A stretch of DNA of 57,987 nt, filler included, from Catajapyx aquilonaris (GCA_000934665.2; 2 parts of 2 records of this genome joined end to end with filler, not necessarily neighbours in it), one strand, 5' to 3'; shown: positions 1-57,987, numbered from the whole stretch's first letter. Numbers and translations are program-made. The notes: generated by a model from the letters alone, not told the origin.

Positions 1-419
1 CAATTGAGGTGTCGACTGGCCACAGATACAAGCTGAAATCGTTGTTTATTTCTCAACAATCACAGTTGACAATATTCGCACCAATAATCAGTGCCAATGG
101 CAACAGCCACAACAACATGTATGATGACGCAATGGGGGGCCTCAAGGCGGATGTGACGTCATGAAACTTCCGAAATCTTAAAGGCGTCGTACGCAAAAAC
201 TATGCAAGTTAGCCCAAAACTACTTCCACGTCCCTATATTAGTTTTGCAAGTCCTATCAGGTTACGTGACCACTTTCCGCGAGTTTTTGAGCACCCTGCT
301 ATAAGGGAAAGTATGGCGGCCTCTCTTTATGCTCACCGGCTGGCTGTACAGAACAAACAATATTTCTGATATGTGAACATACATTTCATCATCAACAATG
401 CTCCCAACTAGGCAACTAC

Positions 420-629
420 TAGGGCTGTGTGATATCCGAAAAAAATATCGAATCGAAGTCGATATATCGAAAATGGAAAAACCGACATCGAAAACCGATA
501 TCGCAAAATATCGCAAACCGACATCGCGATATTCGATACATCGCACATGCCAAGCGTCGGATATTGCAACTTCGATATTAGGAAAATATTGTATCAACAG
601 TCGATGTATCGAAATATCGCACAGCCATA
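420..629. mobile_element. hAT-type MITE
   Basis: Imperfect TIRs TAGGGCTGTGTGATAT / ATATCGCACAGCCATA; exact 8-bp TSD GCAACTAC (412-419, 630-637); interior rich in CGATAT/ATCG motifs. Confidence 0.85.
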
Positions 630-770
630 GCAACTACTCTCCTGACCCCCAGAAGCTAATCCCCGCACTTCTTGCCAGGCTTGGAACAAGTGGCCTATGT
701 TACCCCGTACATGACGCAACAATTAATTTTTAAGTATATATATTGACACCAAAATGGAAATTTAGGTATA

Positions 771-888
771 TAGTTTGGTGACCCGGGGTAGCTTGCCCCC
801 TGGGGTAACTGGTTGTTTACTGCTATCCTTTTACATATGCTGCCATGGTGATTACCCCCGGGATAGCTTACCCGGGGTCATCAGACTA
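771..888. mobile_element. short inverted-repeat element (MITE-like, unclassified)
   Basis: TAGTTTGGTGACCCGGGGTA at left and TTACCCGGGGTCATCAGACTA at right are imperfect reverse complements; no clear TSD. Confidence 0.5.
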
Positions 889-2385
889 GGGGCCTTAAGC
901 TATGCAGTATAACTATACCTTAAAAAGACTGTTGCAGGTTATGTTTCATCATCTTTATAGCGAATTAAATTCCAACAGAAGATGTTGGCGATGAAAGTTA
1001 CGTAGGGTATATATTTATGATGCAATTATCCTAAACATAATTAAGATTTTACAAAGTTACGTACCTTTGACACAAACACAATATTCAAATATGCAGTCCA
1101 AAACTGCACTTAAATATGGAACTTATGTCATGAAAAATAACATTTCAACTCAAAACAGTGTTGCCAAAATCAGTGTCCGAAATTTACGCAGCAAAATGGC
1201 TTAAGTTACCCACCCGGCTTAAGTAACCCCGTTTGACTGTACTCGTACTTGTATAACTTACTGTACAGCATACTGACATTATGTTTCACCTGCACTTGAT
1301 GCACACAACCCAACATGCTGCTTGTACTTCTGGCCATATCTGCTGCCTAACACCATCTTCACTAAAGCAATGTAATAAGTAATAACCATCATCTAGAAAA
1401 AATAGATACAGTACTTTGGTATTTGCTTGCAGATTAGATGGAATTGTTTGAACATTATTTTCAGATCAAGGATCCGTTCAATGCAGTAGGCTCAATAATT
1501 GGGCCTACTGCATTGTACAGATCCTCGAGACTCTCTCTAAACATTGTCTGAAATGGTGGTAATACCTGGAATAAATTTTTAAGTTATTCTAATGTACTGT
1601 ATATCTTAAAACATTACTACTTCTAGTGATAGGTTGTGAACTAATAAGCTGTTAGAAAAATATTGCAGGCTGGTTCCATTTCAATTCAGACAGAGGGTGG
1701 AAGTCATGATTTTCGATTTTGTAGCAATATATATATATGAACCCCATATCTAACATACTGGAGTCATATGGTAGCCTACAATATATTAGTTTTTTTAATG
1801 AAATTTATTTGCAGAGAAAAAAAAAATCATGTTCTTTGGAGCCAAAAATTGATAAGTGGGAATTTTGCCCCACTCCGTCTGGTTTGAAAGCTAATGGATA
1901 AGAAATGTGATGCTTAATCGAAATGAAATTTTAAACACGACTTCTTCACATGGCCTGGTCCCAAATAATATGCACAACGCCGTAATTTACTGGTACAGTC
2001 ATCTTTTAAAAAATAGCCAAAAGTGCTTCTTTTGCTGGAAATTCACTTATTGAAAAATTTGCATAATATTATTGTGTTGACAGAAGGAGATGTATTATGA
2101 CTCATAGAGCCTAAACCTACAGAAAGAGCCCTGGAACCCCAGGAGGGCTAAATTCCCACTCAAGGTGCTGGAGCCAGTGGCAAGGTAGTTGTGAGGAGAA
2201 GGTGGCTGGCATTCCCATTGCTATTGTCACTATAACTCCTCATCAGGCAGAATTCCAGACGGGCAACATAATTCCCTGATTTTGTTCCAGAACAATAAAA
2301 TTTTCTGATACTTCCAGGACTTACAGGTTTTCCAGGTTGCTAGACACTTTATGCTACAAATGCAAACTTGCTGAATATTTTCTTA

Positions 2386-2532
2386 GGGCCGTTTTTTCGA
2401 ACAGTGGTTCAAATGTAAACCGGGTTCAAAGCCAGTTTAATCCCTGATTTGATTGTTGTTAGGCTGTTGTCAAGGGTTTAAACCGGGTTTGAACCGGGTT
2501 TACATTTGAACCACTGTTCGAGAAAACGGCCC
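2386..2532. mobile_element. PIF/Harbinger (Tourist-like) MITE
   Basis: Near-perfect TIRs GGGCCGTTTT(T/C)TCGAACAGTGGTTCAAATGTAAACC; 3-bp TSD TTA on both sides. Confidence 0.85.
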
Positions 2533-3012
2533 TTACTGGTGTGCTTTGAGTACATCAACTACTCGAATTCCTGGACAATACCACTGTTCCTACATGAAAG
2601 ACAGAAACCTTGAACACAGAGAGCTACCCATTTGTCAGACTATTATTTTAACATACATAGCCCGTACCATCTGTTTTTTGTTTGTTTGTTTGTTTGGTTG
2701 TTTTTTTTTGGAGAAGGAAATGTACCCATATGATTTCTTATAGTGGGGTCTCTTAGGCCGATAATTTGACAGGATGGGGACAGGTCGGACAAAAGCACAT
2801 TTTTTCATGCAATCTGTATTGCTTAAGATTTAGATTTTTTGTGGGATCCACGTTATCAAAACACTAGATCACATCCCTTGTCCTGTGATATGTATTACAC
2901 ATTCTCTGTAGATGGAGGCAAAAATTATCAGCATGCCCTCGTATTATTACCCTAAGAAGTGTATCTCATATGCAGTATACCTATTGGCAAAATATATGTA
3001 AGAAATATAGGC

Positions 3013-5263
3013 AAAAAAGAAACCTTTCCTCCGGCGACTTGAAATTTAATACTCCAGTTTTTACATGTTAGAATTCAACAGGTTCATAAAAAACTCATGC
3101 GTGATTGGCAACTTTTGCCCGGTGTTTGGGCAAACGAGCTTTCCTCTTACAATGTACACCTCCATGAGCATATGGTGGACCCTCAATAGGAAGTCCAAAT
3201 TGTCCTTGTAATCAGCCGGGATGTTACTCGGGGTATGGATCTCTAGCTGAAAGCAGTATTGTACACATCAATTTTTGTCCTCATAGCTGCAAGTAGATAA
3301 ATTTATTTCACAATTCCATTAACAATTGTTCAGCCCTTACTTTTGGCTCACTCTTGTATACTCGGAATACGTCAGAAAAGTGACCTGCTCCAAATGACTC
3401 TGTGACCCATTTTTTGGTGTGCAGAGGTAAACTCGTGAGATTCCTACTAATAGTCTTCAAATTTTGTGGGTAGATACTGTAGGCCACACCAAGGGATGAA
3501 AGACACAACTAGAGTGACCTGCCCCAAATGATCCTATGACCCCTTTTTAGGTGTGCAGAGGCTTGTGACAGGTTTCACACCATCCTGCAATGTTGCCAAA
3601 AAAGGCCTCACCATGCCTTTCGTTTTGGTAGTCAGCACATTCTGGGTATAAACTGCTAGATATTTCAAACATTTCACGATATTTCCTGGCTACTGGTGCG
3701 TAAGGCATGATTTACCTTTAAATTTAGTTGAAGACGCCGTCAAAAATGGGAATTTGGAGTTTTAGGAATTTCACGGGTTGACCTCTGCCCCCCTCAAAAT
3801 ATGGTCACATGGTCATTTTGAGCAAGTAATTTTAGGTGCGATTTTCATCCCTTGCATCAATGCATCGAATTTCAAGAAAATCGGCGAGTTTTCTGAAATT
3901 ACCAGTTGATCTCTGGCCCCCAAAAGGGGTCACAGGGTCATTTTCAGAAAGTCACTTTAGGTACGTTTTTCATCTCTTGGCGTGGGCTACCAATGCACCT
4001 TTCATGAAAATCCGCGAGTGGCACTTGGAGAGTGTCCCTGGTGAGTGGATTTCACGCACTGTAGAAAGGAGGTCCACAATTGAAGGCAATTGTTTGTCCC
4101 ATGTACAAGTACATCGATGTACATGGGACAAATAAGTCCCTTCAATTGTAGGCCTCCTTTATACAGTGAATTCCACTCAGCATATTCGCCTATCAATATC
4201 CCGAGGAGATTGGAAATTGACATCCATGTTATATCCGGAGCAGACCTTCCATGGATGTAGGCGCAAGACTTTCAGAGGAACTCTCGTTCCGAGACATCGT
4301 ATAGACCCAAGGATATCCCAGTGATGTAACGAGCGTCTTCTTGGATATCCACCGGAGCTTAACTTTTTATCCCGATTTATCCCATGGATGTCCATAGGAT
4401 GACGTAGTGCTACTAGGGTATTCTCGGATAGTACTGTACATATAATGAATAATTTATTTATCCATGATGATCTTTCATGTCTCATCACTACTCTTCTTTC
4501 ACCCACTACCACCTGCCTGACCTCTCCCAGTTTAGGATGGCCCTTTCTGACCCTTTCATGCTACCTTACAACTCCTGTAAACACAACTACTAGTCTGGCT
4601 GCCAAACAGGCACAACTCACTTAGTGACTCAGACTATACACAGCCAAATAGAAGGGCCAATGTTGAGAATTCATTTTCATAAAGACTGGGCTTCCTTGAA
4701 GCCTGTGAAGATTGTGCAATAGGCTTTAGGGCAGAATTTCCTCCATCCATAGATACGTGATCTCTTCCTCTCCCTTGAAAAGTTTAAATAAAAAGACTTA
4801 CAGTGTAGTGACCAAAAAGGCCCTACATTGTTAATGATAAGGGATGTGGAGGTAATAATCTTTTCACTTCTATCATAATGAGCAGCATCGAAAATGAAGT
4901 GTTCACAGATAATAACCTTACTAGGTTGAATGGCAAATGCTGGGTCAACCTCCTTAATATCATTATGAAGATAATAACCTTACTGACATCATGGTTAAAG
5001 GGTAGCTTCTGCTGCTCCAAAGAAGGAAATAGCCCACAACAAAGAAAAGGACCACTGGTCACTATCAAACTGGACCTTGAGCAAGTGCTAGTGAAAAAGA
5101 TTACTTACGATGGCAGCAGCCCTGCCGAGCTTTGCCCACTTGAGTCCAGGGATGATTCGGAGTATGAGCTGTCTATCAAATGGAACATGGACCTCCCGTA
5201 CACGATAGGCCTGAAATTAATGTGAAGGGTCATATGAATCAAACAGCATGCAAACTGTTGCCT
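3013..5263. repeat. ~2.2-kb duplicated segment, copy A (uninterrupted)
   Basis: Closely matches 24183-25640 + 27535-27718 + 28093-28659 in direct orientation. Confidence 0.9.
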
Positions 5264-6247
5264 TGTCATGATGCAAGCAAAAAAAAAAAAAAAAAAACTG
5301 CACTCACCTCAATACGGAATGCTTTCTCGGGAAGATTCCCCCCCTTCATGCAGCCACAGGTGAGCAAATTATGCATGAGGAGGTTCATGTTAGTAGACCC
5401 TGTCTCTTCTACTTCCTTCTTTATGATCAAATCTCTAGGAAGAAACAAATACGGGCAGATGAAATTATTGTTCCAGCAACTGCAGGGTGTGAACTACGAA
5501 CAATGCTCGGATGGTCAGCATCACAAAGACTTTATCCTTCACCTGGTACTTCTGCTTGGCACTGATGAGCCACGACCAGAAAGTGGCTCTGTATGAAAAT
5601 GTTATACAGGACATCCTGCATTGTTTTAATTACTACTTTAATAATAATAATTTGAATTAGACCTTTATGAAGGTTTTTTACTCATTTGTGGAACTGTGTC
5701 TGGTAACTTTGATGTAAAATGGTATAGTGCCTGTGCGGCACAGCCTGCCATAAAAATAAGGAGCACACGTGAAAAAATTATCCTACTCACGCAAAATAAT
5801 TTAAAGTAATTTTCAAAATGAATAATTCAGTGGACATGAACCACTTCCTGATTCTCAACCCTTTTAAATGTAGAGTGACATAATTCATTAACACCCAAGT
5901 TTTTTTTTCTTTTTTAAGCTTATGCAGTTATACATGGCACTGAACGACCGTAATGTATGATCTCGCAACACCCTGCTAAAATCTGCAATGGCAACTAACT
6001 AAAGCATTCAAATGCTAAATACATTTGACACCATAAAGCCTTGTTTCCACCGGCATAATTTTTTGAGCACAAAATGAAAAGCACAAAAATAGATCACAAA
6101 ATCACAGAAACTTTATTATTATTATTACTTTATTATTAATCGCCTAGCAACAAAAAATTGTGTTGGCTTGCATTTTGTCAGTCTCTTAATACTCAGCTCA
6201 AAACTGAAGTCCTGTAGGGGCCCTGCACATGACTGCATTGGCTTATA

Positions 6248-7398
6248 GGGAGAGTGGGGCACTGTGAAACACTTTTTTTTCTTCATTTTTTTCTATTTTA
6301 ATGAACATAGGTGCGAAGAAGTTTTAAGTTTCCACAAATAGTCTATAATCTTGCCTGACATGGCGCATAATCATATATGGGAAAAGCTGAATACATTTAG
6401 TGAAAATAAATCATGAACGTAGCAATGCACACTGTTTCACTCTGCCCCACTAGTGGGGCACAGTGAAACACCACGTGGAGTACAGTGAAACAGTACATCA
6501 GAATCTCACTAGTTAATAACATACTGCCAAAATCTGCACACGACCCCCAACATGAGAGATTGCACATGCACCAGTGTCCCTCCTTCCTATCCTTACCTTG
6601 TCCCTGCACCAGCTACTGTAAAAATAATAATAACAAAAATAAAGGAACGTGTGATATACCCCCAGTTGGGGGTTGGGGGTGAAAGCACTACCCCAGTTAT
6701 TATTATTACTGCCAAAATCAATGTTAAAATATCTGCGTAATGGAAAGAATGCAGAAAACAGCAGAAATTAAGAACAGCAAGAAAAAAAACAGCACACAAA
6801 AACCTTTTCCCTGTAGAGTGTAGAGAATGATACTCTCATTAGTTAACATTCATGGACTCAAAACCCACGTAAAAACAAAAGAAACCCTTCTACCTCTTTC
6901 TTGCACCTGCACAGGTAGGCTTGGGCAGAATCATTTTGATGTCACCTTCTGGCACCATTCTGCTACATTGTTCCACTGTGCCCCACAGCTCTTTGTTCCA
7001 CTGTGCCCCCCCNCCCCCCCCCCCCCCCCCATATTTGCCACACATTTTATTTGAGCTTGCTAGGCCTGAAGGACACGGGCTGGTATACCTTCACATGCAC
7101 TTGCAGCAGCACTTAGCACCCTTCAAAGCATGGCGGGTGTACAGTGGCCCAAGTTAAAAACAAGTATAAACAATTACAACTCAACCCCACCAGCAGAATT
7201 TTACATGACATAACAGAATGATGTGGCTTATGGATTTCTGCAACACTTAGGTAAGCAGCAACGTAAAAACAGGATTGACAAGTGCAGGAGCAGGACACCT
7301 ATTCACCACATGGAGCTGCTTGGCTCTGACTTCATATTTGCTATTTTTCAAGCCTGCTGTTTCACTGTGCCCCATGTTCCACTGTGCCCCACTCTCCC
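6248..7398. mobile_element. non-autonomous TA-target DNA transposon (Tc1/mariner/pogo-like)
   Basis: TIRs GGGAGAGTGGGGCAC(T/A)GTG(A/G)AACA, TA on both flanks, internal repeats of the TGGGGCACAGTGAAACA motif; a SINE-tail-like piece near 6585-6710. Confidence 0.75.
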
Positions 7399-10300
7399 TA
7401 ATAATGGATAATAATCAAATTAGCATCAGGGATATAATGACACCAGTGCAGTGGTGCAGTGGCCAATGTGTGGCTCCCTTACACATCGCTGGCCACTTGT
7501 AGGAACACTTGGTGACAAATAATGCACCACAAACGATCGTATGCAGTAGTGATAATTCGATGCACAAAATCTAGGTACATGTTTTTCTGTAAAGACCTGA
7601 TCGATGTCACTTGTTATTGAGTCAAAGTGGTACGGAGGAGGTAATAAATAAAGGCAGACAGAATGTCCATCGCATTTATGCTAGCTGCATAATACACAAC
7701 TGCATTATAAGAAACAATATGATACACTGGAGAGCTTAATTTGCAGCATATCTTCATCAAGTAGTAAGCTATCCTATCCAACCATTAGGTGAAGTAAGAT
7801 TAGATTAACTCGTACATCTACAGAAGACCTACATCTACTGTACACTCTATCTATATTGTGCAATATATCATACAATCAGTAACCAATTGTTTCTTGCAGG
7901 TTTTTTCCCAAAGAAAAAGGCTCTACACTTCCCAGTCTCCCTTTCTCCCTACGGCAACTTTCAATACTAGTGGCACAAGCAGGAAGGATGACAGGGGCAG
8001 CAGTGAACAAGGCACGCCGAACACAGAAATTAAACAAGATAAACACACTTACCCAAGCTCTTAGCAATCTGCCACGTACACCGGAAGCCTCGCCGGAAAC
8101 ACAAGCTGCAATCACACGTGGTCCGCAAAAAGCTCCTCAGACCCTTGGCTCAGACCGGTCGCGGTCGCAAGGTGTCTCTAGGAGTCCGGTCGAAAGTGGC
8201 ACTCCTGGCGTCGCGTCGGATAAGACCGGCTGCTCCCACTATACAATTCAAATCAGGGGTGATGCGGCCAGTACACGACCGTTTCACCAGGGTTCAGCCA
8301 ATCCCCAGGCAGGTGCTCCAACATGGTGCTCTCTGTGATGGCCTCACTGGTTGCCAGGTTCTGCGTCTCCCTGCCTAGAGCAGAAGAGAGGGGAGGAAGA
8401 GAGAGCGGGAAAATTTCCACCTGGCACCCCTGATCCCCTTCCCACCCTTGTACATTCTCAATTTCTAAGATGGAGGGCGTGTTCTATTAGCCGGTCGACT
8501 TTTCCCCTCTTTCTTGTTGTTCAATTCCCTTCGTTCTTGTTTCTTTACCTACTGGTATCCGCTTCTGCCCCTACCCGTTTGGCTCTGCCAGCCTCCCCAC
8601 ACCCTGGTCGCAAACAGTACCTACATGTCCAAGTCCAAGCCGGTGACGGAGAAGGTAGGCCTATCAAATTCGGTGTCGAGCGACGAGACCTCATCACCTG
8701 TGATCTCACATCTGTCCGCGTCGGGTCCAGTTCCATGCAAGGCTGGTGCTTATCGTAGGAGGTGAGTCTCAGTCCTATACTCATTACGCTTTTCTATTCC
8801 AATGGTTGGTGTGCACGCTCCATATGACCTGGTGCTGGACCATGGAAACAGCTCCAGCAGCTCACTTTTTTGTCAGTGAAAGGTCCCATGCAGGTAATAG
8901 CATAACGCTCGCCAGAACGGTTCTAGTTTTAAGTGGGGGAGGGGACGGACGCGGACGGGGGGGACTGCTGCATGGGATTGTTCACTATACTGTCCGTACA
9001 GGTAAAAGCAACCAGGTGAACATGGCCTATAGTTTTTAGATGTCAATAGTGCCCAGGTTGGGCCCTATGTTACCAAAGTCCACATAGCATTAGATGGATT
9101 ACCCTTGTTTCCTCAGGTAACAAGTCTAATTATGGCATCGATATAGAGCATAAACATTGATGTCAAAGCCCATTCTACTTTCTAGGTGTGCAAAACTACC
9201 ACTGTTGACTTTTATGGCATTTAGTATAGCATCCCACAACAAAAATATAGTTGGTTTGTAATGCATGGAGCCTAACAATCAGTCAAAAGGTGTGATTTAT
9301 TGATACTGTTTAGGAATTTCTTTTGAGTGCTTTTAATGACATGATAATTATTCAGGCACTTGACCTGCAGAAGGCAAGAAAGGAGGCAACTGCCAAGGCA
9401 AGAAGCAGGCAGTAAGAAAACACCCTAGCCCGAGCAGTATAATATCAGTGGACACAAACATAAACCAAAAATATGTGAAACTGAAGGAAGAGTATGACCG
9501 AAAGTGCCAAGAGTTGGAGGAAGCCCATAGTGCAGCTTCCCAGCCATGCACCAATTGTGCAACTCTCACTTCGCTGAATATTTCGCCACAAAAGATGCTG
9601 CAGAAGCATGTGATTGGTGAGATAATATTCAGATAAAGAGTCATTATTCTTATAGAATCCAAAATTTAAAGTCATTGATAATAATTTTAGACAATACCAG
9701 CATGTCAATGTTCCATTAGGGATAACAGAATAATGTGCGTTCATATCAACAGTAAGGGTTGTGACCTTGTTGTTGGGGAAAGTTGTAATAATTATACACA
9801 TATTGACATGCTGTGCCTTCACAGTGTTAGAGCAGCATTTATACGGAGACAATATTATTTTGATTCAGTTTGCTTTAGTAGTAGCAGTAGTAACAAAAGT
9901 ATGATCATTAACTTTGCAGTATATCATCATGACTTGTTTCATTACAGTATAATTATGAGAGTGCTGAGCACATCCCAAGATGAGAAATGTCCCAACCTCC
10001 AGCTACCTCTGTGCTACCATTTCCACCAAATGATGATTTTGTAAAAATCGAAGATGAAAAGGTATGCATGATACTATAATCTGCATTTCTTCTGCCTGTT
10101 TTCAGTGATTTTTCTCTATAATCACAGGGTGTAACAAAAGTTTCTGCCCCACCACATATTATGCTTAAGAATTTTTTTATTAACATGAGGTGTATATATG
10201 TGAATGTTAGACGTTTATTCAGACTTGGAAGGATGTAAGGCATGTTATTATTCAGTATTCAGACCATTTCGCTTTAAAGACTGAGCTGGATGGCTGTCAA

Positions 10301-10402
10301 AACTATCCACAACTTTGAATGCATCCTCTTTTGTGACGCTTGCCCATTCCTGCTCAACTCTTTTTATTAACTGGCCAGGATTTGTTGGACTGGCTTGCTT
10401 AA

Positions 10403-11551
10403 CCCCTTCGGCCCCAGATCGGCCCGAACCACACAGTTTTTGGCTTACGCGTACTCCGAAGATACGGACAAGATATTTTGCAAATAATAACAGCTATACT
10501 TACGAGATCTGGGAAAACCCTATGAATGTGTCTGGAACCATTTTACTCGTCTAGAAGTCCCTAAATTAATTTCCAATAAAGGGCTATAATAACTAGAAAT
10601 GGGACTACTGCCGCCCAACTTTTAGGCTGATTTGATTATGAAATGCGTGAAAATATGCGGAATAACAACCATGAGAACCATGCCAGACGAATTTGCTGAA
10701 ATCGTCGTACTTTGCGAGAAATAAATTAATATTTATTTGCGGCTTTCTAGCACTTAGGAAAACTCCTAAATGAGTATGAGATAAATTTTCTGAAATCGTC
10801 GTACTTTTTTTTACGTTACCCCGTGCTAGGGCCATGGGCCCTTATAGGGGGGTGGATTACCACCATTTTTCCTCAATTTTCTTATTATTTTCTTCTGACA
10901 CTGGTGCAAGGATGAAAGGACAAGAGGTAAGGATAGGGATTTTCGGGGAGGGAACATGGGTGCAAGTGCACGTCTGAAAACGGGTCATGTGCTGTTCCCC
11001 AGGAGGTTAGGTTGTCTACCTCCTTGGGGCAGGTCAGAGACCCTCCTGACGCAGGTGAAAGGAAAGTTCCCCAGGCGGGGATCGAACCTGGGGCCTTTCA
11101 CACAGCAAGCCGAGACGTTACCATCACGGCCACCACACCTCCCCGAAATCGTCGTACTTCATGAGAAACAAATAAATGGGAGTTTTCCGAAGTTTTCCGA
11201 AGTGCCAGAAAGCCGCAAATAAGTATTAATTTATTTCTCGCAAAGCACGACGATTTCAGCAAATTCGTCTGGCATGGTTCTCATGGTTGTTATTCCGCAT
11301 ATTTTCACGCATTTCATAATCAAATCAGCCTAAAAGTTGGGCGGCAGTAGTCCCATTTCTAGTTATTATAGCCCTTTTTTGGAAATTAATTTAGGGACTT
11401 CTAGACGAGTAAATGGTTCCAGACACATTCATAGGGTTTTCCCAGATCTCGTAAGTATAGCTGTTATTATTTGCAAAATATCTTGTCCGTATCTTCGGAG
11501 TACGCGTAAGCCAAAAACTGTGTGGTTCGGGCCGATCTGGGGCCGAAGGGG
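10403..11551. mobile_element. piggyBac-like palindromic non-autonomous element
   Basis: TTAA TSD, CCCC...GGGG termini, long near-identical inverted arms (10403-~10750 vs ~11210-11551). Confidence 0.85.
10808..11144 (-). mobile_element. tRNA-derived SINE, family 1
   Basis: Head GGGGAGGTGTGGTGGCCGTGATGG (A box) and GGTTCGATCCCC (B box); 3' tail ...CACGGGGTAACGT(A)n; TSD GAAATCGTCGTACTT. Confidence 0.9.
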
Positions 11552-12924
11552 TTAAAGACACTACATTACAACCTGGCACACAAGTGTTCAATATGTCAGT
11601 CTGGTGAGTTTACAGGCCAGTCAAGCCACATCTTTCCACATATACTTGTGCTGCTGCAATGGACACTTATGCAGTGTGGCATTTGGCTTCATCTTGTATG
11701 AGCAGCTTCAGTTAATGTTTTAAGAATATCCAATAGTTTTTCATTGTTTCTCCATTCTTGGGCAACATTTCATCCCTATAATATTCCCTGTTGGTGGTTT
11801 TCTGTTCATCAACAATCAGCAACTCGTGTTTTGTTCTGGAAAGAGAGAGTTACTGATTGCTGACAGGGCATCCTGGAAAAGGATTCCTAGAAAAGTGAGT
11901 CCACTAACCAGCACTGACATCACCATCCTTTTACCCTTCCATCTCTTCTTAGTAGTTACCGAAACCTTCGCCAGTTTTGCTCCTTTTCTAATGGAATGCC
12001 CAGAGAGGCAATGGCAGAGGCATAGGCAATGTCACAAAGCTGGGATCTTGTACCTGATGTGCTTACCATTATGGAAGGTTTCTCTTAAAAGTGACTGAGA
12101 AAAGTACTGCATTTGATTGATATTACTGTAGTAACCACATTTTTCATTTTTCATTTATCAAGTGTAACATAAGTTTCTGCCTGGGCCAGTAACTTTTATT
12201 ACAGTGTAAACATCCATATTGCAGCATATTAAAAGGTTTCTTTATGACTTTTGTTATGCACCTCATATCTACCATTAATACTCCAGAGAACAGTGCCATA
12301 ATCATCTTTGGCCACCTATCAGGTCTTGAGAACAAAGCACCTGCATGGGCGGCTCTTGACAGACAACACTTGCATTGCACACCTCTCACTCATATGAGCA
12401 CAAAATCAGGTCAGTTAGGAAATGGACAGGCTAATGAGTCATACAGGTGACAGCACCTGGGAGGTTCTGGGAGTACAATGATATCATCATATCAACAGAA
12501 AAGTTGAGGGTAACTTTAAATAAAATAACCAAGAACTTCCACTTGTTAAAATATCGACTGGGCCAGAAACTTTTGTTGCACCCTGTATATTAGTCGAACA
12601 AGTGAAATGACGGATTTGCCAGACATGACATAGAATCACTTACAATCAAACACCTTCACAAGGGGTGTTTGAATTTTATGATGTGAGAGCAATATTAGGC
12701 CTACATTTCAAATTTTAGGAGTAAGGTATATAAATGAACCTGAATATTAGACTAACCTCCAGCTAGAGTTGCACTTGCAAGATACATGAGGTCCGATAAC
12801 AACATTAGGATGTTTAATGCATTAAGTAGACACATGGCAGATCAGTAGGCCTACCCGGGTATTTGTTCCATGATCATCTGAAATACGAGTATAATATGTG
12901 AGTCTGACTGATTAAATTTTTCCT

Positions 12925-14180
12925 TTTTACAGTAGCCCATCCATTTTGATTTTAGTAGCTTAACAAATTGCATATCTTTGTAAGTGATGAGCAAATTATA
13001 CTTCTCTGTCATGTACTGTATAAGCCTATTGAATGATTAGAACAATATTGTTCCAGTAACCTCATTCCATTTGCTGTTTTATGTTAACATATTAATTCAG
13101 CAAGGAAAATCATCATTCATGAATGTAAATCTTCTAAGATGGAATGTGACACTGATTTCTGTTATATTTTCCGGTGACACAGGTGACACAAGTGTCTGCT
13201 ATATACAAGATTGGCTGTAGGTAGGTTTTACGCTATAACTCCTTCCAGGAATTGTGTACTACATCAATGAGTTGGGGGAATGCTTGGAGGTGCTGCAAAC
13301 TGAAGGTGGTATTAATAAGCAACTGATGGTTCATGATTTTTGGTGGTAATCACAGAAATCTTGGTGATGGGACATTAAGTGGAACTAAATGTTGACATCA
13401 CCGAACTTCAAAAGGTATGAGGACTAAGCCACAACTTTTGACGTATTGTTACTTTGGCTACTGTTTTTCAGCAAGTGAAACTGAGTGGAAGGGCACAGGA
13501 CACTTTTGTTTCTCGGGCTGGATTAGGAACATTGGCCATGTGCTCAGGAGACATTGCAGTGCAGATTTGGAAGCTGGACACTGGTGATTATGATAATTAT
13601 GTTTTGCTAGCAGAAGAACCCAGCTTTCAAACACCATCTGAGTACATCACCTGCTTGGATTTTTCTCATAAATATGGTAATGCCAGTCGTATGTCTGTAG
13701 AATAGGAGCTCCTTAATGTAAACTGAACCTCATAGTGACAAAGCAATCCTGAAGTTCTTGGCAATCACTTCAATGTAGTGATGCTCTTAAAGAGACTACA
13801 GTCAATGCGAGTTGGGCTCTATATAAATCAAGCAAAAAATCTCGATTCCTTCAGTGTATTATAATATTTCTGGTAATCTCAAGGTGATCCGTTAAGTTGG
13901 CTGGGAACTGTCACTTGCTGGTGAGACATACCAGACTTGTAGCACTTTTTACAGTATCCATTATGATTTTAGTAGCTTAACAAATTGCATATCTTTGTAA
14001 GTGATGAGCGAATTATACTTCTCTGTCATATAGGCCTATTGAATGATTGTTCCAGTAACCTAATTCCATTTGCTGTTTTATATTGACATATTAATTCAGC
14101 AATGAAAATCATCATTCATGAATGTAAATCTACTAATATGCAATGTGACACTGATTTCTGTTATATCTTGCAGGTGACAC
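12925..14180. repeat. ~250-bp direct repeats (12925-13180 and 13946-14180) flanking the IFT140 fragment
   Basis: Shared TTTTAGTAGCTTAACAAATTGCATATCTTTGTAAGTGATGAGC...GTGACACTGATTTCTGTTATAT. Confidence 0.85.
13249..13676 (+). pseudogene. IFT140: two-exon decayed fragment of intraflagellar transport protein 140 (WD40 region)
   Basis: GIVYYINELGECLEV...VVITE and VKLSG...IWKLDTG..NYVL.....F....EYITCLDF resemble the IFT140 segment GTVHYVDEKG...VVVTE...VKLSG...FWDIERGENYIL as I recall it; AG/GT splice sites present; first exon frameshifted with a stop. Confidence 0.7.
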
Positions 14181-14468
14181 TTGGTCGTGTGATCATCATA
14201 TCCCACCAACGGCAACAGTGGGAGTCGGCACTGGCAAAGGTTGGATATGCCAAGTTTGTTAAAAGCTTGTGCATGTCGACATGAGGCATAGAAAAACTCA
14301 CTGTGAGCAGCGTGAATGGTCTGAGATGCCCAACCAAAAAAGATTCTGTGGCCAAAGCGCCATTACTGCCTCAGAAGGTGGCTGCCATATAATGTAAGGT
14401 GTTTCTTGCATTAGTTTCATTTTTGTGATACAGTGTCTCAGATACATTCTGTGTTTTTGCCAATAATA

Positions 14469-14652
14469 CAGGGTGACTGTAAAGTCTGGATACATAGGTA
14501 ATTGGATTGCATTGTTGGTTGCCAGTTGCGCCAACTTCAAGTGCCAACTCAAACTTTACTGACTGTCAATAATCTGCTAGTTGGCACAACTGGAAACCAG
14601 CAATACAATCCAGTTACCTATGTATCCAGACTTTAGACTTTTACAGTCATCA
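14469..14652. mobile_element. palindromic Tc1/mariner-like MITE
   Basis: TA-CAGGGTGACTGTAAAGTCTGGATACATAGGTAA start, mirrored by TTACCTATGTATCCAGACTTT...TTTACAGTCA. Confidence 0.6.
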
Positions 14653-14921
14653 TATACGGTATAAGGCCTCATTAATGAACATCAAACAACCCTGATAAAT
14701 TAATGTAGAGTATTAAAGAGGTGTGTTACAGGGCATTGTCTTGGTGCTTCAATTCAAAATGCATTGATATATATGCACTGCTTTGGTAACTGTTACATGG
14801 CAGGCCTGTGTTGCTCCCAACTTCCATCCAGGCTATAATTATGCAAAGCAGTAATTTGGGAGCATTTAAGAAGTACTGAAGTTGGTCAAGTTACATGGCA
14901 GGAATAACCTGCTGGATCAAA

Positions 14922-15226
14922 GGGGGAGGTGTGATGGCCGGGATGGCAACGTCTCAGCTTGCTGAGTGAAAGATCCCAGGTTCGATCCCCCCCCCCCTGG
15001 GAGTTCCCTTTCGCCTGCATCAGGAGGGTCTGGCAACCTAACCTCCTGGAGAACTGCATATGACCCGCTTACCGACATTGCGCCTGCACCCGTGCCCTCT
15101 CCCACAAAAAATCCTCATCCCTACCCCTTGTCCTTTCTTCCTTGCACCCGTGCTGAAGAAAAATAAGAAAAGGGTATTTACGGTGGTTAACCACCCCCCA
15201 ATAGAGCTCCATTCTCTCTCATGGGG
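14922..15226 (+). mobile_element. tRNA-derived SINE, family 1
   Basis: A/B boxes and same body as the copies at 10808 and 25651; 16-bp TSD TAACCTGCTGGATCAA (14905-14920, 15227-15242). Confidence 0.9.
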
Positions 15227-16042
15227 TAACCTGCTGGATCAACTGAAGAGAGAAACTCACTGTGCAGCTGAGTTTGGTGCATATTTGCGCAAGCTATACT
15301 TGATAGAGATGCTGCACCTTACTCTGCACTCCTTTCTGAACTGCTTTTAATGGGTGCCATGTAACACAACATCTCATAGGTCATTATTTGCCATACTGTA
15401 CTGCTGCCCGTGATGCTTCACAGCAATATGGTGCTGCACTCTATTACAAACATCTTATATATTTCATTGATTTTTTTTCTGAGGCTCTCAATAGACGAAT
15501 TCAAAAAGAAGAGAACTTACTGTAGATGCCAGTAAAATTCTGTCAAGAGTGAAGGCATGCAATAGGCATATCTCTAGTAAAATACTGGATTTGTGTGCAA
15601 GTCACTGAAAAAAAACCCTGGATTTTGTTTCTGTAATGTGTCTTTGTGATAATTTTGCTCCCAGCAAAAACCACCAGTTTCTAGCCTTCTATTACTACTG
15701 TCAAAAATCATTTGTGGAAAAACATCATGGAAAGCTAGGATACAATGCCATCATTTTACCAATTCAAGTGATCATGACCATATTCAATAACACACAGCCT
15801 CTGCTTTTCCGAGTACCAGCTTTCAGCAAGCCGGCTCTGTATCTGACACCAACCATCAGTCTTCCACCTCCGTCTTACTCGTGCGGAAAATGTGTCATTC
15901 TTAGTGCCGACAGAATGTCACCAATATTTGTTCTGAAATCCCACAACGATGAACTCATCAAGGTCCCCTACTTATACCCTGTCCCAGCGCCGAGTGACGC
16001 ATAATACTTTATTAACATTGCTGAAAGGGGAGTCCCCCCGAT

Positions 16043-16183
16043 GGTATCTCCACCTTATCGTGGTGGTGAGGTTTGCGCTTCTCCCATGACTCCAAGAGCT
16101 ATGCCGGCGGTAGCTTCGTCTACTGGTAGGGCCACTCAAGCCGGACAGGTCTTTGGGATTGGAGACAGACTAAGAGAGATACC
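16043..16183 (+). mobile_element. isolated RTE-clade 5'-UTR structured module
   Basis: CACCTTATCGTGGTG...GAGCTATGCCG...GGTAGGGCCACTCAAGCCGGACAGGTC...AGACTAAG resembles the conserved 5' region of RTE/BovB-type LINEs; closed by the stem GGTATCTC/GAGATACC; no RTE ORF follows. Confidence 0.65.
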
Positions 16184-16416
16184 AGTCTTTCCTCTCTTAT
16201 TTTTCCTCTTCGTTTCTCTCTCCATCTGTCCCACCTTTGAATCTTCTATAGCCAGCATGGCAGATCGATCCAAGTCGCCCAAAGACGCCATCTTTGCTTT
16301 GGGCGACAGGCACAATCCCCTATCAGAAACGGGCATCGCTTTTTCTTAGCAGTTATGTATCTAGTGTTATATATAGCAGATATATTTGGGTGGAAGTAGC
16401 GACAGAGATGTGTAGC
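16181..16416. repeat. ~236-bp direct repeat, copy 1 (copy 2 = 18250-18272 + 19829-19857 + 23147-23330)
   Basis: Near-identical sequence is restored once the two hAT insertions are removed from copy 2. Confidence 0.9.
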
Positions 16417-18046
16417 TGTGTCCACAAGGTCCTGGCCTTCGCGGACGATATTACCATCATCGCAGACTCACCCCAGGAGCTTCAGGCCCAGATGGAGACG
16501 GTAGGTAGCGAAGGAGGCGGCCCGGGTTTCCATCTATGTCAACCCGGGCAAGACTGCCACTATCCACCTGTGTGGCAGAATCCCAGTTGGGACAAAGCCG
16601 ACCGCCTTTACTTTGGAAGGATATCAGGTCAGATGTCTCAGGGACGGGGAATCCACAAATTTCTTGGGGAAGCCCGTGGGCTTTCAGGTTGTCCCTCCGT
16701 ACGCCAAGATAGAAGAATTTATCTTGATAGGTCGGAAAATTCTTACCTCTGAACTGGCACCGTGGCAGAGGCTCGATGCAATACGAACTTTTGTGTATCC
16801 AGCTATGGTATACCCCATGCGCATGGGCCTGCATCCGAAGACTTCATGGGCCGAGTAGGACCGGGAGTTACGCCCACTAATCAAGAAGACCCTGTTTCTC
16901 CCAACCAGATCCGCCAATGAGTACTTGTATGGCTCGCGCCGGGCTCGTGCGTGTGGGATCCCTGTTACTGCGGAGGAGTCGGATCTCTTCATCATTGATT
17001 CCGCATTCAAACTGCTAACCTCCCCGGACGACGAGGTGGCCCACACTGCTTTTGATAACCTGACGACAACAGTGTGTGGCCGTCTTGGTAAGGGGAAGAG
17101 CGATCTGGATGTTGCGGAGTTTCTGTCGGGGAGAAACGACGGGCCGTACAGGTTGGACACCAATCGAAGGTTCAACATGTGGACCTCGGCGAGGGTGGCT
17201 TCAACCAGGAGCCAGGTGAAGTGGTCCTTCTTGAACGGGGTCCCTGCCTTGGCTCGGGGAGAGGCCAAGGTCATACCGAGGATGAGGAAGAAGGTGGTGG
17301 CAACTTTGAGGAGGGTGGCCCAGCAGCAGAAGATCCAGCCGCTGGAAGACCTGCCTAGCCAAGGGAAGGTGATGCAGTGCGTCACTCTTGACTCCAGCTC
17401 CTGCCACTTCATTGCTGAAGGGAAATTCACAAGATTCGCTGACTGGCGGTTCATTCATCGAGCCCGCCTAGGGGTTGTTCCCCTTCGCGGTGCTCAGGCG
17501 TGGACTGATCAGTCGGATGACAAAAATGCAGGAGATGTGGCGGCTCAATTGAAACCCTGCCGCACGTGGTTTGCCACTGCAATGCCCATCTCTGAAGCTT
17601 ACCGGCGACGACATGATGCGATTTTGGAGAGTTTGAAGAAGGCGGATGGCTACAAGCACTCCACCATGTCTTGTAACCAGACTGTGATTCCTGGTTCCCC
17701 CTTGCGGCCAGACCTGGTCATCTCCCAGGGTGCTGATATTCTGATGATCCTTGATGTCACTACTTCATTCGAGAACCGTCCGGACGCGTTGGCGGAGGCC
17801 CGAAGGCTGAAGGAAGTGAAGTATGCGGCCATTGCTGACCATTATCGGCCCAACTTCAGGAGGGTCACAGTAGATGCTATTGTAGTTGGGGCCTTGGGAA
17901 GCTGGGACCCAGCTAATGATCGGGTAATGAGAAGGCTCTGCGGCAGATCATATCTGAAGCTGTTGAAGAAGTTGTGTGTCAGCGACTGCCTGCGGTGGTC
18001 ACGCGATGTCTACATCGAGCACATCACTGGTCCATGGGTGTCATAA
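16417..18046 (+). mobile_element. 5'-truncated, degenerate RLE non-LTR retrotransposon (Utopia/NeSL-like): RT C-terminal part, CCHC finger, restriction-like endonuclease
   Basis: LAFADD (RT), FADWRFIHRARL, CCHC finger KCRRCGGSIETLPHVVCHC in a shifted frame, RRRHDAI, LRPDLV, DVTTSFEN, KEVKY, VGALGSWDP, LCVSD...WSRDVYIEHITG; frameshifts and an in-frame TAG at 16856. Confidence 0.9.
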
Positions 18047-18272
18047 TGTCTTCTGTTTGTGTTATTACAGCTGCGAACCAATTTTTTAAATATGGCATAG
18101 TGTTTTGCTGGGATTACATAAAAACTGTAAACAATGTTTTTAAAACATAATTCAACATGCCACATATAGACACACAATCATTGTTTACAGTTTTTATGTC
18201 ATTATGACCATCAGCATTTGAGATATTCAAGTCACAGACATAAATAAAAACCAGTTTTTCCTCTCTTCTTTT

Positions 18273-19820
18273 CAGGGTTGTGAACCGAACCGAACCCTTG
18301 CTCAGTGAACCCGATAACAGCGAACCCGCTCCGGAGCAGTAGAGTCGGCCGGAGCGAGCGTCGGAACGGGGTTCGGGTTCAAGCCGGTTCAGGGGAAGAG
18401 TGGAGCGAAGGTCGGAGCTGGTTCGGAGCGAACGGCTCCGGAGTTGAACCCGGTTCAGGAGCGGGGTTCGGAGCGGTTCAAAGCTTGGTTAGGTACAACA
18501 TACCAACCCAACAGGGGGAAAGGAAGTAAAACCGATGGATTTACTCCAGTGTATGCATCATGTTTTCATGGTGGGAGAATGACATTTCCAAGCACCCGCG
18601 ATACAGGGTGTACCGCAAATGTCACATTTTCATGTCATGCGCATTTTTGTATGTTACAATATGCCATGCGCATTTTTGTATACCACAATATCTCATACCC
18701 ATTTTTTGGATGTCACATTCTCATGTCATACGCATTTTTGTATGCTACAATAATTATGTTATACGCATTTTTTATTTTTTATTTTAATTTTTAATTTTTT
18801 ACGTTACCCCGTGATAGGGCCATAGGCCCTTATAGGTGGGTGGAATACCACCATTTTTCCTTCAATTTTCTGCTTTCTTCTAACTCCGGTGCAAGGATGA
18901 AAGGACATGGGGGTAAGGATAGGGATTTTGTCATACGCATTTTTGTATGACACTACAATATGTCATACGCATTTTTGTATGCTACAATATCATATTATTG
19001 TAACATACAAAAAATGCGTAGGCTATGGGATATTGAGGCATTCAAAAATGCGTATGACATATTGTAACATACAAAAATGCGTATGACAAAATTCCTATCC
19101 TTACCCCACGTCCTTTCATCCTTGCACCGGAGTTAGAAGAAAAAGCAGAAAATTGAAGGAAAAATCGTGGTATTGCACCCACCTATAAGGGCCTATGGCC
19201 CTATCACGGGGTAACGTAAAAAATTAAAAATTAAAATAAAAAATAAAAAATGCGTATAACATATTGTAGCATACAAAAATGCGTATGACATGAGAATGTG
19301 ACATCAAAAAAATGGGTATGAGATATTGTGGCATACAAAAATGCGCATGACATATTGTAACATACGAAAATGCGCATGACATGAAAATGTGACATTTGCG
19401 GTACACCCTGTATCGCGGGTGCTTAGAAATGTCATTCTCCCACCATGAAAACATGATGCATACACTGGAGTAAATCCATCGGTTTTACTTCCTTTCTCCC
19501 TGTTGGAAGCTTTGAACCGCTCCGAACCCGCTCCGGAGCCCACTCCGAACCCCGCTCCTGAACCGGGTTCAACTCCGGAGCCGTTCGCTCCGAACCAGCT
19601 CCGACCTTCGCTCCACTCAACTCCGGAACCGGCTTGAACCCGAACCCCGTTCCGGCGCTCGCTCCGGACTCGCTCCGACCTTCGCTCCACTCAACTCCGG
19701 AACCGGCTTGAACCCGAACCCCGTTCCGACGCTCGCTCCGGACTCCGACTCTACTGCTCCGGAGCGGGTTCGCTGTTATCGAGTTCACGGAGCAAGGGTT
19801 TGGTTCGGTTCACAACCCTG
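18273..19820. mobile_element. 1.55-kb fold-back hAT-type element
   Basis: TIR CAGGGTTGTGAACCGAACC; exact 8-bp TSD CTTCTTTT; almost entirely palindromic; ~24-bp internal tandem repeats (TCATACGCATTTTTGTATG). Confidence 0.9.
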
Positions 19821-20593
19821 CTTCTTTTTCCTCTTCGTTTCTCTCTCCATCTGTCCCCAGCGGCGGATTTCCCATTAGGCACAATAGGCACTGGCCTATA
19901 GGGGCGGCTGCGAGTTGCAATAAATAATATTTCTCTTATACAATAATAAGAAATGATGGCGAGATCACAAAGAAAAGCAAATTGTTGACAGCTAGATTTG
20001 CCACTACATGCAGAAAAGGTAATTGCCAAAGGGCGGCCGCCCTCTGGGCGGCCATAACTTTCTATGTAATACTTCAAAAATAAAATAACATTAAATCAGC
20101 GGTTCTCAAACTGTGGAGCGCGCCAGAGGGGGGGGGGGAATCCAAAAATTATGTGACTCGAAACAGAAAAAAAGTCGCACTGATTAGTAAGAACTAGGGG
20201 AGACCGGGGCACAGTGGACCACTTTTGCACATTTGAATTTTTATATACCTACCTGTTATACCTACACCCAATATTTTCAGGCATGGTGGAGATACTCCTT
20301 GGTAATATAAGTCACTACTACATTCACAGGAAGTGCCATCCTTTTGGCTTTAAAAAAAATTAGAAGCGACCCCCTGCAAATGGTCCACTGTACCCCGATA
20401 GGTGGGGCGCAGTGGTCCGAAAGTGATTGGGACCCCTTATTCACACAAGAAGTTTATTATCATTGCCTAACATTTTTTTTACAGCTGTTCATTTTGAGGA
20501 CTGTGTCAACATCACAGTTTTGCCCCTTTTTTTCTACCTAATTCACATTTTTAAAATCATTGTCTCACTTTTTTTTTTTTTTTTTTACAGCTG

Positions 20594-21529
20594 TTACACA
20601 TCTTCAATTGGGATGAGGAGCCAACGAGGAGTGGCTTGACGATTTTTACGGACGGTTCGGTCGCTAAATATGGGAGAGCCGGAGGAGCCGTAGTGAGCTG
20701 CAATGAGGCTGGGAACATTTCTTTCTTGGAGAACATCCCTTACGTGGTTGGAGCAGATATCTTTCAAGTAGAACTTGCAACCATCCTGAGGGCCTTAGAA
20801 CTGGTGGCAGAACTGACCTCCGACACGACTGAACCGGTGCTAGTGGTGTCAGACTGTCTGTCGGCCCTTTATGCCATTTCTAATCCCGGAAATACGTGGC
20901 CCCTGGCAGTTAGGGCTCGTGACCTGCTAAGGAGTTCCCGGACGGAAGTTCGCCTCTGCTGGGTGAGGGGCCACTCCGGTACGCCAGGCAACGAGATTGC
21001 GGACAGGGAAGCCAGGAGAGCATCGGAGATTACTACCGGACGACAATTATTTCTCCCTGAAACGGCGGGGACTATGCAGGGTCGGATCTGGAGGGATACT
21101 TTGATCGGCTGGCAGGAGGCTTGGACGGCTCTGAAGGACAGGTGGTACCAGGGCTTCTTACCAGTTGTCTCGACATCCCGTCACCTTCATGGCCACATAG
21201 CCCACCTCGTTTCTGGCCATGGCCCGTACAGGGTCTACCTAGCTAGGTTCGGACTCCTTTCTGAAGAGGAACAAGTTTGGGGTGAACTTTGCCCGTGCGG
21301 TGATGGAGCTCAGGATGCGGCACATATCCTTCGTAATTGTACCATGCCAGAGATTCAGAGGGCCAGGGGGGAATTGATGAGGTCGTCAATCTCTGTGGGC
21401 CTGGGTTGGCCATGTTCAAAGAGCGCTTTGGTGACACAATTGTTTGGCCCTTTTAATGACTTTTGCCTTCGGGTTGAAGCTGTATTGAAGGAAGAAAATT
21501 CATGGCGGTCCTAACCTCCGACCTGATGA

Positions 21530-21593
<64 letters not shown>

Positions 21594-21630
21594 CCCGTGA
21601 TGACCTGATGATGATGACCTGATGATGACC
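20594..21630 (+). mobile_element. 3' end of an APE-type LINE (R1/LOA/I-group-like): RNase H plus zinc knuckle, (GAT)n tail
   Basis: IFTDGS, FQVEL..I..AL, VSDCLSAL, WVRGHSGTPGNEIAD (RNase H); SGHGPYRVYLARFG and CPCG...H...C; stop at 21514 followed by (GAT)n. Confidence 0.85.
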
Positions 21631-21721
21631 AGCTCTCGTTTACCAATGTTTAAATTTTGTTGATTTGTGCATTGCTGTATGCTATTGTGTATTGTTTGCT
21701 ATAGTGTGGGCTTGAGAACTT

Positions 21722-22260
21722 ACAAGGGAAGTGTCTGTAGGGCCATCGGCCAATAGGCCCGAAAATGACACTAGGGGTAAATCGCAGGCCAGAAATTCAT
21801 TGGTGAAAGTAAAAAGTCGCATTAGCCAAGCGTTTTCGAGATATGGGCGACTATAGGTGCCCGGCAAACCTGCTCGGTGACAATGGGGCGCATTCGGCAG
21901 AAGAAATTATAAGCCGTCTTCGTGGCTCAGTCGGTAGCGCGTCCGCGTCATGATCCGAAGTCTCCGCGTTCAAGTCCGCGGGAAGNGTTCCCCCCCCTCC
22001 CTCTCTCGTCTCGGAGCATCGGTTTCTTTTTCTTTCTTCCCCAACACCGTTTATCACCGCATATCTTCCCTTTTGCAATCAACAGGAATAAATAAACAGC
22101 TTGCTGGGAAGTGCATTACTTTTTTTTTTCTTCTGCCGATGCTCGAAAACGCTTGGCTAATGCGACTTTTTACTTTCACCAATGAATTTCTGGCCTGCGA
22201 TTTACCCCTAGTGTCATTTTCGGGCCGATTGGCCGATGGCCCTACAGACACTTCCCTTGT
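21722..22260. mobile_element. unclassified element with ~119-bp TIRs enclosing a tRNA-like sequence
   Basis: 21722-21840 is the reverse complement of 22142-22260; interior ~21915-21987 has an A box (TGGCTCAGTCGG), a CAT loop and a B box (GTTCAAGTCC). Confidence 0.75.
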
Positions 22261-23852
22261 TAATGTTGGTAAGCCCAATAAACACCTTAAATGTGCCCCG
22301 CAAACGACTGGACCCCTGTGCCCCGGACAGCAGCAACTGACATAATGCTATGATTGTAACTTCGATTGCAGGTTAGGCTTACCAAACTTCCGGTATTCAT
22401 GGACAAAGGGCGGCACTATTCCACAACATTTTAAAATCAGGCTCATGCCCAACATCGACGCCTGAAGTGGCATTTAAACTATGGGTTAGTAATTTACTTC
22501 ACTTATCTTCAAATCGATTTCGCTGGATATCTATCGATCGATCGATCGCTAGCCGTTGCCAGCCATGTTGGCAGGAGCATGGCAGTGACTTGTTTCACGA
22601 GGTACCAGAAGAAAAAAAATTTGGCGGCTTTTTCGATTTTTAAAATGGAAAGGTCCACTGTGCCCCGTGGTCCACTGTGCCCCAGTCTCCCCTACTTCTC
22701 AGGGGTTACTGTAGCGTACAGTTCTACACAATTTGTGCAGTTCTAAAAGCCAAATGTGCAGTTCTGAATAAGGATTTGTACAGTCAGATAATAGCAGACT
22801 GGTATGTTATATCCGGATTCAACTGTGCTTGGACATTGGCACTGCTGGAAATATGAAGGGACCGATCTTTCTACTTGCTTATATCCGATGTGCTTACAGT
22901 ATAGGATTCCACTGTACTTTGTCAGTTATTACATTCACCTGAGATTGTGTGACCTTGAACAAAAACATTTTCGCCGGCGGCGGGCTTCTTCGGTTTGGAG
23001 GAGAGGTGGGGGNNNNNNNNNNNNNNNNNNNNNNNNNNNNNNNNNNNNNNNNNNNNNNNNNNNNNNNNNNNNNNNNNNNNNNNNNNNNNNNNNNNNNNNN
23101 NNNNNNNNNNNGGGGGGGGGGGGGTAAATCCGGCGCTGTCTGTCCCACCTTTGAATCTTCTATAGCCAGCACGGCAGATCGATCCAAGTCGCCCAAAGCC
23201 GCCATCTTTGCTTTGGGCGACAGGCACAATCCCCTAGCAGAAACGGGCATGACTTTTTCTTAGCAGTTATGTATCTAGTGTTATATATAGGAGATATATT
23301 TGGGTGGAAGTAGCGACAGAGATGTGTAGCGATGTGACAATCTCACGTGACTACTGCAGTACTGCCACCATCTGGCGTTGATGTTGCAAAGTCACCTCTA
23401 ATGTGAATACCAACCGCTAGATGGTATGGGAAGGCGCGAAATCACCCCTAACGTTAATACCTACCGATAGATGGTGGGGCAATGGCGAACAGAGGGGTGG
23501 ACTCACACACACATATAAATTCCTGCGCCCCATAGGCTGTGGGGGCAAGAAAAACACACATTTTCAAAGCGAGTGTAAACTGATCTAATCTAACCTAACC
23601 TAACCTACCCTACCCTACCTATCCTAGGCTGAGAAAAATGGACTTTTGCAAAACCCTACATGACGGAATTGTGGGGACATGTCCTCACTGAAGCAGTATC
23701 CCACCATGCGTTTTTGCTGTGGGGACGCGAAATGTCCCCACAATTTGGAGCATGTCCCCAGAGCTACAGTCAAAACACCAACCTTAGTCCCCAGACCCTG
23801 TGCGAGACCTGAACCCATCCGCTCACAGACAACCGTCACAGTGAAGCTAATA

Positions 23853-24153
23853 ATAATAATTTGTACCCCGTGCTAGAGCCATGGGCTCTCTTAGGGGGGT
23901 TGGGATACCACCATATTTTTTTCTGTCTGGAACTCTTGCTTGCATTTTTACTTTTTCCTTATTGGGGATGGGATAGGGACGGAAGGAAGCGGTTGTGGCC
24001 TATAATTACGGACACGACCCCGGAATTGTCCTGGTGGGACCATGGAAAACCACATAAAACCACGGTCAGGGTCGGCGGCCCCCGGGGTTCGAAGCCTGGA
24101 CCTCCAGATTAGCAGTCGGATACCATATCCCCTCCGCTACCACTGCTTCGGTG
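23853..24153 (-). mobile_element. tRNA-derived SINE, family 2
   Basis: Minus-strand head GTGGTAGCGGAGGG...GGCTTCGAACCCC; 3' tail like family 1 (GCACGGGGTA); TSD AGTGAAGCTAATA. Confidence 0.85.
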
Positions 24154-25650
24154 AGTGAAGCTAATATAAAGCGTGTAATAATAAAAAAGAAACCTTTCCT
24201 CGGGAGACTTGAAATTTAATACTCCAGTTTTTACAAGATAGTATTCAATACGTTCATGAAAAACTCATGCGTGATTGGCAACTTGTCCCCGGTCTTTGGG
24301 CAGACGAGGTTTCCACTTACAACGTAAATCTCCATTAGTGTATGGTGGACATCCATCAGGAAGCACACATCGTCCTGGTAATCAGCCGGGATGTTGAGCG
24401 GTAGATGGAGCCCTAGCTGAAAGCAGTATTGTACACATCAATTTTTGTCCTCATAACTGCAAGTAGATAAATTTATTTCACAATTCCATTAACAATAATT
24501 GTTCAGCCCTTACTTTTGGCTCACTCTTGTATACTCGGAATACGTCAGAAAAGTGACCTGCTCCAAATGACTCTGAGACCCCTTTTTTGGTGTGCAGAGG
24601 TAAACTCGCGAGATTCCTACTGATCGTCTTCAAATTTTGTGGGTAGATACTGTAGGCCACACCAAGGGATGAAAGACACAACTAGAGTGACCTGCCCCAA
24701 ATGATCCTATGACCACTTTTTAGGTGTGCAGAGGCTTGTGACAGGTTTCACACCATCCTACAATGTTGCCAAAATAGGCCTCGCCATGCCTTTCGTTTTG
24801 GTAGTCAGCACATTCTGGGTATAAACTGCTAGATATTTTTCAAACATTTCACGATATTTCATGGCTACTGGTGCGTCAGGTCATGATTTCCCATTAAATT
24901 TAGTTGAAGACGCCGTCAAAAATGGGAATTTGGAGTTTCAGGAATTTCACGAGTTGACCTCTGCCCCCCTCAAAATATGGTCACATGGTCATTTTGAGCA
25001 GGTAATTTTAGGTGCGCTTTTCATCCCTTGCACCAATGCATCGAATTTCAAGAAAATCGGCGAGTTTTCTGAAATTACCAGTTGACCTCTGCCCCCCAAA
25101 AGGGGTCACAGGGTCATTTTCAGAAGGTCACTTTAGGTACGTTTTTCATCCCTTAGCGTGGGCTACCAATGCACCAAATTTCATGAAAATCCGCGAGTGG
25201 CACTTGGAAAGTGTCCATTGTGAGTGGATTTCACGCACTGTATAAAGGAGGTCCACAATTGAAGGCAATTGTTTGTCCCATGTATACATCGATGTACATG
25301 GGACAAATAAGTGCCTTCAATTGTGCACCCCCTTTACTCAGTGAATTCCTCTCAGCATATTCGCTTATCAATATCCCGAGGAGATTGGAAATTGACATCC
25401 ATGGGATATCCGGAGCAGACCTTCCATGGATGTTGGCGCAAGACTTTCAGAGGAACTCTCGTTCCGAGACATCGTATAGACCCAAGGATATCCCAGTGAT
25501 GTAACGGGCGTGTTCTTGGATATCCACAGGAGCTTGACTTTTTCTCCCGATTTATCCCATGGTTGCCATGGATGTCCATTGGATGACCTTGTGCTACTAG
25601 GGTATTCTCGGATATTACTGTACGTATAATGAATAATATATGAGGCATTC

Positions 25651-26023
25651 GGGGAGGTGTGGTGGCCGTGATGGTAACGTCTCGGCTTGCTGTGTGAAAG
25701 GCCCCAGGTTCGATCCCCGCCTGGGGAACTTTCCTTTCACCTGCGTCAGGAGGGTCTCTGACCTGCACCAAGGAGGTGTCTGGCAACCTAACCTCCTGGG
25801 GAACAGCACATGACCCCTTTACAGATCTTGCACTTGCACCTATGTTCCCTCCCCAAAAATCCCTACCCCTACCCTACATCCTTGTCTCCTTGCACCGGTG
25901 TATGAAGTTAATTCAGAAAATGGAGTGAAATGGTGGTATTCCACCCCCCTAAAAAGGCTCAGCCTTATGACGGGGTAACGTAAAATATATATACTATAAT
26001 AATATATAATAATATATATATAT
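25651..26023 (+). mobile_element. tRNA-derived SINE, family 1
   Basis: Same head, body and tail as the other copies; TSD ATATATGAGGCATTC (25636-25650, 26024-26038) duplicates the terminus of the Sola-like element. Confidence 0.9.
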
Positions 26024-26029
26024 ATATAT

Positions 26030-27534
26030 GAGGCATTCCACGTCTAGCGGGCCACCTTCCGACAAATCTTTGAGGACCTTGACCAAAATTTAGTGACATG
26101 TACTACTCATCGACCTATGCCGGAAGCCAAAATATTATATTATACCTCTGCGTTGCGTGGTTGCGTAACTACAGGGTGCGGAATCTACCAATTTATGCGG
26201 ATTTTTGCAACGCATGCAGTCACTTGGATTACCATAACTCCCAGAGGATAAGTGCAAATGCTAAACTTGATGTATGCGTTGGATACGTATTTTAACGCTC
26301 TATAAGATGGCCATACCGATGATTAAGAGAATCAAAAATTTAAAGTCAAAAATTGGCGCTCCAATTTTGATTTTGATTTTTATCAAACTTGGACGTGTTT
26401 GATTTTTTTTAAATTACTCTTAAAATGAAGCTGAACATGTCTGGCCGATATTTCCGAATTAACTCCCCGAGACCGAAATTGGTCTTTCTCGCTCTATAAG
26501 CCAAAACGCAAACCGTGTGCATGCACGTGGACCATCCAAGCGAATATCTATCGTTTACTGATCTGAAATAAATCATAAGTGCCTACGTCATGCGTATGCT
26601 AATATGACTGAACTCGCGCTCTCTAAGTACCGGGTACAGTGGGAGTATAATTTGACACCAAACACTGACATGATTAGATCTGTCCAATGCAGTACTAGTG
26701 TATTGCTCTTTGTTGGTCAACAATAATATTGCTCTCTGCGTTTTGCAGGGTTGAGACTGTTTTTTTGGTGTAGGTGGAGTGAATATAGTACGGTAAGGAA
26801 TGGTGTCGTGGATATAAGGATGTTATGTTCGACAAAAAACAGGAGAATGTGGGATGGGAAATTGATTGTCAAGGCCTCTACGGCCTTACTCCTCCCATCT
26901 GAAAAATAAGGCTTTTCCCTGGAAAATCTCCCTTCGCGTCCTCCTTTTCCTCACACAATATTATTATTCCACTTATTCCTTGTTCTTAACATATTGGCCC
27001 TGATAGCGAGAACGATGAATATACGCGGAAAGGCGGGTGCACGCCCATGCACACGGGATGCGTTTCGGCTTCTAGCGCGTGAAAGACCAATTTCGGTCTC
27101 GTAGAGTTTTCGGAAATATCGGCCAGACATTTCCAGCTTCATTTTAAGAGTCATTCAAAGAAAAATCAAAAACGTCCAAGTTCGAGAAAAATCAAAATCA
27201 AAATTGGAGCGCCAATTTTCGACTTTAAATTTTTGATTCTCTTAATCATCGGTATGGCCATCTTATAGAGCGTTAAAATACGTATCCAACGCATACATCA
27301 AGTTTAGCATTTGCACTTATCCTCTGGGAGGTATGGTAATCCAAGTGACTGCATGCGTTGCAAAAATCCGCATAAATTGGTAGATTCCGCACCCTGTAGT
27401 TACGCAACCACGCAAAGCAGAGGTATAATATTTTGGCTTCCGGCATAGGTCGATGAGTAGTACATTTCATTAAAATTTGGTCAAAGTCCTCGAAGATTTG
27501 TCGGAAAGGTGGCCCGCTTGACGTGGAATGCCTC
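26030..27534. mobile_element. Sola-like (probably Sola2) non-autonomous DNA transposon
   Basis: ~480-bp TIRs, GAG...CTC termini, 4-bp TSD ATAT; empty site present in copy A near 4450. Confidence 0.7.
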
Positions 27535-27718
27535 ATATTTATCCATGTTGATCTTTCATGTCTCATCACTACTCTTCTTTCACCCACTACCACCTGCCTG
27601 ACCTCTCCCAGTTTAGGATGGCCCTTTCTGACCCTTTAATGCTACCTTACAACTCCTGTAAACACAACTACTAGTCTGGCTGCCAAACAGGCACAACTCA
27701 CTTAGTGACTCAGACTAT

Positions 27719-28092
27719 ACTCCGACTACTATAAGAGTGAACCTTAACTGTACAAAAGAAATGGCCGGTTTCGGGAATACGATGTAGAGTAAAATGTTTT
27801 GATTTATCTGTACCTGCTTTTGTTGCCAGATCGGGGTGTTTTACCTGGTGGAATTTGGCGCCTGTAGGGACGTATTTGGGGCCCTTCACTTGAACCATTA
27901 TAATTAAGTACCATGCTAGGACCATTTACCACTTCATGCTATCGAATCTGATGTTAACCATTTTAAAATAATCCAAAAACAGGATTATAAGCTGCGAAGA
28001 ATTTCCATGTCTGGCCACCTTGCTCTGTTGACATTGCTATGGAAACGCGGAAGGATTTCCCAAAAGGTTCACTCTTATGGCAGTCGGAGAGT
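27719..28092. mobile_element. TA-target MITE
   Basis: TIRs CTCCGACT.C.ATAAGAGTGAACCTT; absent from copy A (CAGACTATACACAGCC at ~4631). Confidence 0.8.
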
Positions 28093-28767
28093 ATACACAG
28101 CCAAATAGAAGGGCCAATGTTGAGAATTCATTTTCATAAAGACTGGGCTTCCTTGAAGCCTGTGAAGATTGTGCAATAGGCTTTAGGGCAGAATTTTCTC
28201 CATCCATAGATACGTGATCTCTTCCTCTCCCTTGAAAAGTTTAAATAAAAAGACGTACAGTGTAGTGACCAAAAAGGCCCTACATTGTTAATGATAAGGG
28301 ATGTGGAGGTAATAATCTTTTCACTTCTATCATAATGATAATGAGCAGCATCGAAAATGAAGTGTTCACAGATAATAACCTTACTGACATCATGGTTAAA
28401 GGGTCTGCTGCTCCAAAGAAGGAAATAGCCCACAACAAAGAAAAGGACCACTGGTCACTATCAAACTGGACCTTGAGCAAGTGCTAGTGAAAAAGATTAC
28501 TTACGCTGGCAGCAGCCCTGCAGAGCTTTTCCCACCTGAGTCCACGGATGACTCGGGCTATCAGCTCTCTCTTGAACGGAACCGGGACCACCCGTACAAT
28601 ATCGGGCTGAAATTATTGTGAAGGGTCACATGAATCAAACAGCAAGCAAACTGTTGCCTATTGACACCCAGAAAACGCGGAGGTATCTCCACCTAGCGGC
28701 CAGCGTTGTAAGTTCTTGGGTGCTCGAATGGCTGTTGGCCATGGCAGGCAATGAGGATATGACACTC

Positions 28768-28873
28768 GGAAAAAGCCTAATACGAATTGTTGCGTGGTCG
28801 GGTGCCACCAGTCATACAGCCTAGGTGTGCCTGGAACTATGCTCTACACGTTTCCAGGAATGAGTAGCGCTCC
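28768..28873 (+). other. possible THAP zinc-finger N-terminal fragment, cut by the gap
   Basis: Reads RKKPNTNCCVVGCHQSY...LYTFP, resembling the THAP CxVxGC...FP start; no in-frame ATG upstream of the Cys motif; lies ~100 bp after duplication homology ends. Confidence 0.4.
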
Positions 28874-28973
28874 NNNNNNNNNNNNNNNNNNNNNNNNNNN
28901 NNNNNNNNNNNNNNNNNTTAATTAATTAANNNNNNNNNNNNNNNNNNNNNNNNNNNNNNNNNNNNNNNNNNNN
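28874..28973. other. artificial contig-joining spacer
   Basis: 44 N + TTAATTAATTAA (stop codons in all six frames) + 44 N. Confidence 0.95.
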
Positions 28974-29818
28974 TCGCAGAAGTTGGTATTGGCCAGCTCG
29001 CCCCATGTATAAACATAGGCTCAACACCCCTCCCCCTGCCCTCCGTTTCTAAGCGCAAGAACTACCTTAACGGCCTTTCATGATACGGCATTGAAAATCG
29101 CCGGAAGTAAAAAAAATTTGACTTCAAGATGGCGGCGTAACTTTGATTTTAATATTCCTCAACGTTGGCCATTTTTGAGATTTTTTGAATGGCACTCAAA
29201 ATGAACCTTGAAATGTGTGCTTCATATTTCCGAAGAGTTAAGGAGGAGCTTTTTGGAATCTCACCCGCTATAGAAGGCGAAAATGCAGCCGGCGCGCGTT
29301 TTCGACCTGTATACGCTGTCAGTTGGAGGACCATAACACCCAGAAGATCGGGTTAAATCTTAAACTTGATATGTGCATTGTAAATGTGTTTTCACGCTCT
29401 GTGAGATGGTTATCATCATCCTTATAAAATCAAAAAAATTTGGATCCAAAATGGCGGCCCAAATTATGTTTTTCGCATTCATCATTAATCTACCCAAACG
29501 ATTTGTTTTGAATGGCGTTTGAAATTGTACCGGAAATGTTTACTCGAGATTTCCGCAAAATCAGGAGCACATAAATACGATATATGCCAACCATAAGACA
29601 TTTTGTGCATGTATAAGGCCCTTCTGAGAAAGGAGTCGGTTTCACGATTTCTCGATAATTTTTATTGTCGTGTAAGAATGATTTTAAAAACTTTTCACGG
29701 GGTTAAATGATTAATTTGACATTTTTTGATCCAGAAATGATTTTAAAACAGCCAATTCAGTAATTGTTTAATTGTTATCTGCGCACAAGGAGAATACCCA
29801 CAAATACTGCATTTCGGA

Positions 29819-31180
29819 GTGTTCGATCCATCTGATGACGGTGGTGGAGGCATGGTGAATCTCTTCTTTCGAGACTACGATGTGAAGAAGATGAATGGAG
29901 GGGTTGTCAGAACTCGTTTCTATGCAGACATGGACGTACCAGCTGCGAGGAAGCAGAAGGAGGCCGAGGGTGAGTTTGTGATCGACCTGTACCCGAGAAT
30001 TGCAATATTTGCAGAACATGCCTTTGGTGCAGTAGTTGAGTACACTTCGGAGGAATTCAGAGTGGAGCTGGATTTTCGTTATCCCAACGGAACCTGGGGA
30101 GGGTTGGTGGGTAGTCTGGTGCAGAACAAGTCGGATGCCCTAGCGGTCATTCTCCCATCGCCAGAGTCCTATTCATTCATGAATATTCCCCAGGCATACT
30201 TGTTTGCTCATGGAACTGGTCTGACCAGAATCCCACGAGGCATCGTGACTTGGAAGGTGATCTTCACGCCTTACCCACTCTTGGTTTGGGTGTTGATGGC
30301 AGTAAGCTTAATCACACTGTTTATTTCCTCGTTTTACATATCCAAACGGAGACACACCTCCACGAGTACTCTTTCACCGTCACAATCAGTTGGCCTCGTA
30401 TTGCGCACCTTGGTGGAGCAGAATATTAATTTGACAGGAATTCATTACTCAATTACATTTGCAGCATGCATGCTCATGTTTGTCACCGTGATCATGACAG
30501 GATACAAGGCCAAACTAGTGTCCTTCCTCACGTGGCCACCCAGAGAATTTGTCCCGACCACTGGACAAGAAATAATCGATTACAATTGGGACTTGGAAGC
30601 CGATATGTTAAACTATCTCATCATAGGTCACTATGCAAAAGAAGCCAAAGATCCCCTTGTTACTGGAATATTTGAACGTTTGAATTTAATGGGAACTGTT
30701 CAAGAATGTCTGCGTAAAACAAGAAAGGAGGACGTTGTGTGCTTCGAGCTGAACTTTCTCCAGGATCGCGAAACTTATCTTCACACGAGCAGTGATGGGA
30801 CCCTGAACCTTCAGTACATCCAGGAAAAAATAGCAACAGTAGGGTATTCCTTCGTCGGAACTTCAAAAGGCCAAACCCAACTGTTTCACATTGCCAGAAG
30901 AGTTGTGGCCCTGGCTGTGGAGTGCAATATATTCTACACGGGCACCCAGCAGGAGAAGTACATGAACTTCCTCCGCAACCTGAGGAGGCTCCTAGAGGCG
31001 GAAGAGATCTCTGCCAAGACATACGTTCGAGATGAAGTGATGACAATGGACAAGTTGGGAGCCATCTTCAACATTTGGCTTCTTGGCATGTTGGGCTGTT
31101 TGTTTTTGATGGAAATAGTAAATTTCCATGGAATTAAATCTGGTCATACACAGCCGATCAATGTTGATCCCATGACATGA
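29819..31180 (+). CDS. divergent ionotropic receptor (IR, iGluR-related chemoreceptor); 5' end uncertain
   Basis: S1 motif YPNGTWGGLVGSL...D, pre-M1/M1 IFTPYPLLVW, pore region LVEQ, GYKAKLVSFLTWP, and C-terminal TM LGAIFNIWLLG; 453-codon uninterrupted ORF. Confidence 0.88.
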   Translation: MFDPSDDGGGGMVNLFFRDYDVKKMNGGVVRTRFYADMDVPAARKQKEAEGEFVIDLYPRIAIFAEHAFGAVVEYTSEEFRVELDFRYPNGTWGGLVGSLVQNKSDALAVILPSPESYSFMNIPQAYLFAHGTGLTRIPRGIVTWKVIFTPYPLLVWVLMAVSLITLFISSFYISKRRHTSTSTLSPSQSVGLVLRTLVEQNINLTGIHYSITFAACMLMFVTVIMTGYKAKLVSFLTWPPREFVPTTGQEIIDYNWDLEADMLNYLIIGHYAKEAKDPLVTGIFERLNLMGTVQECLRKTRKEDVVCFELNFLQDRETYLHTSSDGTLNLQYIQEKIATVGYSFVGTSKGQTQLFHIARRVVALAVECNIFYTGTQQEKYMNFLRNLRRLLEAEEISAKTYVRDEVMTMDKLGAIFNIWLLGMLGCLFLMEIVNFHGIKSGHTQPINVDPMT

Positions 31181-32166
31181 ATTTCAATGGCAATGTGTGG
31201 GATTGTGCTCTAATAAAAATTCGTTTGGTCTGTCCAATTCCCCTTGAAGATGCATAATAGTTTAGATATCTCACCTTTCCATTTGTAACCACCCAGACGA
31301 CTACTTCTCTCACGGTACTAATTATTATTATTAGGTAAATATGATACACTGCTTTTACTTTGCTTTTGTGTGACAGTGTTATTTGTAAAGTTTTTTTTCT
31401 TTAAAATATTGTACAGCTGTTCTGTGACACTCGTCATTAAAATGTCAAGCCTCGTAAGTGTTTTCATTATGATGGTCTTACAACAACAACTACAACAACA
31501 ACAACAACAACCTCTAGGCGTCTAGGGTAAGCAACCCAAAGACGGCCTTACATCAACTTCTTGCCACATTTAACAGGTTAGTTTTGTGCAATGAATTTTT
31601 GTATGGAAGTGTGCACATGCCCCAGTCATGGAGCACCAAAGTTTACAGCCGCAGTTGTGGATCACCCAGATAAAACTTTGTCTACGTAAGATTGACGCAA
31701 AAGGACATCAAATATGGAAAATTTGAAGCATTTATATATCCCTTCCCACTCAAAAAACCCGAAGTAATATTTCCACTGATTTGTATGCAAGGTTTTTACT
31801 TTCTACGTGTCTCTTAGCGAATCAGCTAAGAATAGCAAAATTGCGAGGCAAAAATCGGATGTGTCATGCTCACGCACTTTTCATGACTAAGTAGGTCTTG
31901 AATGGTACACATGTTGCGATCAGTCAACCTCAAAGGGATGTGAAAAAAAATCTCCACTTTTCTCACGGAAATTATTCCATTTATTGAGCCCTTTTAATTC
32001 ACTACGACTCCACTATTCCTCACAAGTTACTTCCGAACAAAAACAAATTACTGTAATTTGAAGATAATTAAGCATTACTGCACATAGTGTGTTATTAATT
32101 GCATCAAAAAAAAAAGAAAAAAAAGAAGAAATTCAAGGGTGTGAACTTGCAACATTGCAAAGAAAC

Positions 32167-33452
32167 TTAATCTTCCGAAAGTATAATGTCAGGACGGATC
32201 TCTCTCACCTTATCTGTCACAATGTTAACACTGTCTTCGACGCATTGATCCGTATCCAGCTTCATTACCTTGAGATTCTTGCAGCCTGTCAGGATTTTCT
32301 CAAAGGAATCCATGTAATCCTTGACCTTCCCACACTTCCTGAGGTCAAGTTCGGTCAAGCAGTGACAGTTCATAGCGACTGCATCGAGTGCATCGCCTTG
32401 AAACCTGTCAAAATTAATCATGGAAAAACTCTCAAGGCGGCTGGAAACTGGGTGGTTCAGAAGAGAAACGATCACGTCTTCTGTAGTTAACGGGCAGAAA
32501 CTTGGAGCTTTGATGTGAAGACTTCGAAGGTTGGGCAAGCCGCCTAACATTTCAGTGAGACGTTCAATGGTGTCCCGATAAGCGTAGTTGATCCTCAGTT
32601 CCACAACCTCATGACACTCTTGTAACAACGAGAAAGACTGCGGCAGGATGAGATGGGAGCTGATCTCAAGAACTCGGAGGTGACTAGCACTGCTCCTCAT
32701 CACCACTTCAGCATGCTGAAATGATTGGTACTTTGTCTGGCGGAACTCCTTCAGATTTTGATGCTGCCTGACTAGCGTATTGTCGACATCGATATCATCA
32801 TAGTCATAATCACAGAGGTGTAGTTTTTCCAGCTTGGCACATGGAGCAAATATGTCTATCACGTTCTTGGTGCGAGATCCTATTATATTGCAGTTGCAAA
32901 ATATGACCTCTCGCAACATGGGACACTTTAGGGTAATGTGTTCTAAAGGAACTTGCAAAATGAGCAGGTCCGTCAGCTGGAGTTTCTCCAACTTCGGACA
33001 GTTGTCGGCCGCTGCATCCAAAATATCGTTGTACACATGTCGGCCACCTTCATTCATCGGCAGCCCTTGGATAGCAAGTTCCTTCATGTACCCCTTACCT
33101 CTTAGCATCCCCGTAATCTCTTCAAGCGCCGGCATTCTAGAGCTCCAATTCAGTACCACTCTCCTCCATAGGGTTGGATAATCGCTCAGTCGTTTCCAGT
33201 CCATGCAAACCGGAGCCACACTCTCCATAACTTCCTGGTGACTCAGGTACGAAAATATTTGCAGCTTAACATGGTCCGGCAGCTTGGAAAACCGATCTTC
33301 ATTCTGTAGATGAGAGTATGCATATTAGAATCAGATCACATCATGTTTGTTCACTTAAATACCTTGGCTGCCCTAGCCGGCTCAGGTTTCTCCTTGTTAA
33401 ACTTCCTCTTTTTATTTGGAATGCCATCAGGAAGTGAGGAGCAGCCTGCCAT
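32167..33452 (-). CDS. F-box/LRR-repeat protein (exons 33452-33363 and 33303-32167)
   Basis: F-box FSKLPDHVKLQIFSYLSHQEVMESVAPVCMDWKRL followed by cysteine-containing LRRs (CPKLEKL, CPMLREV, CHCLTELDL); phase-0 GT-AG intron of 59 nt. Confidence 0.9.
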
Positions 33453-33525
33453 TGCTGCATCTTCATTTCCTGCAATTCGTACAAAAAAATATTCAGGTTA
33501 ATACTGTGTGCATCTATCATATTAA

Positions 33526-33526
33526 T

Positions 33527-33593
<67 letters not shown>

Positions 33594-33915
33594 GGCTGAT
33601 AGGCGTACCCCTAGGGGTTTTCAGCCAGACCTTTATTTTAACGTTGGTACAACTTTGGGAATCCTATTATTGAAGCGCCCGGGCCCACGGACAGGATGAG
33701 AGGAGGGGATGTGCAAGTGCAGTGCCTTGTCTGAAATGTGGTCGTTTTGTGAGCTCCCCAGGGTGGATTAGTCTAAGGAAATTCCACCCGAGACGAAGTC
33801 AGAGATGACTCATGAACTCTGCACGAGATGAAGGGGGTGTCCCCGGGTTGGGATCGAGCCTGGGACCTTAACATCTGTGGGCGCATAGGTTACCGCAGCA
33901 CCACTCCACCTCCCC
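33526..33915 (-). mobile_element. tRNA-derived SINE, family 3, with (TTA)n tail
   Basis: Head GGGGAGGTGGAGTGGTGCTGCGGTAA...GGCTCGATCCC; TSD CATCTATCATATTAA (33511-33525, 33916-33930). Confidence 0.85.
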
Positions 33916-36720
33916 CATCTATCATATTAAAATTATTGCGTTTCTTGGCCGAGCCCTCTGATTGGTCTGCCCCCATATTGTTGCCGTCATCGCTTCCTAT
34001 TGGCCCCCGTTCATTATTACTGCGACGTNCCCCCCCCTCGCAGCGGGTCGCTGGTTATTGAAAAATGGCCGCATGCACTGGTGGAGAAATTTAAGTTCGA
34101 AATTGGAACATATTACCATTGCTGATCGGACTGCTTTGGAACTACTGCGGAAATAGGCCTATACCCATGCGGTGCTTTCACAGATGGGAAGTACAGTACA
34201 CGGTCTTAGTTCGGTGTAGTGTCGGAAAGTGACTGCCGTTGAATGCGTAGAATCGATTGTAAGAAGGCGGGGCGTGCAAATCTCCCGCATTCGAATCAGC
34301 CTGGAATGCATATATTGTTGGTCTTCTAGTTGTGCCGTCTCACAGGTTGTTTACAGTCAGTAAAGGTTATTGAGTCGCCACAACTGCGCGCTGCCAATGA
34401 TAGAATCCAATTACACTGTACTACTCCCCATTTAATATTCAGGTGCGGATTATCCTCGCATCGTCATAATATAAACATTTAAATCCGAAAAAATGCGTCG
34501 AATTTTTGCCGCATTGCTAGATAGTGTATACTACTAACTTAGCAGTACCAGTTGCAACACTGGTACTGCAAAGTTAGCAGTGGTATGGCAATTCCACCCA
34601 ACATCGATATCAATATGTCTCGCCAACGAAAAAATATACCATACTTCTTCTCGAAGACAAAGTAAAAATCTATGGTAAGTTTTATTTTTTGGATTAAACC
34701 AAGCAGAATGATCTTCGTACAGTAGTACATCAACCACCTGTGAATAGCTCCCTTTCCAGGACCATTTCCCAATTATCTGGCAACACCCGTGCAGTCATTA
34801 GCTTGGATAATAATCGGGAGTACAGTGTACCTATGTGTGCAGACTGTAGGGTCTCCCAGCTGTATTGTTGCATAAACACTGGGTAAGCTCTGTTCGCCAC
34901 CTTGAATCACAGCCATCATTGGAACCACATATGGGAACTGTATTTTCAAATTGCGCACCCTTAACCCTTTCACAAGTTTTTGGCAGGTTTTTGGGCCGTC
35001 TCTTTCCTTCTTTTTGTTCAAAATTCGATGTAGGAGTGATATTAATGAATAACAACTTTGAGCCAAAATTAATCATTTAAATTCGTGGCGGTCCTTTTGA
35101 TTGTAAAATGCCGGAGAAGAATTCATATACAGGGTGTACCGCAAAATAAACTTTTTAGAATCGTCCGGCTCTCAGAAAGTCGATAGGCCTCACAAGTTTA
35201 CTCAGTGACTATGGTACATTGTTCTTATGGTTACATAATATTACCACAACACACTGTACTATGATAAACTCCCAAGGGTGCAGACTTTACGGGGTACCCT
35301 ATACTGAGGAAACATGTTTACATAAACGATCACGTGGGAGCAACGTGACCTTGGCATACACGACTCAACTTGGCGGGAACAGGGGGGGGAATCTGGAGTT
35401 GCTATGGTAGTTGAGTCACCATCCAAGAGATGGCAGGAGCATATTGAACCGGGTTTGACACTGAAAAGTTCGCCTTCTCTATGCACATCCTCGCGCGCCA
35501 AATTCAAAAACCCTCAGGGCATCATAATAATTATGATGTACTTAGCCGTCAAAGGGGTAATATAAGGAGGGGAGAGGGGAGTACGATGCGGATAATTGTT
35601 GGATGAGCCTACACCGCATGCCGCAGGCCTAGAAAAGAGCGAGTGAAGCGAGTGGTATTCTAGGCCTGCGCCGCCTGCGCCTTAGGAAAATGCGAGCGGA
35701 GCGAGGGTTTTCCTAGTTGTTGTTTAATAACCCCGCATACTTACCATTAACCACTATCGGCGAGTCGTTGCTTTCCCCTTGTGCATCCAACACTTCCGAA
35801 GCCGCATGAGTCGCTTTCGGCAGGTCCATCGAGCCAGCCAGTCGACACCACCGAGAAGATTGGAAGAGTCGACCGCCTCAAAAGACTGTGGCCAAAAATA
35901 TTATACGGGTTATACGGGTTTTTAAAAATTGCAAAATATTCCCAAATTTTTTCCTGTAAGTACTACTGATCGTTACAAATTGTTTTCATTGTTCTAGCAA
36001 CGTACGCCACTTCCAAAATAATCTAAGGTTAAATTATATTACATAAATGATTAATTAAACATGCCACTAAATGCATAAAATTATCAAGAATGAACTTTTA
36101 TGATGCTCTTGAGGCTTTTTTTTTTTAACAAACCAAGTGATGGAAAGCCTCTTTTATTACCAGTGTTACCTGCGACTAGCCCAACTTATTCCTGGAAACT
36201 GGAGGAATCAAGGGGAGGAAAATACTCTGGAAAAACCCGGAAAAATCTGAGGCGGAAAAAAATACGTGGAAAAATCGAACGCCGGTTGACGCCATCTTGG
36301 AAAAAAAAATTGCGGCCAAAATTTATAACCAAACTTTTTTTTATAAAAAAATAACGCTAATTACCACATATTTTAACTAAAAAAAATTATTAAGGTTTTA
36401 ATAATCCCTTAAATTTGATATAAACTAATTTAAAACATGAAAGTGGCGGGATCTGGCGGCCGTTTTTTTTTGGATACCGTATTCGTACGTATACGGTACT
36501 GTCATGTTGACAATTATTTTAGAGCATAAATATTTAACAATTAAAAAAAAAGTTGCTAGGGTTACTAATGTATGTTTGGAATAATTTATGTTCTTATAAA
36601 CGAATAATTTTTATTGACGCAACATCATTTACTGCATACGTCGGAAGGTAAATTACACAGTAATTATTGCGTCATGAACATTTTGTCGTCTAATTATTGT
36701 TTGCCCACAGAATGTAAACA

Positions 36721-37147
36721 ATGTCTAAGCAAAGGCACACCCAGCTTGTTGGTTATTACGACGAGGATCTAGAGAGGTTGAAGAAAGCGAACACAGCGAT
36801 AATGGAGAAGTACTCCAAGTTCACGAACGAGGAGCTTACGCCCAATCAGCGCACGATGTACGCGCTGTCAAAAGCTATGGAAAAGTTGTCACTTGAACCA
36901 TTTGGTGAACGCCCAGCCACACCGCCAGCCATAAAGGAGTACCCAAAGACTCACTGTAAGTACGATTAGATTACGCTCATGTTCCCGGTATGTAATGTAT
37001 GTGCGATTAGTCCTTGCACCGCTTGAGGACAAAATTAAGGCCAAACGTGAGACGGACATGCAGAGCCGGATTAACAAGAGGATGGAGCGTCAGAAGGAAG
37101 CGGACAGGCAGGAGAATGCCAGGAAGGCTGGGAAGAAGCAACAGTAA
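36721..37147 (+). CDS. small charged orphan protein, 123 aa (exons 36721-36955 and 37011-37147)
   Basis: ATG, 55-nt GT-AG intron that keeps the frame, TAA, nearby ATTAAA; no recognised domain. Confidence 0.65.
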
Positions 37148-37332
37148 GGTCATACCGGTACGACTTCATTTACAATTAAACAACATTTAATTTCTGTACA
37201 GAAAGGAGTTGGCAAAAGTTCTGCAAGACGCTCAGAAATGCATCCGCAAATGAGCCGGGAGCGTCGGAAGTACCTGATTTGTTTTGTACATTTCACAATA
37301 AATGGCTTGTACTTCAAAAGGCATGTTTGAAA

Positions 37333-38518
37333 TTACACGTACTCCAACAATTCGGCCATGTTCTCCTCCGGCACTTCCACAACTGCGGATCTGTTCGTAG
37401 CGTGAGCCAGCCTGGCCGCCAGCACATGCTTGCACATCGGGTACTCCCTCCGCTTCAGCACAGCGTACTTGTAGGCCATGCAAGCGCAGTAGTTGGCATA
37501 CGGAAGCACGTAGTACGACCCCTGGGTCGTGCCCCGTACTTTGAAGACCCTTCGATTGCTTCCAGGCGTCACCAGCATTGTCACTCCCTTGCGGTCAAGA
37601 AGGTCCAGCGCAGACAGCAGCGGTGCTCTGAAGACCGGGCTCAGAGCCAGCAGGACAGAGTTCGGCACTGGAATAAAAAATTTAGGCAAAGTTTGCTCGC
37701 TTGTTTGTCCATTTAATACATATATTTCATGCCCACTGCGTAAAAGGCAAAGTTTGTCTGTCTGTCCATTTCATACCCTTTTCATTGGATAAAAGGCAAG
37801 GTTTGTTTGTTTGTTTGTCCATTCCATGCCAATTTCATATATATATTGGGAAAAGGAAAGGTTTGTCTGTCTGTTTGTTTGCCCACTTCCGCTACGCATT
37901 TTATACCAATTTCATACCCATCGGATGAACCCACAATAGGTTTGGTCATTTCGTTTGTTTGTCCATTTCACGCTCAATGGGTAAAAGGCGAAGTTTGTCT
38001 GTTTGTCCACTTCCATATATACCAAATTTCATACCTGTTCATACCCATTCGATGAAGGCAAGGTTTGGTTGTTCGTTTGTTTGTCCAGTTCATACCAATT
38101 TCACGTCCGTTATAGGTATAGAAGCGAAGTTTGTTTGCGTGTTTGTCCATTCCGTGCCAATTTCATATCTATTGGTAAAAGGCAAGGTTTGTCTGTTTGT
38201 TTGTCCACATTCCAATCATTTTACACCAATTTTATGCCCATTGGAAATGTTTGTTTGTTTGTCCATTTCGTGCCGTGCCCATTTCATATATAGGATAAAG
38301 TTTGTCTGTTCGTCCAAGGTTTTTTTCTTTTCTTTCCTCTTTAAAATTAAATGACTAATTAATCCCAACCGAGACTTACGGTCGCCAGATGGTGACGCTT
38401 GGTTCCTGACCTCTTCGAAGAGCTGGTCGCAAACATCCCAAGTCGCCAATGTACCTGCAAATTATAATGAGAGTAGGTCATACACTCTGTACAGTGTCTA
38501 TTGGTTGGTACTTTCCAT
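37333..38518 (-). CDS. ZSWIM7: zinc finger SWIM domain protein 7 / SWS1 (Shu complex); exons 38518-38512, 38454-38380, 37667-37333
   Basis: ALDLLD...V and SWIM finger YCACMAY...MCKHVLA; splice phases are consistent; first micro-exon is inferred. Confidence 0.88.
37685..38320. repeat. degenerate ~50-60-bp minisatellite filling a ZSWIM7 intron
   Basis: Recurrent AAAGGCAAGGTTTGTCTGTTTGTTTGTCCATTTCATACC. Confidence 0.85.
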
Positions 38519-39117
38519 GAAATAATTATGGAAGTTACACAAACTTAACTGTGCCCATTCGAAGCCTGCATTTTTCGCCTTCCCAAAGAGAAAATAATAA
38601 TCGAACAGAAAAAAAAAGTCCGCCATATGCAAAATGATATCGATCGACAACTTATGAAGATCAATTTTTAAAAAAATCACTAATTAACAAAATTACATAC
38701 ACATAATTAGCCTTAATCGCTAATTAGCTATAGTCGCGTAGTAATTAATATTTTAAATATTGCACATTAAAAAAAACTATGCAAAAGACGATCCTACTAC
38801 TTATTAGTCGGTAGTATCACCTGTTGTCATATTTTCGCAGGAAATTTGTATGTAACTTGTAATCTCTAATTACAGCTTGTACTTGTAATAAAACAGTGCA
38901 CAGGTACAGTACATATGGTACACACTGTACGATGCCCAGTTCATATACAACACCTGTAAAGTAATTTAAGATTAGTTGATTTGCACTTAACCAGGTAGAG
39001 CATGAGGTTCATAATAATATATTACATTTTATATAATAATAATATATTACATTTTTGATATTATATTACAGTTTATATAATAATATATATACAATAGTTA
39101 CAGATTAAGTACGCAGC

Positions 39118-40161
39118 ATGTCGGACGGTGAGTTTGAGGACATCTGGGTGAAGGAGGAGTGTCTGGTTGACCCGCAAGAGCTGGCCGGACAGGACAAGTA
39201 CTTGTCAGCCACAGACGCTGGTGTGTGCCGCAGTGGCAAAGACGTACGGGCAAAGCGCAACCGGGGCGAGAACTGGAACCAGCAGGAGAAGGAAGACTTG
39301 TTCACGTGTGTCCGTAAGCACTTGGCAGCAATCGAGAGCAAGCTTGCGGACACGACCTCAATGAGACAGAAGCATCAGGCTTGGGATGACGTATACGACG
39401 CTTGGGTGGAGAAGCACGGTGCGAAAAGGTCGCTGAATCACGTCAAGGATATGTGGAGACGGATGAAGCAGAATGCGAACTTGGCCGTTACAAAGTACAA
39501 GTCTGGAGAAGAGCCGAAGACTGAGCCGAGCCGGTTGGACTGCACCGTGTACAGTGTGGTTGCGCAGGTTACGTCTTGCTACCAGTTGGTGCAAGAAGAC
39601 AACACTGCGGGTACGTCCGAGGAAAGTACAGATGCTGTTGAGAGGCTGCAATGTGCCGCACCCACACTGTAAGACTTGCTGTATTAGGCATGTAACATTT
39701 AATTAACACATGCGATTACAGCTTCACCGAGCCTGAAACGCCGCCATCTAAACCTATCGACCAGCGAACTGAGTCGCCTGAAGCAGTCATAAGGATTGAA
39801 GACACAACAATGCAGTTTCAACCAGTTGACGAACCGGACTGTCCAGCGTAAGCCTCTGCGTACAGTACATACTGTATATTACTTACATTTTCTGCCAATT
39901 TCCAGGCAGAAGAACCACCAAACCGGACCAACGTCGAAGAAGCGGACAAATCCGCTTCCGATGTCCGTGTACGAATCCGAAGCGCTGGAGTTGCTTCGTG
40001 CCAAAATTACGCTCGAGATGAAGCACATGAAGGCCGAACACAACATGCGACTGGCTGTGGGGAAGGCTCGGCTGGCAGCAGAAAAGACTCGACTGGCAGC
40101 AGAAAAGCAGCGGCGGGCATACTACGCTGCGAAAATGTGCTTGATGAACGAATCAGATTAA
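39118..40161 (+). CDS. Myb/SANT-like DNA-binding domain protein (MSANTD-type) with C-terminal coiled coil; exons 39118-39668, 39722-39847, 39907-40161
   Basis: RGENWNQQEKEDL...IESK...KHQAWDDV...RSLNHVKDMWRRMK; both phase-2 introns keep the frame open. Confidence 0.85.
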
Positions 40162-40284
40162 ATTTAATTGGATTTTTAAAGCAAATTTTATTTTTGGTAA
40201 TGAAACGTCCAAACATGCTACTTGACCAACCGCCAAGCCGGCGTACCCCTGTAATGAGACATTGCGATCAGACCTGTACGCAAC

Positions 40285-41857
40285 TCAAAAATGTCCAACG
40301 TACCTTCGTCCCATTTGGGCCCATCCCTGAATCATGGGGTCGTCCCACACTACGCTCTTCTCCGCCCCAACAGCCTTCCTCGACCAACTTTGTGTGGGTC
40401 CGATGGCTCTTGACCAGTCACTCTTGACCTTCGTCACGCTCTTGACCTTCGTCACGCTCTTCACCTTTTCTGGACCAGTCGAACGTTTCTTCGCCGCCGC
40501 CTTCTTCTCCTGGGCCTTCTTCAAATCCGCCCTGTCCCGCTCTCTGAACAGCTCCAGGACGGCCTTGCTGTCGTGTCCGGCTGCTTTGCTGTCCGCCTCT
40601 GTCGGCTTCGGCTTAGTTCTCCGTTTCCCCTTGTCACATCCCTCCCGCAGCACCACCATGGCCTTCATGAGAAATATTTCACATATTATGTGCATACCAG
40701 CAGGATTGATAAATACATTATACACCAAACGTCATAAATATTTTAAAAATTATTTTAGGAGACTTTACCCTGTGTAGCGACCAGAACGCCTTGGAGCTCT
40801 CGGTTGTCCTCTTGTCCTCCTCTTCCTGCATCCGCTCGGCCAGCTCCTTCTCCTGAATCTTCCTCGCCTTCTCCCTTCGCCACTCCTGCAGCTTCTCCTT
40901 GGTCTCGGCCCGCTTCTTCAGCTCCACCTTTGTCGGCTTTGGTTTGCGGGGCGGCTGAACTTGGTCCACCTTTGAAGGCGGTATGACCCGAGCTGGTATT
41001 ACCCGAGGCATCTTCGACCCGGATTTGAACATGCGTACGGGCTGCTTCATATTCTTTTGGGTGTGGTTCGTCAGGCGCTTCCACTCGCTCGTGGACATGT
41101 CCTTCTTCCAGGCGCTCACCAGTCGCACCTGCTGCGTCAGCTGCTGCTCCTCGTCTTGCAGGGTCGTGAGGCTGGGCACAACGAAATGTAATTAGCTGCC
41201 GGTTAATTATGACAATATGCACTTACTTTTCAGCGGTACTGCTCTGGAACTTGGCGAGCGACTTGGCCAAATGCCCCACGTGATACTTCAGGGTCGGAAA
41301 ATCTAGAGGAGAGTTGGTACGAGTCATTGCGAATTTGTGAAAACAGTGAGCTCACCCACCTTCCGGTCTGTTAATTACGGTGTAGCTTAGTTCATCTACG
41401 CCACGGTTCAGATCCTTCAGCTCGTCAAACACCTTCAGAAGTCTCTCCTCGCTGTAGATTCAACATTAATTAGCAATTAGTATTGATTATTATATGAATC
41501 AGTATTCCTGATGAACTAGGAATTATGTATTTATTATGAATTATGAATGAGCATTATTTTATTATTATTTATTATTACTGTACCGGTACTTTGAATTACA
41601 ATTTACTATGAAAATATAATTGTTATTGCGAATTTTAGTTTATTGTATGATGCTATGTGTTTATTCATCATATTTTCTCTATGGATTATTAGTTATGAAT
41701 AATTTTAACAATATTACTGTTCGAGGTCCCTCTTCCTCTTCAATGCGAGGAAGTCCCCGAAGAGATGGATGTTGTTGCTGAGGAGTTTCTCGTAGGCGTG
41801 TCTCAGGAACTTCTCCTCCAGTCGTAGGGTCGTCATAACGTCCTTGTTACTCGTCAT
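40285..41857 (-). CDS. multi-exon Lys/Glu-rich orphan protein, partly coiled-coil; exon ends approximate
   Basis: GC-rich open segments (~41857-41718, 41453-41360, 41302-41227, 41172-40768, 40661-40285) separated by AT-rich GT-AG intervals. Confidence 0.6.
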
Positions 41858-42244
41858 GTTGCTTGACCTCACTTAATGACCTTAAATTACACTGGTTAAA
41901 ATTTTTATCAAGATTTTAAAAAAGAAGTAGTTCAAAGAAAAAGAGAGGCCAGCATCAAAAAAAAAGACCCAAGCCGAATTGAATTTTTTTGGTGACTCAT
42001 CTGTTTGAAAAACAAAAACAAAGGGGTTGCCAGGTCCCCAAGGGTGGTTTCCATGGATCAATACCGGATCAATAACAATGGGGGCTGAGTCTGGCCAAAG
42101 CCAAGCCAAAGTCTGGCCACACTGTTTGGTGGACCCAACATGGCGGAACGTTTGTTTGAAAATAAAAAGCGGCAAAAGATTTGAAATGTACTCACTTTTT
42201 ATTGGACCCCTCAGTACATGTTAATTGGTGGGTAAATGAATTAA

Positions 42245-44504
42245 TTAGCTGTTCTTCTGCGGAACCTTGATGGTCACGTTCTTCACCTCTGTGTACGCTT
42301 GTAGCCCGTACTCACCCAGCTCACGACCGAACCCGGACATTTTGAAGCCGCCAAACGGAGCCTGAGCCGCAAACGCATCGTAACAGTTGACCCTGTAATT
42401 ATTTTAAAAAAGTATGTTTAATTAGCCGGAAACAACAACAACACAATCAGTAAAATTTGAAACAAATCTCTCTCACCATACAGTCCCGGCCTTTAATCCT
42501 TGGCTGAGATACAGCGCTTTGTCCAAATTCTGCGTGAAAACGGCTGCGGCAAGTCCATACACCGTGTTGTTGGCTCGCTCTAACAGCTGGTCCATATTAT
42601 TGAACCGCATTATCTGCTGGACTGGTCCGAATATCTCCTCCTGTGCGATCCGCATCCCGTCTTGAACCTCGGAAAACACGGTGGGCTGGATGAAGTAACC
42701 GCGGTCTCCGTATCTGGAGCCTCCAGTCAGCAGTTTGGCCCCGTCCTTTTTCCCGGATTCGATGAGATCTAGGATCTTCTCGAATTGCTCGCTGTCCACT
42801 TGCGGACCCTGCTGGACCTTGGGGTCAAATGGGTTGCCCACAGTGCGGCTCTTGGCCATGGACACGCTCTGTTCGACGAACTTGTCGTATATTGCGTCCT
42901 CGACGAATATGCGTGAACCTGCGCAACAGCATTGCCCCTGGAAATTCATGATCGTTTACATGGATCGCAGTGTATGACTGTGTCCGACCCATACCTGGTT
43001 GAAAAAAAGGCCAAAATGCGACATCTGAACAGCATAGTCGAGATCAGCGTCCTTCAGAATAATGTTGGGCGACTTCCCTCCCAGCTCCAGGGAGACTCGC
43101 TTCAGATTGCTCTTCCCCGACCCTTGCTGAATCAGGTGTCCCACTTGGGTCGATCCGGTGAATGCGATCTTGTCCACATCCATGTGTTCGGTTATGGCTT
43201 GTCCGGCTGTTGGCCCGTATCCTGGGATTATGTTAACGACACCGGGTGGAAATCCGGCTTCCTTGATCAGTTCTGCGACGTACAGGGCAGTCAGCGGTGT
43301 CTGCTCGGCTGGCTTCATCACGACGGTGTTGCCTGAAAGAAACTGGTCAAGTGTCTGCTACTGTTCATACTCATTGTGCTCACCAGTCGCCAGTGCTGGT
43401 CCCAGCTTCCAGGATTGCATCAGAAGTGGAAAGTTCCATGGGATAATCTGTCCGCAGACACCAACAGGCTCGTGCCGCGTGTACGTAAAGTACTGTCCAT
43501 CCACCGGGATGGTCTTTCCATGTATCTTGTCCGCCCACCCAGCATAGTAGCGCAGGACTCCGATGGACATGGGGACGTCCGCATTGTAGGCGTCAGCGAA
43601 CGGCTTTCCATTGTCCAGTGTCTCCAGGCTCTAAGAACAAACAATGCGGTCACACTGTAGGTCCAGCAACATGCCAACTTACAGCCAGGTACACCCGATC
43701 CCTCTCCATCAGGTCGGCCAGTCTGTTGAGCAGCACGCCACGGTTCGAAGCGTCCATAGTCCGCCACGGACTACCAAGCTTGAATGCATCTTTGGCCGCC
43801 CGGACAGCCACATCCACATCGGCCTGAAACAAAAGGTAGACATTCAACACTACTGCATGTAAATTGACCAATACAAATGCATTTATTAGTTTAGTTGTTC
43901 ATATTTTTATTAAGTTGTTTTTTTATGTAGGTTATGTAATTATTTTATTTAATAATTGCATACAAAGGGCGTTTACGGATACCCAATGTTTGTCCAAAAA
44001 GTCATGCCATGGCAAACAGGCCACTTCATAATTATGCAATGCCATGCATGCACCTTTGGCAATCCCAACTTGTATGTCTTAAGGGGACCCCAAGGCCAAG
44101 GTCTATTTATATTTGTTGTGCCAACAATTCCTGGCATGTGAGCATGCGAGCGCCTTAACCACGCCTTAACTTCATAGTTTTCCACACAATGCCTTTGGAA
44201 AAATTCAGGTTGTTATCGGATAAGCTCACCTTATCTCCTTCCTGAACATCAGCGATGGCTTCACCTGTCGCAGGGTTGATAGTCGGAAAAGTCTTGCCCG
44301 AAGCCGACTTGCGCCACTCGTTGTTGATAAAGATCTGCAATTGTCAGAAATGTACTTATTTTTAAGCGCCCACATTACGTAACATGTACTTACACCAGTG
44401 TAGAGCACTTCCGGATTGGTGTTTGGTGCGGGAAGAGCAGCAGTCGTGTACTTGTTGGCTAGTCGCATGGGTATGCCTGCGAACTTACTCAAAATGCGGT
44501 TCAT
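42245..44504 (-). CDS. ALDH2: aldehyde dehydrogenase, mitochondrial type (ALDH1/2 family)
   Basis: Presequence-like N-terminus, [63 protein letters not shown], ending KVPQKNS; GT-AG introns. Confidence 0.95.
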
Positions 44505-45285
44505 GTCTGCTTGCGGTGTACTTGGTCTGCAGCCGGCTGGCAAATGCGACTGACTGAGAGGAAGTGACTATTATCAGTCAAGAGCCCCTCAGTGGGTGGG
44601 TGGGTGGGTGGTTGGGATGACGGGGGAAAAGGAAGGTCAAATATACTAGCTGGTTTTTTTTCCCCCTTCCCAGCTCAGCTTGAAAAGTTGATGGCCACGT
44701 ACTCAACGCAAACATGTAGCCTTGGCAAGCTACTTTGCAATGAACAAAATCAGTATCAAAATGTTTTCAAAAAAAAATTTACATGACGTCCCAAAATCAA
44801 GCGAATTATCACGTACTAATTATTTTATTGTCATGTTTCGTGGAATGAACATACCATCTGCGTTCAACACATACACTTATTTACACAAACCTCAGCACAT
44901 ATGTACCGAGACAGGTACACATTTAGCTGCACTGATTTCCAGCGATGAGACTAGTAATGCTCACGGTGTAATTATGCCAGACATGGTGAGAAAAAGTCGG
45001 TAGAGATCAAGACAGCCAATTAACATGGCATCGTTTTACATTAATTAATGCCATTAATTATGGCACCGGCTTGCATGATTCAATCCCTGCAATAAATAAT
45101 TACAGATAAGAGCCCACTGAATAGTACAATCACCACAGTGTTGAGAAATTAATATGTAAAATTATAATTGTGTGGAAAAAAAAAAAAAGTGGAAGAGAGG
45201 AAATGGTCCTTTTGTGCGTCCATTTTACATGTGCTACCCATACATTATGTGGATTGTCCTGCTTGGAATGTGTTCATGATTGTGT

Positions 45286-46343
45286 TTAAACGAGTATCAC
45301 ATATGCAATTAGTGGCAGCACTAGGTTGTCCACTTGGTCCGTTAGCGACTCGACCATCGCGGTTGTCAACACCGCCACTGTTGCTTTCGCCACTGTTGTC
45401 GTACTCACTGGAATCCACCCGGCGTAAAACATACATGCGACAATAGCCGCCTGCGACACCACCGAACACAGAGTACCCTCCACAGTCTTGGCCGTCATTG
45501 GCCACTTGGTACGTCCGAATAGCGATCCGCCAATGCTGGCTGCTGCATCGCCGACACCGACGGCTATTAGCCCTGCATTTAACGCCAAGAACGCCCCCAT
45601 TGTTGGGTTTGGATGTAGCCACAATGGTGTGGAGCATCCGACTAATAGGTATGTGTGGGTCAGTATGAGCGGACCTTGGTCCTTCTCGTCCACGAATAGT
45701 TGCAGGCTTGAGTGCACCAGGTGTCCCACCGGCGGTAGACTCAGGAGCCGTACTGCCTCCATGGCACAGAAGACGCCAAGAGCCACGCCGCTTGCCAGGT
45801 ACAGCGCGGCGTAATCAAAGAGTATGCCCGGAATGTACATTGCGAGCTGGAAGAAGTGGAAGTACTTGCGGATCCGGGTAGTCGCCTTCTCGCCCGTCGC
45901 AACCTGCAGCTTCACCAACAGAATGCACGCCAAAGTGCATGCGCCCCAAAATGCAATTAGGGCCAACCGGTGAGGGGCGGACGCAAACCGGACGAACCAC
46001 AGCAGCGGAAACTCTCCAAACAGGTACCAAATTGTGGGCAGCACAATGCCACCGATAATGACGCCAGACATTGCGTAGAACGGTACTGGCTGCTTCAGGA
46101 GTTCGAAAGCTAGGGGCAGCCGGCATATCAGTATGACGCCCAGGAGCCCAACCTGCAATCAAAATTAATAATGACGACGATGATGATAAAAATTATACAA
46201 ATAATACAAATAATTAAAAATAAATAAATAATAATAATAATAATACAAATAATAATAATACAAATGATAATAATAATAATACAAATAATAACAATAATAA
46301 TACAAATAATAATAATAATACAAATAATAACAATAATAATACA

Positions 46344-46375
<32 letters not shown>

Positions 46376-47479
46376 AAATAATAATAATAATAATAATACA
46401 ATTAATAATAATAATAAACGAATGAATTAGTAATTAAAACATCATAAATAATAAAAATTAATGAAAAAAATCATAATAAATATACCATTTAATTAAATAA
46501 AAGTTGAATAATACATGTACATAAATTATAAAATATTAAAAATACATACATAAATTAGAAACCATTAATCAATGATAATTAATAATAAATATAATAAGTA
46601 ATAACACACAATAATTATTATTACAAATAAATAATAAATATAATAAGTAATAACACACAATAATTATTATTACAAATAAATAATAAACACACTAAACAGC
46701 ACTAATATAATAAATAGTTAATAAATACACTAATATAATAAATAGTTAATAAATACACTAATATAATAAATAGTTAATAAATAGTTAATAAATAGACTAA
46801 TAAATAGTTAATAAATACATGAATATAATAAAGTTAATAAATACACTAATATAATAAATAGTTAATAAATGGACTAATATAATAAATAGTTAATAAATAC
46901 ATGAATAGTTTATGAATAGACAATAGTTGATAAATAGACAATAATAAGTACGCAACAAATACAAAATTATTAAATACGTAAATAAACATATAAAAAATAT
47001 TTGCACTTATCATACCGAGGTCATATACTTACTGCAAGTGTAACATTGACGTGTGCGACTTCGCTTTCGACGGTCGCTCCTTTCATGACGCTCCGGATGA
47101 CAGCCGCTAGGAATAGGAATAGTGCCTGGATTGCGACGATAGCCTCCCCCAACGTGAAGCTGCCGGGACACAACCGCATGAGCCGGAGTGTCTCAACCTG
47201 GCTTCCAACCATGGCCGCGAGACACACCACGCTCCATACAATCCCATGCGTGGCAGCCATGCAGGTTGCGACGGTGCAGTACAGCGCCCAACGCAGCCAG
47301 GTCGTCCCATGTGCGATGGACCACACCAAGTCCATGGATGCTAGCAGCAGCGCTCCGGCAACCTCCGCAACTTCCCTGTACGTACCGGTCCCATCGCTCG
47401 CGCCCCACACGACCGCGCACGGCAGCAGCACTGCGCACCACGGTCCAGCGCTCGCATTGGGCCTCGACTTGATCCCCAT
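45286..47479 (-). CDS. DOLK: dolichol kinase (exons 47479-47033 and 46152-45286; may extend further 5')
   Basis: RKYFH, DEKDQGPLILTHTYLLVGCSTPLW, GVGDAAASIGGSLFGRTKW..TAKTVEGT, QVDNLVLP; many transmembrane segments; phase-0 intron. Confidence 0.93.
46165..47000. repeat. extremely AT-rich simple and tandem repeats in the DOLK intron
   Basis: (AAT)n/AATACAAAT and TAAATAGTTAATAAATACACTAATA units. Confidence 0.9.
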
Positions 47480-48197
47480 CTCGGCCAGGCTGCCCTGCAG
47501 TGACCACTCCGGTGTCGTCTTGCCCACTCCATTCTGCACAAGTGGGAACACACACTGTACATGACATGTACACTGCTGGTATGTACCTGTACCCACCTGA
47601 GCCATCCCGTTCTGCTGCTCACCCTTCCTCTCCATCGCTGACACAAAGAGCGGCTGACGACACCAGCAGAACACGATGCATCACCCCCGGTGCTTCAGGG
47701 TCAATGATGTGCTCCAAAAAAGGTCAGGGTCACAACCTGCTTATTAGTCGACACTGAACTAGCGGCTACATATCAATCTGCAAATGGCTAAAAAAGTAGC
47801 TATTAGTTAGCGCCCTGATGACGTGTTCGATTGGGCTTGTCCGAATATGTGGTGACGTCACGAATGCTGCGTCCGAATAGAGTTAATTCAGCTAAAATTT
47901 ATATAGCGAAATTTTTCAGCGTGGTTTATAATCGCGAATTGCGTCAAACAAAATTTTTGCAATAGTATGTCGCAAAAGGGTGTAAATTGCGGCTTTACTG
48001 TACGGCCATGGAGTGAAAATTACGGGCTTGTTTTGCACGCATGTGGATAGTACAGTAGGTATAATTAGGGTTTATTTTTTTTAGCAGATTTCTTTTTTTC
48101 GGGTAGTTTGAGCTGCTAAATTTGCGTGCGAATTATTTTTTTTGCGGGCGTTTCCGATTGGTTCAAGTAGATCCAATCTACTGTTGGTTTCCAACTG

Positions 48198-48270
48198 GCC
48201 TCGGTAGCGCAGTAGGTAGCGCGTCAGTCTCATAATCTGAAGGCCGTGAGTTCGATCCTCACCCGGGGCA
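48198..48270 (+). tRNA. tRNA-Met(CAT), elongator type
   Basis: GCCTCGGTAGCGCAGTAGGTAGCGCGTCAGTCTCATAATCTGAAGGCCGTGAGTTCGATCCTCACCCGGGGCA; cloverleaf with CAT anticodon, G1-C72 pair and TTC T-loop. Confidence 0.97.
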
Positions 48271-48272
48271 TC

Positions 48273-48284
48273 TTTTTTTTTTTT
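48273..48284 (+). terminator. Pol III oligo-dT terminator
   Basis: T-run immediately after the tRNA. Confidence 0.85.
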
Positions 48285-48521
48285 CGTTCTTTCCCCTTCG
48301 TCTTTTAATGTTCAATAATCATAATTATCATCGTCACTGATTTTTTTAGTAAGAAGCGGAATAATTTTTGCAATATTCTGCAAAGCCAAACCATGAATAC
48401 GCGATAAGGCGCGTTATCAACCACTGGACTCCGATAGCAGTGTAATAATAGACGTGGTTGTTCAGTGTATGTACTGTACATACGTTGGGTAGACAGCTGC
48501 TGTCAGTTGGATATAAGAATT

Positions 48522-51500
48522 ATGGAGGACAAGAGCATGTCGGACTTGCACGTCGCAGCTTTCCAAGGCTCTCTGACAACGGCCCAGACTTTGATTGACA
48601 ATGGACATGATGTGAACAAGAAGAGCAGGAGTGGTAAGACCCCCTTGATTGTCGCTGCTCGATATGGATATGAGCGAGTTTGTGACGTTCTTCTACATCA
48701 CAATGCCTTGATAGACATTGCAGACAACGATGAAAAGACAGCACTACATGTTGCTGCCGAGCATAACCACGAAAAGGTATGCCGCTTACTTTTAGACAAC
48801 GGCGCTGGTGTGAACAAGACGACCAAATTGGGCGACACTCCTCTTCATCTCGGTTCCGGTTCGATCAAAGTTGTCCAGCTTCTTTTGTCTAGAGGAGCCG
48901 ATTCGAGTATTGAGAACCTGGCTGGACAGACACCTTTGTCGAAGGCTGTTGAGAAGGACTGTACCATGGCGGTGAAGGTACTGGTCAGTCCAAGCGATAT
49001 GCACGTTGCTGCTGCAATCGGAGATGTTGATAGTGTTCAGAAGTACCTGAAGTCCGGTTGTGATGTTAACAAACGTAACGAGCAATCAGAGACGCCATTG
49101 ATTGTAGCGGCTAGGAATAACCAAGTGCAAGTCTGTCAGTTGCTTCTGAGTCAGCCATCATGCGATATTGACGCGCGTGGCGACGACGGAAGAGCCGCGT
49201 TACATGAATCGGCCAGAAACGGAAGCTTGGACGTATGCAAAATGTTGCTGGAAAAAGGTGCGACAGTTGACATCCGGACACACTCGTGCGACACACCCTT
49301 GCATTTCGCATCTCTTGCTAAGATGACAGATGTGATTAGGTTGCTGTTGAAGTACTCGGCTAATCCTCAGGCGATCAACGACAAGATGATCACACCAGCA
49401 GCACTCGCCAATTTGAAGGGTCGTCTTCAGGAACACAAGATGCTGATGGATCATTTGACTGATCGTGGAAAGACCAGGTGAAATGCCTGAAAATTTAAAG
49501 GAGTTAGGTAGCAGACGTGAAGCTGAAATTAGAGCCTCCGAGAGAGGTGCTCCTGCCTAAGGTCTGCCACTTTCCTCCTTTTAGTGACTTATCAGTATGT
49601 TCTTACTCCTTTTAGTGACTCATTGTCCTTACTCCTTTTAGTGACTAACTGTCAGTATAATTATGTTCTTACTCCTGTTAGTGACTAACTGTCAGTATAT
49701 GTTCTTACTCCTGTTAGTGACTAACTGTCAGTATATGTTCTTACTCCTGTTAGTGACTCATTGTCAGTGCGCTCTTACTCCTTTTAGTGACTCAATGTTC
49801 TTACTCCTTTTAGTGACATTGTCAGTACGTTCTTACTTCTTTTAGTGACTCATTATCAGCATGTTCTTACTTCTTTGAATGACTCAATGTGTTCTTGCTC
49901 ATTTAGTGGCTCAGTAGGTTCTTACTCCTTTTAGTGATTCAGTCTGCTAAACCTTACTCCTTCAGGTGACTCATGCCTTATCCTGATAGTGATTCAGTCT
50001 TCTTTTTCAGAAGCCACTTGTCGCCTCCGTCTGAGAAGCGTCTCAGACTCTCGTCTCAGCATCCCTCTACAACAGATTTTGTCTCCATGTATGCGACAAA
50101 GTTCAACCATAAAGAATATTTGGGACACGGATCGTACGGGAAGGTCATGAAGGCTGAGTCTAAACTGGATGGAGTTCTGTATGCAATAAAGAGAGTCAGA
50201 CTCTCTGCAGATCCAGGCCTGAAGGAGTTAGTCCTGAGGGAGGTGGTGGCTTTGGCCAGACTGAACCACCCGCATGTGGTGAGGTACTACAACTCTTGGG
50301 AGGAGAGTCCGAGTGCCTGGAAGCATCTGGAGTTTGATTCATCACTGTCAGCATGCGACAGCTCGACTCCAGAAGGACGTGAAGCACTGGAGAGAGCATC
50401 GCTGTATTACTCCTCAGGATCGTCCACGGGACCTACAACCAACTTGTTGTATATGCAACTAGAATTATGCCACAGACACACGCTAGGACACAGGCTGGAC
50501 CAAGGATTGAGGCTCTACAAGCACAGGACACTCACATTGTTCAATCAAATAGCACAGGGCGTGTGCTACATACATCAGGAACGCTTCATCCATCGTGATC
50601 TTAAGCCTCATAATATATTGTTCACACTGGATGGAAATGTGATAAAGATTGGTGATTTTGGTCTCAGCACCTTTGCTGCTGGTGTCAGAGTGTCTTCAGT
50701 GGCTGGGAAAGATGTTGAGAAGACGGACATTATTGGCACAAAGCTGTACATGGCTCCTGAGCAGATGGATGGAAACAACAATGATCGCAAGTCTGACGTC
50801 TTTTCCATGGGGCTTATACTGTACGAGATGTTACACCCTTTTGGAGCAGACAAGGACCAGCGTATTCATGTGTTCGAGTCGCTTCGTAACCAGCAACATT
50901 TTCCTGAACAATTCCTTCAGCACAATCCGGCTGAAGCAGACTTGATCATGAAGATGCTGCTGTCTGATCCATCCTCACGTGTTTCCTCACTATTTGTGGT
51001 GAAACAACTTGAGAAGCTTCTGGAGACCATGAGACAGTTGGACACCAAGCTATTTCTGAAGGCTTGCAAAGGTGGACAGTTGGACACGGTCCGCCATTGG
51101 GTGGACAGCCAGGGTGTGGACATTGAGAAGGTGATGGGTGGTGGAGGATGGCCTGCAACACATTTGGCAGCAAAAGGTGGTCATCGTGATGTCCTCTCGT
51201 TTCTGCTGGACCGAGGTGCTGATGTGGACGGACTTGACGGGGAACATCGGACGCCTCTACACTGGGCAGCCTATTCTGGACATGAAGAAACTGTGAAGAT
51301 GCTGCTGGACAGAGGAGCATCAGTGTTGAAGAAGGACATTCAGGGCAACACACCAGAAGAGTGGGCCAGAAGACATAGACGACACTTCATGAGCAAGTTG
51401 CTGCATCATCAGTTGGAAGACCTAAAGTTGGACTCAAACCAGAAACAGGATGAAGTGGGCAATGATACCAGGCGGTTTCTGGCTGCTTGCAGATCTTCTA

Positions 51501-52185
51501 ATTCGGATACACTGCAGGTGGTTAAGGATTTGGTGGACAAATGTGGAGGTGTCCAAAGGTGGTATGGACGGCCAGGTCAGGAAGGTCAAAGTGGACTTCA
51601 CCTGGTCGCACGATCTGGAAATGACGAGTTGGTGAAGTACTTGCTAGGAGAAGGTTGGCCTGTTGACCATCAGGTGACCAACGGAGAAACTCCTCTCCAT
51701 GAGGCTGTCCGAAATGGACACTTGACCACTTCAGAGATCCTGATAAGACATGGAGGAAATGTGCGAGCAAAAGCCACAATTGGGAACGAGCCTTTGCATT
51801 TGGTAACTGACGGAGGGAATGTCGAGTTGGCACAGCTGTTGGTGGACAATGGAGCTGATGTCCACGCTGAAGGAAGGAGGAATCGGACGCCTCTTCATCG
51901 GGCAGCCACCATCGGTCCTATGGAGATTGTTGAATTCTTGGTGTCAAAAGGGGCTGATCCAAGAGCTGTGGACATGGATGGTCACACACCCATTGATCTT
52001 GCAGAGTTGAAGAAGCAAGTGGAGAAGGCTTATTATCTGAAGGTGAGTTGATGGACATTGCCGCTGAATCCACCAGTAAAAAAATAATTGAATATTTTCC
52101 TTCAATATTACAGAGCGTCCAAGTTGAACCTGAGATTACCTCACGTCCTCACGAGACAGTTCAAATGGATATGGACCAATCATAA
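48522..52185 (+). CDS. predicted ankyrin-repeat / eIF2-alpha-kinase-like / ankyrin-repeat protein, ~1019 aa (exons 48522-49477, 50011-52042, 52114-52185)
   Basis: Tandem TPLH/TALH ankyrin repeats; kinase motifs LGHGSYGKV, YAIKRV, REV..LARLNHPHVVRYYNSW, LYMQLELC, HRDLKPHN, KIGDFGL, GTKLYMAPE; further ankyrin repeats; phase-2 donor and phase-2 acceptor match. Domains are high confidence, the exon join is inferred. Confidence 0.8.
49570..49975. repeat. ~30-40-bp minisatellite within the predicted intron
   Basis: Recurrent TTCTTACTCCT(T/G)TTAGTGACT(C/A)A. Confidence 0.9.
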
Positions 52186-52676
52186 CTGTTCTTGGTTGAA
52201 CTCATTGCTAATTTGCAGAAAAATCAATCAATCAATCGATGACTGACTGACTGACCTACCAATTATTTATTGATAAATAAATAAATAAATGATCAGTCAG
52301 TCAGTAACTACTCTGTTCTTCTTGTGTTGAACTACTGCTAATTCGCAGAAAAATCATTCAATCAATGATTGACCAACTGACTGATTGATTGATTTTTCTA
52401 CGAATTACCAGTAGTTCAACACAAGAAGAACAGATCGTAGCTATTGACTAACCGCCTCACTGATCAATGACTGATTGATGTGTCCTATTGTCATGGCTGT
52501 AAAATAATGTCCTATTGTCACCAATCAATCAATCAATCAATTATTGGTCAGTCAGTCAGTTAGTCAATAACTATAGTCTACTCTGTTTTCTTTTTGTGCT
52601 GAAATCGGTTGAAATATTGCTAATTTAAAATCAATCAATCAATCAATGACTGACTAACCGACTGATCGATTGTTGC

Positions 52677-52709
<33 letters not shown>

Positions 52710-52710
52710 G
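52186..52710. repeat. ATCA/GACT microsatellite-rich repeat region containing a ~53-bp inverted pair
   Basis: 52312-52364 is the reverse complement of 52382-52434 with 3 mismatches; related direct copies near 52186 and 52582. Confidence 0.8.
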
Positions 52711-52956
52711 TAAATGTCCCATTGTCACTCAATCCAGACACTGCAATAGTATCCACGTTACCTAGCACTATGTAAATAACAGACTTATGCAGAATAGGAA
52801 CTAAGGAAGGTCCATGCATCTTCTCTAATTATTTTTACAGTGTATGTATACCCCGTCGGGGCTTCAAAAAAGGGGTAAGAAATTATATTAAAACTTATTA
52901 ATGTTCCCAAAACTTAGCAGTGAATTGATCTCAATAATTATTTTTAGTCGTCTACC

Positions 52957-53610
52957 ATGGATAAGTCATCTGGAGACAAGAAGTCTGCTAATAGGGACTG
53001 TCCATATGGGATGTCCCAAAGGTCCAGACCCACTTTCCCATCGAAAGAATGGAAAGATTTTTCGGTAAGCAATAATTTCTGGGAGTTCTTGAGAGTCATT
53101 GTATTGACACTGTTTGTATATGCACAGAACGTCTCTGAGTTTGACTTTGCAATGGGATGGCTGGATGAGATAGACCGTGCTCTTCCTAGTGTCTGCAAGG
53201 GTAAGATGGACGGACTGAGGGCTCGGTTGACCGACAAAGATGAAGACATAGACTGGGCCAACTTCTACCAGGACCTGGCAAAGGAGATCAACGAACTGCC
53301 CAAGTTCATAGCGAGAGAGCGAAGGAGGATTGCATTGCTGCACAGGCAGTACCTGTTCAACATCAAGCTGAAGAACAACGAGGTCCTGATGGGCGGCCTT
53401 CCTGAGGAAGCTGTGTCGGAGTCGCAGCTCGGTGAGGACAGAGACAGTCTGTACTCCACGTCCAGCACCATGACCGCCTTCCGAAGAGACACCGTGACCG
53501 ACAGACGCTTCTCCGTCATGTCCTACGAAGCTCTGACCAGGGAGTACCTTAGGGTCACCAACAAGGCGATGCAGACAAATATAGACAAAGACGAAGAAGA
53601 GTACGAGTGA
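52957..53610 (+). CDS. intronless orphan protein, 217 aa, probably helical
   Basis: ACCATGG start context, GC-richer than flanks, acidic C-terminus; no recognised domain. Confidence 0.6.
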   Translation: MDKSSGDKKSANRDCPYGMSQRSRPTFPSKEWKDFSVSNNFWEFLRVIVLTLFVYAQNVSEFDFAMGWLDEIDRALPSVCKGKMDGLRARLTDKDEDIDWANFYQDLAKEINELPKFIARERRRIALLHRQYLFNIKLKNNEVLMGGLPEEAVSESQLGEDRDSLYSTSSTMTAFRRDTVTDRRFSVMSYEALTREYLRVTNKAMQTNIDKDEEEYE

Positions 53611-54087
53611 TTGTTCATGGCAAAATGCGGTGGCTGACCAAATTATTAAAAAGTGTGATAATATTACAATGAAAGGTAGTTTGTTCATTCACTAAATCGA
53701 TTCCACAATCAATCAATCAATCAACTACCCAACCATTCACTCAAATTAAGCCAGTCATTCAAATGAAAAGAGTGATGATATCCGGAAAGGTTTTGTTCAT
53801 TACCAATGTGATTTGATCTCCAATCAATCAATTAATCAGTGATGATATCATATTAATCAATCACAGAGTGATGACATTCCAACAAAAAGCAAAATGGCCA
53901 GACAATAAAGACGGTTTTGGTAGCCTACCTTTGTTTGTGTCGTTGCCTGGTGTTCAACAAGTGTATTATATTCCAGGCAAAGCCTAGTATAAGCTCTTTA
54001 TTGATTCCAGGTGTTCTAAAGAATACTTGTGGCATCCGCATTGTAAAAATTATTTTATGGATATTATTTAATTTGCGGATTTTAGAG

Positions 54088-54313
54088 ATGCCGATATATC
54101 ACCAACCATGTTCGTTGCAAACGTCCAGCTTGAACAAGATAGTGGACAGTGTGGCAGACGCTTGCAGGAGGGTTTATAAGAACTGGCCTCACGATGTGGA
54201 GCAACACTTCGCCATGGCACAACCTGGAGTAATTATTAAGACAATCAACGGTGTTCTCAAGCACACATTAGTACAAGGAGAGAGCTTGTCGACAGTGCAT
54301 ATGCATGTAGACG
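54088..54313 (+). CDS. possible first exon or truncated N-terminus of an LRR-type gene
   Basis: MPIYHQPCSLQTSSLNKI (loosely BC-box-like) ending at a G|GTAAG donor; no partner exon identified. Confidence 0.3.
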
Positions 54314-54554
54314 GTAAGCGACATTTAAGGTCGATATGTAGACATAATTATATTGTTTCTCGATATCAATATCTACAGTAGATAGACTTTCAACATATCT
54401 GCATGAAATAGCTCTCTGTACCTCAATTTTCAATATGTAGACCCACGAAAATCGATATCTTATGTTTTGGCCATATGGATTTCCAAAATCGATATAATAT
54501 CGATCAGCGATCCGGGTTTGATTGTCGATATGTCAATTTTTCTGTGGAAAGGGC

Positions 54555-55050
54555 ATCACAATATGTGCTGAAAATGGCCACCTTTTGCGTCCAGGCAGCA
54601 GGCCTGAACGCGACGCGACGCTCCATAATATTATTTTGGAATGGCAGCATGATGGCTAGCATGTTCTGAAGCACGGCCTGAATGTCTTGGACGATGCTTT
54701 CTTTCAAGGTGTCGATGGGTCGTAGTTTGTTTAATGGTAGACTCGCCCTTTCAGATAGCCCCATATAAGAATGAATTAGGCGGCGTAACATCAGGGCGAC
54801 CTTGGTGGACAAAGTCTCTTCGAAATGACTCGGTTACCTAGAATATTTTGTCCATGATCGGCGTGATGACATGTGACGTGTGTTGCATGTGTACTGAAAC
54901 AAACGATTATTCATTGACACCTAGAAAGAAAACATTGTCCAATAAATCCCGTCAGTACCGCAGGACATGCTGACCAGGTCCTTCCAAAATATGGAGCGTC
55001 GTCTTCAGGCCTGCCTGGACGAACATGGTGGCCATTTCCAGCACATGTTG
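54555..55050. mobile_element. two divergently oriented Tc1/mariner transposase C-terminal remnants
   Basis: Minus strand: QACCLDAKGGHFQHIL*; plus strand: MERRLQACLDEHGGHFQHML. Confidence 0.75.
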
Positions 55051-55343
55051 CTATGCCATTTACTTTCTCACATAATTAAGTTAGTTCAGTTTAAATGTCG
55101 TTGATATATCTTCAATAGCGTTAAAGCAAGTGGTTAAAGTTATTAGAGAAATTCCGAGTCAAGTAAGCGAGTGGGACACACTGTAGACTCCTTGGCGTAG
55201 TGGGTAACAAGAACATGCCACATACAACATGTGGGGCGTTTTCTGAACCAGCTTTCACGACATGAAATTTTCCCGACATTTTCGTCGAGTCCAGAAAGCA
55301 TTCTGGCCTTTTTAAAAAGACCATTTCGGGGTCTGGCCGTTTT

Positions 55344-55617
55344 AAATAAATAAATAATAATAATAATTGATACCCCGCGATAGGCCTCCCTGGGCCTCTT
55401 ATTAGGGGATCATCTTTTAAATATCCGACTTTAATCATTGCCTGCTCTGCGATGGATTTTGATTGTGGGAGGAAACTGGAAAACCCACGCGAACACGGAG
55501 AGAACCTATCGAAACTCTATCCACGTAAATATCCTTCCTCCTACCCGGGGATCGAACTCGGCACCTCCAGAGGTGGAAGGCTGGGGCGCTATAACCACTA
55601 CGCCACCGTGTAGCCCT
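55344..55617 (-). mobile_element. tRNA-derived SINE, family 4, with V-domain-like core
   Basis: A box TGGCGTAGTGG, B box GAGTTCGATCCC, core TTCTCTCCGTGTTCGCGTGGGTTTTCCAGTTTCCTCCCACA; TSD GGGTCTGGCCGTTTT. Confidence 0.85.
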
Positions 55618-55838
55618 GGGTCTGGCCGTTTTGAAAACGACCATTCCGCGGAATCGCGCGGAATGGATGGCTTGACATGGAGCATTCCGCGGTCTGGACG
55701 TTTTTTTCGCCCAATGGCCGTTTTCGGGGTTTGACACTAACATATCGACCTATGGTCAATGAACATTTTCGAATTCCGATCAATCCCCGTGTCACCCCGT
55801 CCTCTTCTTGTCTCTCAAAAGTATTTCCTCAGAAGCAA

Positions 55839-57987
55839 ATGATGCCCCTGAGGTCGTGGTGCACCCTGGTCCTCATCCGCCACACCTGGAACCTCTGCAA
55901 GGCGGTGTACAGAGGCGTGAGGGCCATTCACGACTACGTGCAGACCATACCTCGTCACATGGCCGACGCATACACCGAAGCCATGATGGAACACCCCTTG
56001 TATGCCTTGGACGCCATCTTCAGGCGGTGGTGGCCCTGGAAGGCCTGCAGTGCCTACCACCCATCCTGCACGCGTCTCAAGATCACTCGACACATGCTCA
56101 TCTCCGTTCAGTCAGAAGTCTTAGGATACCTACCAACCATGCGGGACCTCGAGGTGATCCATCTGGAGGGTGTTCATCAGGACCTGACTGCCGTTGCCGT
56201 GGACAAGTTGATCGAAAGCCTACCCTATCTTGGCAGGCTGCGCACATTAGTCATGCCATGCGACGGCACTGTCAGGGACCGGCACCAACTGCCATCCCTC
56301 CTGTCCCGACATTGTCCCAACTTGGAGGAACTTGAGTTCACATGGGGCATGTCGGCCAAACGGACGCTGGAAGGGTGTCCCAATCTGAAGCGTGTCACGG
56401 TCAGATATCTGGGACAGTACTACAGGCAGAGAGTGAGGCAGAGAGGGTGGCAGAGAGTGAGGCAGAGAGTGAGGCAGAGAGTGAGGCAGAGAGTGAGGCA
56501 TATCCTGGACAGCCTGCCCCAACTGACTTCTCTGAAGTTCGATCTGGAAGATTGGGTCATCGAGGCCTGTCCGGGTCCGTACACCGGTGTGCAGGCTATC
56601 AGCAGCAGCACCAGAGTTTCCCAGACGCTCTCCGACCTGGTCCGGGCGTTTCCGAACCTGACCGACCTTGACCTGGACATGTGTGAGATGGACGGGCCTG
56701 CCACGCCTCTGAACGACCTCCAGCAGCTGAGGGTGCTGAGGCTGACTATGATGACCTCTGAGAATAAGATGCTCCAGATCAGGCCGTGTCTGGCAAGGCT
56801 GAGATCGCTGAGACTTGTTTTGATCGAGCAACTGGATGCAGCACTAGAGCAGGTAAACCGCCCACGTGGTACCATGCCCCTCACGTAGATGGCGCATCCT
56901 CACTCGTCTCCGCAAATGTCGAAAACCCAACCGTTAACCCAAGTTCACGTTAATTCAAGTTTAAGTTAACATTGGTTTCTGTTAATAAGAGTTAAACAGT
57001 TAGCTTTGCACACTACAGTACTGCCACTCTCAGGAACGGGCGAGGGGTAGTGGTACTATACATGCACCTAGCTGATATCAACCCTTACAGAGGCACAGAT
57101 GTAGACGTGTTTGTTGACACTTTTTTTCCATTCCAGTTGCCGCTGTCCAACTTGACCTCGTTTTCTGTCCACAACTGCTACGAGGTAGACCTGGAGCAGC
57201 TGTGGAGAGTGATGCCCAACTTGACCTCTCTCTTCGTGTCCAGCTCCTGCTTCTCCCATCGGACGCCCAAGTTCGGCATGACGGAGGCCCCCTTCAGGTA
57301 AAAATAGCGGTTCTCTTCTGACCAACAGCTATTCACAAATATCTTGGCTACAGCGCTACAGTTATCATGTCCTGGGGATGTCATGCTGGCTAGGCCACCA
57401 CTGCATGAAGGTTCATGGATAACTAAGGTTAACGTAAACGAAAGTTACCATTAACTGAGGTTAAAGTAAACCTGGCTTACCTCGAACTGGCCTTAATGTA
57501 AATTTTGGTCAAATCAAACTGGAGTTAATGTGTACTCAGGTTAACGTAAACTGAGGTTAACGTAAACGTATGCTAACATAAACATATATTAATGTTAACT
57601 TGAACTGAGGTTAATATGAACTTTTGTTATCGTGAACTTGGGTTAACGTAAACTAATTTTGACTTGCACTTGGGTTAACGGTTGGGTTTTTGACATTACT
57701 TTGTCACTCCTGCATTTTTGGACTTGAATCGACCTGGAGTGACCTTTCCAGGCACCTGGAGACTCTCTCTGTGTGTGAAATTATTGGCGAAGAAAACTAC
57801 TTGGAATTGATCCACCTCCGATACCTGATGTCGCACTGCGTCGACCTCAAGAAACTCTCACTTAATTGCGGACACATCATGGACGATCGGACCTTGGCAG
57901 AACTGGTCAGCCGCATGACCCGACTCAAGGACCTCTACCTCTCCTGCCCGTCCCTGACCCTGGAGGTGCTGCCGATGCTCTTCGACG
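55839..57987 (+). CDS. leucine-rich-repeat protein, runs off the window (exons ~55833-56852, 57137-57297, 57752 onward)
   Basis: LRRs CPNLEELEF, CPNLKRV, LPQLTSL, FPNLTDLDL, MPNLTSL, CVDLKKLSL; phase-0 and phase-2 introns keep the frame; 12-bp tandem repeat encoding (RVRQ)n. Confidence 0.85.

Follow-up and report, generated by a model that had tools for sequence, protein, structure and literature searches.

The Catajapyx aquilonaris locus described here, located within a window of 57,987 nucleotides (the whole stretch of DNA that was analysed, filler included), encodes a divergent kinase of the eIF2-alpha kinase family without any of the known sensor domains of the family. Ankyrin repeats are found on both sides of this eIF2-alpha-type kinase, a combination that was not found described elsewhere. 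The explanation that best fits the whole of the data, and that appears rather likely, is an intact, probably three-exon gene for a soluble, ankyrin-flanked divergent eIF2-alpha-family kinase which would function as an ankyrin-controlled switch. The features of the locus are collected in Table 1, and the residue numbers given for the kinase half refer to the exon 2 translation, P0121.

Table 1. Features of the ankyrin-kinase-ankyrin locus, in coordinates of the window.
Feature	Position	Strand	Description and basis
ORF, ankyrin	48438-49481	+	347 codons, stop to stop, standard code
ORF, kinase plus ankyrin	49970-52051	+	693 codons, stop to stop, standard code
ORF, short	51997-52185	+	62 codons, stop to stop, standard code
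Exon 1, with the start codon and the first ankyrin module	48522..49477	+	318 full codons plus 2 bases; ORF, ATG context, Pfam
Intron 1 (inferred)	49478..50010	+	533 nt, phase 2; GT donor, pyrimidine-rich CAG acceptor; splice-site strings, frame arithmetic
Minisatellite occupying most of intron 1	49575..49943	+	units of 26-36 nt; Tandem Repeats Finder
Exon 2, which alone codes for the linker, the whole kinase domain and the second ankyrin module	50011..52042	+	2032 nt; ORF, translation P0121, Pfam
Protein kinase domain	50105..50989	+	P0121 residues 32-326; Pfam Pkinase 1.4e-48
Ser-rich insert, beta4-beta5	50306..50443	+	P0121 residues ~99-144, 46 residues; between columns W96/E98 and L146/Q149/C153 (229-row alignment)
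Activation segment, DFG to APE	50654..50761	+	residues 215-250, including Thr238
alphaF-alphaG linker and helix alphaG	50837..50893	+	residues 276-294; atypical; helix 281-294 in the model
C-terminal ankyrin module	51029..52042	+	P0121 residues ~340-677; Ank_2 4.3e-51 (4 stretches), Ank 6.9e-45 (5 stretches), Pfam
Possible intron 2	52043..52113	+	71 nt, phase 0; GTGAGT donor, pyrimidine-rich CAG acceptor; inferred from sequence
Possible exon 3	52114..52185	+	23 codons plus stop; in-frame ORF, frame check
Poly(A) signals, two AATAAA in overlapping register	52276..52289	+	~90 nt 3' of the exon 3 stop; script scan

The kinase is predicted to be catalytically complete. The catalytic residues K60, E77, D196, N201 and D215, which fall in invariant alignment columns, are all kept, and the translation contains the glycine-rich loop LGHGSYGKV, the YAIK motif, the alphaC Glu, HRDLKPHN, DFG and GTKLYMAPE, so that every kinase motif listed in the earlier note (the glycine-rich loop, YAIK, the alphaC Glu, HRDLKPxN, DFG and GTxxYMAPE) is accounted for. 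In the AlphaFold model the pLDDT is about 88-98 across most of the domain. Among the eIF2-alpha-kinase hallmarks that had likewise been claimed, HPHVVRYYNSWEE, LLYMQLELC and the Ser-rich insert are present, the last of these sitting where eIF2-alpha kinases bear their variable insert, whereas the alphaG-like segment, although present, is atypical. Within the activation segment, Thr238 occupies a family-specific activation-loop column (column 1507); Thr is found there in 92% of the domain-labelled eIF2-alpha kinases (n=106) and 30% of the outgroup rows (n=63). The query also keeps K51 and D53, two family columns of the N-lobe, which would correspond to the dimer salt bridge of PKR.

The assignment to the eIF2-alpha kinase family is supported by both sequence and fold. 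First, the best sequence matches among solved structures in a PDB sequence search are PERK (3qd2, 2e-51), GCN2 (5.5e-45) and HRI (1.2e-37), and the top named matches of both sequence searches are all PERK, PKR, GCN2 or HRI-type kinases, with identities of up to 46%. A Foldseek search with the kinase model places PERK kinase domains at ranks 1-13, with TM-scores to the target of 0.86-0.89, followed by GCN2 and PKR. Next, family-specific columns were defined as those present in at least 80% of the 106 domain-labelled members and in at most 35% of the 63 outgroup kinases, which gave 29 columns, 21 of them kept by the query, in an alignment whose rows were chosen by similarity to the query. The other family rows (n=165) keep a median of 27 of these columns, with a 5th percentile of 19, and the 63 outgroup rows a median of 2 and at most 13. 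Finally, the query scores approximately 310 bits with a family profile and approximately 221 bits with a generic kinase profile, which puts the family profile ahead by 89 bits (+87 to +90 over five folds). The corresponding differences for held-out sequences have a median of +190 and a minimum of +65 in the family (n=106) and a maximum of -7 in the outgroup (n=63), with a profile advantage smaller than that of the query in a single one of the 106 held-out members. Within the eIF2-alpha kinase family the query has a marginal, divergent position.

Six of the eight signature columns missed by the query are C-lobe columns around helix alphaG. It keeps 4 of the 10 columns of this region, where the family median is 9 and 4 or fewer are kept in 5 of the 165 other rows. 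Ala279 is found at a near-invariant Thr column, in which the 165 other family rows have Thr in 145 cases, Ser in 13 and never Ala, and Gln283 at a near-invariant Glu column (E in 159 and Q in 2), with one extra residue between the two relative to the family alignment, and an Asn occupies the near-invariant Tyr257 column (Tyr in 151 of 165). The columns of Ala279 and Gln283 presumably correspond to Thr487 and Glu490 of human PKR, the numbering following the residue names in a paper on a PKR scan. In that deep mutational scan of human PKR, Thr487 is reported to belong to a small set of sites under high constraint, to lend stability to helix alphaG and to bring about the change in eIF2-alpha that is required for phosphorylation, and apart from such constraint the helix is tolerant of change (PMC11556786). 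An easy assignment of eIF2-alpha as the substrate is disfavoured because the Thr487 equivalent is Ala.

Such changes could point to a kinase that no longer acts on eIF2-alpha. A single gene would then have been duplicated from a PERK/PKR-type ancestor, its docking helix alphaG remodelled towards another substrate, perhaps one recruited by the ankyrin repeats, and the product would be a signalling kinase rather than a translational shut-off switch. The substitutions at the Thr487 and Glu490 equivalents, the extra residue in helix alphaG, the Asn in the Tyr257 column, the small number of C-lobe signature columns and the constraint on Thr487 in human PKR all speak for this reading, which nevertheless seems somewhat unlikely: of the 19 family signature columns outside the C-lobe, which cover the N-lobe, the catalytic residues and the activation loop, 17 are kept, only 3-6 of the 10 C-lobe columns are also found in the rows named eIF2-alpha kinase 1 in their source and in several PKR rows, and helix alphaG is otherwise change-tolerant in the PKR scan. 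The substrate of the ankyrin-controlled kinase favoured here would be Ser51 of eIF2-alpha, hence making the protein a cytosolic PKR-like translational shut-off switch, and the chances that this is so appear about evenly balanced; a translational shut-off role as such is plausible.

The earlier note had proposed a phylogeny of the kinase domain as a check of family membership, and the free tree does place the query inside the family, in the clade of PERK and PKR, whereas a topology test also allows a basal position. In the IQ-TREE analysis (53 rows, 4 of them outgroup) the family is separated from the outgroup with a support of 99/99, and the query falls within a 25-row clade together with PKR/PKZ and PERK (96/98), within which the query, PERK and PKR make up a trichotomy; the terminal branch of the query is long (1.58). 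In the FastTree analysis (229 rows) it is located beside PERK+HRI with a support of 67, and the nearest rows by path length are PERK rows in both trees. An alternative topology, with the other 48 family rows as a clade of their own and the query outside it, is not rejected by the AU test (log-likelihood difference 5.28, p 0.33), and therefore the tree does not fix the position of the query. The query likely belongs to the PERK/PKR side of the family on a long, divergent branch, with the basal position being compatible with the AU test.

The joined protein is predicted to be soluble and to have approximately 1019 residues; the top 19-residue hydropathy is 1.15, and no transmembrane segment is found along its length. 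From the N- to the C-terminus it consists of a two-array ankyrin module, a linker of approximately 50 residues, the kinase domain and a second two-array ankyrin module, and the ankyrin - kinase - ankyrin architecture that had been put forward from the first inspection of the sequence is supported by Pfam and by the joined frame. Exon 1 matches the Pfam families Ank (2.5e-54, in 6 stretches) and Ank_2 (4.1e-53). Its repeats fall into two arrays, at residues ~5-145 and ~157-290, with roughly four in each, and a long helix closes the module at its C-terminal end. In a single-sequence AlphaFold model of this exon (mean pLDDT 68.9) there are four helix pairs, a low-confidence break at residues 141-157, four more pairs and a helix at residues 292-316. 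The C-terminal ankyrin module is composed of a short array of about 3.5 repeats, a charged linker and a longer array of about 5.5 repeats, the counts coming from a manual parse of the translation. In the AlphaFold model of exon 2 the ankyrin half, and with it the packing of the ankyrin repeats against the kinase, is of low confidence because the alignment covered the kinase part only.

A Pfam search of the translations returned only Ank families and Pkinase. The dsrm and z-alpha seeds have no match in the query, nor does the PERK luminal seed, which labels 51 other rows, and RWD and HisRS-like domains are absent from the query by both Pfam and seed matching, which agrees with the earlier claim that none of the known eIF2-alpha kinase sensors (dsRBD, Z-alpha, RWD, HisRS-like, PERK luminal domain) is present. 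Ankyrin repeats occur in none of the 150 best kinase relatives and in one of 120 word-search matches, that one being bacterial, and no description of an ankyrin-flanked eIF2-alpha-type kinase was found in the literature searched.

Among the named systems, PERK (EIF2AK3) is the closest solved structure by sequence and fold and has the beta4-beta5 insert and the N-lobe signature in common with the query. However, the luminal domain and the transmembrane segment of PERK are both missing from the query, which stands outside the PERK clade and differs further in its atypical helix alphaG and in the ankyrin modules that flank the kinase on both sides. PKR (EIF2AK2) and the fish PKZ resemble the query in being soluble kinases of the PERK/PKR branch with an exchanged sensor module, which is an N-terminal dsRBD in PKR and an N-terminal Z-alpha in PKZ, whereas the query has neither of the two and its putative sensor is represented by ankyrin repeats on both kinase flanks. 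The vertebrate PKR rows form a clade of their own (99/99) in which the query is not nested. PKR is not known from arthropods. One paper reports EIF2AK2 from chordates only (PMC5851622). GCN2 (EIF2AK4) differs in its RWD, pseudokinase and HisRS-like domains, none of which is present in the query, and the GCN2 rows constitute a separate group in the tree.

A parallel with RNase L had been drawn previously. The layout of that protein, N-terminal ankyrin repeats followed by a kinase fold, does resemble that of the query; however, the KEN/RNase domain of RNase L has no counterpart in the query as judged by Pfam, and in place of the RNase L pseudokinase the query has a kinase of the eIF2-alpha kinase type with a complete set of catalytic residues. 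The similarity of the ankyrin module is also generic, as the best 60 of the 405 solved matches are ankyrins, NOMPC, DARPins and the like, with RNase L absent from these 60. ANKK1/RIPK4, DAPK1, TNNI3K and TEX14 likewise combine ankyrin repeats and a kinase in one polypeptide, but their kinases are of other families and none of them is among the 150 closest kinase relatives. An ESM Atlas search with the kinase-ankyrin part gave, as the nearest by language-model features and as leads, generic kinase-plus-ankyrin clusters of ANKK1, RIPK4, DAPK1, TNNI3K, TEX14 and an arthropod 'IRE2-like' group, with no eIF2-alpha kinase cluster among the matches.

As judged from the nucleotide sequence, the locus is probably a single intact gene, likely of three exons, with its splicing and expression being predicted. 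Two long open reading frames, the ankyrin frame and then the kinase-plus-ankyrin frame, lie on the plus strand with an intervening stretch of 533 nt that is mostly minisatellite, and open frames of such length (347 and 693 codons) and with such Pfam scores go far beyond what chance would give. The start codon at 48522 is in a good context, with an A at -3 and a G at +4. A GT donor (CAG/GTGAAATG) is located exactly at the end of the first ORF, so that exon 1 would end at 49477, two bases into a codon, and a CAG acceptor (GTGATTCAGTCTTCTTTTTCAG/AAG) with 11 of 13 pyrimidines in its tract is found 41 nt past the opening of the second ORF, placing the start of exon 2 at 50011. The join of AG and A restores an Arg codon and the frame of the kinase ORF continues. 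The possible second intron has the donor AAG/GTGAGTTG after 52042 and the acceptor ...TTCCTTCAATATTACAG/AGC before 52114; if retained, it would introduce a stop three codons on, at 52051. The three exons joined in silico give 3060 nt and 1019 codons with a single terminal stop. The ORFs, the donor and acceptor, the phase of 2 and the AGA join described in the earlier note are all present in the sequence, and its continuous 1019-codon frame with a last exon at 52114-52185 was reproduced by the exon-joining script. Each unit of the minisatellite bears an acceptor-like CTTACTCCTTTTAG motif, and a 23-mer from the unit has 10 copies (at most 3 mismatches, 0 expected), all in 49600-49941 and none elsewhere in the window.

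The same stretch could instead be read as two genes. The first would code for ankyrin repeats only and stop at the TGA at 49479-49481; the second, for the kinase and its ankyrin repeats, would be independent of it, with a start codon at 49973 or at the Met that lies 12 residues ahead of the glycine loop. The match of the splice sites would in that case be fortuitous. While the first ORF does have a stop of its own, in-frame ATGs do exist upstream of the kinase domain and the phase compatibility of the two ORFs by itself has a chance of 1 in 3, we consider such an arrangement unlikely, given the GT exactly at the ORF end and the pyrimidine content of the acceptor tract; moreover, both of the in-frame ATGs upstream of the kinase domain are in a poor context with a pyrimidine at -3, and the sole room for a promoter would be the 533-nt minisatellite. 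A further reading, in which the gene is a duplicate from a fast-evolving family that is not expressed or was inactivated only recently, is still open through recency and has no present function, would fit the long branch and the lack of an orthologue in an exhaustive HMMER search and a metagenome scan, but is very improbable with an open frame of about 3 kb, every catalytic residue and the splice and poly(A) signals all intact.

In the single-gene, ankyrin-controlled switch favoured here, the kinase would, by homology with PKR, PERK and GCN2, be turned on by back-to-back dimerisation, and autophosphorylation of the activation-loop threonine would be part of the switch-on. The ankyrin modules may control activation by binding a protein partner or a ligand, and they would either hold the kinase inactive or assemble two copies of it. 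The four canonical eIF2-alpha kinases have one type of catalytic domain and a different sensor each. Ankyrin repeats as a fifth sensor type in an invertebrate would, if true, mean that the module-swapping behind the vertebrate PKR and PKZ has happened elsewhere too, and would imply an unexplored stress or antiviral input to arthropod translation control. With its altered helix alphaG, the kinase is a natural variant in which to ask how far the eIF2-alpha docking surface can be dispensed with. The eIF2-alpha kinase family is usually regarded as single-substrate, and a kinase that has moved to another substrate would be an example of neofunctionalisation inside it. An improbable, more far-reaching model would be that arthropods lack PKR and that this lineage has independently built a PKR-like cytosolic innate-immune kinase family from a PERK/PKR-type catalytic domain and interchangeable ankyrin pathogen or stress sensors. 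The present gene, ankyrin-clamped on both sides, would in that model be a ligand-released or ligand-dimerised eIF2-alpha shut-off switch, and the odd form of its helix alphaG would go back to an arms race with viral pseudosubstrates.

The search for relatives covered proteins, metagenomes and viral contigs. The viral contigs contain no pattern match for the query. The metagenome scan with the kinase domain matched 203 stretches. A relative is encoded in 141 of them, of which the top 80 (79 distinct loci) are all of 25-39% identity, none of them close. An ALDH exon elsewhere in the window has named arthropod matches of at most 75% (Daphnia, Zootermopsis), with no close sequenced relative in the database, and therefore 'lineage-specific' is here indistinguishable from 'poorly sampled lineage'. 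The single ankyrin-bearing word-search match, P0116, was rejected as an architecture relative, being a Pirellulales bacterial Ser/Thr kinase of 31% identity. Nine proteins led the exhaustive HMMER search by E-value and were considered as a possible special subfamily. This reading was likewise rejected, because the scores of multiple kinase domains add up and the nine are proteins with at least two such domains, mostly fused tandem fish PKR gene models.

Positions 48522-52185 of the plus strand hold an intact frame with a complete eIF2-alpha-family kinase, ankyrin repeats on both sides of it, and neither a membrane anchor nor a known sensor. Residue numbers below refer to the translation of exon 2, whose kinase domain served as the query, unless exon 1 is named.

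Features of the kinase gene and its surroundings (a slash marks the exon boundary)
Feature	Position	Strand	Remarks
ORF 1, ankyrin	48438-49481	+	347 codons stop to stop
ORF 2, kinase and ankyrin	49970-52051	+	693 codons
Candidate intron 2	52043-52113	+	donor AAG/GTGAGTTG, acceptor ATTACAG/AGC
tRNA-Met, anticodon CAT	48198-48270	+	~250 bp upstream of the kinase gene start codon, same strand
Aldehyde dehydrogenase, two exons	42476-43357	-	Pfam Aldedh 5e-57, 3e-46
F-box/LRR ORF, single exon	32170-33324	-	385 codons
ORF with Myb/SANT-like DNA-binding domain (PF13873)	39109-39669	+	
Retroelement remains	16859-18046, 20555-21514, ~21.9-23.3 kb	+ (first two)	319-codon RNase H ORF; 395-codon ORF

The catalytic residues of the kinase domain are complete in both translation and alignment. 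Family membership was assessed in an alignment of 229 kinase-domain units, 106 of which carry a PERK-luminal, dsRBD, Z-alpha, RWD or HisRS-like domain and formed the labelled family. Signature columns were those with at least 80% agreement in these 106 units and at most 35% in 63 units outside the family clade; the query retains 21 of the resulting 29, while the family keeps a median of 27 (5th percentile 19, minimum 16) and the outgroup a median of 2 (maximum 13). When a labelled-family profile was compared with an outgroup-kinase profile in five-fold cross-validation, the query scored ~310 and ~221 bits, respectively, a margin of +87 to +90; among held-out rows, the family margin had a median of +190 (minimum +65) and was smaller than the query's in just 1 of 106, and the outgroup maximum was -7. 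FastTree on the 229 rows places the query within a 166-row family group, adjoining the PERK+HRI clade (support 67). IQ-TREE on 53 rows and 339 columns (LG+C20, bootstrap not fully settled), five of 58 chosen rows having yielded no usable unit, recovers a 99/99 split between the family and 4 outgroup rows and puts the query, on a long end branch of 1.58, in a 25-row clade (96/98) as an unresolved trichotomy with vertebrate PKR/PKZ (8 rows, 99/99) and PERK (16 rows, 90/94), the GCN2 and HRI-like rows lying outside. In the kinase phylogeny, which the earlier note had called for, the free tree places the query inside the family, but a topology in which the 48 remaining family rows group to its exclusion is not rejected by the AU test (p 0.33, log-likelihood difference 5.28). 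On the signature columns, profiles and trees together, the domain is assigned to the eIF2-alpha kinase family, as the earlier note had predicted, at its divergent edge; it probably belongs on the PERK/PKR side and is none of the four named kinases.

The kinases of known structure that match best in sequence are PERK (3qd2, 2e-51), GCN2 (5.5e-45) and HRI (1.2e-37). AlphaFold, given a 40-row alignment, models the kinase part confidently (88-98 in most 10-residue blocks), and in Foldseek PERK kinase domains fill ranks 1-13 (TM-score to target 0.86-0.89), with GCN2 and PKR next. When 5.8 billion proteins were searched through a word index, at least 120 matched, those listed having 21-46% identity, with PERK-like proteins, PKR and eIF2-alpha kinase 1 or 4 as the named matches near the top. 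Among 1.84 billion cluster representatives, an exhaustive HMMER search gave 1451 proteins at E <=1e-30; identity ranges from 29 to 46% in the best 150. All nine of the lowest E-values come from proteins with at least two kinase domains, whose scores are summed; seven of them carry dsRNA-binding motifs (six fish records and one frog record), and of the remaining two, one is a mite record named eIF2-alpha kinase 3 and one a bird protein carrying four kinase domains. Where only a single kinase domain is present, arthropod PERK-like proteins (Danaus, Palaemon, mites), vertebrate PKR and unnamed transcripts match best. No relative above 46% identity occurs among the matches listed from the word search (at least 120) or the best 150 of 1451 from HMMER.

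The signature misses are unevenly spread, 17 of 19 columns being kept outside the C-lobe and 4 of 10 within it. The kept positions include K51 and D53 in the N-lobe, R91-Y92, W96, E98, the LxQxxxC block that follows the insert, Gly214 just ahead of DFG, Thr220, and Thr238 in the activation loop; by analogy with PKR, PERK and GCN2, the kinase would be switched on through dimerisation and autophosphorylation at Thr238. In the C-lobe, the query departs from the signature at six columns (Y257N, V261S, F271Y, T279A, E283Q and P324V), while the family keeps a median of 9 of the 10 columns and four or fewer in only 5 of 165 rows. Helix alphaG of the query is one residue longer. At residue 279 the query has Ala, found in none of the 165 relatives (T 145, S 13), and at residue 283 it has Gln, found in two (E 159). 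Aligned to the PKR rows, these columns presumably correspond to human PKR Thr487 and Glu490, a numbering taken in part from residue names in a deep mutational scan of the human kinase. That study counts Thr487 as one of few sites under high constraint, stabilising helix alphaG and inducing the eIF2-alpha change required for phosphorylation, and reports that the other helix alphaG sites tolerate variation and form a hot spot of escape from a poxvirus pseudosubstrate (PMC11556786). The C-lobe count is likewise just 3-6 of 10 in rows named eIF2-alpha kinase 1 and in several rows of bird PKR. With the helix alphaG divergence weighed against these family rows similarly low in the C-lobe, the chances that eIF2-alpha is the substrate appear about even. 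Action on a new substrate, which would suit the altered helix alphaG and sits less easily with the signature kept elsewhere in the domain, is rather doubtful. eIF2-alpha would be the substrate in the proposed mechanism, and should expression and Ser51 phosphorylation prove true, the gene would be of moderate to high interest.

Exon 1 starts with the ATG at 48522 (A at -3, G at +4) and ends ...CAG/GTGAAATG, the GT donor coinciding exactly with the closure of the frame, and the acceptor GTGATTCAGTCTTCTTTTTCAG/AAG lies 41 nt downstream of where ORF 2 opens. The predicted exon 1 end at 49477 falls two bases into a codon, exon 2 from 50011 gives the third base, and by splice-site strings and frame arithmetic the join stays in the kinase frame. 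Past candidate intron 2 there are 23 further codons and a stop at 52185, with two AATAAA signals ~90 nt beyond it. A scripted three-exon join gave 3060 nt and 1019 codons with a single terminal stop. Pfam finds nothing but ankyrin families on exon 1 (Ank 2.5e-54) and, on exon 2, a protein kinase (1.4e-48) at residues 32-326 with ankyrin repeats downstream of it (Ank_2 4.3e-51). The two ORFs joining into a 1019-codon frame, the matching phase at 49477/50011 and the ankyrin - kinase - ankyrin order, all previously claimed from the sequence, are confirmed at this level, and the exons would be spliced into a single transcript. That the ankyrin ORF and the kinase-ankyrin ORF are two separate genes, as their calling as two frames might suggest, is unlikely beside the donor lying exactly at the end of ORF 1, and a silent duplicate, conceivable from the long end branch, is quite improbable beside the intact frame and complete catalytic residues.

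The 533-nt intron 1 separating the exons of the predicted single gene is mostly a minisatellite (49575-49943, unit 26-36 nt). With <=3 mismatches allowed, a 23-mer taken from the unit has 10 copies (expected 0), all of them inside 49600-49941 and none elsewhere in the window. Each unit contains an acceptor-like CTTAC...TTTTAG, ~10 copies lying just 5' of the main acceptor, which are possible decoy 3' splice sites by their motif; those AGs in the kinase frame would hit a stop ahead of 49970, and the other two frames miss the kinase. A possible alternative AG acceptor, also in frame, is present at 49988-49990, 21 nt before the main acceptor, and would lengthen the linker by 7 residues; the pyrimidine tract of this AG (49988-49989) is weaker by eye than that of the main acceptor.

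The exon 1 model, a single-sequence AlphaFold prediction with mean pLDDT 68.9, has two sets of four helix pairs on either side of a low-confidence break, and then a long terminal helix. In the C-terminal ankyrin part, parsed by eye from the translation, a charged linker connects a short array to a longer one. Residues 16-304 of exon 1, the N-terminal module, can be aligned colinearly to the entire C-terminal module (355-672 of exon 2) at 26% identity (E 2e-25), 48567-49433 against 51074-52027, inter-array break included, and the two-array module may be internally duplicated, the signal being no stronger than generic ankyrin similarity. The joined protein has no hydrophobic segment (top 19-residue hydropathy 1.15), and the canonical eIF2-alpha kinase sensor domains are absent from it; control of the kinase would come from ankyrin-mediated binding.

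The exon 1 ankyrin module was compared by phmmer with 279 proteins, including the 150 best HMMER relatives and 120 word-search matches. Since it matched only exon 2 of the same gene and P0116, a Pirellulales bacterial kinase of 31% identity, ankyrin repeats are found in 0 of the closest relatives (best 150 of 1451 HMMER matches). An ESM Atlas look-up gave ankyrin-plus-kinase proteins of other families only, and RNase L lies outside the best 60 of 405 solved-structure matches to the ankyrin module. No paper describing an ankyrin-bearing eIF2-alpha kinase was found in full-text searches of non-subscription literature. A 2018 family survey makes no mention of ankyrin and reports EIF2AK2 from chordates alone (PMC5851622). 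In two other invertebrate or unnamed proteins, a PERK/PKR-type kinase domain is combined with unusual partners, DUF4559 in P0146 and, by precomputed annotation, PF00656 in the rotifer (Adineta) protein P0019. Given these partners, module exchange at this kinase domain is not unique to the present gene, and it may be widespread outside vertebrates.

With ~36-53% G+C and introns, the DNA of the window is eukaryotic, and the neighbours of the kinase gene are ordinary host genes and repeats. The 395-codon ORF among the retroelement remains has no Pfam match, and N runs (assembly gaps) lie beside these remains near 22-23 kb. Named matches to the aldehyde dehydrogenase exon reach at most 75% identity, Daphnia and Zootermopsis first, then other arthropods, tardigrades, molluscs and corals, so the host is an invertebrate, and the protein collection has no closely related annotated species. 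Between the tRNA gene and the ATG there must be room for the kinase gene's promoter and 5' UTR, unless these span the tRNA gene.
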